In this document: positions 1 to 37,282 of the stretch, piece after piece
Layout of the letters: each line of letters begins with the position of its first letter
Position numbering within the stretch: position 1 is the stretch's first letter
Source of the DNA: Bacteroidota bacterium
GTDB taxonomy: Bacteria > Bacteroidota > Bacteroidia > Chitinophagales > CAIODY01
Reading direction: 5' to 3'
DNA: 37,282 nucleotides
NCBI GenBank assembly: GCA_041165265.1
Contig: JBEANU010000273.1
Span: 1 to 37,282, forward strand
Translations under genes and position numbers: made by a program
Notes under the pieces: model-generated
Database searches by the model: none
What the model was told of the DNA's origin: nothing
The model's input: the letters and a program-made list of their open reading frames with translations, nothing else

Positions 1-261
1 GATAGATTATTGGGCAAAACCAAACAGATTGAATCGATACGCATCAACCGACTTTCAGACTTTACATTACCACTAGATGTTGATGTAGCAACGGGTTCTA
101 TCAATTTAAGTTTTTTAAAAGGCATGTGGGAAAGTATGCAAAAAGGAAAAGTGAAAGTAACTATCAAAGGAAAATGTAAGTTTAATAAAATGGCAATTCC
201 GTTTAATTTTCCTGTTGATTATTCTGAAAATGTTGATTTAAAAGTGCCTGATTTATTTTAA
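1..261 (+). CDS. hypothetical protein, C-terminal fragment (ORF open to the left window edge)
   Basis: Frame 1 is open from nt 1 to the stop at 259-261. No family recognised with confidence. Confidence 0.4.
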   Translation, partial: DRLLGKTKQIESIRINRLSDFTLPLDVDVATGSINLSFLKGMWESMQKGKVKVTIKGKCKFNKMAIPFNFPVDYSENVDLKVPDLF

Positions 262-315
262 AAAAGATTAAACTATTTTACAACATTAAAAGCACTATTT
301 TTAGATTAAAATAAT

Positions 316-693
316 ATGATGTCGTCAGAAAATGAAATACAAAAATTTTTATCCTCATATTCAGATGAAGTAAAAATTAATGTAGCCATTTTACGAAAAA
401 AAATAAAAGCACTTTTACCTAATATTATTGAGCAGCTTGATTTACCAGCGAAAATGATTGGTTATTGTTACGGACAAAAATATACTGACCTGATATGCGT
501 TATCATTCCTTCAAAAAAAGGACTAAAGCTAGGTTTCAATCGTGGCAGTTCATTACCCGACCCTGAAAAATTATTGCAAGGAAATGGAAAAATTTCAAGA
601 TATGTTGAGATACATTTTGAACAACAAATTGAAAGCCCTGCCACCAAAATTTTAATTGAAAGCGCATTAAATCATTACTTGATTTTAAAATAA
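316..693 (+). CDS. DUF1801 (YdhG-like) domain protein
   Basis: 125-aa ORF. Its length and pattern (KLGFNRGSSLPDP...GNGKISRYVEI) resemble small DUF1801 proteins. Family assigned from memory. Confidence 0.6.
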   Translation: MMSSENEIQKFLSSYSDEVKINVAILRKKIKALLPNIIEQLDLPAKMIGYCYGQKYTDLICVIIPSKKGLKLGFNRGSSLPDPEKLLQGNGKISRYVEIHFEQQIESPATKILIESALNHYLILK

Positions 694-694
694 A

Positions 695-1129
695 TTATCC
701 TTTTGATCTTGAATCAAAATCAACCATCCATTCAATACCAAATTTATCACGAAACATGGCAAAGTACGAACCCCAAGGACTTTCAGCAATTGGCATTTCC
801 ACTTGTCCATCTTTTGAAAGCCCATAAAATATCTTATCAGCTTCTTCTTTACTTTCAGCACTGATTGAAATCTTGCTTCTAGTTTCCATTAAATTATGTT
901 TGCCCATTTGCTCAGGGGTATCACTTCCCATTAAAACACTGTGTTTGCCAATTGGCAAGGCGATATGCATAATTTTTTCAGCTTCGTTTCCCATATCAGG
1001 AGCGCCTTCAAAAGCCATATCTTTAAAACGAACTACTCTTTCAAACTCACCACCAAAAGCTGATTTGTAAAAAGTAAATGCTTCTTCTGCATTTCCGTTA
1101 AAATGAATGTAAGGATTAATTTGTGCCAT
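695..1129 (-). CDS. VOC/glyoxalase-fold protein (PhnB-like)
   Basis: 144 aa. N-terminus INPYIHFNGNAEEAFTFYKSAFGG and C-terminal FGIEWMV are typical of the PhnB/3-demethylubiquinone methyltransferase-like VOC family. Confidence 0.75.
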   Translation of the reverse strand: MAQINPYIHFNGNAEEAFTFYKSAFGGEFERVVRFKDMAFEGAPDMGNEAEKIMHIALPIGKHSVLMGSDTPEQMGKHNLMETRSKISISAESKEEADKIFYGLSKDGQVEMPIAESPWGSYFAMFRDKFGIEWMVDFDSRSKG

Positions 1130-1216
1130 ATTATTTTGTTTTGATTTTAAATAAAGGATATTAAATCAAATGTACACAGCTTTTTGCAGCTCTAATAAAA
1201 ACAGGTCAATTTTTCC

Positions 1217-1360
1217 AAAAAATCCCGAACCACTTTTTAATGATTTAAGATTTTAAAATTCATTTTTAATCGTTCGTTATTCGGTTCTTCGAATGTTTTA
1301 TTTTGAATAATCGAAGAGCCGAACACTTGAATGAAGAAATAAGAATGGCTTGGATTAATT
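1217..1360. repeat. structured intergenic repeat, copy A (loop inverted relative to B-D)
   Basis: Shares aaaaatcccgaaccac...cgttcgttattcggttcttcga[18-nt loop]tcgaagagccgaaca..gaatgaagaaa..agaatggcttggattaatt with copies at 2778 and 3521. Stem arms at 1280-1292 and 1311-1323. Confidence 0.9.
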
Positions 1361-1366
1361 TGATGA

Positions 1367-1597
1367 TTATTCTTTGTTGAAAAATCCGTCAGCACTTATA
1401 TCTTCATCTAATGTTTGCCAATGCAAAGCATAGCCGCCACTTACAATTTCAAAATTATTTCTTTCAGTTGGTAAGGCATTAGATAATGATTTGAAATTTT
1501 GTAATGGTAAACTTGCTGTTTTGCCATTTGTTGTTTCAATACAAATTTCAGAATCCGTAAACCAAACTTTTTTTATGGTGTAATCAAAAAATCCCAT
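1367..1597 (-). CDS. DUF2442 domain protein
   Basis: 76 aa. The motif FEIVSGGYALHWQTLDEDISADGF matches the DUF2442 C-terminal signature (G..ihW..lDedis). Confidence 0.7.
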   Translation of the reverse strand: MGFFDYTIKKVWFTDSEICIETTNGKTASLPLQNFKSLSNALPTERNNFEIVSGGYALHWQTLDEDISADGFFNKE

Positions 1598-1673
1598 GGT
1601 TATTATTTTTTAAAAAAATCTTGCCAACGCTTCAAAAATAAATCAGCATTTTCAACAATTTTTCATTCTGGTA

Positions 1674-1840
1674 TAATTCATTATTCGATTGTTCGTTATT
1701 CAGCTCTTCGATTATTCAAAATTAAACAATCGAAGAGCCGAACATTCGAATGAAGAAATGAGAATTGCTTGGATTAATTTTCAATTAAAGATTGTGTTCA
1801 GCTAAAATGCAGGAAGAAGAAGTACGTTTGTCAAATGTAG
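1674..1840. repeat. structured intergenic repeat, copy B (lacks the left terminator-like block, has the long right extension)
   Basis: attcgattgttcgttattcagctcttcga-ttattcaaaattaaacaa-tcgaagagccgaacattcgaatgaagaaatgagaattgcttggattaattttcaatta.agattgtgttcagc... aligns with copy C through about 1840. Confidence 0.9.
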
Positions 1841-1865
1841 GCTATGATGGTCAAGGGTATCCTAA

Positions 1866-2185
1866 TTAAATTTCTTTAAGCTTTAAATATTTCTTTCGCC
1901 CCAAGGTAAGATAATAATAAATTAAAAATGGAGTGAATAAAATTGAGTTGCTAAAACTCTTTACCATAAATATTTTTCTATCTGCTTCATCAACAGAAAA
2001 CAATATTTCAGGACTGCTACACCAATCAATTTTTGCTATCAATTTATGTTCACCACTTGTATTTCAAATTGCATTGTCTCTCCAATCGCAATTCTTCCTA
2101 TTTCTTTGTCATCTAAATAAAGCTTATAATCTCTAAATAGATTAATATTTTCTGATACTCGTTTTATTTCAATAAAAGGCATCAT
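1866..2185 (-). pseudogene. small hypothetical membrane-protein gene interrupted by a 1-nt frameshift
   Basis: ATG at 2185 reads MMPFIEIKRVSENINLFRDYKLYLDDKEIGRIAIGETMQFEIQVV and then hits a stop. The adjacent frame continues EHKLIAKIDWCSSPEILFSVDEADRKIFMVKSFSNSILFTPFLIYYYLTLGRKKYLKLKEI to the stop at 1866. The span is 320 nt, which is not a multiple of 3. The shift lies near 2049-2057. Confidence 0.45.
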
Positions 2186-2219
2186 TTTATAATGATTAAG
2201 AAACTTTTGGGATTTTTAA

Positions 2220-2528
2220 TTACATCCTTTTCTTCCAATTTCTATCGCTGCGTTTAGCATGCATAACCGCAACTATTTGAATGGTATTTTCATCAACAAA
2301 AAAATATACGCCATAAGGAAAACGATTCAGCATAGCTACTCTTACTGCTCTTCCTTTAATTTTATATTTCACCTCATAGCCTAATGGATGTTGTTGAATT
2401 TGTTGTGTAGAAGCTCTGAAACAAATGAGTAGTTCTAAACCCAAACCTTCAAGGTGTGATTCATACCAATACGTTGCTTCCGCTAAATCCTTTTCAGCAG
2501 CAGTTTGAACTTCTAATAGATAACTCAT
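2220..2528 (-). CDS. type II toxin, RelE/ParE family
   Basis: 102 aa. The pattern AEKDLAEATYWYE...QQHPLGY...FPYGVYFFVDENTIQIVAVMHAKR is typical of ParE/RelE plasmid-stabilisation toxins. ATGA overlap with the upstream antitoxin. Confidence 0.8.
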   Translation of the reverse strand: MSYLLEVQTAAEKDLAEATYWYESHLEGLGLELLICFRASTQQIQQHPLGYEVKYKIKGRAVRVAMLNRFPYGVYFFVDENTIQIVAVMHAKRSDRNWKKRM

Positions 2529-2734
2529 AATTGCTTTTGGATTCGTTTAATTACCGAATCAACTGATGAACCTTTGGTTGGTTTTTCATTATAAGCACTT
2601 ATTCTATCTTCTAACAATTGTAATTGCTTTTTCGAAAGCTTTCCAACGGTATCTTTTTCAATGCTGTCCCAAATAGTTTCAACTAAATGAATTCTATCTT
2701 TCACGTTTAGTTGCAATATTTCTTTAAGTTGCAT
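2525..2734 (-). CDS. antitoxin, putative addiction-module component
   Basis: Reads MQLKEILQLNVKDRIHLVETIWDSI..., resembling the Unstab_antitox/TIGR02574 family. I prefer the ATG at 2734 (69 aa). The ORF-track start at 2752 is a TTG lying inside a TATCTTTG promoter-like motif. Confidence 0.7.
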   Translation of the reverse strand: MQLKEILQLNVKDRIHLVETIWDSIEKDTVGKLSKKQLQLLEDRISAYNEKPTKGSSVDSVIKRIQKQL

Positions 2735-2749
2735 ATTGTTTGTTTTAAT

Positions 2750-2757
2750 CAAAGATA
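2750..2757 (-). promoter_or_regulatory. candidate Bacteroidota -7 promoter element TATCTTTG (TAnnTTTG)
   Basis: The minus strand reads TATCTTTG 15 nt upstream of the ATG at 2734. The identical octamer precedes the second antitoxin gene. Confidence 0.4.
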
Positions 2758-2777
2758 AATTCTAAATCTTCTAAAAC

Positions 2778-2980
2778 AAAAAATCCCGAACCACTTTTTA
2801 ATGATTTAAGATTTTAAAATTCATTTTTAATCGTTCGTTATTCGGCTCTTCGATTTTTCAAAATTAAACAATCGAAGAGCCGAACATTTGAATGAAGAAA
2901 GGAGAATGGCTTGGATTAATTTTCAATTAGAGATTGTGTTCAGCAAAAATGTAGGAAGAAAATGTACGATTGTTAGATTG
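2778..2980. repeat. structured intergenic repeat, copy C (longest, perfect inner stem)
   Basis: The first ~75 nt are near-identical to copy A. Stem ttcggctcttcga (2841-2853) pairs with tcgaagagccgaa (2872-2884). The right extension aligns with copy B. Confidence 0.9.
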
Positions 2981-2990
2981 GTTGAAGATT

Positions 2991-3272
2991 TCAACTCAAC
3001 AAAGAACCATGAATGATTACATAAATTACAATTTGGTTGGATTCAATTTTATAGGCAATTACCCAATGATTGATGAAAAAGCATTTCAGCTTTTTTGCTT
3101 TCAATGCTTCATTTTTGCAATCAAGATGAATAGGATTTTGTAGATGTGATTTTACATTTTCAACAAATCGTTTTTTGAATCTTTTGCCAGCACCTTTAGT
3201 ATTCTTGCTTTCTACAAACAATTCCAACTCATATAAAACTTGCTTAGCTGCTTCAGCTATTTTTATTTTCAT
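2991..3272 (-). CDS. probable ParE/RelE-like toxin
   Basis: 93 aa. C-terminal WVIAYKIESNQIVIYVIIHG fits the toxin beta-sheet pattern (y.i.Y.i..n.i.I..i.H). ATGA overlap with an upstream 69-aa ORF. Weaker match than 2220-2528. Confidence 0.5.
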   Translation of the reverse strand: MKIKIAEAAKQVLYELELFVESKNTKGAGKRFKKRFVENVKSHLQNPIHLDCKNEALKAKKLKCFFINHWVIAYKIESNQIVIYVIIHGSLLS

Positions 3273-3478
3273 GCCTCATCAATATCTGTCAGTTTACCTT
3301 CCATACATTTTGCAATATATTCATCTAATTCAGCTTTAGTAGCAGCTCTACCCATACCCAATGCTGCATCTTTTGCTTCTATTTGTTTGGTAGAATACTC
3401 AATTTTCAAATCTTTCAAAACGGATAAAAGCATTTTACCTTTCATTGAATTTTCGTTGAGATTAATTTGTAATTGCAT
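3269..3478 (-). CDS. probable antitoxin partner (family not recognised)
   Basis: 69-aa ORF coupled by an ATGA overlap to the toxin-like ORF. Same size and layout as the 2525-2734 antitoxin. Confidence 0.45.
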   Translation of the reverse strand: MQLQINLNENSMKGKMLLSVLKDLKIEYSTKQIEAKDAALGMGRAATKAELDEYIAKCMEGKLTDIDEA

Positions 3479-3495
3479 GTTTAAAAATTTGATTT

Positions 3496-3503
3496 CAAAG
3501 ATA
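3496..3503 (-). promoter_or_regulatory. candidate -7 promoter element TATCTTTG
   Basis: The minus strand reads TATCTTTG about 17 nt upstream of the ATG at 3478. Same octamer as at 2750-2757. Confidence 0.4.
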
Positions 3504-3520
3504 AAGTAATTTTTGCTTAT

Positions 3521-3652
3521 AAAAATCCCGAACCACTTTTCAATGATTCGGGATTTTAAATTTCATAATTCGATTGTTCGTTATTCGGTTCTTCGATTAT
3601 TCAAAATTAAACAATCGAAGAGCCGAACATTCGAATGAAGAAATGAGAATGG
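3521..3652. repeat. structured intergenic repeat, copy D (intact terminator-like hairpin plus main hairpin)
   Basis: aaaatcccgaa-N14-ttcgggatttt is a perfect 11-bp stem. The main hairpin follows: ttcggttcttcga (3584-3596), 18-nt loop, tcgaagagccgaa (3615-3627). The repeat starts 5 nt after the DPP III stop codon. Confidence 0.9.
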
Positions 3653-3656
3653 TAAT

Positions 3657-5714
3657 TTAATTCTTCACTCCTAAAAAAGAATATTTTTTACCATATTCCA
3701 TTGCTTGTTCGTAGAACGATTTTGGATATTCAACTTTTACATCCGTAATTTTTTCACCATCCATTACAGGTACTAATCGTGGTTGAATAAATCCTTTGTA
3801 AGGTTTCAAACCTAATGTAGCATAGCGTTCTAACACTTCTTTTAATAAATTTTGGTCAACTTTTACACCATAGTTTTCTACTAAATCTTTTCCGCCTTTA
3901 TAATCACCTTCTGATTTTACACGTTGAATTTCTTTTAATAACTGACCAAATAATATTCTTAATTTTTCATAGTCATTAATGCGTACATACGTTTTGCCAT
4001 CACGTTTTACAAATTCAATTACATTATCTTTTTTACCATGCTCATACGCCCACATAGCATTCAACTGACGATTACGCATATGTGCTTCTTCCAAATTATC
4101 ACCCATTTTAATACGGGTTAATTGCATGATTAAACCATTAGTAATGTAGTTGTCGTATTGTGCTTTAGCCACATCCATATTTGGCATTACACCCAATTCA
4201 ATCAATTTATTATCCATTATATAATATAAGCCAACTAAATCTGCACGGGCTTCTTCTAAGCAGCTTGCATAGTTTTTCAAAGTCTTATCAGTAGTTTCAA
4301 CACCCTTGTTAATTTGACCCGAAGCATGACCAATACACTCATGCATATCGGTATGTAAATCGCTACCCAAAGCGCCATATTTTTTATACCGATTGATAAC
4401 TGTTGAATCATATCCAAATTCATCAAACGAACCTTTTCTTGCACTCATCATATTGTATGAAGCCACAATATTGCTTAACGAAACTGATTTGCTACCGTGG
4501 TCTTTTCTTATCCAATCTGCATTTGGCAAATTGATACCAATTGGTGTAGAAGGGGCTGCATCGCCAGCTTCAACCACCACAGTAATTGCTTTAGCAGTAA
4601 TACCTTTTACTTCTTTCTTTTTATGTTCGGCAGCAATTGGCGAATTATCTTCAAACCATTGCGCATTGCTAGCAATTTTTGCCACCATTTTAGTAGCTTC
4701 CATATCTTTAATACTTACACAACTTTCGAAGCTAGCTTTTTTACCAATGGCATCGCCATATACTTCTATAAATCCATTTACACAATCAATACGGCTATCA
4801 ACATCATTTACCCATGAAATGCAGTATTCATCAAAATCTTTTAAATCGCCAGTTTTATAAAATTTAACCAGCTTCGTTAAAGCATCTTTTTGTTTATCGT
4901 TTTCAGCAACTGTTACAGCTTTTTCTAACCAACTTACCATCTTTTCAATAGCTGCACTATACATGCCACCTACTTTCCAAACCTTCTCAACTATTTGTCC
5001 GTTTTCTTTCGTGGTTTTGCTGTTTAATCCCCAACTTGGTGCATTGCCAGCGGTAGGAAATTTTGCATAAAAAGCTTCCACTTCTTTTTGCGAAACACCT
5101 TCATAAAAATTATTTGAAGATGCTGCAATGTTATCAATACCTGCACGTAAATCAACTTCTTTGGCTTTGTATTTAATATCAAACATTTCGGGTTGAATGC
5201 GTTTTAAAAATGCATCTAAGCTTTCGCCTTCATTTACCGGAAATCCTTTTGCATCGCTTGCTTTAGCAATAGTTGTAAAATATTCAAACGAACATTCGGG
5301 TACAAATTTATCATTGCTATAATGATGATGATTGCCATTACTAAACCAAAAACGGCCACAATATTCTTCAAATTTTTTCCAATCAGATGATGATTTATCA
5401 CCATTGTAAGTGCCATAAATATTCTCGATTGTTTTGCGTAACAAAATTCCGTCTTTGCTTTTTTGGTCGTAAATAATATCCCGTCCGCTTAATGCAGCTT
5501 CGTATAAATAATACGCCAAAGTTTTTTGTTGTAAACTCAATTCATTGAATCCTGGAATTTGATAACGCAACAATTGCAAATCGGCAAACGATTCGGCAGC
5601 TACTTCAAAATTTTCTTCGGTTTTGTTTTCCGTTGTTTTGGGTTGATTATTGCACGATGGCAAGGCAAATGTAGAGGCAGCTAAGGCTACAGCTATTGAC
5701 ATTCTTTTTATCAT
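3657..5714 (-). CDS. dipeptidyl-peptidase III-like zinc metallopeptidase (family M49), probable lipoprotein
   Basis: 685 aa. HECIGH (the HExxGH motif of M49) and a downstream EEARAD second zinc motif. N-terminal signal sequence ending ALPSC. Confidence 0.85.
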   Translation of the reverse strand: MIKRMSIAVALAASTFALPSCNNQPKTTENKTEENFEVAAESFADLQLLRYQIPGFNELSLQQKTLAYYLYEAALSGRDIIYDQKSKDGILLRKTIENIYGTYNGDKSSSDWKKFEEYCGRFWFSNGNHHHYSNDKFVPECSFEYFTTIAKASDAKGFPVNEGESLDAFLKRIQPEMFDIKYKAKEVDLRAGIDNIAASSNNFYEGVSQKEVEAFYAKFPTAGNAPSWGLNSKTTKENGQIVEKVWKVGGMYSAAIEKMVSWLEKAVTVAENDKQKDALTKLVKFYKTGDLKDFDEYCISWVNDVDSRIDCVNGFIEVYGDAIGKKASFESCVSIKDMEATKMVAKIASNAQWFEDNSPIAAEHKKKEVKGITAKAITVVVEAGDAAPSTPIGINLPNADWIRKDHGSKSVSLSNIVASYNMMSARKGSFDEFGYDSTVINRYKKYGALGSDLHTDMHECIGHASGQINKGVETTDKTLKNYASCLEEARADLVGLYYIMDNKLIELGVMPNMDVAKAQYDNYITNGLIMQLTRIKMGDNLEEAHMRNRQLNAMWAYEHGKKDNVIEFVKRDGKTYVRINDYEKLRILFGQLLKEIQRVKSEGDYKGGKDLVENYGVKVDQNLLKEVLERYATLGLKPYKGFIQPRLVPVMDGEKITDVKVEYPKSFYEQAMEYGKKYSFLGVKN

Positions 5715-5862
5715 TTTAAAATTTTTTTTAAGTGAGGCAAATGTAAGAAATGGATATTAAAGAATTAGGTAATTATTATTGAACCCGTTGTGGATTTCAG
5801 AAAAAGTACTTTAAAAAAACCCTTGTTAATAAAATAATATTAACCTAAAATGTAGCAGAAAA

Positions 5863-5961
5863 CAAGGTGGCTAAAGCCAAAAATTCAATTGCTGTTCATT
5901 AACCCCCTACTTAAGTTGGGGGTTACAAAATACAGTTCTATCAAAGGCTTTAGCCCCCTTG
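5863..5961. repeat. nested inverted-repeat element in the divergent intergenic region
   Basis: The outer arms caaggtggctaaagcc (5863-5878) and ggctttagcccccttg (5946-5961) pair at 15 of 16 positions. They enclose a central near-perfect 24-nt palindrome, aaccccctacttaagttgggggtt (5901-5924). Confidence 0.6.
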
Positions 5962-6093
5962 AAATAAATTTTACTAAATGCATAACGGGTTATTAAATCA
6001 ATATGCTTTAACTTGAAGCTAATATTTAATTAACATTTAGGTAATATTAGATTGTGATTTTTGCGTCAACAAAAAACAAATCGTTAACCTAAC

Positions 6094-7398
6094 ATGAAGA
6101 AATTATTTACATTTTTATCCTTGTTTGTTATTAGTATCTGCACATTTGCACAATCTAATGATTCCATTAACATGGCTTTAAATCAACACGAATCAGATTT
6201 ATCTGTATTAAAAAGAATTAAAATTGAGGCTTACATACAAGCTCAATATCAAATTGCTGAAGCAAACGGTGCAAAATCATTTGAAGGCGGCAATTTTGCT
6301 ACAGGAGTTGATAAAAGATTTATGCTTCGTCGTGGTCGTTTTCGTTTAACATACGAGCACAACAATTTTAAATTATTTATGCAACCTAATTTATCAGAAA
6401 ACGGTATTCAATTAATGGATTTTTGGGGCAAAATAAAAGAAAACAAATGGAATACATTTGGTTTGCAAATGGGGCTAATGAATCGGCCATTTGGTTATGA
6501 AATTGGCTATTCATCCATGACAAGAGAAACGCCTGAACGTGGCAGAATGAGCCAATCTATATTTCCTAGCGAACGTGATTTAGGTGCAATGGTTATTTAC
6601 GAGCCGCTTTCAGCAAGCAGAATGCATTGGTTAAAAATTGAAGCAGGTATTTATAATGGCACAGGAACATCAAATCCTGTTGATATTGCTACAAAAGGCG
6701 CTGGCCCTGATTTCGATTATAAAAAAGATTTCATTGGTCATTTCATTTTAAAAAATTCATATTTTGGTGAAAGATTAAAACTTAGTGGCGGTGCCAGTTA
6801 TTACAATGGTGGTATAGTTCAAGCCGATAAATTTGTTTATTCAATGTCTAAAAATTCTGATGGCGAATCAATCTATATGGTTGATTCATCAATTAATAAT
6901 AAAGGCAAAATTGCCAAAAAAGAATATATGGGGGTTGATTTTCAAGCTTCGTTAGATTGGAAAGTAGGATTAACAACTATTAGAGCGGAATACATTCAAG
7001 GTGTTCAACCATCTTCAAAATCTGATTCAAGAACTACACCAGTGCCACCAAGTGCCGAAACTGTAAACAGAAATTTTAATGGCGCATACTTTTATTTTGT
7101 TCAAAATATAGCTCATTCAAAACATAATATTGTAGTAAAATACGATTGGTACGATCCTAATACAAAAATTAGTGGTAAATCATTAACTGCAAAAGATTCA
7201 AAGGCAAAATCAACTAATATTACCGCAACCGATATCAAGTATAAAACTTTAGGATTAGGTTATTTATATACCTTAAACGAACATGTAAAATTAATGTTAT
7301 ACTTTGCTTATGTTGAAAATGAAAATACAAAAATTGCAGGATATACCAGCAATTTAAAAGATAATGTATTTACTGCTAGGGTGCAATACAAGTTTTAA
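6094..7398 (+). CDS. outer-membrane porin (phosphate-selective porin O/P-like)
   Basis: Signal peptide ending TFAQ, alternating beta-strand pattern, and a C-terminal ...ARVQYKF aromatic terminus typical of OM beta-barrels. Family assigned from memory. Confidence 0.7.
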   Translation: MKKLFTFLSLFVISICTFAQSNDSINMALNQHESDLSVLKRIKIEAYIQAQYQIAEANGAKSFEGGNFATGVDKRFMLRRGRFRLTYEHNNFKLFMQPNLSENGIQLMDFWGKIKENKWNTFGLQMGLMNRPFGYEIGYSSMTRETPERGRMSQSIFPSERDLGAMVIYEPLSASRMHWLKIEAGIYNGTGTSNPVDIATKGAGPDFDYKKDFIGHFILKNSYFGERLKLSGGASYYNGGIVQADKFVYSMSKNSDGESIYMVDSSINNKGKIAKKEYMGVDFQASLDWKVGLTTIRAEYIQGVQPSSKSDSRTTPVPPSAETVNRNFNGAYFYFVQNIAHSKHNIVVKYDWYDPNTKISGKSLTAKDSKAKSTNITATDIKYKTLGLGYLYTLNEHVKLMLYFAYVENENTKIAGYTSNLKDNVFTARVQYKF

Positions 7399-7416
7399 TG
7401 AACATAAAAAAATCAA

Positions 7417-7454
7417 AAAGCCTTCATCAAAAAAAAATGAAGGCTTTTGTTTTA
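7417..7454 (+). terminator. rho-independent terminator after the porin gene
   Basis: aaagccttcat-N9-atgaaggcttt followed by ttgtttt. Confidence 0.75.
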
Positions 7455-7497
7455 AAAAATTTAACAGATAAAATAGATTCTTCTACTAAACAAAAAA

Positions 7498-7505
7498 TAC
7501 TTTTG
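7498..7505 (+). promoter_or_regulatory. candidate -7 element TACTTTTG
   Basis: TAnnTTTG lies 17 nt upstream of the ATG at 7523. No clear -33 TTTG at canonical spacing. Confidence 0.3.
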
Positions 7506-7522
7506 TGCGTTATAGTTAGCTA

Positions 7523-7837
7523 ATGAATAAAAAAATAAAATATTTTATTCCTATTTTTATAGCATTGGTATGCTTGATGTATCAAGCTATGCCAGTGCAT
7601 CAATTGTTTTTTGCCGATTCTGCTTTTTCGGTATCATTGATTGAAGAAGATGACACCGATACAGAAAAAGAAAACTCAACTCTGAAAAAAATAAAATCAG
7701 AAGGTAAAGATTTTGTAGCTGCTGAATTGCTTAGCCTTTTTTTCAATTCGTATTCAAGTTTTACTTATTACTACTTACACTTACCTCAATCATTTGAAGT
7801 AAATACAGTTTTTGCGCCACCGCCCGAGTTAGTTTAA
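7523..7837 (+). CDS. 104-aa membrane-anchored protein of unrecognised family, paralogue 1
   Basis: N-terminal hydrophobic segment YFIPIFIALVCLMYQAMP, acidic centre EEDDTDTEKEN, and C-terminus VFAPPPELV. Collinear with 12370-12684. Confidence 0.7.
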   Translation: MNKKIKYFIPIFIALVCLMYQAMPVHQLFFADSAFSVSLIEEDDTDTEKENSTLKKIKSEGKDFVAAELLSLFFNSYSSFTYYYLHLPQSFEVNTVFAPPPELV

Positions 7838-7920
7838 TCATTTTTTATTAAAAGAAATGTACGCCTTTTAAAGGTGCACAAATTCATTTGTATTTAATTA
7901 TTAATTAAATTAACTAAATC

Positions 7921-9594
7921 ATGTCATCTATTGAAATTTTAAATCCATTAAAAAGATTAGGGCAAGTACTTAATCTTGAAAAAAAAGAAATTAGCTCCAT
8001 TTATTTATTTGCAATTATTTCAGGTTTTTTGCAATTAATTATACCAGTAGGCATACAAGCCATTATTAATTTTTCAATGGCAGGTGTAATAACAACATCA
8101 CTCATACTGCTTATTACCACCGTTTTAGTAGTTATTATTTTAATTGGATGGTTGCAAGTTGGGCAAATGCGCATTATTGAAAAAATTGAACAACGAATTT
8201 TCACCAGATACGCCTTTGAGTTTGCTTGGCGCATTCCTAAAATTGATTTAAAACATGTGGATGATTATTACATGCCAGAGGTTGTGAATCGTTTTTTTGA
8301 TACTATTTCATTTCAAAAAAGTTTTAGCAAATTACTGCTTGATATACCAATTGCAATAATGCAAGTTACCTTCGGAATTATCTTGCTTTCGTTTTATTCC
8401 AGCATTTTTGTAATTTTTTGCCTATTAATAATTGCAGTTATTTATTTGATACTTCGCTTCACAAGCCGAAAAGGGCTTGAAACCAGTATGCAGGAAAGTG
8501 ATTATAAATATCAACTAGTAGCTTGGTTAGAGGAAGTAGCAAGGGTTTTTAAATCATTTCATTTTGCCAAAAACTCAACTTTACCCGTTGATAAAACGGA
8601 TACAATTGTAACCCATTATTTAGAGTCGAGAACTGCACATTTTAAAATATTAGTTGCCCAATATTGGTCATTAATTGCCTTTAAATTTTTAATCACCGCA
8701 TCAACCTTAGTAATTGGTTGCCTACTATTTATCAATAATAAAATTAATGTTGGGCAATTTGTGGCAGCTGAAATAGTGATTATTAGTGTAATGAACGCCG
8801 TTGAAAAATTGGTGCAAAGCTTAGATAAGGTTTATGATTTATTAACTAGTATTGAAAAACTAGGAAAAATAATTGATAAACCATTTGAACAAACTGGAAC
8901 AATAGATTTTATTGATAACCATGCAGGAATGGCCATTGAAATTGAAAATTTAAATTATGGATACGAGCCTAATAAAACTTTAATTGAAAATTTAAATTTA
9001 AATATTCAAGCCGGGCAAAAAGTATGTATCACAGGAAAAGTTGGTTCCGGAAAATCAACTTTATTAAAATTATTAACGGGTTGTTATCATGATTTTAATG
9101 GCAGTATTCGTTTAAATAAATTACCAATTGGTAACTATAATTTACATTCACTCCGCTCTGAAATTGGAATTATGTTTAACCAAACAGAGCTATTTCAAGG
9201 CAGCCTAATTGAAAATATTACATTAGGTGATAAAAGCATATCAATAAACCAAATTTTAAGTTTATCTGAAAAAATTGGCTTGCTTGATTTTATATCCAAC
9301 TCAAAAGAGGGTTTAGATACTTTCATTTCGTCAATGGGCAAAAAACTACCTAATGGAATTGCTCAAAAAATATTATTGGTAAGAGCCTTAGTGGGCAATC
9401 CTAAATTATTATTGTTAGAAAATCCTTGGAATGAAATGGATGAAATAAGCGCTCAAAAAGTTAAACATCTATTATTATCAAATCAATTGCCAGCAACTTG
9501 TTTGGTAATTACCAACGATTTAAGCTTTGAGGCAAATTGCGATTTATCTATAAATTTTGATACCCAAAACATTATTGTTAAAAATAAAATTTAA
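7921..9594 (+). CDS. ABC exporter (fused TMD-NBD, type I secretion/HlyB-PrtD-like, no C39 peptidase domain) with non-canonical catalytic motifs
   Basis: 557 aa. The N-terminal half is multi-TM. Walker A is GKVGSGKST (aa 372-380). The Q-loop reads MFNQTELF. The signature position reads LPNGI instead of LSGGQ. Walker B reads LLLLEN instead of hhhhDE. The H-loop reads ITND instead of ITH. Confidence 0.8.
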   Translation: MSSIEILNPLKRLGQVLNLEKKEISSIYLFAIISGFLQLIIPVGIQAIINFSMAGVITTSLILLITTVLVVIILIGWLQVGQMRIIEKIEQRIFTRYAFEFAWRIPKIDLKHVDDYYMPEVVNRFFDTISFQKSFSKLLLDIPIAIMQVTFGIILLSFYSSIFVIFCLLIIAVIYLILRFTSRKGLETSMQESDYKYQLVAWLEEVARVFKSFHFAKNSTLPVDKTDTIVTHYLESRTAHFKILVAQYWSLIAFKFLITASTLVIGCLLFINNKINVGQFVAAEIVIISVMNAVEKLVQSLDKVYDLLTSIEKLGKIIDKPFEQTGTIDFIDNHAGMAIEIENLNYGYEPNKTLIENLNLNIQAGQKVCITGKVGSGKSTLLKLLTGCYHDFNGSIRLNKLPIGNYNLHSLRSEIGIMFNQTELFQGSLIENITLGDKSISINQILSLSEKIGLLDFISNSKEGLDTFISSMGKKLPNGIAQKILLVRALVGNPKLLLLENPWNEMDEISAQKVKHLLLSNQLPATCLVITNDLSFEANCDLSINFDTQNIIVKNKI

Positions 9595-9602
9595 TTGAAA
9601 AA

Positions 9603-10949
9603 ATGAAATTATTAACAGAAGATATTGAAAAGGAAATAGGCAAACGGTTAAACTCATTCAATAAAATTTATAGGCAAAACAAAACCAGTAGCATCAAATT
9701 AATTTCATGGATTTTGCTTCCCACCGCCTTATTAATTCTATTGCTGCCATGGACCCAAAACATAAGAACCAAAGGCGATATTACTACCAAATATCAGCAA
9801 GATAGGCCCCAACAAATCAATAGCATCATACCCGGCAAAATTGCAAAATGGTATATTAAAGAAGGCGATTATGTAAAAAAAGGTGATACCATAGCGCAAC
9901 TTGCTGAAATTAAAGATGATTATTTAGACCCACTTTTTTTAACTAAAACGCAAGCACAATTAACAGCCGAAAAAAATTACATACTATCCTATCATCAAAA
10001 AATTGAGAGTTATTACCTTCAAATTAATGCATTGGAAAATGAAAAAATGCTTAAAATAAAATCGATAGATAATAAAATTCAACAAACCATTAGAAAGATA
10101 AATTCAGATAGTTTAAAAATGATGGCAGCCAACAATGAATTAACTATTTACGAACGCCAACTAAGTGCAGCCAATAAAATGCACAGCCAAGGCGTAATTG
10201 CGCTTACTGAGTTGGAAAAAAGAAAAGCTAATTTGCAAAACACTAATGCAAAATTTATTGGAGCAACTAATGATTATAATAATACAAAACAAGAATTGGT
10301 AATTATTCAGCTAGATAAAAGTGCCATTGTTCAAACTTATTTAGAAAAAATTGCAAAGGCAAAAAGTGAAATTTTTCAGAGTGAATCACAAATTGCAGCC
10401 GCACAAGGTAAGTTAGCAAAGCTTGAAAATCAATTTGCAAATTATAGTATAAGGGCTGGGCAATATTATATTCTTTCACCACAAGATGGACAAATTATTA
10501 AAGCCAAAAAAGGTGGTATTCATGAAATTATAAAAGATGGAGAAATGATTGTAGAAGTTGTTCCTACTCAATCACAAAAAGCTGCTGAAATTTGGGTTGA
10601 TCCTATGGATTTACAACTTTTAGAGGTTGGGCAAGAAATAAGATTACAATTTGATGGCTTTCCTGCTATTGTTTTTAGCGGTTGGCCCAATCAATCGTAC
10701 GGAACTTTTGTGGGTGAAATTTTGATGATTGAAACCAATGTGGGTGACAATAATAAGTTCAGGGTTTTGGTAACTGAAAATAAAAAAGCCAAAGCATGGC
10801 CCACTGAATTGAAATTGGGTGGCGGTGTTAAAGCATTTGCTATGCTAAAAAATGTACCAATTTGGTATGAACTATGGCGGCAAATTAATGGCTTCCCACC
10901 TGATTTTTACAAAAAAAATGATCCCTCAACTATTTTGAAAAACAAATGA
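9603..10949 (+). CDS. HlyD-family membrane fusion (periplasmic adaptor) protein
   Basis: 448 aa. N-terminal TM segment, lipoyl-like motif IIPGKIAKWYIKEGDYVKKGDTIAQL, a long coiled-coil segment and a beta-barrel C-terminus. Starts 8 nt after the ABC gene. Confidence 0.8.
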   Translation: MKLLTEDIEKEIGKRLNSFNKIYRQNKTSSIKLISWILLPTALLILLLPWTQNIRTKGDITTKYQQDRPQQINSIIPGKIAKWYIKEGDYVKKGDTIAQLAEIKDDYLDPLFLTKTQAQLTAEKNYILSYHQKIESYYLQINALENEKMLKIKSIDNKIQQTIRKINSDSLKMMAANNELTIYERQLSAANKMHSQGVIALTELEKRKANLQNTNAKFIGATNDYNNTKQELVIIQLDKSAIVQTYLEKIAKAKSEIFQSESQIAAAQGKLAKLENQFANYSIRAGQYYILSPQDGQIIKAKKGGIHEIIKDGEMIVEVVPTQSQKAAEIWVDPMDLQLLEVGQEIRLQFDGFPAIVFSGWPNQSYGTFVGEILMIETNVGDNNKFRVLVTENKKAKAWPTELKLGGGVKAFAMLKNVPIWYELWRQINGFPPDFYKKNDPSTILKNK

Positions 10950-12346
10950 AAAAAATAATCCTATCATTTATTCTATTTTATATATCACCTACTATATCAA
11001 CGGCACAAACTGATGATAAAGTTTTGCCTTTAGATACATTTTTACATTGGGTGATACTAAATCATCCTATAGCTATACAAGCTAATCTTAATGTAAAAAT
11101 TGCGGCTGCTGAAATTTTAGCAGCAAGAGGAAGTTTTGACCCAACTTTAAGTTTCAATAATGACTCAAAAAAATTAAGTGGAGTCAATTACTATAATTAC
11201 GCAAATGCTGATTTATCCATTCCTACTTGGTTTGGAGTTAAATTAAATGGTGGATTTGAAAATAATTTGGGCAACCAAATCAGTAATGAACTTACGCCAA
11301 AAGCCAGTACATATGCTGGGGTATCTGTTCCATTATTAAAAGATTTACTTTTTGATAAACGCCGTGCAGCTTTAAAACAAGCTTTAATTTTTAAAAACCA
11401 ATCTGAATGGGATAAAAAAAATACCCTCAATAATTTATATACCGATGCATATATTGCTTATTTAAATTGGGTAAAAGAATATTTAATTTATGGCCTACTT
11501 ACCCGAGTAAATGCCACCAACTCAAACAGATTTAAGTTTACAAAAAAATTGTTTGAAAGTGGTGATAAATCAGCCATTGATACCATTGAAGGGTTAACTC
11601 AATTGCAAAATTTTGAATTACTATTAAATGAATCAAAGCTTAGATTAGTGAAACAATATTATGAATTAAGTAATTTTTTATGGTTAAATAATCAACCCAT
11701 TTACTTAAAAGATAAGATAGTGCCTGATACAACTGTTCTTTCAAATTTAAATTTTACAATTGATACAGCACAGTTTTTTTCACAGTTTGAACAACACCCC
11801 AAAATTCAATCCCTAAACTCTAAAATAAACTGGATTAAAACTGAGCAAAAACTCAAATTTCAATCATTATTGCCGCAAGTAAATGTTAAATATAATTTTT
11901 TACAAAAAGGTTATTATCCATCCGATTTCAATCAAAATCAATTTTTACAAAACAATTATAAATATGGCATTTCGGTGAGCATTCCAATTCCAAACAGAAA
12001 TGCATTTGCGCAGTATAACATGAGCAAATTAAAAGTTGAAATAACAAAAACTGAACAGCAATATCAACTTACAATGCTTAAAAATAAAGCCTCCTACTAT
12101 GTATCTGAAATTGAAAATATAAACAAACAAATTTATGCTACATCAAAATTGGGCGCTAATTACAAATTATTACTTGATACTGAAGAGATGAAATTTCATT
12201 TAGGAGAAACATCTTTATTTTTACTGAACAATAGGGAAATAAAATGGCTAGAATCAATCATTAAACTAACTGAACTAAAATCAAAAATTCTTGTTTCAAT
12301 AATTAGTTTAAAGAATTATTCAAATCAAATTAAAGTTGCCCAATAA
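10946..12346 (+). CDS. TolC-family outer-membrane efflux protein
   Basis: 466 aa. Signal peptide ending STAQ and a two-repeat helical/beta pattern typical of OMF proteins. ATGA overlap with the HlyD gene. Confidence 0.75.
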   Translation: MKKIILSFILFYISPTISTAQTDDKVLPLDTFLHWVILNHPIAIQANLNVKIAAAEILAARGSFDPTLSFNNDSKKLSGVNYYNYANADLSIPTWFGVKLNGGFENNLGNQISNELTPKASTYAGVSVPLLKDLLFDKRRAALKQALIFKNQSEWDKKNTLNNLYTDAYIAYLNWVKEYLIYGLLTRVNATNSNRFKFTKKLFESGDKSAIDTIEGLTQLQNFELLLNESKLRLVKQYYELSNFLWLNNQPIYLKDKIVPDTTVLSNLNFTIDTAQFFSQFEQHPKIQSLNSKINWIKTEQKLKFQSLLPQVNVKYNFLQKGYYPSDFNQNQFLQNNYKYGISVSIPIPNRNAFAQYNMSKLKVEITKTEQQYQLTMLKNKASYYVSEIENINKQIYATSKLGANYKLLLDTEEMKFHLGETSLFLLNNREIKWLESIIKLTELKSKILVSIISLKNYSNQIKVAQ

Positions 12347-12353
12347 ATAATCT

Positions 12354-12361
12354 TAACTTTG
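12354..12361 (+). promoter_or_regulatory. candidate -7 element TAACTTTG
   Basis: TAnnTTTG lies 8 nt upstream of the ATG at 12370, which would give a near-leaderless mRNA. Co-transcription with tolC is an alternative. Confidence 0.25.
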
Positions 12362-12369
12362 CGCCATAG

Positions 12370-12684
12370 ATGAATCAAAACCGAAAATATTTTATTCCTA
12401 TTTTTATAGCATTGGTTTGCTTGATGTATCAGGCCATGCCAATTCATAAATTATTTTCAACTGATTCAGTTTTTTCGGTATCAATGATTGATGAAGATGA
12501 CAATGATGCTGAAAAAGAAAACCCAACTTCAAAAAAAGTAAAATCTGAAGTGGATGATTTTATTACCTCTGATACGGTTTTGCTTTTTGTAAATCCATCA
12601 TCCAATACTATTTATTATTTCCATCATTTACCCAAATCATTTGAGGTAACATCAGTATTTGCGCCACCGCCCGAGTTAGTTTAA
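12370..12684 (+). CDS. 104-aa membrane-anchored protein of unrecognised family, paralogue 2
   Basis: Gap-free alignment with 7523-7837, roughly two-thirds identical by hand count. Identical KYFIPIFIALVCLMYQAMP and VFAPPPELV termini. Confidence 0.7.
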   Translation: MNQNRKYFIPIFIALVCLMYQAMPIHKLFSTDSVFSVSMIDEDDNDAEKENPTSKKVKSEVDDFITSDTVLLFVNPSSNTIYYFHHLPKSFEVTSVFAPPPELV

Positions 12685-12774
12685 TTTCTTGAATTTTCAG
12701 CTTTCAGTTTTCATTGCTTTTTTAAGTAGCAATGATTCGTCATTTATTCAAAAAATTAAATTCAAACATTTTCA

Positions 12775-14409
12775 ATGAACAAAATATTTAGTGAAATCAA
12801 ACCTAATTTATCATCAGGTTTGGTAGTATTTTTAGTAGCACTTCCGTTGTGTTTAGGAATTGCTTTAGCATCAGGTGCTCCACTGTTTTCAGGAATGATA
12901 GCAGGCATTATTGGTGGCATTATTGTAGGAAGTTTAAGTGGCTCGGCATTAAGTGTAAGTGGGCCTGCGGCTGGCTTAGCGGCGGTGGTGTTGGGCTCCA
13001 TTCATAAATTAGGAAGTTATGAAACATTTGTATTAGCAGTGTTTTTAGCTGGCTTGATTCAATTGGCATTAGGCTTTTTAAAGGCAGGTATTGTTGCCAA
13101 TTTTTTTCCGAGTAATGTTATTAAAGGAATGCTGACTGCCATTGGTGTTATTATCATCATGAAGCAAATACCACACTTTTTTGGGTATGATAAAGATGCC
13201 GAAGGCGATTTAGATTTTCTTCAACCGGATGGTGATAACACTTTCACGGCACTGCTTGAACCCTTTTATCATATTGATTTAGGAGCAACTATTATTGGCA
13301 TAGTTTCAATATTAATTATTTTGGGTTGGGATAAATACAAATCAAAAAAAATTGCTTTTATACCTGGTGCGGCGGTGGCAGTAATTATTGCTTCAATAAT
13401 TAATCAACTTTGGATTTCAACCCATTCTAATTTTGCATTGGCATCTAATCACTTAGTACAACTACCAATTTTACATTCGTTTGATGAAATAAAAAATACC
13501 ATTAGCTTTCCTGATTTTTCAAAAATAATGATGAAAGATGTATGGGTAGTAGCTTTTACAATTGCCATCGTTGCATCCATTGAAACACTACTATCATTGG
13601 ATGCCGTTGATAAAATGGATGAACACAAACGTCATTCGCCGGTAAACCAAGAATTGAAAGCACAAGGCATAGGCAATGCATTAAGCGGATTAATTGGTGG
13701 GTTACCTATTACTTCAGTAATAGTGCGCAGTTCAGCCAATGTAAATTCAGGTGCCACCAATAAAAGTTCAGCTATAATACATGGTGTTTTTTTGTTGGTT
13801 TGTGCATTACTCATTCCTACTTTATTGAATAAAATTCCTATCACCACATTAGCATCTGTATTGCTAATTACAGGTTACAAACTCACTAATTTCAATGTTT
13901 ACAAACAAATGTGGAAGAAGGGGAAATATCAATTTGTTCCGTTTATTATAACAGTTGTAGCCGTTGTATTCACTGATTTATTAACTGGTGTAACCATTGG
14001 TATGGCAATGAGTGTATTTGCTATTTTAAGTGGTAATATAAAATTGCCTTATCAATACAAAAAGGAATTTACTGATGAAGGGCATATCATCCGAATTGAT
14101 TTATCACAAGAAATTACTTTTTTGAACAAAGCCGCTGTTAAAGATTTTTTAGATAGAATTCCTACCCAAAGTAAAGTGATTATAAATGCCGAAACCACTA
14201 AATACATTGACCATGATGTGTTGGAAATTATCAGAGATTTTAAAGAAGTAATTGCAGTTGAAAAAAACATCAAAGTTTCAACTACTGGCTTTAGGGATGA
14301 ATACAAAATTGAAAATAGTTTTCCGATGCATGTGGAAGATTATCATTCGCATTCAGATAAAAAAATTATTAAAGACTTAATGGAAAAACACCAACTCTCA
14401 AATCAATAA
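12775..14409 (+). CDS. SulP-family anion (sulfate/bicarbonate) transporter with C-terminal STAS domain
   Basis: 544 aa. N-terminus LVALPLCLGIALASGAP, multi-TM core, and a cytoplasmic STAS-like tail (IIRIDLSQEITFLNKAAV...). Confidence 0.85.
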   Translation: MNKIFSEIKPNLSSGLVVFLVALPLCLGIALASGAPLFSGMIAGIIGGIIVGSLSGSALSVSGPAAGLAAVVLGSIHKLGSYETFVLAVFLAGLIQLALGFLKAGIVANFFPSNVIKGMLTAIGVIIIMKQIPHFFGYDKDAEGDLDFLQPDGDNTFTALLEPFYHIDLGATIIGIVSILIILGWDKYKSKKIAFIPGAAVAVIIASIINQLWISTHSNFALASNHLVQLPILHSFDEIKNTISFPDFSKIMMKDVWVVAFTIAIVASIETLLSLDAVDKMDEHKRHSPVNQELKAQGIGNALSGLIGGLPITSVIVRSSANVNSGATNKSSAIIHGVFLLVCALLIPTLLNKIPITTLASVLLITGYKLTNFNVYKQMWKKGKYQFVPFIITVVAVVFTDLLTGVTIGMAMSVFAILSGNIKLPYQYKKEFTDEGHIIRIDLSQEITFLNKAAVKDFLDRIPTQSKVIINAETTKYIDHDVLEIIRDFKEVIAVEKNIKVSTTGFRDEYKIENSFPMHVEDYHSHSDKKIIKDLMEKHQLSNQ

Positions 14410-14427
14410 CAAATAAAAAAAATAATT

Positions 14428-15039
14428 ATGTACACACATACTAAAGAATCTCAAAGCAATATTGCGCCGCATCAAGCCATTGAATTTTTAATGGAAGGCA
14501 ACAAACGATTTGTAAACAACTTAAAAATAAATCGCAATTTATTACAACAAGTAAATGCTACTAAAGATGGGCAACATCCGTTTGCAGTTATACTTAGTTG
14601 TATTGATTCACGAACATCAGCTGAGTTAATTTTCGACCAAGGATTAGGCGATATTTTCAGCGTTAGGATTGCAGGAAATATTGTGAATGATGACATTTTA
14701 GGAAGCATGGAATTTGCTTGTAAAGTGGCTGGCGCAAAAGCCATAGTAGTTTTAGGTCATACAGGTTGCGGCGCTGTTAAAGGCGCTTGTAATCATGTTG
14801 AAATGGGGCATTTAACAGGGTTAGTAAATAAAATAAAACCAGCAGTTGAAGCCGTTGAATTAAAATATCCTACTGCTAACGGTGAAAAAGTAGATTTAGT
14901 AGCTACAGAAAATGTTCATTTAATGGTAAATGAAGTGAAAAACAGAAGTTCAATTATCAATGAGATGCTTCAACAAAAGCAAATTCAAATCATTGGAGCA
15001 ATGTATAATGTTGAAACTGGGATTGTAAATTTTTATTAA
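14428..15039 (+). CDS. beta-class carbonic anhydrase
   Basis: Zinc-ligand motifs SCIDSR (CxDxR) and GHTGCGA (HxxC). Confidence 0.85.
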   Translation: MYTHTKESQSNIAPHQAIEFLMEGNKRFVNNLKINRNLLQQVNATKDGQHPFAVILSCIDSRTSAELIFDQGLGDIFSVRIAGNIVNDDILGSMEFACKVAGAKAIVVLGHTGCGAVKGACNHVEMGHLTGLVNKIKPAVEAVELKYPTANGEKVDLVATENVHLMVNEVKNRSSIINEMLQQKQIQIIGAMYNVETGIVNFY

Positions 15040-15080
15040 TCATCTAAAAAGAAAATTGGTTTTCGATTGTTTAATGTTAC

Positions 15081-15118
15081 AAAAGCCCTTACATACTATT
15101 ATGTTGGGGCTTTTTGTT
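15081..15118 (+). terminator. rho-independent terminator after the carbonic anhydrase gene
   Basis: aaaagccc-loop-gggctttttgtt. Confidence 0.6.
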
Positions 15119-15235
15119 GTAACAGTTCAATACGCTAAAAAAATATTTATTTATGTATCAACCACCTAAAAAGCAAATTGCCTTTCCACAATTTTTTGTT
15201 TTTAGTTTATTACATTTGCCTACCTAATTACCATC

Positions 15236-16762
15236 ATGAATTTATTTGGCAATATTATAAAAAATGCACTTACACTGCGTAAGCGATTTGAAGCCGGCAG
15301 CAAACTTTCAGCTTATCAAAAACAGCATAAGCAATTGCTAAAATTACTTAAAACTGCCCAATACACTGATTTTGGAGTGCATTATCAATTTTCAAAAATT
15401 CTTACTTCATCATTTCACATACATCAACAATTTAAAACACAAGTACCCGTATTTAATTACAATAAATTATTTGATGAATGGTGGAAACAAACTTTAGAAG
15501 GTCATCAAAATGTATGTTGGCCAGGCAAAGTAAATTATTTTGCATTAAGTAGCGGCACCAGCGAATCGGGCAGCAAACGCATACCCATTACAAGCGATAT
15601 GCTAAAAAGCATTAAGCGTACCAGTATGCGCCAAGTATTAAGTTTAACTGATTTTAATTTGCCTGATGAAACGTTTTCAAAAGGAGCATTATTATTAGGC
15701 GGTAGCACCAAGCTTACTTTTAAACATGAATATTACGAAGGCGATTTAAGTGGTATAAGCGCCAAACACAGGCCAATGTGGTTTCATAGATATTATAAAC
15801 CGGGAAGCAAAATTGCCAAACAAAAAAATTGGGACGAAAAAATAAATCAAATGGTTGAAAGTGCTGATAAATGGGATATCGGCATTATTGTAGGCATACC
15901 CAGTTGGATTCAATTATTATTAGAAAAAATTATTGAACGCTATCAACTTACTACCATTCACGATTTATGGCCCAACTTAAATTTATATATTCATAGCGGT
16001 GTTGCCTTTGAGCCTTATAAAAAATCATTTGAAAAATTATTTGGCAAACAAGTTCAATTTATGGAAAGTTATTTGGCAAGCGAAGGCTATTTTGCTTATC
16101 AAACCAAGCCTGATGTAAGCACCATGACTATGATGTTGAACAACGGAATTTACTACGAATTTATTCCTTTTGATGAACAACATTTTGATGAACATGGCGA
16201 AATAAAAGATGCTTCAAAAACGTATGCCATCAACGAAGTAAAAATAGGCGTTGATTACGCCATGCTCATCAGCACATGTGCTGGCACTTGGCGTTATTTA
16301 ATTGGTGATGTAATACGATTTGCCGATATTGAAAAATGTGAAATAAATATTACTGGCCGAACCAAACATTTTTTAAGCATCACCGGTGAGCATTTAAGTG
16401 TTGAAAATATGAGTAAAGCTATTAGTGCTACTTCAAATGATTTTAATGTAGATATTAAAGAATATACAGTTTGCGCTGAACAATTTGGAAATTTATTTGC
16501 TCATAGATGGTTTATTGGTTGTGATGAAAAATTAGATACAGATGCCGTAAAAACAACTTTAGATCATCATTTAAGGCAGTTAAATGATGATTATGATACC
16601 GAACGAAACTCCGCTTTAAAAGAAGTATTTATTGAAATAATACCACATCAAAAATTTTTAGATTTTTTAAAAGAAGAAGGTAAAGTGGGTGCTCAAATTA
16701 AATTTCCACGAGTGTTAAAAGGGGAACAACTGAAAAGATGGAAAATGTTTTTGGATAAATAA
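15236..16762 (+). CDS. GH3 (auxin-responsive promoter) family adenylating enzyme homologue
   Basis: 508 aa. The overall pattern (FALSSGTSESGSKRIP...YLASEGYFAYQ...TGRTKHFL) matches bacterial GH3-family proteins. TACATTTG lies 17 nt upstream of the ATG. Confidence 0.75.
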   Translation: MNLFGNIIKNALTLRKRFEAGSKLSAYQKQHKQLLKLLKTAQYTDFGVHYQFSKILTSSFHIHQQFKTQVPVFNYNKLFDEWWKQTLEGHQNVCWPGKVNYFALSSGTSESGSKRIPITSDMLKSIKRTSMRQVLSLTDFNLPDETFSKGALLLGGSTKLTFKHEYYEGDLSGISAKHRPMWFHRYYKPGSKIAKQKNWDEKINQMVESADKWDIGIIVGIPSWIQLLLEKIIERYQLTTIHDLWPNLNLYIHSGVAFEPYKKSFEKLFGKQVQFMESYLASEGYFAYQTKPDVSTMTMMLNNGIYYEFIPFDEQHFDEHGEIKDASKTYAINEVKIGVDYAMLISTCAGTWRYLIGDVIRFADIEKCEINITGRTKHFLSITGEHLSVENMSKAISATSNDFNVDIKEYTVCAEQFGNLFAHRWFIGCDEKLDTDAVKTTLDHHLRQLNDDYDTERNSALKEVFIEIIPHQKFLDFLKEEGKVGAQIKFPRVLKGEQLKRWKMFLDK

Positions 16763-16773
16763 AATTTACCGCA

Positions 16774-18333
16774 TCATTCCTTCACAAATTTACCATTCAT
16801 CATATTGCCTTTTGTATCTGTTGCTTTTATGAAATAAATTCCGTTTGGTAGTGATGATACATCAAATTGAATTTGTTGAGTTGATGAGTTATTGATTTGT
16901 TGATTAGATGCTTCGTTCCTCAGTATGACACGACCTAACACATCCGTTACCTCAATTGCATTTACTAATGGCTGATGACTAATGACTATTGACTGCGAAG
17001 CAGGATTTGGATACACTACCAAAGCCTCAACTTCTTTGTTAGAATAATTCACCACTTCTTCCACTCCATCCCATTGCTGGCAGTTATATTGTAGGCAACC
17101 ATATTTATCTACTTTTAATAAATAACCATCAGCTGGATGCACCCATTTAGTGGTTTGTACAAAGCCATTGACCATATAACCACTATCGGGGCAAAGTGTA
17201 ATTTGAAATGGATATATATTTATAGAATCATCAATATAATATTGCCGCTTCCATTTTACATTGCCTGCACTGTCTATTTTAATAATAGTTGGTTCATTGT
17301 TAGTATAAATAGTATTATACGCTGATCGGGTTTTATTGGCTAATAATACAAACTGATTGCCTGCTATTTCAAAGCCATTTAACAGCCTTGTTTCATAAGT
17401 GGTATCAATGTATTTTTTTTGCCATTGCAAATTTCCATTTGCATCTATAAAATAAATGATACCGATGGTTTCAGAGAATACTTTAAATGGTGGGTTAAAA
17501 TCTTGGTAAAAACTATCTTGCTGCCCCAATAAATAAAAGCCATTTTTTCCTTTGATAATACCATTACCAAATTCATCTTGTATGGTAGTGCCATATTGTT
17601 TTCGCCATTTTATATTACCAGCACTATCCGTACAAGTAACAAATAAATTTTTCCCTGATGTTGGGTAGCCACTTAATGAAGTTTTAGGGTTAATAAATCC
17701 ATTAATAATATAATCGTGGTTAGCCGTTTCTATTACACCATTGCCATACGTATCTTTTCCAACTATTCCTAAATCCTTTTGCCAAATAATATTACCCATT
17801 GTATCCATTTTCAAGAGGCATTGATGGTTAATGTTCCAACCGTCAGATGCAACAGTTATCACGCCTGTAATTATTAAATTATTTTCATGATTGGCAATTA
17901 AATCGAATGAAACATCCCAAGAATTTGAGACTCCGACTATTTTTGTAAGTAGGGTATCTCCATTAGGTTTTGATTTGATAAATACAAATTGGGGATAGGA
18001 ATTCAGATTATCTGAATATTCTGAAACAGAATAAATATTACTGCTAATTTGAATAATTTTTAGCGGGCCATAAAAGGAACTTGTATCACGTATTGAAGGC
18101 TTATTAATAATTGTATCTCCATTTTTATCTAAAATTGTATTAATATATCCTGAACTTAAATTAGTAACATCATACATGTTTTGTCTGCAAAAAAAAACTG
18201 AATCGTTCAAATACACAGGATTTGAGATATAGTTTAGTTTTTTATTAAATTCAATAGTTTTTTCAAATCTGATTTGTTGTGCATTACAGAAATAGTTCAA
18301 AAAAAATAACAAAAGAAAAAAGTAATACCTCAT
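16774..18333 (-). CDS. secreted repeat protein with type A T9SS C-terminal sorting domain
   Basis: Signal peptide ending CNAQ. Recurrent GN(I/L/V)xW(Q/R)K motifs suggest a propeller-like fold. C-terminus reads VYPNPA...LPNGIYFIKATDTKGNMMNGKFVKE. Confidence 0.8.
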   Translation of the reverse strand: MRYYFFLLLFFLNYFCNAQQIRFEKTIEFNKKLNYISNPVYLNDSVFFCRQNMYDVTNLSSGYINTILDKNGDTIINKPSIRDTSSFYGPLKIIQISSNIYSVSEYSDNLNSYPQFVFIKSKPNGDTLLTKIVGVSNSWDVSFDLIANHENNLIITGVITVASDGWNINHQCLLKMDTMGNIIWQKDLGIVGKDTYGNGVIETANHDYIINGFINPKTSLSGYPTSGKNLFVTCTDSAGNIKWRKQYGTTIQDEFGNGIIKGKNGFYLLGQQDSFYQDFNPPFKVFSETIGIIYFIDANGNLQWQKKYIDTTYETRLLNGFEIAGNQFVLLANKTRSAYNTIYTNNEPTIIKIDSAGNVKWKRQYYIDDSINIYPFQITLCPDSGYMVNGFVQTTKWVHPADGYLLKVDKYGCLQYNCQQWDGVEEVVNYSNKEVEALVVYPNPASQSIVISHQPLVNAIEVTDVLGRVILRNEASNQQINNSSTQQIQFDVSSLPNGIYFIKATDTKGNMMNGKFVKE

Positions 18334-18363
18334 AATTGCATTATTTAATTATCACTTCGCCGA

Positions 18364-18383
18364 GGTGAGTGTCCTCACTCACC
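18364..18383 (-). terminator. GC-rich stem-loop downstream of the T9SS pseudogene (possible terminator)
   Basis: ggtgagtg-tcct-cactcacc. There is no clear U-tract on the minus strand, so this is tentative. Confidence 0.3.
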
Positions 18384-18450
18384 GCTTTATTGTTTAAAGT
18401 ATAGTACAACTTATTCGCAAAATTCATGGTATGAAATTAATGAAAATATT

Positions 18451-19451
18451 TTACTCTTTCACAAACTTCCCATTCATCATATTGCCTTTTGTATCTGTTG
18501 ATTTGATGAAGTATATTCCGTTTGGTAAAGTGGATACATCTAATTGAATTTGTTGAGTTGATGGGTTATTGATTTGTTGATTAGATGCTTCGTCCCTCAG
18601 CAAGACACGACCTAACACATCCGTTACCTCAATTGTATTTACTAATGGCTGATGACCAGTAACCGATAACTTCTCCCCACATGGGTTTGGGTAAACCTCC
18701 AACTTCCTTACTCCCACTTCCTCTACTCCATCATTTTCAACTAACTCAACATGCACATCATCTACATAAAAGTAACTATTTGAACCTTTGTTGTGTGCTA
18801 AATCAAAAAAATTACCAATAGTAAAATATCTATAAGCACTATCAGCTATAAATGTTCCTTCTACCTTTATCCAATTAAGGGTATCATCTATAACAGTAAC
18901 ATCATTTATTTTTGGTTTAATATTCTTAATTTGAAAAGTAATATTAGTTTGCCATGCATATACAGAATCATAGTAATGATAAGTAGTGAAACCTACCCCA
19001 AAGTTATTCATGGAATCAAAAAAAGGACCTTCCTTTACCACATAAAAATAACATTTATATTTTTTACCAATTTGTAAACTTGCACTTAATCTACCCTGTA
19101 TATATTCTCTGCCGCTTGTTGTGCCCCCCAAAGGAATGAACCCTGCAAAAGCATCCCCATCTTTAGCATATTGAAATCCCCCCCCCCTATAATTAAAGTG
19201 TTTATCGGTACACCAACCAAGCCTAAAGGCATACCAATTATACCTGATGATAGATTACTAGCACACTTATTATAGTAATCAGGGGTACCATATATTGGGG
19301 AATCCCAATATAAACATATACTGTCATTAATACCACCCGGAACTCCGCTACAAGTATCACGTAATGTTTCAAAGCTGGGGTTGAGTACCAAGTTTTGGCT
19401 ATATGCTTTGTTTAGGCTTAATAGCAACATTAATAAAATTATTTTTTTCAT
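18451..19451 (-). pseudogene. T9SS-sorted surface protein gene split by a frameshift at a G10 tract (phase-variable or pseudogene)
   Basis: The N-terminal part (MKKIILLMLLLSLNKAYSQNLVLNPSFE...VGVPINTLIIGGG) and the C-terminal part (FQYAKDGDAFAGFIPLGGTTSGREYIQGRL...type A CTD) lie in different frames that meet at the homopolymer. The span is 1001 nt. A tract of G11 or G8 would give a single ORF. Confidence 0.75.
19178..19187 (-). repeat. homopolymeric tract, C10 on plus strand and G10 on coding strand
   Basis: Read directly: ttgaaa-tcccccccccc-tataatt. Confidence 0.95.
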
Positions 19452-19601
19452 ATTGATGAATTTTAAAAACAAAGGGCAGCATACACTCTCTTGTTTTAAT
19501 TCAAAGGTAGGAACTCCAGTTTTCAATTCAGTGTAAAAAATATTTTTGTTTTATTTCCTACATATTTATACATTGCAGCAAATAATTTTAAAATCAACAC
19601 T

Positions 19602-19994
19602 ATGATATCTTCAACCACCAACGATGTAAGAGTAATTGTAGAAACATTTTATAAACCACAAAAGCCAACTCAACAACAGCCTACCACTGAACATATATTT
19701 GCTTATAGAATCACGATTGAAAACTACTCTGATTACTCGGTTCAGTTAATGCGCCGCCATTGGCAAATTTATGATAGTAATGGGCAATATCGTGAAGTGG
19801 AAGGCGAAGGAATTGTTGGCGAACAACCTGTTATACAGCCACATGAATTTCATCAATACACTTCATTTTGTAATCTGAAAAGCGATTTAGGAAAAATGAA
19901 AGGTGATTACACTATGGTACGTCATGCTGATGGAAAAATTTTCAAAGTAAATATTCCTGAATTTATGATGATGGCGCCTTTCAGAATGAATTAA
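19602..19994 (+). CDS. apaG: ApaG (DUF525) protein
   Basis: 130 aa. The sequence FAYRITIENYSDYSVQLMRRHWQIYDSNGQ...VEGEGIVGEQPVIQPHEFHQYTS matches the ApaG pattern. Confidence 0.85.
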   Translation: MISSTTNDVRVIVETFYKPQKPTQQQPTTEHIFAYRITIENYSDYSVQLMRRHWQIYDSNGQYREVEGEGIVGEQPVIQPHEFHQYTSFCNLKSDLGKMKGDYTMVRHADGKIFKVNIPEFMMMAPFRMN

Positions 19995-20446
19995 TATACA
20001 TTTTTACGAACTTTATTGGTATTAAATTTTGAGGCATAGGTTTTACCTACCACTGTAATTTTACAATCATTTTTTATATCCAACAATCGTTTGGGTTTAA
20101 TGCCATATTCATATAAAAAATAAAGCCCTGTACATGGCCAAAGCCCACAAACGGCGGTAGTTACACCAATAGCCAACATGGTATTTTTATTGTGTACTCG
20201 TATTTTTACAAAATCAATAGTATTTAAATGAATAGTTGTATCATCTACAGTAATCATTGAATCATTTTCAATATTTAATTTCCCATCAATCACCACTTTA
20301 TTTTTTAGATATACTACTATTTTATTGCCTTGTTTTATGGCAAATGATTTTTTATAATAATCAGAGCTAATAAGCAGTTGTGGCTGCGCTAATGCATACA
20401 TTGCTGAAATGCAAAGCATTAAAATGGTGAAATAAATACGTTTCAT
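19991..20446 (-). CDS. hypothetical exported/membrane protein
   Basis: 151 aa with a signal peptide ending ALAQ and an internal hydrophobic segment. Its stop overlaps the apaG stop (TTAA). Confidence 0.55.
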   Translation of the reverse strand: MKRIYFTILMLCISAMYALAQPQLLISSDYYKKSFAIKQGNKIVVYLKNKVVIDGKLNIENDSMITVDDTTIHLNTIDFVKIRVHNKNTMLAIGVTTAVCGLWPCTGLYFLYEYGIKPKRLLDIKNDCKITVVGKTYASKFNTNKVRKNVY

Positions 20447-20449
20447 TGT

Positions 20450-21361
20450 TTAGGTAGATTGATTAAAGTTTACTTCTTTTTCTAAAATAGTTAACAAGCC
20501 TTTTTGTCCGAGTTTTATAGCCATATTATTAAATTGATGCCCAACCGGAAAATTATAACAAACTGGGTAATCAAATTCGGCTACGTGTTCAGCAATAATT
20601 TCTTCAGCCGTTTTTCCGAATGGCACTTCATTATCTTTCATATCGGTAAAAGCGCCTACCATTAAGCCTGCCAAGTTATCTAATTTGCCACTGCGCTTTA
20701 ATTGCAACATCATTCTATCCACATGATATAATTGTTCATCAATATCTTCAATCAATAAAATTTTACCGCTTGTATCAATATCGCTTTGAGTGGATGCCAA
20801 TGAATAAATTAAGGATAAATTGCCGCCAATAATTTCTGACATGGCTGAGCCGCCTCGGTTTAATGGATGTGCTGAAAAATTATATTTTAATCGTTCGCCC
20901 ATTAAGCATTGCCTTAATGATTCAGCCGATGCCAACGTATCATCATTACTTTCTTGCAAATTTACAGGCATGATGGAGTGAATAGTTGGTATTGCACCAA
21001 GCGTATGAATGTGATTATGCAACACAGTAATATCACTAAAACCACAAATCCATTTAGGGTTTTTATTAAAATTTCTGAAATCAATATCATCAATAATACG
21101 GGTAGTGCCATAACCACCACGGGCGCACCAAATGGCTTTGATACTATTATCATCTAAGGCTTTCTGAAATTCAGTTAAGCGCAATTTGTCATTACCGGCG
21201 TATTGATTTTGCTCAGCATCAATTGTATTACCAAGCACCACTTCAAGCCCCCAGCTTTCAGCTAATGTAGCAGCAGCATCAATTTGGGCTGATGAAATTT
21301 TTCGGGCAGTTGAAATAATTGCAATTTTGTCATTCTTTTTTAAATACGGAGCTATAGGCAT
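20450..21361 (-). CDS. LD-carboxypeptidase (peptidase S66, LdcA/MccF-like)
   Basis: GFSDITVLH nucleophile motif and a family-typical N-terminus KIAIISTA. I prefer the ATG at 21361 (MPIAPYLKK) over the ORF-track start at 21388. Confidence 0.8.
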   Translation of the reverse strand: MPIAPYLKKNDKIAIISTARKISSAQIDAAATLAESWGLEVVLGNTIDAEQNQYAGNDKLRLTEFQKALDDNSIKAIWCARGGYGTTRIIDDIDFRNFNKNPKWICGFSDITVLHNHIHTLGAIPTIHSIMPVNLQESNDDTLASAESLRQCLMGERLKYNFSAHPLNRGGSAMSEIIGGNLSLIYSLASTQSDIDTSGKILLIEDIDEQLYHVDRMMLQLKRSGKLDNLAGLMVGAFTDMKDNEVPFGKTAEEIIAEHVAEFDYPVCYNFPVGHQFNNMAIKLGQKGLLTILEKEVNFNQST

Positions 21362-21433
21362 GGATATTGATTTTTGATGCAAAATCAAAAATTAATCTCT
21401 AACTTTCAACAAAATTCAAACAACTATTTTTTT

Positions 21434-22024
21434 ATGAGTAAATCAACAATCACATTAATTGTAATCGGGGCAGTAGTTTTATTACTTGGTTTTATGGGTT
21501 GCGGTGGCTACAATGGCATGGTAACTAAAGATCAGGAAGCAAAAAGTGCATGGGCAAAAGTGCAAAGCCAATATCAACGCCGTATGGATTTAATTCCGAA
21601 TTTGGTAAGCACCGTAAAAGGTTATGCTGAATTTGAAAAAAGTACATTAACGGCTGTAATTGAAGCAAGAGCAAGTGCTACAAAAATGACGGTAAATGCA
21701 GATGATTTAAGCCCTGAAAAAATCAAACAATTTCAAGCTTCGCAAGGTCAGTTATCAGCTGCATTAGGCAGATTGATGGTAGTATCTGAACAATATCCAA
21801 ACTTAAAAGCAAATGATCAATTCATTAGTTTGCAAGCTGAATTATCGGGTACTGAAAACCGAATTGCTGTGGCTCGTAATGATTTTAATGATGCTGTTCA
21901 ATCATTTAATTCAACTATAAAATCATTTCCGGCTGTACTGTTTAGCGGCTTATTTGGGTTTAAAGAAAAAGGTTATTTTGAAGCCGATGCGGCTGCTGAA
22001 AAAGCACCTTCTGTAAAATTTTAA
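21434..22024 (+). CDS. lemA: LemA family protein
   Basis: N-terminal TM segment, then QYQRRMDLIPNLV and ...ELSGTENRIAVARNDFN, which are typical LemA motifs. Internal ATG at 21434 preferred. Confidence 0.85.
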   Translation: MSKSTITLIVIGAVVLLLGFMGCGGYNGMVTKDQEAKSAWAKVQSQYQRRMDLIPNLVSTVKGYAEFEKSTLTAVIEARASATKMTVNADDLSPEKIKQFQASQGQLSAALGRLMVVSEQYPNLKANDQFISLQAELSGTENRIAVARNDFNDAVQSFNSTIKSFPAVLFSGLFGFKEKGYFEADAAAEKAPSVKF

Positions 22025-22043
22025 TGCAGCAATTATTGCCTGC

Positions 22044-22086
22044 AAAAAATGACCGTTGAATAAAAACTTCAACGGTCATTTTTTTT
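22044..22086. terminator. bidirectional rho-independent terminator between convergent genes
   Basis: aaaaaatgaccgttgaa-N7-ttcaacggtcatttttttt, with an A-tract and a T-tract flanking a 13-bp stem. Confidence 0.8.
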
Positions 22087-23122
22087 AATTTTCTTCATTG
22101 AAATAAATTTTATAAAACCGCCGTCCATCTTTTTCAACGCCTTGTTCAATCAAATCTCTATTGCCATGAATATAGATGTGGAAATTTTTATCCAATTTTA
22201 AAACACTTTTAAAAACACGAGCTTGTTTTTTTACTGCCTGATTTGAAATTTCAAATTTATTTTCAATTTCAATATCATTATTTTGCCGATAGCTGTTATC
22301 AAAATTTTGAAACGATTTAATAATATCATTATTCTGAAATACTTCGTTTTCAAAATCATCTTTATCAAACTCATCATGCGTTTTAAAATACTGAACTGAA
22401 CGGTTTAGCAAATCAATTTGATCCGCCTTGCTTACTTCAAACTCTTCAGCTAATTGTTGGGTAACATAATTTTTTGCAATGCCCAAAAATTGATTGGTTT
22501 GCAGGTAATCATTTTTAATAGGTTGTACGCTTAAAAAATCATCTTTAAAATACTGTGCATCAGCGCCACGGCTAGTATTATCGGTTATTAATATTTTATA
22601 TCCTGTATCACTTTGGGTATTAAATATCAAACATCCTTTATCAATTTTATGGGTAGCAACGCCCAAATCAGCATTTATTTTAAAACCATTTTTATTGGCT
22701 ATCACTTTTAAAAATGATTCCTTATTTTCAGTTTTAATAATACAAATGGCATCTGCTTTTTCATTTTCAAGCACACAATTTTTCAATAACAAAAAATATA
22801 CTTCGCCACTTTTTATTTTAGGATGATTTGATTTATCGTACAAATAATTTGTACAATTAATGGTTTGCTCAATAAAATTATCAGCATCATTAAATATTGA
22901 TTTCACAAACGTAAATACAGGATTTAATGCTAAGTTTGGTTCAAAGTAAAATTGAAAAAGTTCATCGGTTTTAAAATTAGCTTCAACCATCTGTTGCAAA
23001 ATGGTTTCAGTTGTTTCAAAATCACTTTCAATGCTTGATAAATTAACACCTTCTACATTATTTTTATTGCCTACAAAATGAATCATCAATTTGTTTAAAC
23101 TTCCTATTTGTAAATTGCTCAT
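22085..23122 (-). CDS. nucleoid-associated protein (NdpA/YejK-like, NA37 family)
   Basis: 345 aa. N-terminal LMIHFVGNK and mid-region CLIFNTQSDTGYKILITD resemble Bacteroidota NA37 homologues. From memory. Confidence 0.55.
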   Translation of the reverse strand: MSNLQIGSLNKLMIHFVGNKNNVEGVNLSSIESDFETTETILQQMVEANFKTDELFQFYFEPNLALNPVFTFVKSIFNDADNFIEQTINCTNYLYDKSNHPKIKSGEVYFLLLKNCVLENEKADAICIIKTENKESFLKVIANKNGFKINADLGVATHKIDKGCLIFNTQSDTGYKILITDNTSRGADAQYFKDDFLSVQPIKNDYLQTNQFLGIAKNYVTQQLAEEFEVSKADQIDLLNRSVQYFKTHDEFDKDDFENEVFQNNDIIKSFQNFDNSYRQNNDIEIENKFEISNQAVKKQARVFKSVLKLDKNFHIYIHGNRDLIEQGVEKDGRRFYKIYFNEEN

Positions 23123-23148
23123 TAATTAATTTTGTTTGATACTATTTA

Positions 23149-23769
23149 CTAGTTTTTTTTACTTTCATATTTCCAATTATGGCTTTTGTTTTCCGCCAGT
23201 TTTTCAATTGATTTTTCAATGCGGCTAAGCCTGGTTTTTTCTTGTTTGGCTTCTGTTATATATTCAACATATTCTTTTTTATGCGAATAGCTAAAATTTT
23301 CAAAAGCAATTTTTGCGAATTTATTTCTATCTAACGCATCTTTAAATTCGTTAGGAATTATTAATGGTGGATTGATTTTATTTCGAGCTGGTGCAGGTAA
23401 TTTTATTCCTTTTTCATTTAACTCAATGGCTTGTTTTAAATAATCCATCATTATTTTTTCAGATGGTAAATCTTTTAAAGAATATATTTTTCCAAAAATC
23501 CCCATTCCATCACGTTCGCCTTTTTCGATTAAACCATGTTTATCTTCTACCAATTTATATTTCCACAAATTAAATGAACAATGTGCTTTGAACGAAGCAA
23601 AACCACACAATAACCCTTTATATTCAAATACAGGAAACCCCCATTTTATAGTTTCAACAACATCAGGGCATGCCTTATGCACAATAGCCCTAAGTTGTTT
23701 TAAAATGGGTTGTGCAAATGGTTGTGCCCTTTTAATGTAATCATCAATTCTATTATCAATAGTTGGCAT
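23149..23769 (-). CDS. DUF1801 plus YdeI/OmpD-associated domain protein
   Basis: The N-terminal half reads IDDYIKRAQPFAQPILKQLRAIVHKACPDVVETIKWGFPVF (DUF1801-like). The C-terminal half reads FENFSYSHKKEYVEYITEAKQEKTRLSRIEKSI (YdeI-like). ATG at 23769 preferred. Confidence 0.65.
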   Translation of the reverse strand: MPTIDNRIDDYIKRAQPFAQPILKQLRAIVHKACPDVVETIKWGFPVFEYKGLLCGFASFKAHCSFNLWKYKLVEDKHGLIEKGERDGMGIFGKIYSLKDLPSEKIMMDYLKQAIELNEKGIKLPAPARNKINPPLIIPNEFKDALDRNKFAKIAFENFSYSHKKEYVEYITEAKQEKTRLSRIEKSIEKLAENKSHNWKYESKKN

Positions 23770-23841
23770 TGTAATTAAATGTTTAGTTTTGTTTATCAAA
23801 AATAAAATATTGCATCATTTTATTTCGTTAAAAATAAACAT

Positions 23842-25623
23842 TTGAAAACCTTAAAATTAATATTACTTTTTATTTGGCTACCAATAGTTGGTTTTGGTCA
23901 GGCTGCGGTTCATCTTAATTGTATTAAAACTTTATTAAATGGTGATGTGGAGTGTTATTGGAATGTGCCTTCAAACGCTTGCCCTGCAACTTGTTTTGTA
24001 TCGTATGATGTATATGTTTCAAGCACTGGCAAGGGTGGTGTATATACTTTGCTAACAAGCATTACTAATGCAGCGGCAACAAGCTGTACGCATATTGGTG
24101 CTAATGGCAATAACAATCAGAACTTATACTATTTTGTACAAACTATTTGTAATTGTGGTGCTGGCAATATTACTGTAAACAGCGATACAGCAGGCAATGC
24201 ATCATTGGCAATACCTATTATTAACTATATTACTGTTAATGGCAATTCAGTATTGATGAATTGGCAACCTAGCACATCATCACAAACTTATGCCTATCAA
24301 ATATATTATGTTGATAATAGCGGTTATCATGCATTAGATACGGTACAAGGATTATATAATGTTAATTATACAAGCACAGCCTATAATACAAATACACAAA
24401 GTGTTACATTTTCAATAGCTTCAATTGATAGCTGCGGCACTACAGGGCTGTTCAATAGCACCACACCACAACATACTTTGTTGCTTAATGCATCAGTTGA
24501 TAGATGCAATCAATCCGTAAATTTAAATTGGAATGCTTATATCAATTGGAGCAATGGTGTAAGTAAATATGATGTGTTTTTAAAATTAAATCACGATACA
24601 TTTAAAGTTATAAAAAGCCTTACACCATTAGTATTATCAACTATTTTAACCGGATTTAAAGATGGTGATACCTTGCAATTTTATATACAAGCATCTGAAC
24701 TGAGTTCAACATTTATTTCAACATCAAATGTGATAAAAATTGTGATGAACATTGTGCAACCACCTTTATTTGGTTTAATGCAAACGTGCACCGTTGATAG
24801 TAATAAAAATGTATTGTTGGAGTTTGTGTTAGATGCCGCCGCCGATATAAAAGCGTACAGCATTTATAGATGTACTGATAACATCAATTATAGTTTGTTG
24901 GCCACTATGCCCATCACACTACCGCTTACCAACAATGCAATTTTATATCGTGATAAAGAAGCTGATGTGCATCATCAATCCTACTATTATAAAATTTTTT
25001 CAGTAGATAGTTGTGGTGGGTTGCACAAAGGCAATCAATCAAATTCAGTATTACTAACAGGTAATTTAACGGCTTACAATACGGTTGAGCTAAATTGGAA
25101 CAACTTTGCTATTGATACAGGATTGATTGTACAATATACTATTTTACGAAGTGTAAATCAAGGCGCATCATTTACATATGTAGCCACTCTTTTACCTAAT
25201 CAACCAATGATTTATGGTGATGATATTCACCCCTTATATGCATCGCAGGATAGCATCATTTATAAAATTATGGTTGATTATACATTTAATCATGGTTTAT
25301 TGCGCCGCCGTAATACAAGCTTTTCAAATGATTTAGTGATTCATCCCAATTCTGAAATTTTTATACCCAATACTATTTTTCCTAAAGGAAAAAATAATGT
25401 GTTCAAACCTATCATTACATTTCCTGATATTTTAAATTATAACTTAATAATATTTAATAAAATTGGTGAAAAAATATTCATCAGCAATACTTATAATGAT
25501 GGTTGGGATGGCACCAAAGCAGGCACCGAAGTGCCTCAGGGAAATTATACTTACCAAATTACATTTGATAAACCCAATGGTGTAAAATTTGTAAAACAAG
25601 GTAATGTAGTTGTGGTGTATTAA
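23842..25623 (+). CDS. large secreted protein with type B T9SS (gliding-motility-associated, CHU_C-like) C-terminal domain
   Basis: TTG start and a signal peptide. Repeated Ig/Fn3-like segments (LNWN..., ELNWNNF). C-terminus reads IFIPNTIFPKGKNNVFKPI...DGWDGTKAGTEVPQGNYTYQI. Confidence 0.75.
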   Translation: MKTLKLILLFIWLPIVGFGQAAVHLNCIKTLLNGDVECYWNVPSNACPATCFVSYDVYVSSTGKGGVYTLLTSITNAAATSCTHIGANGNNNQNLYYFVQTICNCGAGNITVNSDTAGNASLAIPIINYITVNGNSVLMNWQPSTSSQTYAYQIYYVDNSGYHALDTVQGLYNVNYTSTAYNTNTQSVTFSIASIDSCGTTGLFNSTTPQHTLLLNASVDRCNQSVNLNWNAYINWSNGVSKYDVFLKLNHDTFKVIKSLTPLVLSTILTGFKDGDTLQFYIQASELSSTFISTSNVIKIVMNIVQPPLFGLMQTCTVDSNKNVLLEFVLDAAADIKAYSIYRCTDNINYSLLATMPITLPLTNNAILYRDKEADVHHQSYYYKIFSVDSCGGLHKGNQSNSVLLTGNLTAYNTVELNWNNFAIDTGLIVQYTILRSVNQGASFTYVATLLPNQPMIYGDDIHPLYASQDSIIYKIMVDYTFNHGLLRRRNTSFSNDLVIHPNSEIFIPNTIFPKGKNNVFKPIITFPDILNYNLIIFNKIGEKIFISNTYNDGWDGTKAGTEVPQGNYTYQITFDKPNGVKFVKQGNVVVVY

Positions 25624-25633
25624 AACATGACAC

Positions 25634-25677
25634 AAAAAAAGCCGATTCAAAAAATTGAATCGGCTTTTAATTTTTTA
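25634..25677. terminator. bidirectional rho-independent terminator
   Basis: aaaaaaagccgattcaa-N4-ttgaatcggcttttaatttttt, between convergent genes. Confidence 0.8.
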
Positions 25678-25687
25678 CTAACTAAAA

Positions 25688-25900
25688 TTATTTTTTTTCG
25701 TTAGATGGAGCTGCAGGCTTAGTTTCAGTTGAACCACCTTTTTTGCAGCAAGCTTTAGTAGCATCGCCACCTTTTTTGCAACAAGCACCACCTTTAACAC
25801 ATTCGTGTTTGCCTTTTGCTTCTTTATCGCAAGCAGTAGCTACTAAAGTTGAAGAAGCTAAGAATAATGCGAACGCTGATAATAACAATGTTTTTTTCAT
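25688..25900 (-). CDS. small secreted Cys/Lys/Gly-rich protein (possible lipoprotein)
   Basis: 70 aa. Signal peptide ending LVATAC. The mature part contains CDKEAKGKHEC and a duplicated ACCKKGG motif. Confidence 0.6.
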   Translation of the reverse strand: MKKTLLLSAFALFLASSTLVATACDKEAKGKHECVKGGACCKKGGDATKACCKKGGSTETKPAAPSNEKK

Positions 25901-25944
25901 GATAATAAAAATTTTGAATTGTAAACCTATTAAACAAAAATCAA

Positions 25945-26604
25945 TTAAACAAGTTTTGCCAACACACTTTTATTTCCTTTAACAATTTGGTTTAAAGCTA
26001 CATCTATTTTAGTGCCGATAGGAAAAAATACATCAACCCTGCTACCAAATTTTATAAAACCAAAATCGTTGCCATGTATTACTTTATCACCTGGTTTTAC
26101 ATAACAAATAATTCGTTTAGCCAATGCGCCAGCAATTTGCCGCATTAATATTTCAGTTTTACCATTACTAATTACCACCGTATTTCTTTCATTTTCAGTT
26201 GATGATTTTGGATGCCATGCTACCAAGTATTTTCCTTCATGATATTGTACATATTTTACTTCGCCACCAATTGCACAACGGTTTACATGAACATTTGCTG
26301 GCGACATAAAAATGGATACTTGCAATCTTTTATCTTTAAAATATTCAGGTTCAAATACTTCTTCAATCACTACAACTTTTCCATCACATGGCGATACAAC
26401 ATAGTTTGCTGGCACCTCAACAGTACGAATTGGGTTACGAAAAAATGAAGAAATGGCCAACCAAATAATTAATGAAGCCGCTGCCATGATACATTGTACT
26501 GTACAATTATCTATCAAAAATTTAAATGCTACTATATTAATGATGGTTAAAATCAAGAATAATCCAACTACCTCTTTTCTGCCCTCTTTGTGAATATAAT
26601 TCAT
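25945..26604 (-). CDS. psd: phosphatidylserine decarboxylase proenzyme
   Basis: 219 aa. N-terminal membrane segments and a C-terminal FIKFGSRVD self-cleavage-type motif (G-S). Confidence 0.8.
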   Translation of the reverse strand: MNYIHKEGRKEVVGLFLILTIINIVAFKFLIDNCTVQCIMAAASLIIWLAISSFFRNPIRTVEVPANYVVSPCDGKVVVIEEVFEPEYFKDKRLQVSIFMSPANVHVNRCAIGGEVKYVQYHEGKYLVAWHPKSSTENERNTVVISNGKTEILMRQIAGALAKRIICYVKPGDKVIHGNDFGFIKFGSRVDVFFPIGTKIDVALNQIVKGNKSVLAKLV

Positions 26605-26684
26605 TTCGTTATTTTTTTATTTGAAATTTAAAAACCGAAAATACGCTTTTACAACAAATTGAAAAATAAAATGCCATAGTAAAA

Positions 26685-26714
26685 TTTGTGGCTTATCGTT
26701 TTTTTATATTTTTG
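26685..26714 (+). promoter_or_regulatory. candidate Bacteroidota promoter (-33 TTTG, -7 TATTTTTG)
   Basis: TTTG at 26685-26688, an 18-nt spacer, then TATTTTTG at 26707-26714. This lies about 100 nt upstream of the rny ATG. Confidence 0.4.
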
Positions 26715-26811
26715 TACACTTCTGATTTTTTTGAATAATCAAAAATTATTCACTTTATCAGTTATATATATATTAATATTATTTTTTAATTTAAAACAAC
26801 AAAACAAAATA

Positions 26812-28383
26812 ATGGATGTAATCACGATAGTGTTATTAGGTGCGGCGGCTGTATTAGGCGTAGGTATTGGTATTTTTGCTGGCAAGTCAATTTTTTCAAA
26901 ATCATTTAATGCCAATAAAGAACAGGCAGATAAAGAGGCGAATTTAATTTTAGAAAATGCTAAAAAAGAGGCAGAAAATTTAAAGAAAGAAAAACTGTTA
27001 GAGGCAAAAGAAAAATTTCAACAAACTAAAATTGAACAAGAAAAAGAAATTCAACAAAAACTAAATAAAGCGGATGAAAGAGAAAGGGCAGTGAAGCAGA
27101 AGGAACAATCACTGAGTCAGAAAATTGAAAACACTGCAAAAAAAGATCAGGAGTTGGATGTGTTGAAAGAAAACATGAAACAACAATTGGATTTGGTAAA
27201 CGAGAAAAAAAGCCAATTAGATAAATCACATGAAACTATGGTGAAAACTTTAGAAAAAGCAGCAGGAATGAGTGCTGTGGATGCTAAAGCACAATTGATT
27301 GAATCATTAAAAGGCGAAGCTAAAACGGCCGCATCATCGCATATTAAATCCATCATGGATGAAGCAAAACTTACAGCCAACAAAGAAGCTAAAAAAATTA
27401 TCATTCAAACCATTCAACGTACTGCTCAAGAACATGCTATTGAAAATTCAGTAAGCACTTTTCAGTTAGAAGGTGATGATATGAAAGGGCAAATTATTGG
27501 TAGAGAAGGTAGAAATATCAGGGCTTTAGAAGCAGCAACTGGGGTTGAGTTTATTGTTGATGATACACCTGATACCATCATTCTTTCATGTTTTGACCCA
27601 ATTAGAAGAGAGATTGCAAGATTAAGTTTACAACGATTAGTTTCTGATGGTCGTATTCATCCAGCACGTATTGAAGAAGTAGTTGAAAAAACTAAAAAAC
27701 AATTAGAAGACCAAGTAGTAGAAATAGGCGAACGCACTTGTATTGAATTAGGCATTCATGGCTTACATCCTGAATTAATTAGAATGGTGGGCAGAATGCG
27801 TTATCGTTCCTCTTACGGTCAAAACTTATTACACCATAGTAAAGAAGTAGCAAACATGTGTGCTGTAATGGCTGCTGAATTGGGCTTGAATCCGAAGTTA
27901 GCAAAACGTGCAGGATTATTACATGATATTGGTAAAGTACCTGATATGGAACAAGAATTATCGCATGCTTTATTAGGGGCAAAATTAGCTGAACAATATA
28001 ACGAGCATCCAAGTATTGTAAATGCCATTGGCGCACATCACGATGAAATGGAAATGAAATTTGTGATTTCACCCATCATTCAAATATGTGATAGTATAAG
28101 TGGCGCCAGACCAGGTGCCCGTAGAGATACCTACAATCAATACTTACAGCGTATTAAAGATTTAGAAAATTTAGCTATGGGATTTGATGGCGTTGAAAAA
28201 GCATTTGCCGTTCAAGCTGGTAGAGAGTTACGGGTAATTGTTGAAGCCACTAAAGTAGATGATAAATTTGCTGAACAAATGAGTTTTGATATGAGTCAGA
28301 AAATTATGAATGAAATGCAATACCCTGGGCAAATAAGAGTAACTGTAATCAGAGAAACTAGAGCCGTGAATATTGCTCGATAA
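26812..28383 (+). CDS. rny: ribonuclease Y
   Basis: N-terminal TM helix, Lys/Glu-rich coiled coil, KH motif [13 protein letters not shown] and HD motif LLHDIGK. ATG at 26812 preferred over the ORF-track start at 26686. Confidence 0.9.
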
Positions 28384-28403
28384 TAATTTTTAGATAATAC
28401 GTA

Positions 28404-28440
28404 AAAAGGTTGCTACATCACTTAGCAACCTTTTTTATTT
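28404..28440 (+). terminator. rho-independent terminator after rny
   Basis: aaaaggttgcta-N7-tagcaaccttttttatttt. Confidence 0.8.
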
Positions 28441-28541
28441 TATGCCACTGCTCTATAAATCGCTTTAGCTTAGCCATGTTGCATTGGTGCAAAATTCACT
28501 TTTTTTGTGGGACTACTAAACAATCCAGTAAAACTTACCCA

Positions 28542-30854
28542 CTAATTACCCAACTCACTTATAAATTTCAAACGCATTAATTGCACTTGTTCAAAGTCAA
28601 AATCTTCTTTGCCCAATTCATTTACAGCAGTTGCAATATCATCGGTTTCAGCATGTTTAAAATAATCAAAAATTTCCTGTTGGGTATATTCATCAATATG
28701 TTCATTGATGTAATAACTTAAATTTAATTTGGTTCCGCTGGCCACAATAGTTTCTAGTTCGGTTACTAAATCAACCATGCTCATAGTTCGCTGACGGGCA
28801 ATTTCATCTAACGGAATTTTTTTATCAATATTCTGAATAATTTGAACTTTTGCTGCTGATTTATTCGCCACCGTTTTGATTAAAAAATCTAACGGACGGT
28901 CAATATTGTTTTCTTCAACATACTTTGCAATTAGCTCTACAAAAGGCTTTCCGTATCGTACTGCTTTTCCTTTGCTTACTCCTTGACAATTTTCTAACTC
29001 TTGCAAATTAGTAGGATACATCGTGGCCATATCATTGATAGATGGCTCTTGAAAAATAACAAACGGAGGTAACTTTTTTTCTTTAGCCACTTGTTTTACC
29101 AAATCTTTCAGCATCTTCAATAATTCAGTATCCAATGCGCCGCCACCGCCGCCGCTGTTGGTAATCACATCATCATCATCTGTATCTTCCACCACTTCAT
29201 AATTATGATTTACCGTAACTTTTACGCTGAATGGTTTTTTCAAAAACTCTTTTCCTTCATCTGTAAATTTCAATAATCCATATTGCTCAATATCCTTTCT
29301 GATGAAATTATTTATCAAAGCATGACGAACGATTGAACTCCAGAAATGCTCATCGTGGGCTTTTCCTGAACCATATTCTTTTATTTTATCATGACCAAAC
29401 ATTACAATTTGTTGGTCTTTTTTACCGCAAATAATTTTTACGATATAATCAATTCCATAATTTTCACCAACCGCTTTTACGGTTTTTAAAACTGTGGTAA
29501 TAAATTCTTTTCCTTCTTGATGTTCTTTAGGGTGAACACAATTATCACACATTCCGCAGTTTTCTTGTTGCAAGTTTTCACCAAAATAATGTAGGATGAA
29601 TTTCCTTCGGCAAACCGATGTTTCAGCAAAAGCTTCCATTTCCATTAAAAGTTGTCCGCCTAATTCACGTTCGGCCATTGGCTTATCTCTCATGAATTTT
29701 TCTAACTTCAACAAATCATTATATGAATAATAACTTCGGCAGATGCCTTCCAATCCATCCCTACCAGCTCTGCCTGTTTCTTGATAATAGTTTTCTAAAC
29801 TTTTTGGAAAGTTATAATGAATCACAAATCGCACATCGGGTTTATCAATTCCCATCCCAAAAGCAATTGTAGCCACTATTACATCAACTTCTTGCATCAA
29901 AAACCAATCTTGCCGTTGGCTTCGTACAGCGGCTTCTAACCCTGCATGATAAGCCACTGCCTTAATTCCGTTAACTGATAAAATTTGAGCAATTTCTTCT
30001 GCCATTTTTCTGCTCAAAGTGTAAATAATGCCCGATTTGCCGTTGTGCTTTCTTACAAATTTAATAATCTCTTTAATCGTTTCTTCTTTCTTCCGTTTGG
30101 GCTGTACTTCATACATCAAATTAGGTCTATTAAATGATGAAATAAAAATTTCAGGTTTATTCATACCCAAATTTTTCAAAATATCACTTTGTACTTTGGG
30201 CGTTGCAGTGGCGGTTAAAGCCACTAACGGAATGCGTTGCTTTAAAGATTTAATCATTTCTTTAATGCGCCTATACTCTGGCCTAAAATCATGCCCCCAC
30301 TCACTGATACAATGTGCTTCATCAACTGCTACAAAAGATACTTTTATGCCTTTAAAAAATTCAACATTTTCTTCTTTGGTAAGTGTTTCAGGGGCAACAT
30401 ATAATAATTTTGTATTACCAGCCCTGATATCATCTTTTACTTTTTTGGCTTGAATTTTTGTAAGAGATGAGTTTAAAAAATGCGCTACCGCATCATTTTC
30501 ACCATAGCTTCTAATGGCATCTACTTGGTTTTTCATTAATGCAATTAAGGGCGAAATAATAATTGCTGTACCCTCTAACATTAATGCTGGTAACTGATAA
30601 CACATTGATTTGCCACCGCCGGTTGGCATAATCACAAAAGTATCCCTACCATCTAAAATGGAAGTTATAATATCTTCTTGATTGCCCTTAAAGCTATCAA
30701 AACCAAAATGGTTATGTAGTTCTTTACCTAATGCAGGGTTTTTAACAGCTACTTTTTGTATTCCTTTTAAGGCATCTTTATGTATTACTTGTTCTGTAGT
30801 AATAGTTTGTTTTGAAGATGTTTTTGATGCAGATTTTTTTGGTACAGTTGGCAT
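28542..30854 (-). CDS. recQ: ATP-dependent DNA helicase RecQ
   Basis: DEAH box VDEAHCISEWGHDFRPEY, a zinc-binding Cys cluster (CRRK...CGMCDNC) and a C-terminal HRDC-like region. Confidence 0.9.
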   Translation of the reverse strand: MPTVPKKSASKTSSKQTITTEQVIHKDALKGIQKVAVKNPALGKELHNHFGFDSFKGNQEDIITSILDGRDTFVIMPTGGGKSMCYQLPALMLEGTAIIISPLIALMKNQVDAIRSYGENDAVAHFLNSSLTKIQAKKVKDDIRAGNTKLLYVAPETLTKEENVEFFKGIKVSFVAVDEAHCISEWGHDFRPEYRRIKEMIKSLKQRIPLVALTATATPKVQSDILKNLGMNKPEIFISSFNRPNLMYEVQPKRKKEETIKEIIKFVRKHNGKSGIIYTLSRKMAEEIAQILSVNGIKAVAYHAGLEAAVRSQRQDWFLMQEVDVIVATIAFGMGIDKPDVRFVIHYNFPKSLENYYQETGRAGRDGLEGICRSYYSYNDLLKLEKFMRDKPMAERELGGQLLMEMEAFAETSVCRRKFILHYFGENLQQENCGMCDNCVHPKEHQEGKEFITTVLKTVKAVGENYGIDYIVKIICGKKDQQIVMFGHDKIKEYGSGKAHDEHFWSSIVRHALINNFIRKDIEQYGLLKFTDEGKEFLKKPFSVKVTVNHNYEVVEDTDDDDVITNSGGGGGALDTELLKMLKDLVKQVAKEKKLPPFVIFQEPSINDMATMYPTNLQELENCQGVSKGKAVRYGKPFVELIAKYVEENNIDRPLDFLIKTVANKSAAKVQIIQNIDKKIPLDEIARQRTMSMVDLVTELETIVASGTKLNLSYYINEHIDEYTQQEIFDYFKHAETDDIATAVNELGKEDFDFEQVQLMRLKFISELGN

Positions 30855-30931
30855 AATTTAATCATCACTCTTAATTTGGTGTGATAGGTTGAAGTTACAA
30901 TAAATATTATTACTACAAAAATATTATAGAT

Positions 30932-30968
30932 AAAAAAAAATCCCATTCTGATTTCTCAAAATGGGATT
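30932..30968 (-). terminator. rho-independent terminator after rplY
   Basis: The minus strand reads taatcccatt-N13-aatgggatt followed by T9. Confidence 0.8.
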
Positions 30969-30990
30969 AGAAATTATTTTAAAAATAAAA

Positions 30991-31626
30991 TTATTTTTTT
31001 GCAGCAGGTGCAGCTTTAGCAGCAGCCGGTGCAGCAGCTTTAGCTGGAGTAGCTGATTTTGCAGCTTCTTCAGCTTGTTTTAATTGACGAGTTACAAATG
31101 CACTTACAATTGGATTGTTGGCAGCAGTAATAATATCCATACCATCAAATGAAACATCTTTTACTCGGATGTTTTTACCCAATTCTAACTCTTCAACATT
31201 AATTTCAAGGTTTGAACGTAATGCTGATGGTAAAGATTTTACTTTTAATTTACGTAATCTCGGAATTAATTTTCCGCCGGCTTTTACCCCTTTTGAAGTG
31301 CCTATGAATTTCACAGGTAATTCAACAACTACTTTTTTACCTTCAGTAAGTTCTAAAAAATCAACGTGTGTTACGTTGTCTTTAATCGGGTCAAATTGAA
31401 TGTCTTGAATAAAACATGCAAATGATTTCCCGTTTACTGTTACCTCGGCTGTTTTAAAATCAGGGGTGTACACCATTGTTTTCAACGCTTTTGCTGAAAC
31501 ATAAAAATGCACATTCTGTTCGCCGCCATACAATACGCATGGTACATTACCTTTAGCACGTTCAGCTGTGATAGCTTTGCGGCTCATGTCGGTTCTGCTC
31601 ATGCCTTCTAATTTAACTGCTTCCAT
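30991..31626 (-). CDS. rplY: 50S ribosomal protein L25 / general stress protein Ctc
   Basis: 211 aa. Contains GNVPCVLYGG and an Ala/Lys-rich C-terminal tail typical of Ctc-form L25. Confidence 0.85.
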   Translation of the reverse strand: MEAVKLEGMSRTDMSRKAITAERAKGNVPCVLYGGEQNVHFYVSAKALKTMVYTPDFKTAEVTVNGKSFACFIQDIQFDPIKDNVTHVDFLELTEGKKVVVELPVKFIGTSKGVKAGGKLIPRLRKLKVKSLPSALRSNLEINVEELELGKNIRVKDVSFDGMDIITAANNPIVSAFVTRQLKQAEEAAKSATPAKAAAPAAAKAAPAAKK

Positions 31627-31855
31627 TTTGCTTTTTTGTTATTTGTTTAAAAAAATTCGGACGGCGAAGATAATCTATTTTTTTATACCATCATCCCTTA
31701 TTTTTAAAATTCTATACTTCTGTTTTTAGATGGCATCAATCCTACTTAATACATGATTAGGTTTTGTATTATTTTAAAATCATCTATCATTAATTATTAC
31801 AAGGTTTCAATCTTTTCATCATTTTTGCAACCTTTAAAAAAAGAGGATTTTAAAA

Positions 31856-32680
31856 ATGGCAATTTTAGGTAAGCAAAATAACGATGGTGCTAACATGAGT
31901 TTTTTTGAGCATATTGATGCTTTAAGAGGGCATTTGTTCCGCATTGCTGTAGCCATTGTAAGTGCTGCCATTGTAGTTTTTATTAATAAATCATTTGTGT
32001 TTGATACTGTTTTATTTGGCCCCAAAAAAGCTGATTTTATTACCTATAAATGGATGTGCCAATTAGGCGCAACACTAAATATTAAAGATTTATGCCTTAC
32101 CGTTCCTGATTTTAAAATTGTAAGTAGTACGCTTTCAGGGCAGTTTATGGCGCATATTACTATCTCATTTATTATTGGGTTGATAATTGCCATACCCTAT
32201 GTTTTTTGGGAAATTTGGCGTTTTATTTCTCCTGCATTGCATCCCAAAGAACGTAAAGCCGCTAATAGTATTATTGGTTTTTCATCCATTCTGTTTTTAT
32301 TAGGAGCTGCCTTTGGATATTTTTTCTTAACGCCGTTTTCAATTTCGTTTTTGACTGATTATAATGTTTCAAATGAAGTGGTGAACCTGCCTACGTTAGA
32401 TGAATATGTTGATTTTGTAACTTCTATGGTTTTAGTTACAGGCTTATCTTTTGAGTTGCCCATTGTGATGTTATTTTTAGGTAGGGTGGGCATTGTAAAT
32501 GCACCAATGCTGAAAAACTTTAGGCGCTATGCTTTAATATTGGTTTTAGTATTATCCGCCATTATTACACCATCGGTTGATATGTTTACGCAAGGGTTGG
32601 TGGCTGTGCCGCTTTATGCCTTGTACGAACTAAGTATAATTGTGGTAAGTAGAGTTGAGAAAAATAAATCAACTGAATAG
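31856..32680 (+). CDS. tatC: twin-arginine translocase subunit TatC
   Basis: MSFFEHIDALRGHLFR followed by a six-TM pattern typical of TatC. The real start may be the internal ATG 13 codons downstream. Confidence 0.85.
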   Translation: MAILGKQNNDGANMSFFEHIDALRGHLFRIAVAIVSAAIVVFINKSFVFDTVLFGPKKADFITYKWMCQLGATLNIKDLCLTVPDFKIVSSTLSGQFMAHITISFIIGLIIAIPYVFWEIWRFISPALHPKERKAANSIIGFSSILFLLGAAFGYFFLTPFSISFLTDYNVSNEVVNLPTLDEYVDFVTSMVLVTGLSFELPIVMLFLGRVGIVNAPMLKNFRRYALILVLVLSAIITPSVDMFTQGLVAVPLYALYELSIIVVSRVEKNKSTE

Positions 32681-32682
32681 TG

Positions 32683-33183
32683 TTATACCAAATAGGCATA
32701 AGGTTCAGCAATGTTTTCACCAATTTCAACCTGTATCATTTCTTTTAAAGTAGTTGAAATGGATAACCCAACAAAATCGGGTGTTATCGGAAATGATTTA
32801 TGCTGCCTATCCACCAAAACAGCCAATTGTAGCTTACTTATCTGCTTTTCAAGTAAGGGTTTTAAAGCATAAAAAATAGTTTTGCCGCTATTGGCTACAT
32901 CATCTACAATAATGATTGATTTATTTTGTAGATCCACATCACACAATATTTGTATGGCTGAATTTAGAGGATTTTTTTTGTCAATTTTTATTTCTCCAAT
33001 TAGCACATTCCATTTTTTTTGCTTCAACAATTCTGCTTGTAAATGCTTGGCTATATAAAGTCCTCGGTCAAAAATTCCTAATAAAACAATTTCATTTTCA
33101 TGATCATTGTTTTCAGTAATTTCAATTGCCATCCGTTTTAATTTACGATGAATATCAGCTGATGTTAAAATGGTTTGTTGCAT
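32683..33183 (-). CDS. pyrR: PyrR-like phosphoribosyltransferase (pyr regulator / uracil PRTase family)
   Basis: 166 aa. The N-terminal pattern ADIHRKLKRMAIEITENN...VLLGIFDRG and the PRPP loop IIIVDDVANSGKT fit this family. Confidence 0.6.
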   Translation of the reverse strand: MQQTILTSADIHRKLKRMAIEITENNDHENEIVLLGIFDRGLYIAKHLQAELLKQKKWNVLIGEIKIDKKNPLNSAIQILCDVDLQNKSIIIVDDVANSGKTIFYALKPLLEKQISKLQLAVLVDRQHKSFPITPDFVGLSISTTLKEMIQVEIGENIAEPYAYLV

Positions 33184-33210
33184 AATTAATTTGTGAATTC
33201 AAAAATATAT

Positions 33211-34041
33211 TTATTTATCAAATGAATCTTCTGAATCAGGATTAGGACAATGAGGTGTAAAAAAAGTGTAGCTTAATGAAATCATGGTGAACATATATTT
33301 ATCTTTAAACTGATCGCCACGTTGCTTGCCCACCACATCACTTAAAAGATTGGTGGTGTTTGATGGATCAGCAAAGTTGGATGATTTTTTATTGGTTTGT
33401 ACTTTTTTTTGAATATATAAATTGCTCACATCATCCAAATAATCAGTATAAGTATGATGATACATACATTCAATAGATAGTGTGACTGACTTAGCAATAT
33501 TAAATTTTAAGCCTCCGCCTAACGGCATTACAAATGTTAATGGAATATAATCTTTTCCTTCGGTTTTTAGCCCTACTAATTCCTCCCACTTTCCATCATA
33601 ATTGGCTTGTGTAAAGTAATAAGCAAAGCCAGCACCCCAAAAAATAAAGGGTGACCATGTGGCATCTTTCACCAAATTTGATTTGTATTTAAAAAAATTA
33701 AATTCAAGCATGGTTACCCCTTCAGCTAAAGTATTTCGAAAGTTTAAATTTTGGTATTGAATATACTTATTATTGCTTTTAGCCGCCTGAAATGAAAACC
33801 TACAAATGTTTAAATTAGTACGCCAAGCAAAATGTGGCGTAAAATTTTTACGATAAAATGCACCGCCAACTGGTTGGTATTTTAAAACTAATGAATTTGA
33901 ATTTAAATCGCCAAAATAGGATGTAGAGCCGCTTTCAAAGCCAACTTCATGGTATTGGGCTTGTACTGAAAAACTTAGTATCAACAACCCCAATAAAAAT
34001 ATTTTTTTAAAAAAATTCACTTTGTATAAACGATAAAACAA
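33211..34041 (-). CDS. outer-membrane beta-barrel protein (DUF6089-like)
   Basis: Signal peptide ending VQAQ. YHEVGFESGSTSYFGDLN and alternating beta-strand periodicity. Family name from memory. Confidence 0.55.
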   Translation of the reverse strand: MFYRLYKVNFFKKIFLLGLLILSFSVQAQYHEVGFESGSTSYFGDLNSNSLVLKYQPVGGAFYRKNFTPHFAWRTNLNICRFSFQAAKSNNKYIQYQNLNFRNTLAEGVTMLEFNFFKYKSNLVKDATWSPFIFWGAGFAYYFTQANYDGKWEELVGLKTEGKDYIPLTFVMPLGGGLKFNIAKSVTLSIECMYHHTYTDYLDDVSNLYIQKKVQTNKKSSNFADPSNTTNLLSDVVGKQRGDQFKDKYMFTMISLSYTFFTPHCPNPDSEDSFDK

Positions 34042-34181
34042 ATGTAAAATTGTTTCCGTCAGCTTTCTTAAATCAATCTTTCAAATTGCTAACATCATTT
34101 ATAAAAATCAACTTTTAAAGACGGTGGTTGAAAAGGCAAACCAACTTGCACTATTCTTTCAAATACATGATCAATTATATT

Positions 34182-34289
34182 TCAACCATATACTTGCATC
34201 GCACCCATCCAATTCAACAATTTATTTGGCGTAGCAAATTGTTGCTGCGAAATTTGTTGTGTGTGAAGGCGATGGTGTGGGATGTGCAT
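34182..34289 (-). pseudogene. 5' remnant of an AlkZ-like winged-helix (DUF1006) DNA glycosylase-family gene
   Basis: A 35-codon ORF, MHIPHHRLHTQQISQQQFATPNKLLNWMGAMQVYG*, matches the N-terminal family pattern RLxxQQIxxxxFxxPxxxxxWMGAxQ and then terminates. It starts 3 nt after the AlbA_2 gene stop. Confidence 0.4.
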
Positions 34290-34291
34290 GG

Positions 34292-35320
34292 CTAATCTAC
34301 ATCAATGAATTTTTTTATATTTTCTAAATCAGAAAGTTCAGAATCTTCTTTGAACATAAATCCGTTTTCTTCTTTTTCAATTATTTCAGCAGGAGAGTTT
34401 GGCTTGAGTAGAATCTTATAAGAAGACATTTTCATAGGTGAATTTTTAGCCCCGTAAAGTATAATCAGATGAGCGATGTTATTTGTTTTCTTCAATTCAT
34501 TAATATCAAAAATTAGGCAATGCACTTCTGAACTTGGTGCACCAAAGTGAACAATATCAACAACATCGTTTCTCCATTTTTCATGTCCATTATTTTGAAA
34601 TGAAGTTTTAAAGTTTGTTGAGGGGATAAATGGGGCATAATCTTGAAAGATACCATTGCTAGCTATTCTGAAGGACAATGAATAATCATTTTGAAATCTT
34701 GAAAGATTGGTAAAATATGTTTTGAATATCAAAAGAATTTTTCCTTCTTGAGTTTTTGTATCAAAAATTTTTAAAAAGCTCAACAGATTAGGAAACTTTA
34801 TTCGTTTGAATAACGCTTCAATAAAGTGATACGGCGCTTTGTTGGTTTGTCCATCAATTCTCATAAAAAATCTATCTTCAAATTGATGAGGTGAATATTC
34901 ACTTTTCGGAATTTCAAAAATGTAAATGAACTTTCCTTCGTTTTCAATTCTGTGAAATAAAATTCCGTAAGGAGTTGGTGTTAATCGATTTACAATTTTC
35001 GCCATGAATTGGTCTTTCTCATAAAGGGTTTCAACCAAAGACAATTCTCCCGTAAATATTTTTTCTTTTCTGCCATCTTCTGCTTTTTTTCCAATTGGCG
35101 CTCCCCAAATTAAAAGTCCACCTTCTGAATTTAGAAATGCGCAAATTGATTTTAGAATTGCTTTTTCTTTATCTGTTGTGGACTCTTTATCGTTTGAAAA
35201 AAAAGACTTGAATTCAATCTTATCACTTTCCGTTTTCTCTTCATTGAAAAATTTCACAACATCATTATAAGTGATTTCTTCGATTTTTTCCTTGTTGAAA
35301 TATTGATTGAAATAGTTCAT
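34292..35320 (-). CDS. AlbA_2 (Schlafen-like divergent AAA/DNA-binding) domain protein with unassigned C-terminal half
   Basis: ESDKIEFKSF...ILKSICAFLNSEGGLLIWG...FIYIFEIPKSEYSPH...FFMRIDGQTNKAPYHFIEAL matches the AlbA_2 pattern. The C-terminal ~170 aa are not recognised. Confidence 0.65.
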   Translation of the reverse strand: MNYFNQYFNKEKIEEITYNDVVKFFNEEKTESDKIEFKSFFSNDKESTTDKEKAILKSICAFLNSEGGLLIWGAPIGKKAEDGRKEKIFTGELSLVETLYEKDQFMAKIVNRLTPTPYGILFHRIENEGKFIYIFEIPKSEYSPHQFEDRFFMRIDGQTNKAPYHFIEALFKRIKFPNLLSFLKIFDTKTQEGKILLIFKTYFTNLSRFQNDYSLSFRIASNGIFQDYAPFIPSTNFKTSFQNNGHEKWRNDVVDIVHFGAPSSEVHCLIFDINELKKTNNIAHLIILYGAKNSPMKMSSYKILLKPNSPAEIIEKEENGFMFKEDSELSDLENIKKFIDVD

Positions 35321-35338
35321 GGTTTTTAAAATTTAAGC

Positions 35339-35920
35339 TTATGCAGCAATGGCTTCGGCATATTTTATTTCGTAAGTTACATTTTCATTTAGCCCATCAA
35401 TTTTTAAAACACCACTATCAAACTGATTGAGTAAAATAAAACTTTGGGTGTAGTTTCCTAAAATATCCAACAAGCCTTTTGCTTCCACCAAATTCAAATT
35501 TTCTGCTCCACTTTGTTGAATAATATTCACCACTTTTTGCAATTCATCTAATCGCTTTTGATTGATGGTGTAACCTTTTACCAAATAATCTTTTAAGCGT
35601 TGCGTTGCCCACTGACGAAATTGAGTTGCTTGTTTTGAATTGACTCTATAACCAACTGATATTATCACATCAAGATTGTACAAATTCATTTTACGCTTTT
35701 TGCCATCGGCTGCAACTTGTTCCAAAATGGAACAGGTTGAATTTTGCGCCAATTCTTTTGACAAATAAATGTTGTTGATGTGTTTTACAATTGCCGGTCT
35801 GTTAACCGAAAAAAGTTTAGCAATTAAATGTGCATCTAACCAAATTGTTTCTTTATCCAAGCTAACTTGAATTTCAGAACCAGTGTCTGTTTTATAAATT
35901 TCAATTTCTCCTTTTTGCAT
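35339..35920 (-). CDS. RhuM-family N-terminal module, apparently lacking the usual C-terminal Fic/Doc part
   Basis: IWLDAHLIAKLFSVNRPAIVKHINNIY...KMNLYNLDVIISVGYRVNSKQATQFRQWATQRLKDYLVKGY matches the RhuM pattern. The ORF ends at 193 aa, within the linker region. Confidence 0.65.
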   Translation of the reverse strand: MQKGEIEIYKTDTGSEIQVSLDKETIWLDAHLIAKLFSVNRPAIVKHINNIYLSKELAQNSTCSILEQVAADGKKRKMNLYNLDVIISVGYRVNSKQATQFRQWATQRLKDYLVKGYTINQKRLDELQKVVNIIQQSGAENLNLVEAKGLLDILGNYTQSFILLNQFDSGVLKIDGLNENVTYEIKYAEAIAA

Positions 35921-35933
35921 TTTTATTTCAGGT

Positions 35934-37282
35934 TTAATAATTCACCAACTTCTCTAAACTCTCTTTCAGCCTAGCTTTTGCTAAAAAATTATTTTCTAAC
36001 GGAATTGCAAACGGAACAGGTGTATCTAACGAAGCACAACGCATCACAGGTGCATCCAAGCTTTCAAAGCAATGCTCATTTATCCATGCAGAAATTTCAC
36101 CGCCAATGCCGCCAATCAAAGTGTATTCATGCAGCACTAAAACCTTACCTGTTTTCTTTACTGTTTTTTCAATTGCTTCATAATCCAACGGCGCTAAAGT
36201 TCTCAAGTCTAAAATCTCAGTACTAATATCTAAAGTCTTTGAAATTTCCAACGCCCAATGCACTCCAGCACCATAAGTAATAATAGAAACATCATTTCCT
36301 TCTTGTACCACATTCGCTTTGCCGATTTCAATTTCGTAATAATCGGTTGGCACCATGCCACTTACACTTCTGTACAAAGCTTTGTGTTCAAAAAACATCA
36401 CAGGGTTCGGGTCGTTAATCGCAGCAATCAACAAACCTTTTGCATCAGCAGGTGTGGATGGATAAACCACTTTCAAGCCTGGCACTTTGGTAAACCAAGC
36501 TTCATTGCTTTGGCTATGAAATGGCCCAGCACCAACGCCTGCGCCTGTTGGCATACGAACTACCACATCAGCATTTTGTCCCCAGCGATAATGAATTTTC
36601 GCCAAATTATTTACAATCTGATTAAAGCCTTCGGTAACGAAATCTGCAAATTGCATTTCCATTACCGCTTTATATTTTTCCAAACTCAATCCCAACGAAA
36701 TACCAATGATGGCGCTTTCGCAAAGTGTGGTGTTGCGAACTCTTTCTTTTCCAAATTCAGCTACAAAACCATCTGTAATTTTAAATACACCACCATATTC
36801 AGCCACATCTTGTCCCATAATGATGAGGTTGGAATGCTTTTGCATGCTTTGTTTCAAGCCTTCTGAAATGGCATCCACCAATCGAAGTTCCTTCGAGTTA
36901 TTAGTTATCAGTGATGAGTTATTAGTTGGAAAATACGGAGCAAAAATGTCGTTCACTTCTTCTTCTGTATTTGCAATTGGTTCAGGCGATGCAAAACATT
37001 TTTCCAAATTAATTTCTATTTCGTGTTTGAAATTTGCTTTGGTTTCATCAATAAATTGTTGAGTAATAATTTTTTCATCCAACAAATATTTTTCAAAATT
37101 CATCACTGGGTCTAATTTTCCCCATTGCTCAAAAAGCTCTTTGGGCACATATTTCACACCACTTGCTTCTTCATGGCCTCTCATTCTGAACGTCATTGCT
37201 TCAATCAAAATTGGTTTTTGATTTTCGATACAATATTTTTTTGCTTCGCTAATTTGATGATAAACTTCCAACAAATTATTTC
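35934..37282 (-). CDS. fused 2-oxoacid dehydrogenase E1 component alpha/beta (5' end outside window)
   Basis: The frame is open to the right window edge. The end of the alpha part (ILIEAMTFRMRGHEE) is followed by the beta/transketolase-like part (IIMGQDVAEYGGVFKIT...FADF...). Confidence 0.85.
   Translation of the reverse strand, partial: NNLLEVYHQISEAKKYCIENQKPILIEAMTFRMRGHEEASGVKYVPKELFEQWGKLDPVMNFEKYLLDEKIITQQFIDETKANFKHEIEINLEKCFASPEPIANTEEEVNDIFAPYFPTNNSSLITNNSKELRLVDAISEGLKQSMQKHSNLIIMGQDVAEYGGVFKITDGFVAEFGKERVRNTTLCESAIIGISLGLSLEKYKAVMEMQFADFVTEGFNQIVNNLAKIHYRWGQNADVVVRMPTGAGVGAGPFHSQSNEAWFTKVPGLKVVYPSTPADAKGLLIAAINDPNPVMFFEHKALYRSVSGMVPTDYYEIEIGKANVVQEGNDVSIITYGAGVHWALEISKTLDISTEILDLRTLAPLDYEAIEKTVKKTGKVLVLHEYTLIGGIGGEISAWINEHCFESLDAPVMRCASLDTPVPFAIPLENNFLAKARLKESLEKLVNY

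Follow-up and report, generated by a model that had tools for sequence, protein, structure and literature searches.

In CALINs and sedentary chromosomal integrons, imperfect palindromes stand 3' of small co-oriented accessory genes, the cargo is rich in toxin-antitoxin (TA) systems, the sites within an array are highly similar to one another, a core gene anchors the array and no integrase is found nearby. The attC sites of these systems carry a complementary pair of boxes at the base of the stem, RYYYAAC (R'') and GTTRRRY (R'), the AAC of R'' lying in the 5' arm and the GTT of R' in the 3' arm. The dif modules of Acinetobacter are also small, are often TA pairs and are bounded by short sites; these pdif sites are 28 bp long (11-6-11), resemble the host dif, alternate in orientation and occur on plasmids, and the modules are shuffled between replicons by the housekeeping recombinase XerC/XerD, without a dedicated enzyme encoded nearby. 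Tandem accretion of integrative elements and their integrase-less derivatives, as in CIMEs and tycheposon-type islands, yields cargo units flanked by direct repeats, each duplicating the 3' end of a conserved target gene; an integrase is encoded in at least one unit or in a helper element. REP, REPIN and ERIC sequences form long imperfect hairpins in transcribed extragenic DNA soon after stop codons and cause assembly breaks; they are scattered over the genome, as a rule more than 100 times, bear a GTAG or CGTC tag at the foot of a 20-40-nt palindrome and are linked to RAYTs. Integrons are almost unknown in Bacteroidetes (PMC9024848). Here, we describe an integron-like layout, in this phylum, made from sites that appear not to be integron sites.

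The array lies within a 37,282-nt stretch of DNA (hereafter the window) from an uncultured freshwater Bacteroidota bacterium, beside a housekeeping peptidase gene. Four copies of one repeat family were found in the same orientation on the minus strand, all inside 2.4 kb and at the places given by the original prediction: copy 1 at 1216-1361, copy 2 at 1672-1836, copy 3 at 2777-2978 and copy 4 at 3521-3652 (covariance model scores of 123, 139, 134 and 126 bits, respectively). Random placement would put all four copies into 2.44 kb of the 37.3 kb with a probability of about 0.001. Allowing up to two mismatches, a scan of the window with TCGAAGAGCCGAA matched the eight arms of the four palindromes and nothing else, a count reached in 0 of 100 shuffles, and a covariance model of the core detected no fifth copy in the 37-kb window; the pattern scan and the model agree with the earlier claim that the core is absent from the rest of the window. 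The repeats are 85-100% identical to one another, and neighboring co-oriented copies are spaced 419-1142 nt apart. Each copy is placed between a stop codon and the TAnnTTTG box of the next module. Repeat homology begins about 4, 12, 28 and 6 nt after the stop codon in the four copies, so that the predicted position after stop codons holds but its range widens from 5-25 nt to 4-28 nt.

The head of the array is anchored by the housekeeping gene for DPP III (peptidase M49; 3657-5714; Pfam PF03571, E 1e-45), whose homologs share 70-100% identity across Chitinophagales-like Bacteroidota. This gene and those described below are all on the minus strand. Module 1 (2991-3478) consists of a 69-aa putative antitoxin (3269-3478), which had no match in family searches, and a ParE-family toxin (2991-3272; Pfam PF05016); the two ORFs overlap by 4 nt, and a promoter-like box, TATCTTTG, is located at 3503-3496. 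Module 2a (2220-2752), with the box TATCTTTG at 2757-2750, encodes an Unstab_antitox/TIGR02574 antitoxin (2525-2752) and a ParE-family toxin (2220-2528). It shares its interval with module 2b (1866-2185), a frameshifted gene that would encode about 106 aa, has weak similarity to DUF2846 and is read as two ORFs of 48 and 58 aa. Alignment to homologs of 105-110 aa places the ORF at 2039-2185 at residues 9-50 and the ORF at 1866-2042 at residues 55-110, which accounts for what had been described as a decayed small gene. Module 3 is an orphan DUF2442 gene (1367-1597; Pfam PF10387, E 7e-17) with the box TATTTTTG at 1640-1633. The first gene past the last repeat was assigned by family search to the VOC/glyoxalase (PhnB-like) group (695-1129) and has the box TACATTTG at 1174-1167. 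It was rejected as a conserved right border of the array: a 91% homolog in the MAG GCA_039796635.1 sits elsewhere, free of the repeat. Family searches confirmed the gene identities of the original prediction. Identity between the proteins of modules 1 and 2a is 19%, which makes them unrelated, against 85-100% between the repeats; tandem duplication of a whole unit is thereby ruled out. Given unrelated cargo next to near-identical repeats, each gene set must have come with, or next to, a repeat copy.

The window had been predicted to lack a recombinase, and the 37 ORFs tested all fell into housekeeping or other non-recombinase families or were unmatched. No recombinase or transposase was found within 35 kb on one side of the array or within about 3.3 kb on the other, a distance that includes approximately 2 kb past the left end of the window, where a search for a tyrosine recombinase had been proposed; IntI-type tyrosine recombinases in particular were absent from the window and from this 2-kb flank. 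A search for tRNA and tmRNA genes found none.

A full-length element measures approximately 200-240 nt. About 70 nt of upstream flank come first, followed by a palindrome of similar length (about 70 nt) and then by a copied DPP III terminator hairpin. The palindrome, which forms the core, is imperfect, has two stems and carries a 7-nt bulge on one side only. Copy 4 (subtype B) comprises a short upstream stub, the palindrome (3568-3636 from outer stem to outer stem, with an inner 44-nt palindrome at 3584-3627) and a terminator hairpin at 3523-3556. Copy 3 (subtype A) is full length, with about 70 nt of upstream flank, the palindrome (inner part 2841-2884) and a decayed terminator copy. In copy 2 (subtype B), the upstream flank is complete and is followed by the palindrome (inner part 1699-1742); the terminator part is absent. 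Copy 1 (subtype A) has a truncated upstream flank, the palindrome (inner part 1280-1323) and a decayed terminator copy. The second, terminator-like hairpin that had been attributed to three of the four copies is thus intact in copy 4 alone, where it is the conserved DPP III terminator found also at L013-L018 and L027. The decayed version is the same in copies 1 and 3, where four substitutions disrupt the stem; in the 3' half these two copies are identical over 73 nt, decayed terminator included. This identity suggests that copying takes a non-functional flank along, as recombination would. The ends of the repeat homology vary from copy to copy on both sides, with no sharp edge, and the left/right mosaic expected within the core if crossovers occurred inside it was not found, the subtypes being coherent throughout.

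Folding potential was strong in three copies. Copies 2, 3 and 4 had z scores of -3.4 to -5.0 on both strands (-5.0 for copy 2), and 0 of 200 shuffles folded equally well. Copy 1 folds weakly (z -1.4 and -2.4). In the folds, 14-20 bp make up the inner stem and 11-12 bp the outer one, with the 7-nt bulge on one side. An inner stem of 13-15 bp with an asymmetric bulge had been predicted, and one of 14-15 bp was recovered; the predicted outer stem of about 11 bp pairs well in copies 2 and 4 but not in copies 1 and 3, which form the second subtype. Two base pairs in the two stems show compensatory change. Wobble pairs, used to separate RNA folding from DNA folding, show no strand preference. The loop of copies 2-4 contains TAATTTTG, which matches the Bacteroidetes -7 box. 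In copy 1, the central 20 nt are inverted relative to the other copies: its center is 91% complementary to theirs, compared to 82-84% among those others.

The repeat family was seen only 3' of DPP III, in the window lineage and at three related loci (L015, L017 and L027) whose DPP III genes are 88-93% identical in nucleotide sequence to that of the window. A covariance model run over 91.5 kb (the window and eight related loci) detected no copy away from the region downstream of DPP III, leaving the remaining 35 kb of the window and approximately 54 kb of the related loci free of the repeat. Three unrelated genes are followed by the same full-length element: in the window, ParE1 and the DUF2846-like pseudogene; at L015, VanW. 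The cargo 3' of DPP III in the relatives is different: VanW with a YafQ-type pair, a 186-aa unknown protein, and AAA_21 with RloB. L027 and the window are collinear (87.8%) over DPP III, copy 4 and the copy 4 terminator. Past the terminator, L027 has the flank that in the window comes after copy 3, namely the promoter of the second TA pair (26 of 32 positions by reading of the alignment). L027 therefore joins the DPP III repeat and terminator directly to this promoter, and the two lineages differ by one module plus one repeat. Copy 4 is orthologous to the L027 copy over its whole length, 3' half and terminator included, which places the junction where the terminator ends, outside the core. The L027 copy is without the 3' arm of the inner stem. 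Across lineages the core is kept at about the level of coding DNA, and the adjacent spacers are not alignable. The surroundings of the array are also poorly syntenic among the lineages compared, so larger rearrangements could explain some of the differences. All of these comparisons were made across lineages with 7-12% divergence in DPP III rather than among strains.

We tentatively interpret the repeat as a joint that travels with each module, with modules gained or lost by recombination between copies. The locus would then be a small accretion array of self-contained accessory modules just 3' of DPP III, in which every unit has a promoter box of its own, between one and three small genes, and a repeat copy at the 3' end. 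Modules may be added, lost and probably shuffled when the copy that a module carries recombines with a resident copy; 100-240 nt at 85-100% identity would probably suffice for host homologous recombination, possibly through RecA. The difference between L027 and the window could accordingly represent either the gain or the loss of a module. The hairpin and terminator would double as an insulator at the 3' end of each module. A point against this interpretation is that homologous recombination needs no conserved two-stem structure. The conservation of the core amid unalignable spacers, together with the two compensatory changes, suggests selection on the structure, which could be an RNA element or the site of a recombinase. 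Circular or excised intermediates were not seen, nor was an empty site in a near-identical strain. If the repeats are exchange points, the locus offers a compact, sequence-defined example of how accessory and TA arrays could be assembled in an integron-poor phylum, as well as a concrete testable site, and joint repeats of this kind could be used in annotation to delimit variable TA or defense islets.

The original prediction compared the layout to a sedentary integron or CALIN, and the cassette-like arrangement stands: the four copies have the spacing of attC sites (two or more sites within 4 kb of one another, all lying 3' of a co-oriented ORF), the TA cargo is compatible with a CALIN and the length of about 70-130 nt falls in the attC range. 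Identification of the repeat as a canonical attC site, however, is not supported. A regular-expression scan of both strands found no RYYYAAC...GTTRRRY pair spanning any copy, the only such pair below position 4000 being a chance one inside DPP III (3728-3788). The stems read ATTCGAATGTT ... AACAATCGAAT, that is, 5'-...GTT / AAC...-3', the polarity opposite to that of attC, and the folds have the one-sided 7-nt bulge in place of an R box, central spacer and L box with two or three extrahelical bases. Unlike attC arrays, this one has homology that passes beyond the hairpin, has ragged ends and includes a terminator copy, and its modules carry their own promoter boxes in a phylum nearly free of integrons. 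No IntI was found in the window or the 2 kb past its left end. A genuine integron remnant, with canonical attC sites and an integrase lost or encoded elsewhere, is highly improbable. Alternatively, the palindrome, as a folded single strand or a duplex, may be what a dedicated site-specific recombinase, with its gene elsewhere in the genome, acts on to insert and excise circular modules, a functional analog of integron cassettes or Xer-dependent dif modules. This idea is favored by an array in which N modules beside a conserved gene have N+1 sites, by TA-type cargo with its own promoters, by the conservation and compensatory changes of the core, by an inner palindrome that is nearly symmetric to its center (three asymmetric positions), like simple tyrosine recombinase sites, and by the one-module-plus-one-repeat difference; the Acinetobacter dif modules, served by a housekeeping recombinase, indicate that none is needed nearby. 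We regard it as possible but on balance unlikely, given the lack of a recombinase within reach (35 kb and about 3.3 kb), the absence of a sharp site edge, an L027 junction at the terminator end and not in the core, subtypes without a mosaic, and the missing 3' arm in L027. Similarly unlikely is the specific proposal that the palindrome is the site of an undescribed cassette system of Chitinophagales-like Bacteroidota, in which a recombinase encoded elsewhere captures and releases promoter-bearing mini-modules on a chromosomal platform beside DPP III; if true, it would be an independently evolved counterpart of the integron, with a different site architecture, in a phylum nearly without integrons. 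The repeat also differs from pdif in being 110-240 nt long, chromosomal and in direct orientation, and on direct reading its core has no dif-like arms of the ATAA-N6-TTAT type, a consensus that may not be that of the host's dif. A location at the chromosomal dif or terminus was rejected, the cumulative GC skew being monotonic without a turning point. As in CIMEs and tycheposon-type islands, successive cargo units here lie between direct repeats of varying length, and the DPP III terminator is copied. The units are only 0.4-1.1 kb, however, and none carries an integrase; in most relatives the palindromic core is absent from the 3' end of DPP III, to which the terminator alone belongs.

Another explanation is that a mobile non-autonomous repeat (REPIN, MITE or IS200/IS605-type) inserted independently 3' of each gene and built up in this island only because insertions are tolerated there. 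The copies do resemble REPINs and ERIC in being imperfect hairpins of about 70-100 nt in extragenic DNA past stop codons (PMC3116915, PMC3337134), and the single orientation of all copies and the breaking of contigs at the repeat are compatible with mobility. Based on the sequence examined, however, the repeat does not appear to behave as a dispersed REP or MITE: it is confined to one locus in four lineages, both the remaining 35 kb of the window and about 54 kb of related sequence are free of it, and the dispersed high copy number of REP/REPIN sequences was not seen over the 91.5 kb. Terminal inverted repeats and target duplications at consistent ends are absent, truncation points are ragged, the core has no GTAG/CGTC tag on direct reading, and the window has no RAYT, TnpA or Y1 transposase gene. 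A search with the translated repeat was empty, and a piece of the local DPP III terminator in the copies is unexpected for independent transposition. Mobility of this kind is improbable, and the earlier alternative of a locally amplified REP/MITE-type terminator element is half right, in that the repeat does include a DPP III terminator copy. The original prediction would have yielded to a repeat at unrelated sites and identical content in relatives; in the sequence examined, the repeat keeps to one locus and the content differs. The element could instead act purely in regulation or as RNA, as a shared operator, a 3'-UTR stabilizer or a small RNA, with the modular variation reflecting unrelated turnover at a hotspot. 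Its constant position on the coding strand, with a stop codon on one side and a terminator or promoter on the other, its stable hairpin and the -7 box match in the loop of copies 2-4 are consistent with such a role, which is nonetheless very improbable. An RNA role is unsupported by the wobble pairs, which show no strand bias; a shared operator is unlikely for unrelated TA systems, and a near-identical copy on every unrelated module would be left unexplained. An Rfam gathering scan of the whole window found no family at threshold, and an E-value scan of 1100-3800 returned sub-threshold eukaryotic miRNA and snoRNA look-alikes, typical of long AT-rich hairpins. If the repeat is only a local family, it still usefully warns that a layout like that of an integron need not rest on attC sites.

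BLASTN with the full element found no match among PLSDB plasmids or INPHARED phages, and an exact-pattern scan of IMG/VR gave 0 matches. In GTDB representative genomes, the exact pattern had 11 single matches in unrelated phyla, close to the chance expectation, and in JGI metagenome contigs it gave 0 and then 2 chance matches of 24 nt. The repeat translated in its open frames matched none of 5.8 billion proteins, a search aimed at spurious ORF calls on other copies. Exact look-ups of the cassette proteins recovered the same strain only (L001, L021 and L022), with no relative of at least 90% identity elsewhere. Absence from GTDB, JGI and IMG/VR is weak evidence because the lineage is evidently not in these collections and because short-read contigs break inside the repeat. 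Short-read contigs of related samples end in or beside the repeat at L017, L021, L022 and L026.

The array downstream of the DPP III (M49 peptidase) gene is best placed among repeat-bounded accessory module arrays, with each module consisting of a promoter-like box, one or more small genes and a 3' repeat. All genes within positions 690-5720 lie on the minus strand. In the coding direction, DPP III (3657-5714) is followed by repeat copy 4 (3521-3652), a 69-aa ORF and a ParE-family toxin gene with a 4-nt overlap (3478-2991; TA1), copy 3 (2777-2978), an Unstab_antitox/TIGR02574 antitoxin with a second ParE-family toxin (2752-2220; TA2), two small ORFs (2185-1866), copy 2 (1672-1836), an orphan DUF2442 gene (1597-1367), copy 1 (1216-1361) and a VOC/PhnB-like gene (1129-695). 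The copies, located by repeat finding and alignment, are co-oriented, and the genes other than the 69-aa ORF and the two small ORFs were assigned with Pfam/NCBIfam. The two toxin-antitoxin (TA) pairs are unrelated, with an identity of 19% across 47 residues. When 1.8 billion representative proteins were searched, ORF 1866-2042 matched residues ~48-105 of proteins of 100-140 aa, and ORF 2039-2185 aligned with residues 9-50 of one such protein, which is weakly DUF2846-like. The two ORFs form a single frameshifted gene, in line with the decayed small gene of the original prediction. As had also been noted, the window lacks a recombinase: none of the 37 ORFs tested encodes an integrase, transposase or other recombinase. 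To the left of position 1, a metagenome contig of the same strain (L021) encodes an LEA_2 protein and biotin carboxylase.

The -7 box of Bacteroidetes promoters is TAnnTTTG. Matches to this motif, and motif matches only, were found 20-50 nt upstream of the start codons of both antitoxins, the DUF2442 gene and the VOC gene, each downstream of the preceding repeat. Judged by these matches, each module looks self-sufficient.

On the coding strand, the conserved core of the repeat reads ATTCTCNTTTCTTC, ATTCGAATGTT, CGGCTCTTCGATTGTT, loop, AATAATCGAAGARCCG, AATAACG and AACAATCGAAT, in that order. Its inner stem, with 14-15 perfect pairs, extends nearly to the center. The one-sided bulge of 7 nt has two alternative registers, as CGAA is present twice, and can slip from one to the other; the outer stem has 11-12 pairs. 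In each copy, 20-25 of the 26 modeled pairs are Watson-Crick. Two pairs change on both sides: one in the outer stem, from G-C to A-T, and one in the inner stem, from C-G to T-A with C·A intermediates; wobble pairs show no strand preference. The expectation that every copy folds into a long imperfect hairpin held for copies 2, 3 and 4, which on both strands fold far better than shuffled sequences (z -3.4 to -5.0), and copy 1 folds weakly. The core is confined to the array, as originally reported: its 13-mer, with up to 2 mismatches allowed, occurs in the window at eight places only, the arms of the four inner palindromes (0 of 100 shuffles reach that count), and a covariance model built from five known copies found no further copy in the window, even a weak one. 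Random placement would put four copies within 2.44 kb of 37.3 kb with a probability of ~0.001.

The central 20 nt of the palindrome in copy 1 (1292-1311) are inverted relative to copies 2-4, with both flanks in the common orientation; by our own count, 18 of the 20 positions match the reverse complement and 11 match directly. This inversion is a hairpin-loop flip, which suggests that the arms pair or recombine in vivo. In copies 2, 3 and 4, the loop is TAATTTTG on the coding strand (minus strand, 1717-1724, 2859-2866 and 3602-3609, respectively) and fits the -7 box, a match that is lost in copy 1. It could have arisen by chance, the loop being AT-rich, or represent an outward promoter.

The full-length element exceeds the hairpin in size. 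About 70 nt upstream of the hairpin are common to copies 2 and 3 and the copy on L015, a contig from a related lineage, and about 60 nt downstream are common to copies 1, 3 and 4; this shared stretch stops precisely where a terminator-like hairpin has its T-run. Three of the four copies had been predicted to carry this second hairpin; it is intact in copy 4 only (3523-3556), as copies 1 and 3 share one version with four stem-breaking substitutions. Copy 2 is without it. The homology end points therefore vary from copy to copy on both sides, with elements ranging from 110 to 240 nt. Coherent differences in both outer-stem arms define subtype A (copies 1 and 3) and subtype B (copies 2 and 4, together with that of L015), and the two subtypes alternate in the array as B-A-B-A. 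On the 3' side of the loop, copies 1 and 3 share 73 nt without a difference.

The repeat had no match in Rfam, PLSDB, INPHARED or IMG/VR and only chance matches in GTDB representatives and JGI contigs. Among 15 billion proteins, no relatives of the cassette proteins at 90% identity or above were found outside the same strain. These negatives say little about copy number, because the lineage has hardly been sampled and the repeat breaks short-read contigs. Such metagenome contigs of the clade end in or beside it: L017 (4226-4278), L021 (1-120), L022 (both ends) and L026 (start). Public assemblies therefore under-report the repeat, and exact-pattern scans of contigs are biased to missing it.

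DPP III homologues point to an uncultured, freshwater, Chitinophagales-like member of the Bacteroidota as the source. Three metagenome contigs (L001, L021 and L022) represent the same strain and carry the same array, L001 and L021 being 99.8-99.9% identical to the window. The comparisons between lineages span 7-12% DPP III divergence, in surroundings that are themselves poorly syntenic, and neither an intermediate nor, in a near-identical strain, an empty site was seen. In L027 (DPP III 87.8% identical in nucleotides), the core next to DPP III is shortened, lacking the 3' arm of the inner stem, and precedes an intact terminator, past which the sequence is homologous to that 3' of copy 3, the TA2 promoter (26/32). 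L027 is collinear with window positions 5746-3521 and next with 2907-2746, and the window has one module (TA1) and one repeat extra. In L017 (MAG GCA_039796635.1; 90%), DPP III, the terminator and 45 nt precede a repeat within which the contig stops. L015 (93%) has DPP III, the terminator, a conserved stretch of ~100 nt, VanW, a full-length repeat that stops halfway through its terminator copy, and a reversed YafQ-type TA pair. DPP III and the terminator are followed by other genes in L013/L014 (92%) and by AAA_21 and RloB in L016 (81%; 84% at the protein level), and L018 (88%) stops ~210 nt past DPP III; these contigs have the terminator and no repeat.

From the DPP III stop codon to the terminator, the DNA is unalignable among these lineages, and the repeat is 87-97% identical between them, so the repeat is either constrained or recently exchanged. 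It follows from these comparisons that the terminator is the ancestral one of DPP III throughout the clade, that the palindromic element occurs in some lineages only, always just downstream of DPP III, and that the content of the site turns over.

Because the genes between copies are unrelated and the copies nearly identical, the array was not built by unit duplication; each gene set must have come to adjoin its own repeat copy. The same full-length element lies 3' of three unrelated genes. In the DNA available, the family, known from seven copies in total, occurs at one locus in four lineages, one of which differs by one module and one repeat. An accretion array would explain this most simply: each module would bring a repeat at its 3' end and modules would be inserted, lost or exchanged through recombination between repeat copies. 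We tentatively favor homology-driven exchange, with the hairpin and terminator serving as a 3'-end insulator. A new dedicated site-specific recombination system is possible but doubtful: the specific two-stem architecture is conserved, with compensatory changes in two pairs, and dif modules offer a precedent for a distant housekeeping recombinase, yet the repeat ends are ragged, the subtypes are coherent across the core, the inner stem is damaged in L027, the L027 comparison places the junction at the terminator end rather than in the core, and a recombinase is absent nearby.

Integron arrays, dif-module plasmids and tandem arrays of integrated elements behave in the way proposed here, and the structural intuition behind the predicted integron- or CALIN-like layout was therefore sound. 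The site itself is not a canonical attC, as the conserved AAC...GTT triplets are not in the required polarity and the geometry of the unpaired region is wrong; a true integron remnant is very improbable. Apart from In0 elements, the Bacteroidetes phylum has just one complete integron, that of Salinibacter (PMC9024848). CALINs and dif-module arrays are closest in working, though the array qualifies as neither. A dif-type site was rejected given the direct orientation of the copies, the element length and the lack of a skew turning point. The repeat is also not a typical REP, REPIN or MITE, the family named in the other original reading; a REPIN or MITE-like mobile repeat is unlikely, since the DNA available shows no dispersion and no tags, terminal inverted repeats, target duplications or RAYT gene. 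That the repeat is a purely regulatory element is also quite improbable.

Several further features were observed. The reversed YafQ/RelE-type TA pair of L015 lies between two direct copies of a different repeat, 68 nt long (3637-3704 and 4308-4375; 76% identity) and absent from the window, and repeat-bounded TA modules may be general in the hotspot. Past the DPP III terminator, L013 (~4960-5060) and L015 (~2335-2430) have in common about 100 nt that include a TATTTTTG box; beyond them L013 continues into the gene for a 186-aa unknown protein and L015 into VanW, as though a single conserved promoter region preceded different cargo. In L016, a perfect 20-bp palindrome (12207-12249), dissimilar in sequence to the present repeat, directly follows the DPP III terminator and precedes AAA_21 and RloB. 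Elsewhere in the window, paralogous 104-aa ORFs with a hydrophobic N-terminus (7523-7837 and 12370-12684; ~80% nucleotide identity) precede, one each, an ABC/HlyD/OEP export operon and genes for a sulfate permease and carbonic anhydrase. Near the right end, a Schlafen/AlbA_2-domain gene beside a RhuM-family gene (34292-35920), with housekeeping genes around, forms a second small accessory or defense-like patch.

Follow-up and report, generated by a model that had tools for sequence, protein, structure and literature searches.

Why is an ABC-HlyD-TolC exporter operon bracketed by two paralogous genes for 104-aa proteins of no recognized family, and what do these small genes do? In the 37,282-nucleotide stretch of Bacteroidota DNA analyzed here (the window; all features described lie on its plus strand), copy A (7523..7837) heads the exporter genes, while copy B (12370..12684) heads a SulP/carbonic anhydrase unit. 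Our preferred reading, to which we assign a probability of roughly 0.5, is that the small genes are portable cis-acting stalling-leader cassettes placed before two transporter units, and that they also act as recombination repeats.

The two proteins are collinear paralogues that align without gaps over 69/104 identities (66%; BLASTP, E = 4e-52), and their coding sequences share 78% nucleotide identity. Common to both are the N-terminal anchor KYFIPIFIALVCLMYQAMP, an acidic center (EEDDTDTEKEN and DEDDNDAEKEN) and the C-terminal end VFAPPPELV, the final 27 nt being identical. Start codons of the next genes follow after 83 nt (copy A, ABC) and 90 nt (copy B, SulP). Neither copy matched a Pfam or NCBIfam entry, and no entry in Pfam, NCBIfam or PDB matched the family as a whole. 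The triplet PPP occurs twice in the 10,740 residues encoded in the window, against an expectation of about 0.3, and only in the two small proteins (codons at 7817-7825 and 12664-12672). Two related loci, L001 and L002, have one copy each, and this is orthologous to copy B (88% at the amino acid level). Synonymous sites vary among the homologues while the protein is kept, and dN/dS between copy B and its orthologues is about 0.16; thus, the small genes are real and not chance open reading frames.

The exporter is a tripartite ABC-MFP-OMF system encoded in a single operon: an ABC exporter of 557 aa with fused membrane and ATPase domains (7921..9594; Pfam ABC_tran, ABC_membrane), a HlyD-type membrane-fusion protein (9603..10949; HlyD_3/Biotin_lipoyl_2), and a TolC/OEP outer-membrane factor (10946..12346; Pfam OEP) whose closest named relatives are from Chitinophagaceae. 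An 8-nt gap separates ABC from HlyD and a 4-nt overlap joins HlyD to TolC, confirming the tight coupling described in the original prediction, all seven descriptive claims of which were borne out. NCBIfam matches of the ABC protein were all far below the cut-offs, and it aligns to the HlyB, bacteriocin and NHLM models, which bear C39, only from about model positions 137-151 onward, past the peptidase region. No C39 peptidase domain was found in it by Pfam, which returned membrane and ATPase domains only, and no modification enzymes were found near the exporter. A double-glycine leader peptide of a peptidase-ABC transporter was rejected as an identity for the small protein, the ABC protein having no C39 domain. 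Downstream of copy B lie a SulP-family anion transporter (12775..14409; Pfam Sulfate_transp, E = 1.7e-59; NCBIfam matches DauA, sulP and BicA below cut-offs) and a beta-class carbonic anhydrase (14428..15039; Pfam Pro_CA, E = 4.7e-41).

The small-protein family comprises about 19 known members, all from Bacteroidota metagenomes. At 14/14 distinct loci the small gene is located directly upstream of a transporter unit, on the same strand and first in the unit, and it always stands apart from the next gene, with a hairpin-containing spacer of 73-131 nt in between. The unit it heads is SulP/beta-carbonic anhydrase at eight of the 14 loci and ABC(-HlyD-TolC) at the other six; the SulP and Pro_CA pairing is kept in L001-L005 and L010. 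The next gene itself varies between SulP, ABC and a cytoplasmic carbonic anhydrase (L004, L010), and these three kinds argue that the partner is not one protein type. L012 and L013 carry the same ABC/HlyD/TolC trio, and in L013 the small gene is absent. This distribution argues against the suggestion that the small proteins are substrates or accessory subunits of the exporter, since eight loci head SulP/carbonic anhydrase genes, six of them without an adjacent exporter. We consider it very improbable that the ABC/HlyD/TolC system exports the small proteins, whether as a type-I substrate or as a peptide precursor, with VFAPPPELV as secretion signal or core peptide. The position directly before ABC in six loci and the conserved C-terminus would fit such a role; the exporter without small gene in L013, the hydrophobic N-terminal anchor, foreign to type I secretion, the ABC protein without peptidase domain or neighboring modification enzymes, and the variable last 2-3 residues do not. 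The class of type I secretion substrates was likewise rejected, on the inconsistent linkage to ABC/MFP genes and the presence of the anchor.

Conservation along the small protein is concentrated at its two ends. The N-terminal anchor LYQAMPxHxxF and the membrane helix are almost invariant, and a hydrophobic stretch (residues 7-24) preceded by basic residues has, by sequence, the make-up of a Sec-type signal. AlphaFold predicted an N-terminal helix only (residues 3-21) and gave low confidence to the remainder, which suggests that the protein outside this helix is disordered. In the part predicted to be exported, H26, the acidic cluster, a mid-protein KKxKS motif (in its longer form KKxKSExDDF) and HH85-86 are conserved. 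The best-conserved block consists of the approximately 24 residues preceding the stop codon. Here VFAPPP is invariant in about 19 sequences, down to 27% overall identity, and sits 2-3 codons before the stop, the trailing residues varying (ELV, EIV, ECA, NQ, ELG); synonymous sites vary in the A-P-P-P codons.

A shared promoter accompanies the small genes. As originally noted, a TAnnTTTG box precedes each copy, TACTTTTG at 7498-7505 and TAACTTTG at 12354-12361. The former is the Bacteroidota-type -7 box within a promoter block, AAACAAAAAATACTTTTGTGCG (7488..7509), that occurs once in the window with 0 occurrences expected by chance, is near-identical in L002, L003, L005, L007, L008, L012, L014, L015, L017 and L023, and is absent only before the most distant locus, L010. 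The copy B box is a shortened remnant of this block, the start of copy B following the TolC stop after only 23 nt, and the matching TolC/small-gene junction in L023 retains the full block. A TTAACA motif (7461..7466) precedes the -7 box by about 32 nt, recurs at a similar distance (approximately 32-40 nt) in most family loci when their upstream sequences are compared by eye, and is a candidate regulator-binding site. Further upstream, a hairpin, GCCTTCAT...ATGAAGGC, followed by a T run (7420..7444) and found also in L002, is likely the terminator of the upstream 434-aa gene and hence the left boundary of the unit.

Moreover, at six loci, both window copies among them, the small gene and its neighbor are linked by a long-range RNA helix, P1, in which the last codons and stop are paired with positions -30 to -4 of the next gene. 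In copy A the 5' strand AGUUAGUUUAAU (7827..7838) spans the final two codons with the stop and one nucleotide more, and the 3' strand AUUAAAUUAACU (7904..7915) lies at -17 to -6 from the ABC start codon; the duplex amounts to -10.3 kcal/mol (z = -3.0 to -3.1 against shuffles), with an inner spacer hairpin at 7859..7879 (spacer z = -1.9). In copy B the 5' strand runs from the last codons and stop through 10 nt past the stop (12674..12694), the 3' strand AUUCAAAAAAUUAAAUUCAAAC (12746..12767) lies at -29 to -8 from the SulP start codon, and the duplex reaches z = -3.1 to -3.8; folding of the spacer gave an inner hairpin, CATTGCT...AGCAATG (12712..12734). The RNAalifold consensus of the copy B helix has 16 pairs with compensatory changes in 3, which across the 6 related sequences trace back to no more than 2-3 independent events. 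In the P1 alignment 94.7% of cells were paired, compared to 86.9% in shuffles (0/500 as high), the covariation score was matched by 2/500 shuffles, and slid controls were at most 60% paired. Duplex z-scores ranged from -3.0 to -5.1 in six loci (copy A, copy B, L002, L003, L005 and L007), whereas 29 control gene pairs had a mean of 0.03 and a minimum of -1.9, none reaching -2. The helix lacked significance against shuffles in L008, L014, L015 and L023 and was absent in L004, L010, L012 and L017.

The original prediction had also proposed that the flanking copies mark gain or loss of the exporter module, and comparison with relatives supports this. L001 and L002, relatives at approximately 91% identity, have a single small gene and lack the exporter, the breakpoints falling within the repeat; in L002 the matches to the window cover 5290-7838 and 12370-15794, the small gene alone being shared by both. 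Recombination between copies A and B as direct repeats would add or remove a 4.85-kb block, 7523-12369, consisting of copy A and the exporter. The duplication is not a one-off local event, as had been considered: it is old, and it recurs in a distant relative, L023, with the order TolC, promoter, small gene, SulP. Copy A is a mosaic, its 5' 180 nt being copy B-like and codons 62-93 old and divergent, and it was made so by gene conversion between the two copies. The last 27 nt are identical in copies A and B at sites that differ in L002 and L003, and the N-terminal 60 residues of copy A are homogenized with copy B, which implies that this half is interchangeable between unit types. That the repeats are merely a structural by-product of module insertion, one copy being a functionless scar, seems to us scarcely credible. 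Such a scar would agree with the single copy in the module-free L001 and L002 and with the faster evolution of copy A, which has a dN/dS of about 0.5 in codons 61-95 and carries YYYLHLPQS where YYFHHLPKS is otherwise near-invariant. However, that dN/dS is still below 1, every family-invariant residue is kept in both copies, copy A owns a P1 helix to the ABC start region, and the small gene precedes ABC in five other lineages, with the TolC-small-SulP junction recurring in L023.

Of the readings offered originally, that of membrane regulators heading transporter operons is best supported by position: the small gene is first in its unit throughout and has a shared promoter. Less well supported is the membrane regulator as such, the evidence pointing rather to a cis-acting leader. 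A trans-acting protein is nevertheless a possibility, if an unlikely one: the product could be a single-pass inner-membrane accessory subunit or regulator of the downstream transporter or of a common partner, its paralogues each specialized for ABC or SulP and FAPPP a short binding motif instead of a stall site. Such a role would suit the almost invariant helix and LYQAMPxHxxF, the conserved KKxKSExDDF, purifying selection along the whole protein (dN/dS ~0.16), and the mostly separate clades formed by ABC-linked and SulP-linked small proteins. There are precedents for small membrane proteins whose genes head transporter operons, such as KdpF and AcrZ, and these resemble the present family as short single-pass proteins adjoining transporter genes; at 30-50 aa, however, each of these binds one specific transporter and has neither a proline tail nor a stop-overlapping helix. 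A trans role is harder to reconcile with three unrelated first genes (ABC, SulP, cytoplasmic carbonic anhydrase) following one family, with the exchange of the N-terminal 60 residues, membrane helix included, between types without loss of the gene, with the apparent disorder of the remainder, and with the loose coupling across a hairpin-bearing spacer, and it leaves unexplained both helix P1, which overlaps the stop codon, and the proximity of PPP to that stop (2-3 codons away). The membrane helix and KKxKS are kept more strictly than membrane targeting alone needs, an observation that fits trans action as well.

Under the stalling-leader reading, small gene and promoter together would form a portable regulatory cassette, duplicated before the ABC-HlyD-TolC and SulP-carbonic anhydrase units. 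The N-terminal anchor would target the product to the inner membrane, N-terminus inside and the rest exported, such that the exported part (His26, acidic cluster, KKxKSExDDF) would already be outside while the ribosome reaches VFAPPP and pauses. A ribosome paused on PPP would cover the last codons and stop, which constitute the 5' strand of P1, and the 3' strand, at -30 to -4 of the next gene, would be released, so that the transporter initiation region stays open. This opening would matter because Bacteroidota, lacking a Shine-Dalgarno sequence, adjust initiation through mRNA structure. More specifically, and tentatively, at odds somewhat short of even, we propose a Bacteroidota-specific sensor-leader, independent of any Shine-Dalgarno sequence and unrelated in sequence to CutF and SecM, whose co-translationally exported part reads an envelope signal and whose FAPPP stalls the ribosome over the stop-overlapping helix, switching on translation of SulP/carbonic anhydrase (bicarbonate-type uptake) and of the exporter, the same double cassette serving as the exporter's recombination handle. 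Several observations count against stalling: the tail is FAPPP, not RAPP, and EF-P normally resolves pausing at plain PPP; helix P1 is missing or weak at several loci; and the YYFHHLPKS segment is changed in copy A.

Sensing of extracytoplasmic conditions by stalling leaders has been described in a few systems, chiefly of Proteobacteria and Firmicutes, where it works by unmasking a Shine-Dalgarno sequence. If our reading is true, such control would extend to Bacteroidota, where mRNA structure alone gates initiation, and the SulP/carbonic anhydrase and ABC-HlyD-TolC units, sometimes adjacent, would answer one common signal, providing a handle on the roles of the uncharacterized exporter and of the SulP/carbonic anhydrase pair. 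The two-copy arrangement is a clear case of a regulatory cassette serving as homology for modular operon gain and loss.

Among known systems, SecM, MifM, VemP, ApdA/ApdP and the RQH family (PMC7897499, PMC10987492, PMC12992588) resemble the small proteins in their N-terminus (a signal or membrane segment), in a linker that varies, in a conserved C-terminal block of some 20 residues with prolines near the stop, and in a location upstream of the regulated gene, here putative. The Arg of the RAPP-type arrest core is reported to be irreplaceable (PMC12992588); in contrast, the place of this essential residue in RAPP/RAGP peptides is taken by Phe in the small proteins, all of which have the core V-F-A-P-P-P. 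Furthermore, the small genes lie upstream of SulP, carbonic anhydrase or ABC and not, as expected of this class, of secA, secDF or yidC. CruR, a Bordetella upstream ORF that precedes bfrG, the gene of a TonB-dependent transporter (PMC9426467, as summarized in PMC10987492), likewise combines a proline motif with control of a downstream transporter gene, control that is putative here; that summary describes CruR as carrying RAPP and working by Rho-dependent termination, and CruR is not homologous to the small-protein family. The closest likeness in organization is to CutF (DUF2946), the leader of cutFOG in Rhodobacter capsulatus, a 118-aa protein with a Sec signal, a sensor motif and the terminal sequence ...GPPPRL-stop, between whose gene and cutO lies a stem-loop (PMC9973294; bioRxiv 10.1101/2025.02.05.636593). 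There is no sequence similarity, none of 10 family members matching DUF2946 at E up to 10, and the CxxxC metal motif is absent from the small proteins. The helix described here, in Bacteroidota, covers no ribosome-binding site but A/U-rich sequence ahead of the start codon, and the downstream genes are SulP/carbonic anhydrase and ABC-HlyD-TolC instead of copper genes, with stalling something that we infer for the present family. Shared with CutF are a length of approximately 100-120 aa, an N-terminal export signal, an exported middle with conserved residues, a PPP separated from the stop by 2-3 residues (GPPPRL in CutF, FAPPPELV here), and a position directly upstream of the (here putatively) regulated gene; an mRNA helix links the two in CutF and, in the present family, at the six loci with a significant P1. 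CutF-like genes also precede transporters, as the small genes do, and the P1 arrangement resembles CutF-cutO and SecM-secA not in sequence but in geometry and, on the stalling-leader reading, in logic.

The two 104-codon small genes, copy A (7523-7837, plus strand) and copy B (12370-12684, plus strand), bracket an operon encoding the ABC (7921-9594), HlyD (9603-10949) and TolC/OEP (10946-12346) components of an exporter, and copy B is followed by genes for SulP (12775-14409) and a beta-carbonic anhydrase (14428-15039). The original prediction of two collinear paralogues around this operon was borne out: the proteins align without gaps with 69/104 identities (E = 4e-52; 78% identity at the nucleotide level) and share an N-terminal KYFIPIFIALVCLMYQAMP, an acidic centre and an identical tail, VFAPPPELV, the final 27 nt of both genes being the same. 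The TAnnTTTG boxes, the spacers to the next gene (83 nt for copy A, 90 nt for copy B), the 8-nt ABC/HlyD gap and the 4-nt HlyD/TolC overlap also agreed with the earlier description. Among the 10,740 residues of window ORFs PPP occurs twice, solely in copies A and B, with about 0.3 occurrences expected at 3.1% proline. GC content gave no clear signal of horizontal transfer of the exporter (0.27-0.32, versus 0.31-0.35 in the flanks), and the nearest named relatives of its TolC gene are from Chitinophagaceae. Upstream of copy A lies a 434-aa ORF (6094-7398), signal-like at its N-terminus and with ...VQYKF at its C-terminus, which ends at a clean terminator hairpin (7420-7444), is 97% conserved in the related locus L002 and had no Pfam or NCBIfam match, lenient thresholds included; it possibly encodes an outer-membrane barrel or a porin. 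A further ORF of about 101 aa on the minus strand (2220-2528) matches a ParE toxin (E = 3.4e-5) and is unrelated to the small genes.

As the original prediction had it, the family is an unrecognised one, without relatives in Pfam, NCBIfam or a PDB profile search; a full-text literature search for the small-protein motifs likewise returned no relevant match. A lenient Pfam scan gave a sub-threshold match to Phage_Gp23 (25.6 bits against a cut-off of 29.3) spanning the membrane helix and the acidic part, which was treated as compositional. About 19 distinct members emerged from two word-indexed searches covering 5.8 billion proteins, one profile search against 1.84 billion representatives and one DNA-pattern scan of metagenome contigs; each is 103-107 aa long after extension of truncated gene calls, and all originate from metagenomes or metagenome-assembled genomes labelled Bacteroidota. 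A first metagenome scan with peptide patterns gave no confirmed member; the second, with a DNA pattern for YYFHHLPKS, gave loci L022 and L023 plus four other matches, of which L019 was antisense within another gene and L018, L020 and L021, none encoding the FAPPP tail, were taken as chance. The JGI names of two family proteins, 'cytochrome c oxidase assembly protein Cox11' (P0004) and 'cell division protein FtsB' (P0131), found no support in any family search.

In a 10-sequence alignment Y7, L18 and YQAMPxHxxF (18-29), KKxKS (55-59), Y83 and VFAPPP (96-101) are invariant, and PPP is followed by two or three variable residues (ELV, EIV, ELA, ELG, EFV, ECA or NQ). The A-P-P-P codons differ at synonymous sites among homologues and dN/dS between copy B and its orthologues is about 0.16, which together show that the protein is under selection and that these are real genes. 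AlphaFold2 returned a mean pLDDT of 52, with an N-terminal helix (residues 3-21) as the sole predicted element; values below about 60 beyond the helix suggest disorder.

Across 14 of 14 distinct loci the small gene lies directly upstream of the next gene on the same strand, at a spacing of 73-131 nt. The association with transporters that had been foreseen thus held, a transporter unit being directly downstream in every locus, but that with exporters held only in part, the unit being of ABC type (ABC, or ABC-HlyD-TolC) in six (window copy A, L008, L012, L014, L015/L016/L022 and L017), whereas the other eight have SulP, or carbonic anhydrase and then SulP (window copy B, L001/L002, L003/L009, L004, L005/L006, L007, L010/L011 and L023). 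The first gene after the small gene in L004 and L010 encodes a cytoplasmic carbonic anhydrase, and L013 carries a homologous exporter (44-61% amino acid identity) without a small gene. These SulP and carbonic anhydrase contexts, together with L013, mean that the small protein is not an exporter-specific partner, and they make the suggestion that it is exporter cargo unlikely.

The cassette of small gene and promoter often follows phoU, after pstCAB, in ABC-type and SulP-type contexts alike: it is directly after phoU in seven lineages (L003, L005, L007, L008, L014, L015 and L017), with pstCAB before phoU in the two loci reaching that far (L007 and L014). This position may be an ancestral site or a link to phosphate control. 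A further exporter near inorganic-carbon genes is found in L012 (6580-16948), where a small-ABC-HlyD-TolC unit without a second small gene has Pro_CA, DUF6671 and SbtA-like (Sbt_1) genes about 3 kb downstream. At L017 the ABC protein (859-2394) shares 85% identity with that of the window, but the small protein shares just 45-52% with copies A and B; by sequence, ABC-adjacent small genes seem to diverge much more quickly than the exporters themselves.

The third proposal, that the repeats mark gain or loss of the exporter module, found support in relatives with one copy and no exporter. L002, about 91% identical to the window in DNA, matches it at 5290-7838 and 12370-15794, and the two matches overlap solely in its one small gene; this pattern places L001 and L002 without 7523-12369, that is, without copy A and the exporter. 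Their single copy has an upstream region of copy A type and a body and downstream region of copy B type. The two-copy arrangement is no isolated case: L023 runs from a TolC 3' end through a full promoter block and a small gene to SulP (84% amino acid identity to the window SulP), and L022, from the same sample, carries small-ABC. ABC-adjacent and SulP-adjacent small genes form mostly separate clades, and copy A fits neither cleanly. Its codons 1-60 cluster with those of copy B, L002 and L003 (dS of 0.47 between A and B, about equal to the 0.52 between B and L002); its codons 61-95 (dS 0.89, dN/dS about 0.5) are old and branch near ABC-type sequences; and over its last 27 nt it agrees with copy B where L002 and L003 differ. 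Copy A is thus a mosaic, a pattern that indicates an old duplication and later gene conversion, and the repeats would act as substrates for exporter gain or loss. No sampled ABC-type sequence qualified as donor, codons 62-93 being only 44-64% identical to every sequence. In a second difference, L001 joins window position 16762 directly to 19535 and thereby lacks three minus-strand ORFs of 16774-19534, two of which encode the C-terminal sorting domains of type IX secretion (Por_Secre_tail).

A promoter block, AAA(A)CAAAAAATACTTTTGT(G/A)(C/T)G, surrounds a Bacteroidota-type -7 box in all loci except L010, the most distant. Judged by eye, a TTAACA motif (7461-7466 in the window) recurs at a similar position, about 32-40 nt upstream of the -7 box, in most family loci and is a candidate binding site of a shared regulator. 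A hairpin lies 21-32 nt past the stop codon in every spacer (11 nt in L010); its sequence is unrelated from locus to locus, and 11 of 12 spacers have z-scores of -1.4 to -3.4. An Rfam scan of 7300-13000 gave chance-level matches only. Classical attenuation by terminator and antiterminator was rejected, since most inner hairpins lack a proper U tract and no alternative pairing was seen by eye.

More telling than the spacer hairpins is a long-range helix, P1, in which the last codons of the small gene, its stop codon and about 10 further nt pair with positions -30 to -4 of the next gene (7827-7838 with 7904-7915 for copy A; 12674-12694 with 12746-12767 for copy B). RNAalifold on six SulP-type loci gave 16 P1 pairs, three with compensatory UA/AU changes; 94.7% of alignment cells were paired, against 86.9 ± 2.1% in shuffles (0 of 500 as high) and at most 60% in slid controls, and the covariation score was 0.179 against 0.064 (equalled by 2 of 500 shuffles). 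Duplex energies relative to dinucleotide shuffles gave z = -3.0 to -5.1 in copy A, copy B, L002, L003, L005 and L007, while 29 other same-strand gene pairs from the window and nine related loci had a mean z of 0.03 (SD 0.91, minimum -1.9). By the same energies P1 is weaker in L008, L014, L015 and L023 and absent in L004, L010, L012 and L017.

The proposal of a membrane regulator heading transporter operons therefore stands as regards position, in all 14 loci, but on our analysis the small gene is probably better recast as a cis-acting leader. Its main rival, a small membrane protein acting in trans, gains support from how very strictly the membrane helix and KKxKS are conserved. For the cis-acting leader we infer stalling, cis action and a sensed signal. 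In a polyproline pause the P site is occupied by Pro-Pro and the A site by Pro-tRNA, and the footprint of a ribosome extends about 12-15 nt downstream from the P-site codon. A ribosome paused with codon 100 in the P site (7820-7822 in copy A, 12667-12669 in copy B) would mask the P1 5' strand over its first 6-9 nt, the stretch whose partners on the 3' strand lie closest to the start codon of the next gene. Shine-Dalgarno sequences are absent from Bacteroidetes, where mRNA structure modulates initiation (PMC6847099).

SecM, MifM, VemP and the RAPP peptides match the four-part architecture of the family more loosely than CutF does (PMC7897499, PMC10987492). The family is, from its sequences, not a member of the CutF or RAPP-type families: it has neither a DUF2946 match nor a CxxxC motif, and has Phe where RAPP peptides need Arg. 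The architecture itself matches that of CutF, combining an export signal, a conserved segment that is exported, PPP placed 2-3 residues ahead of the stop codon and a helix that extends to the next gene; CutF itself ends in ...GPPPRL-stop (PMC9973294; bioRxiv 10.1101/2025.02.05.636593).
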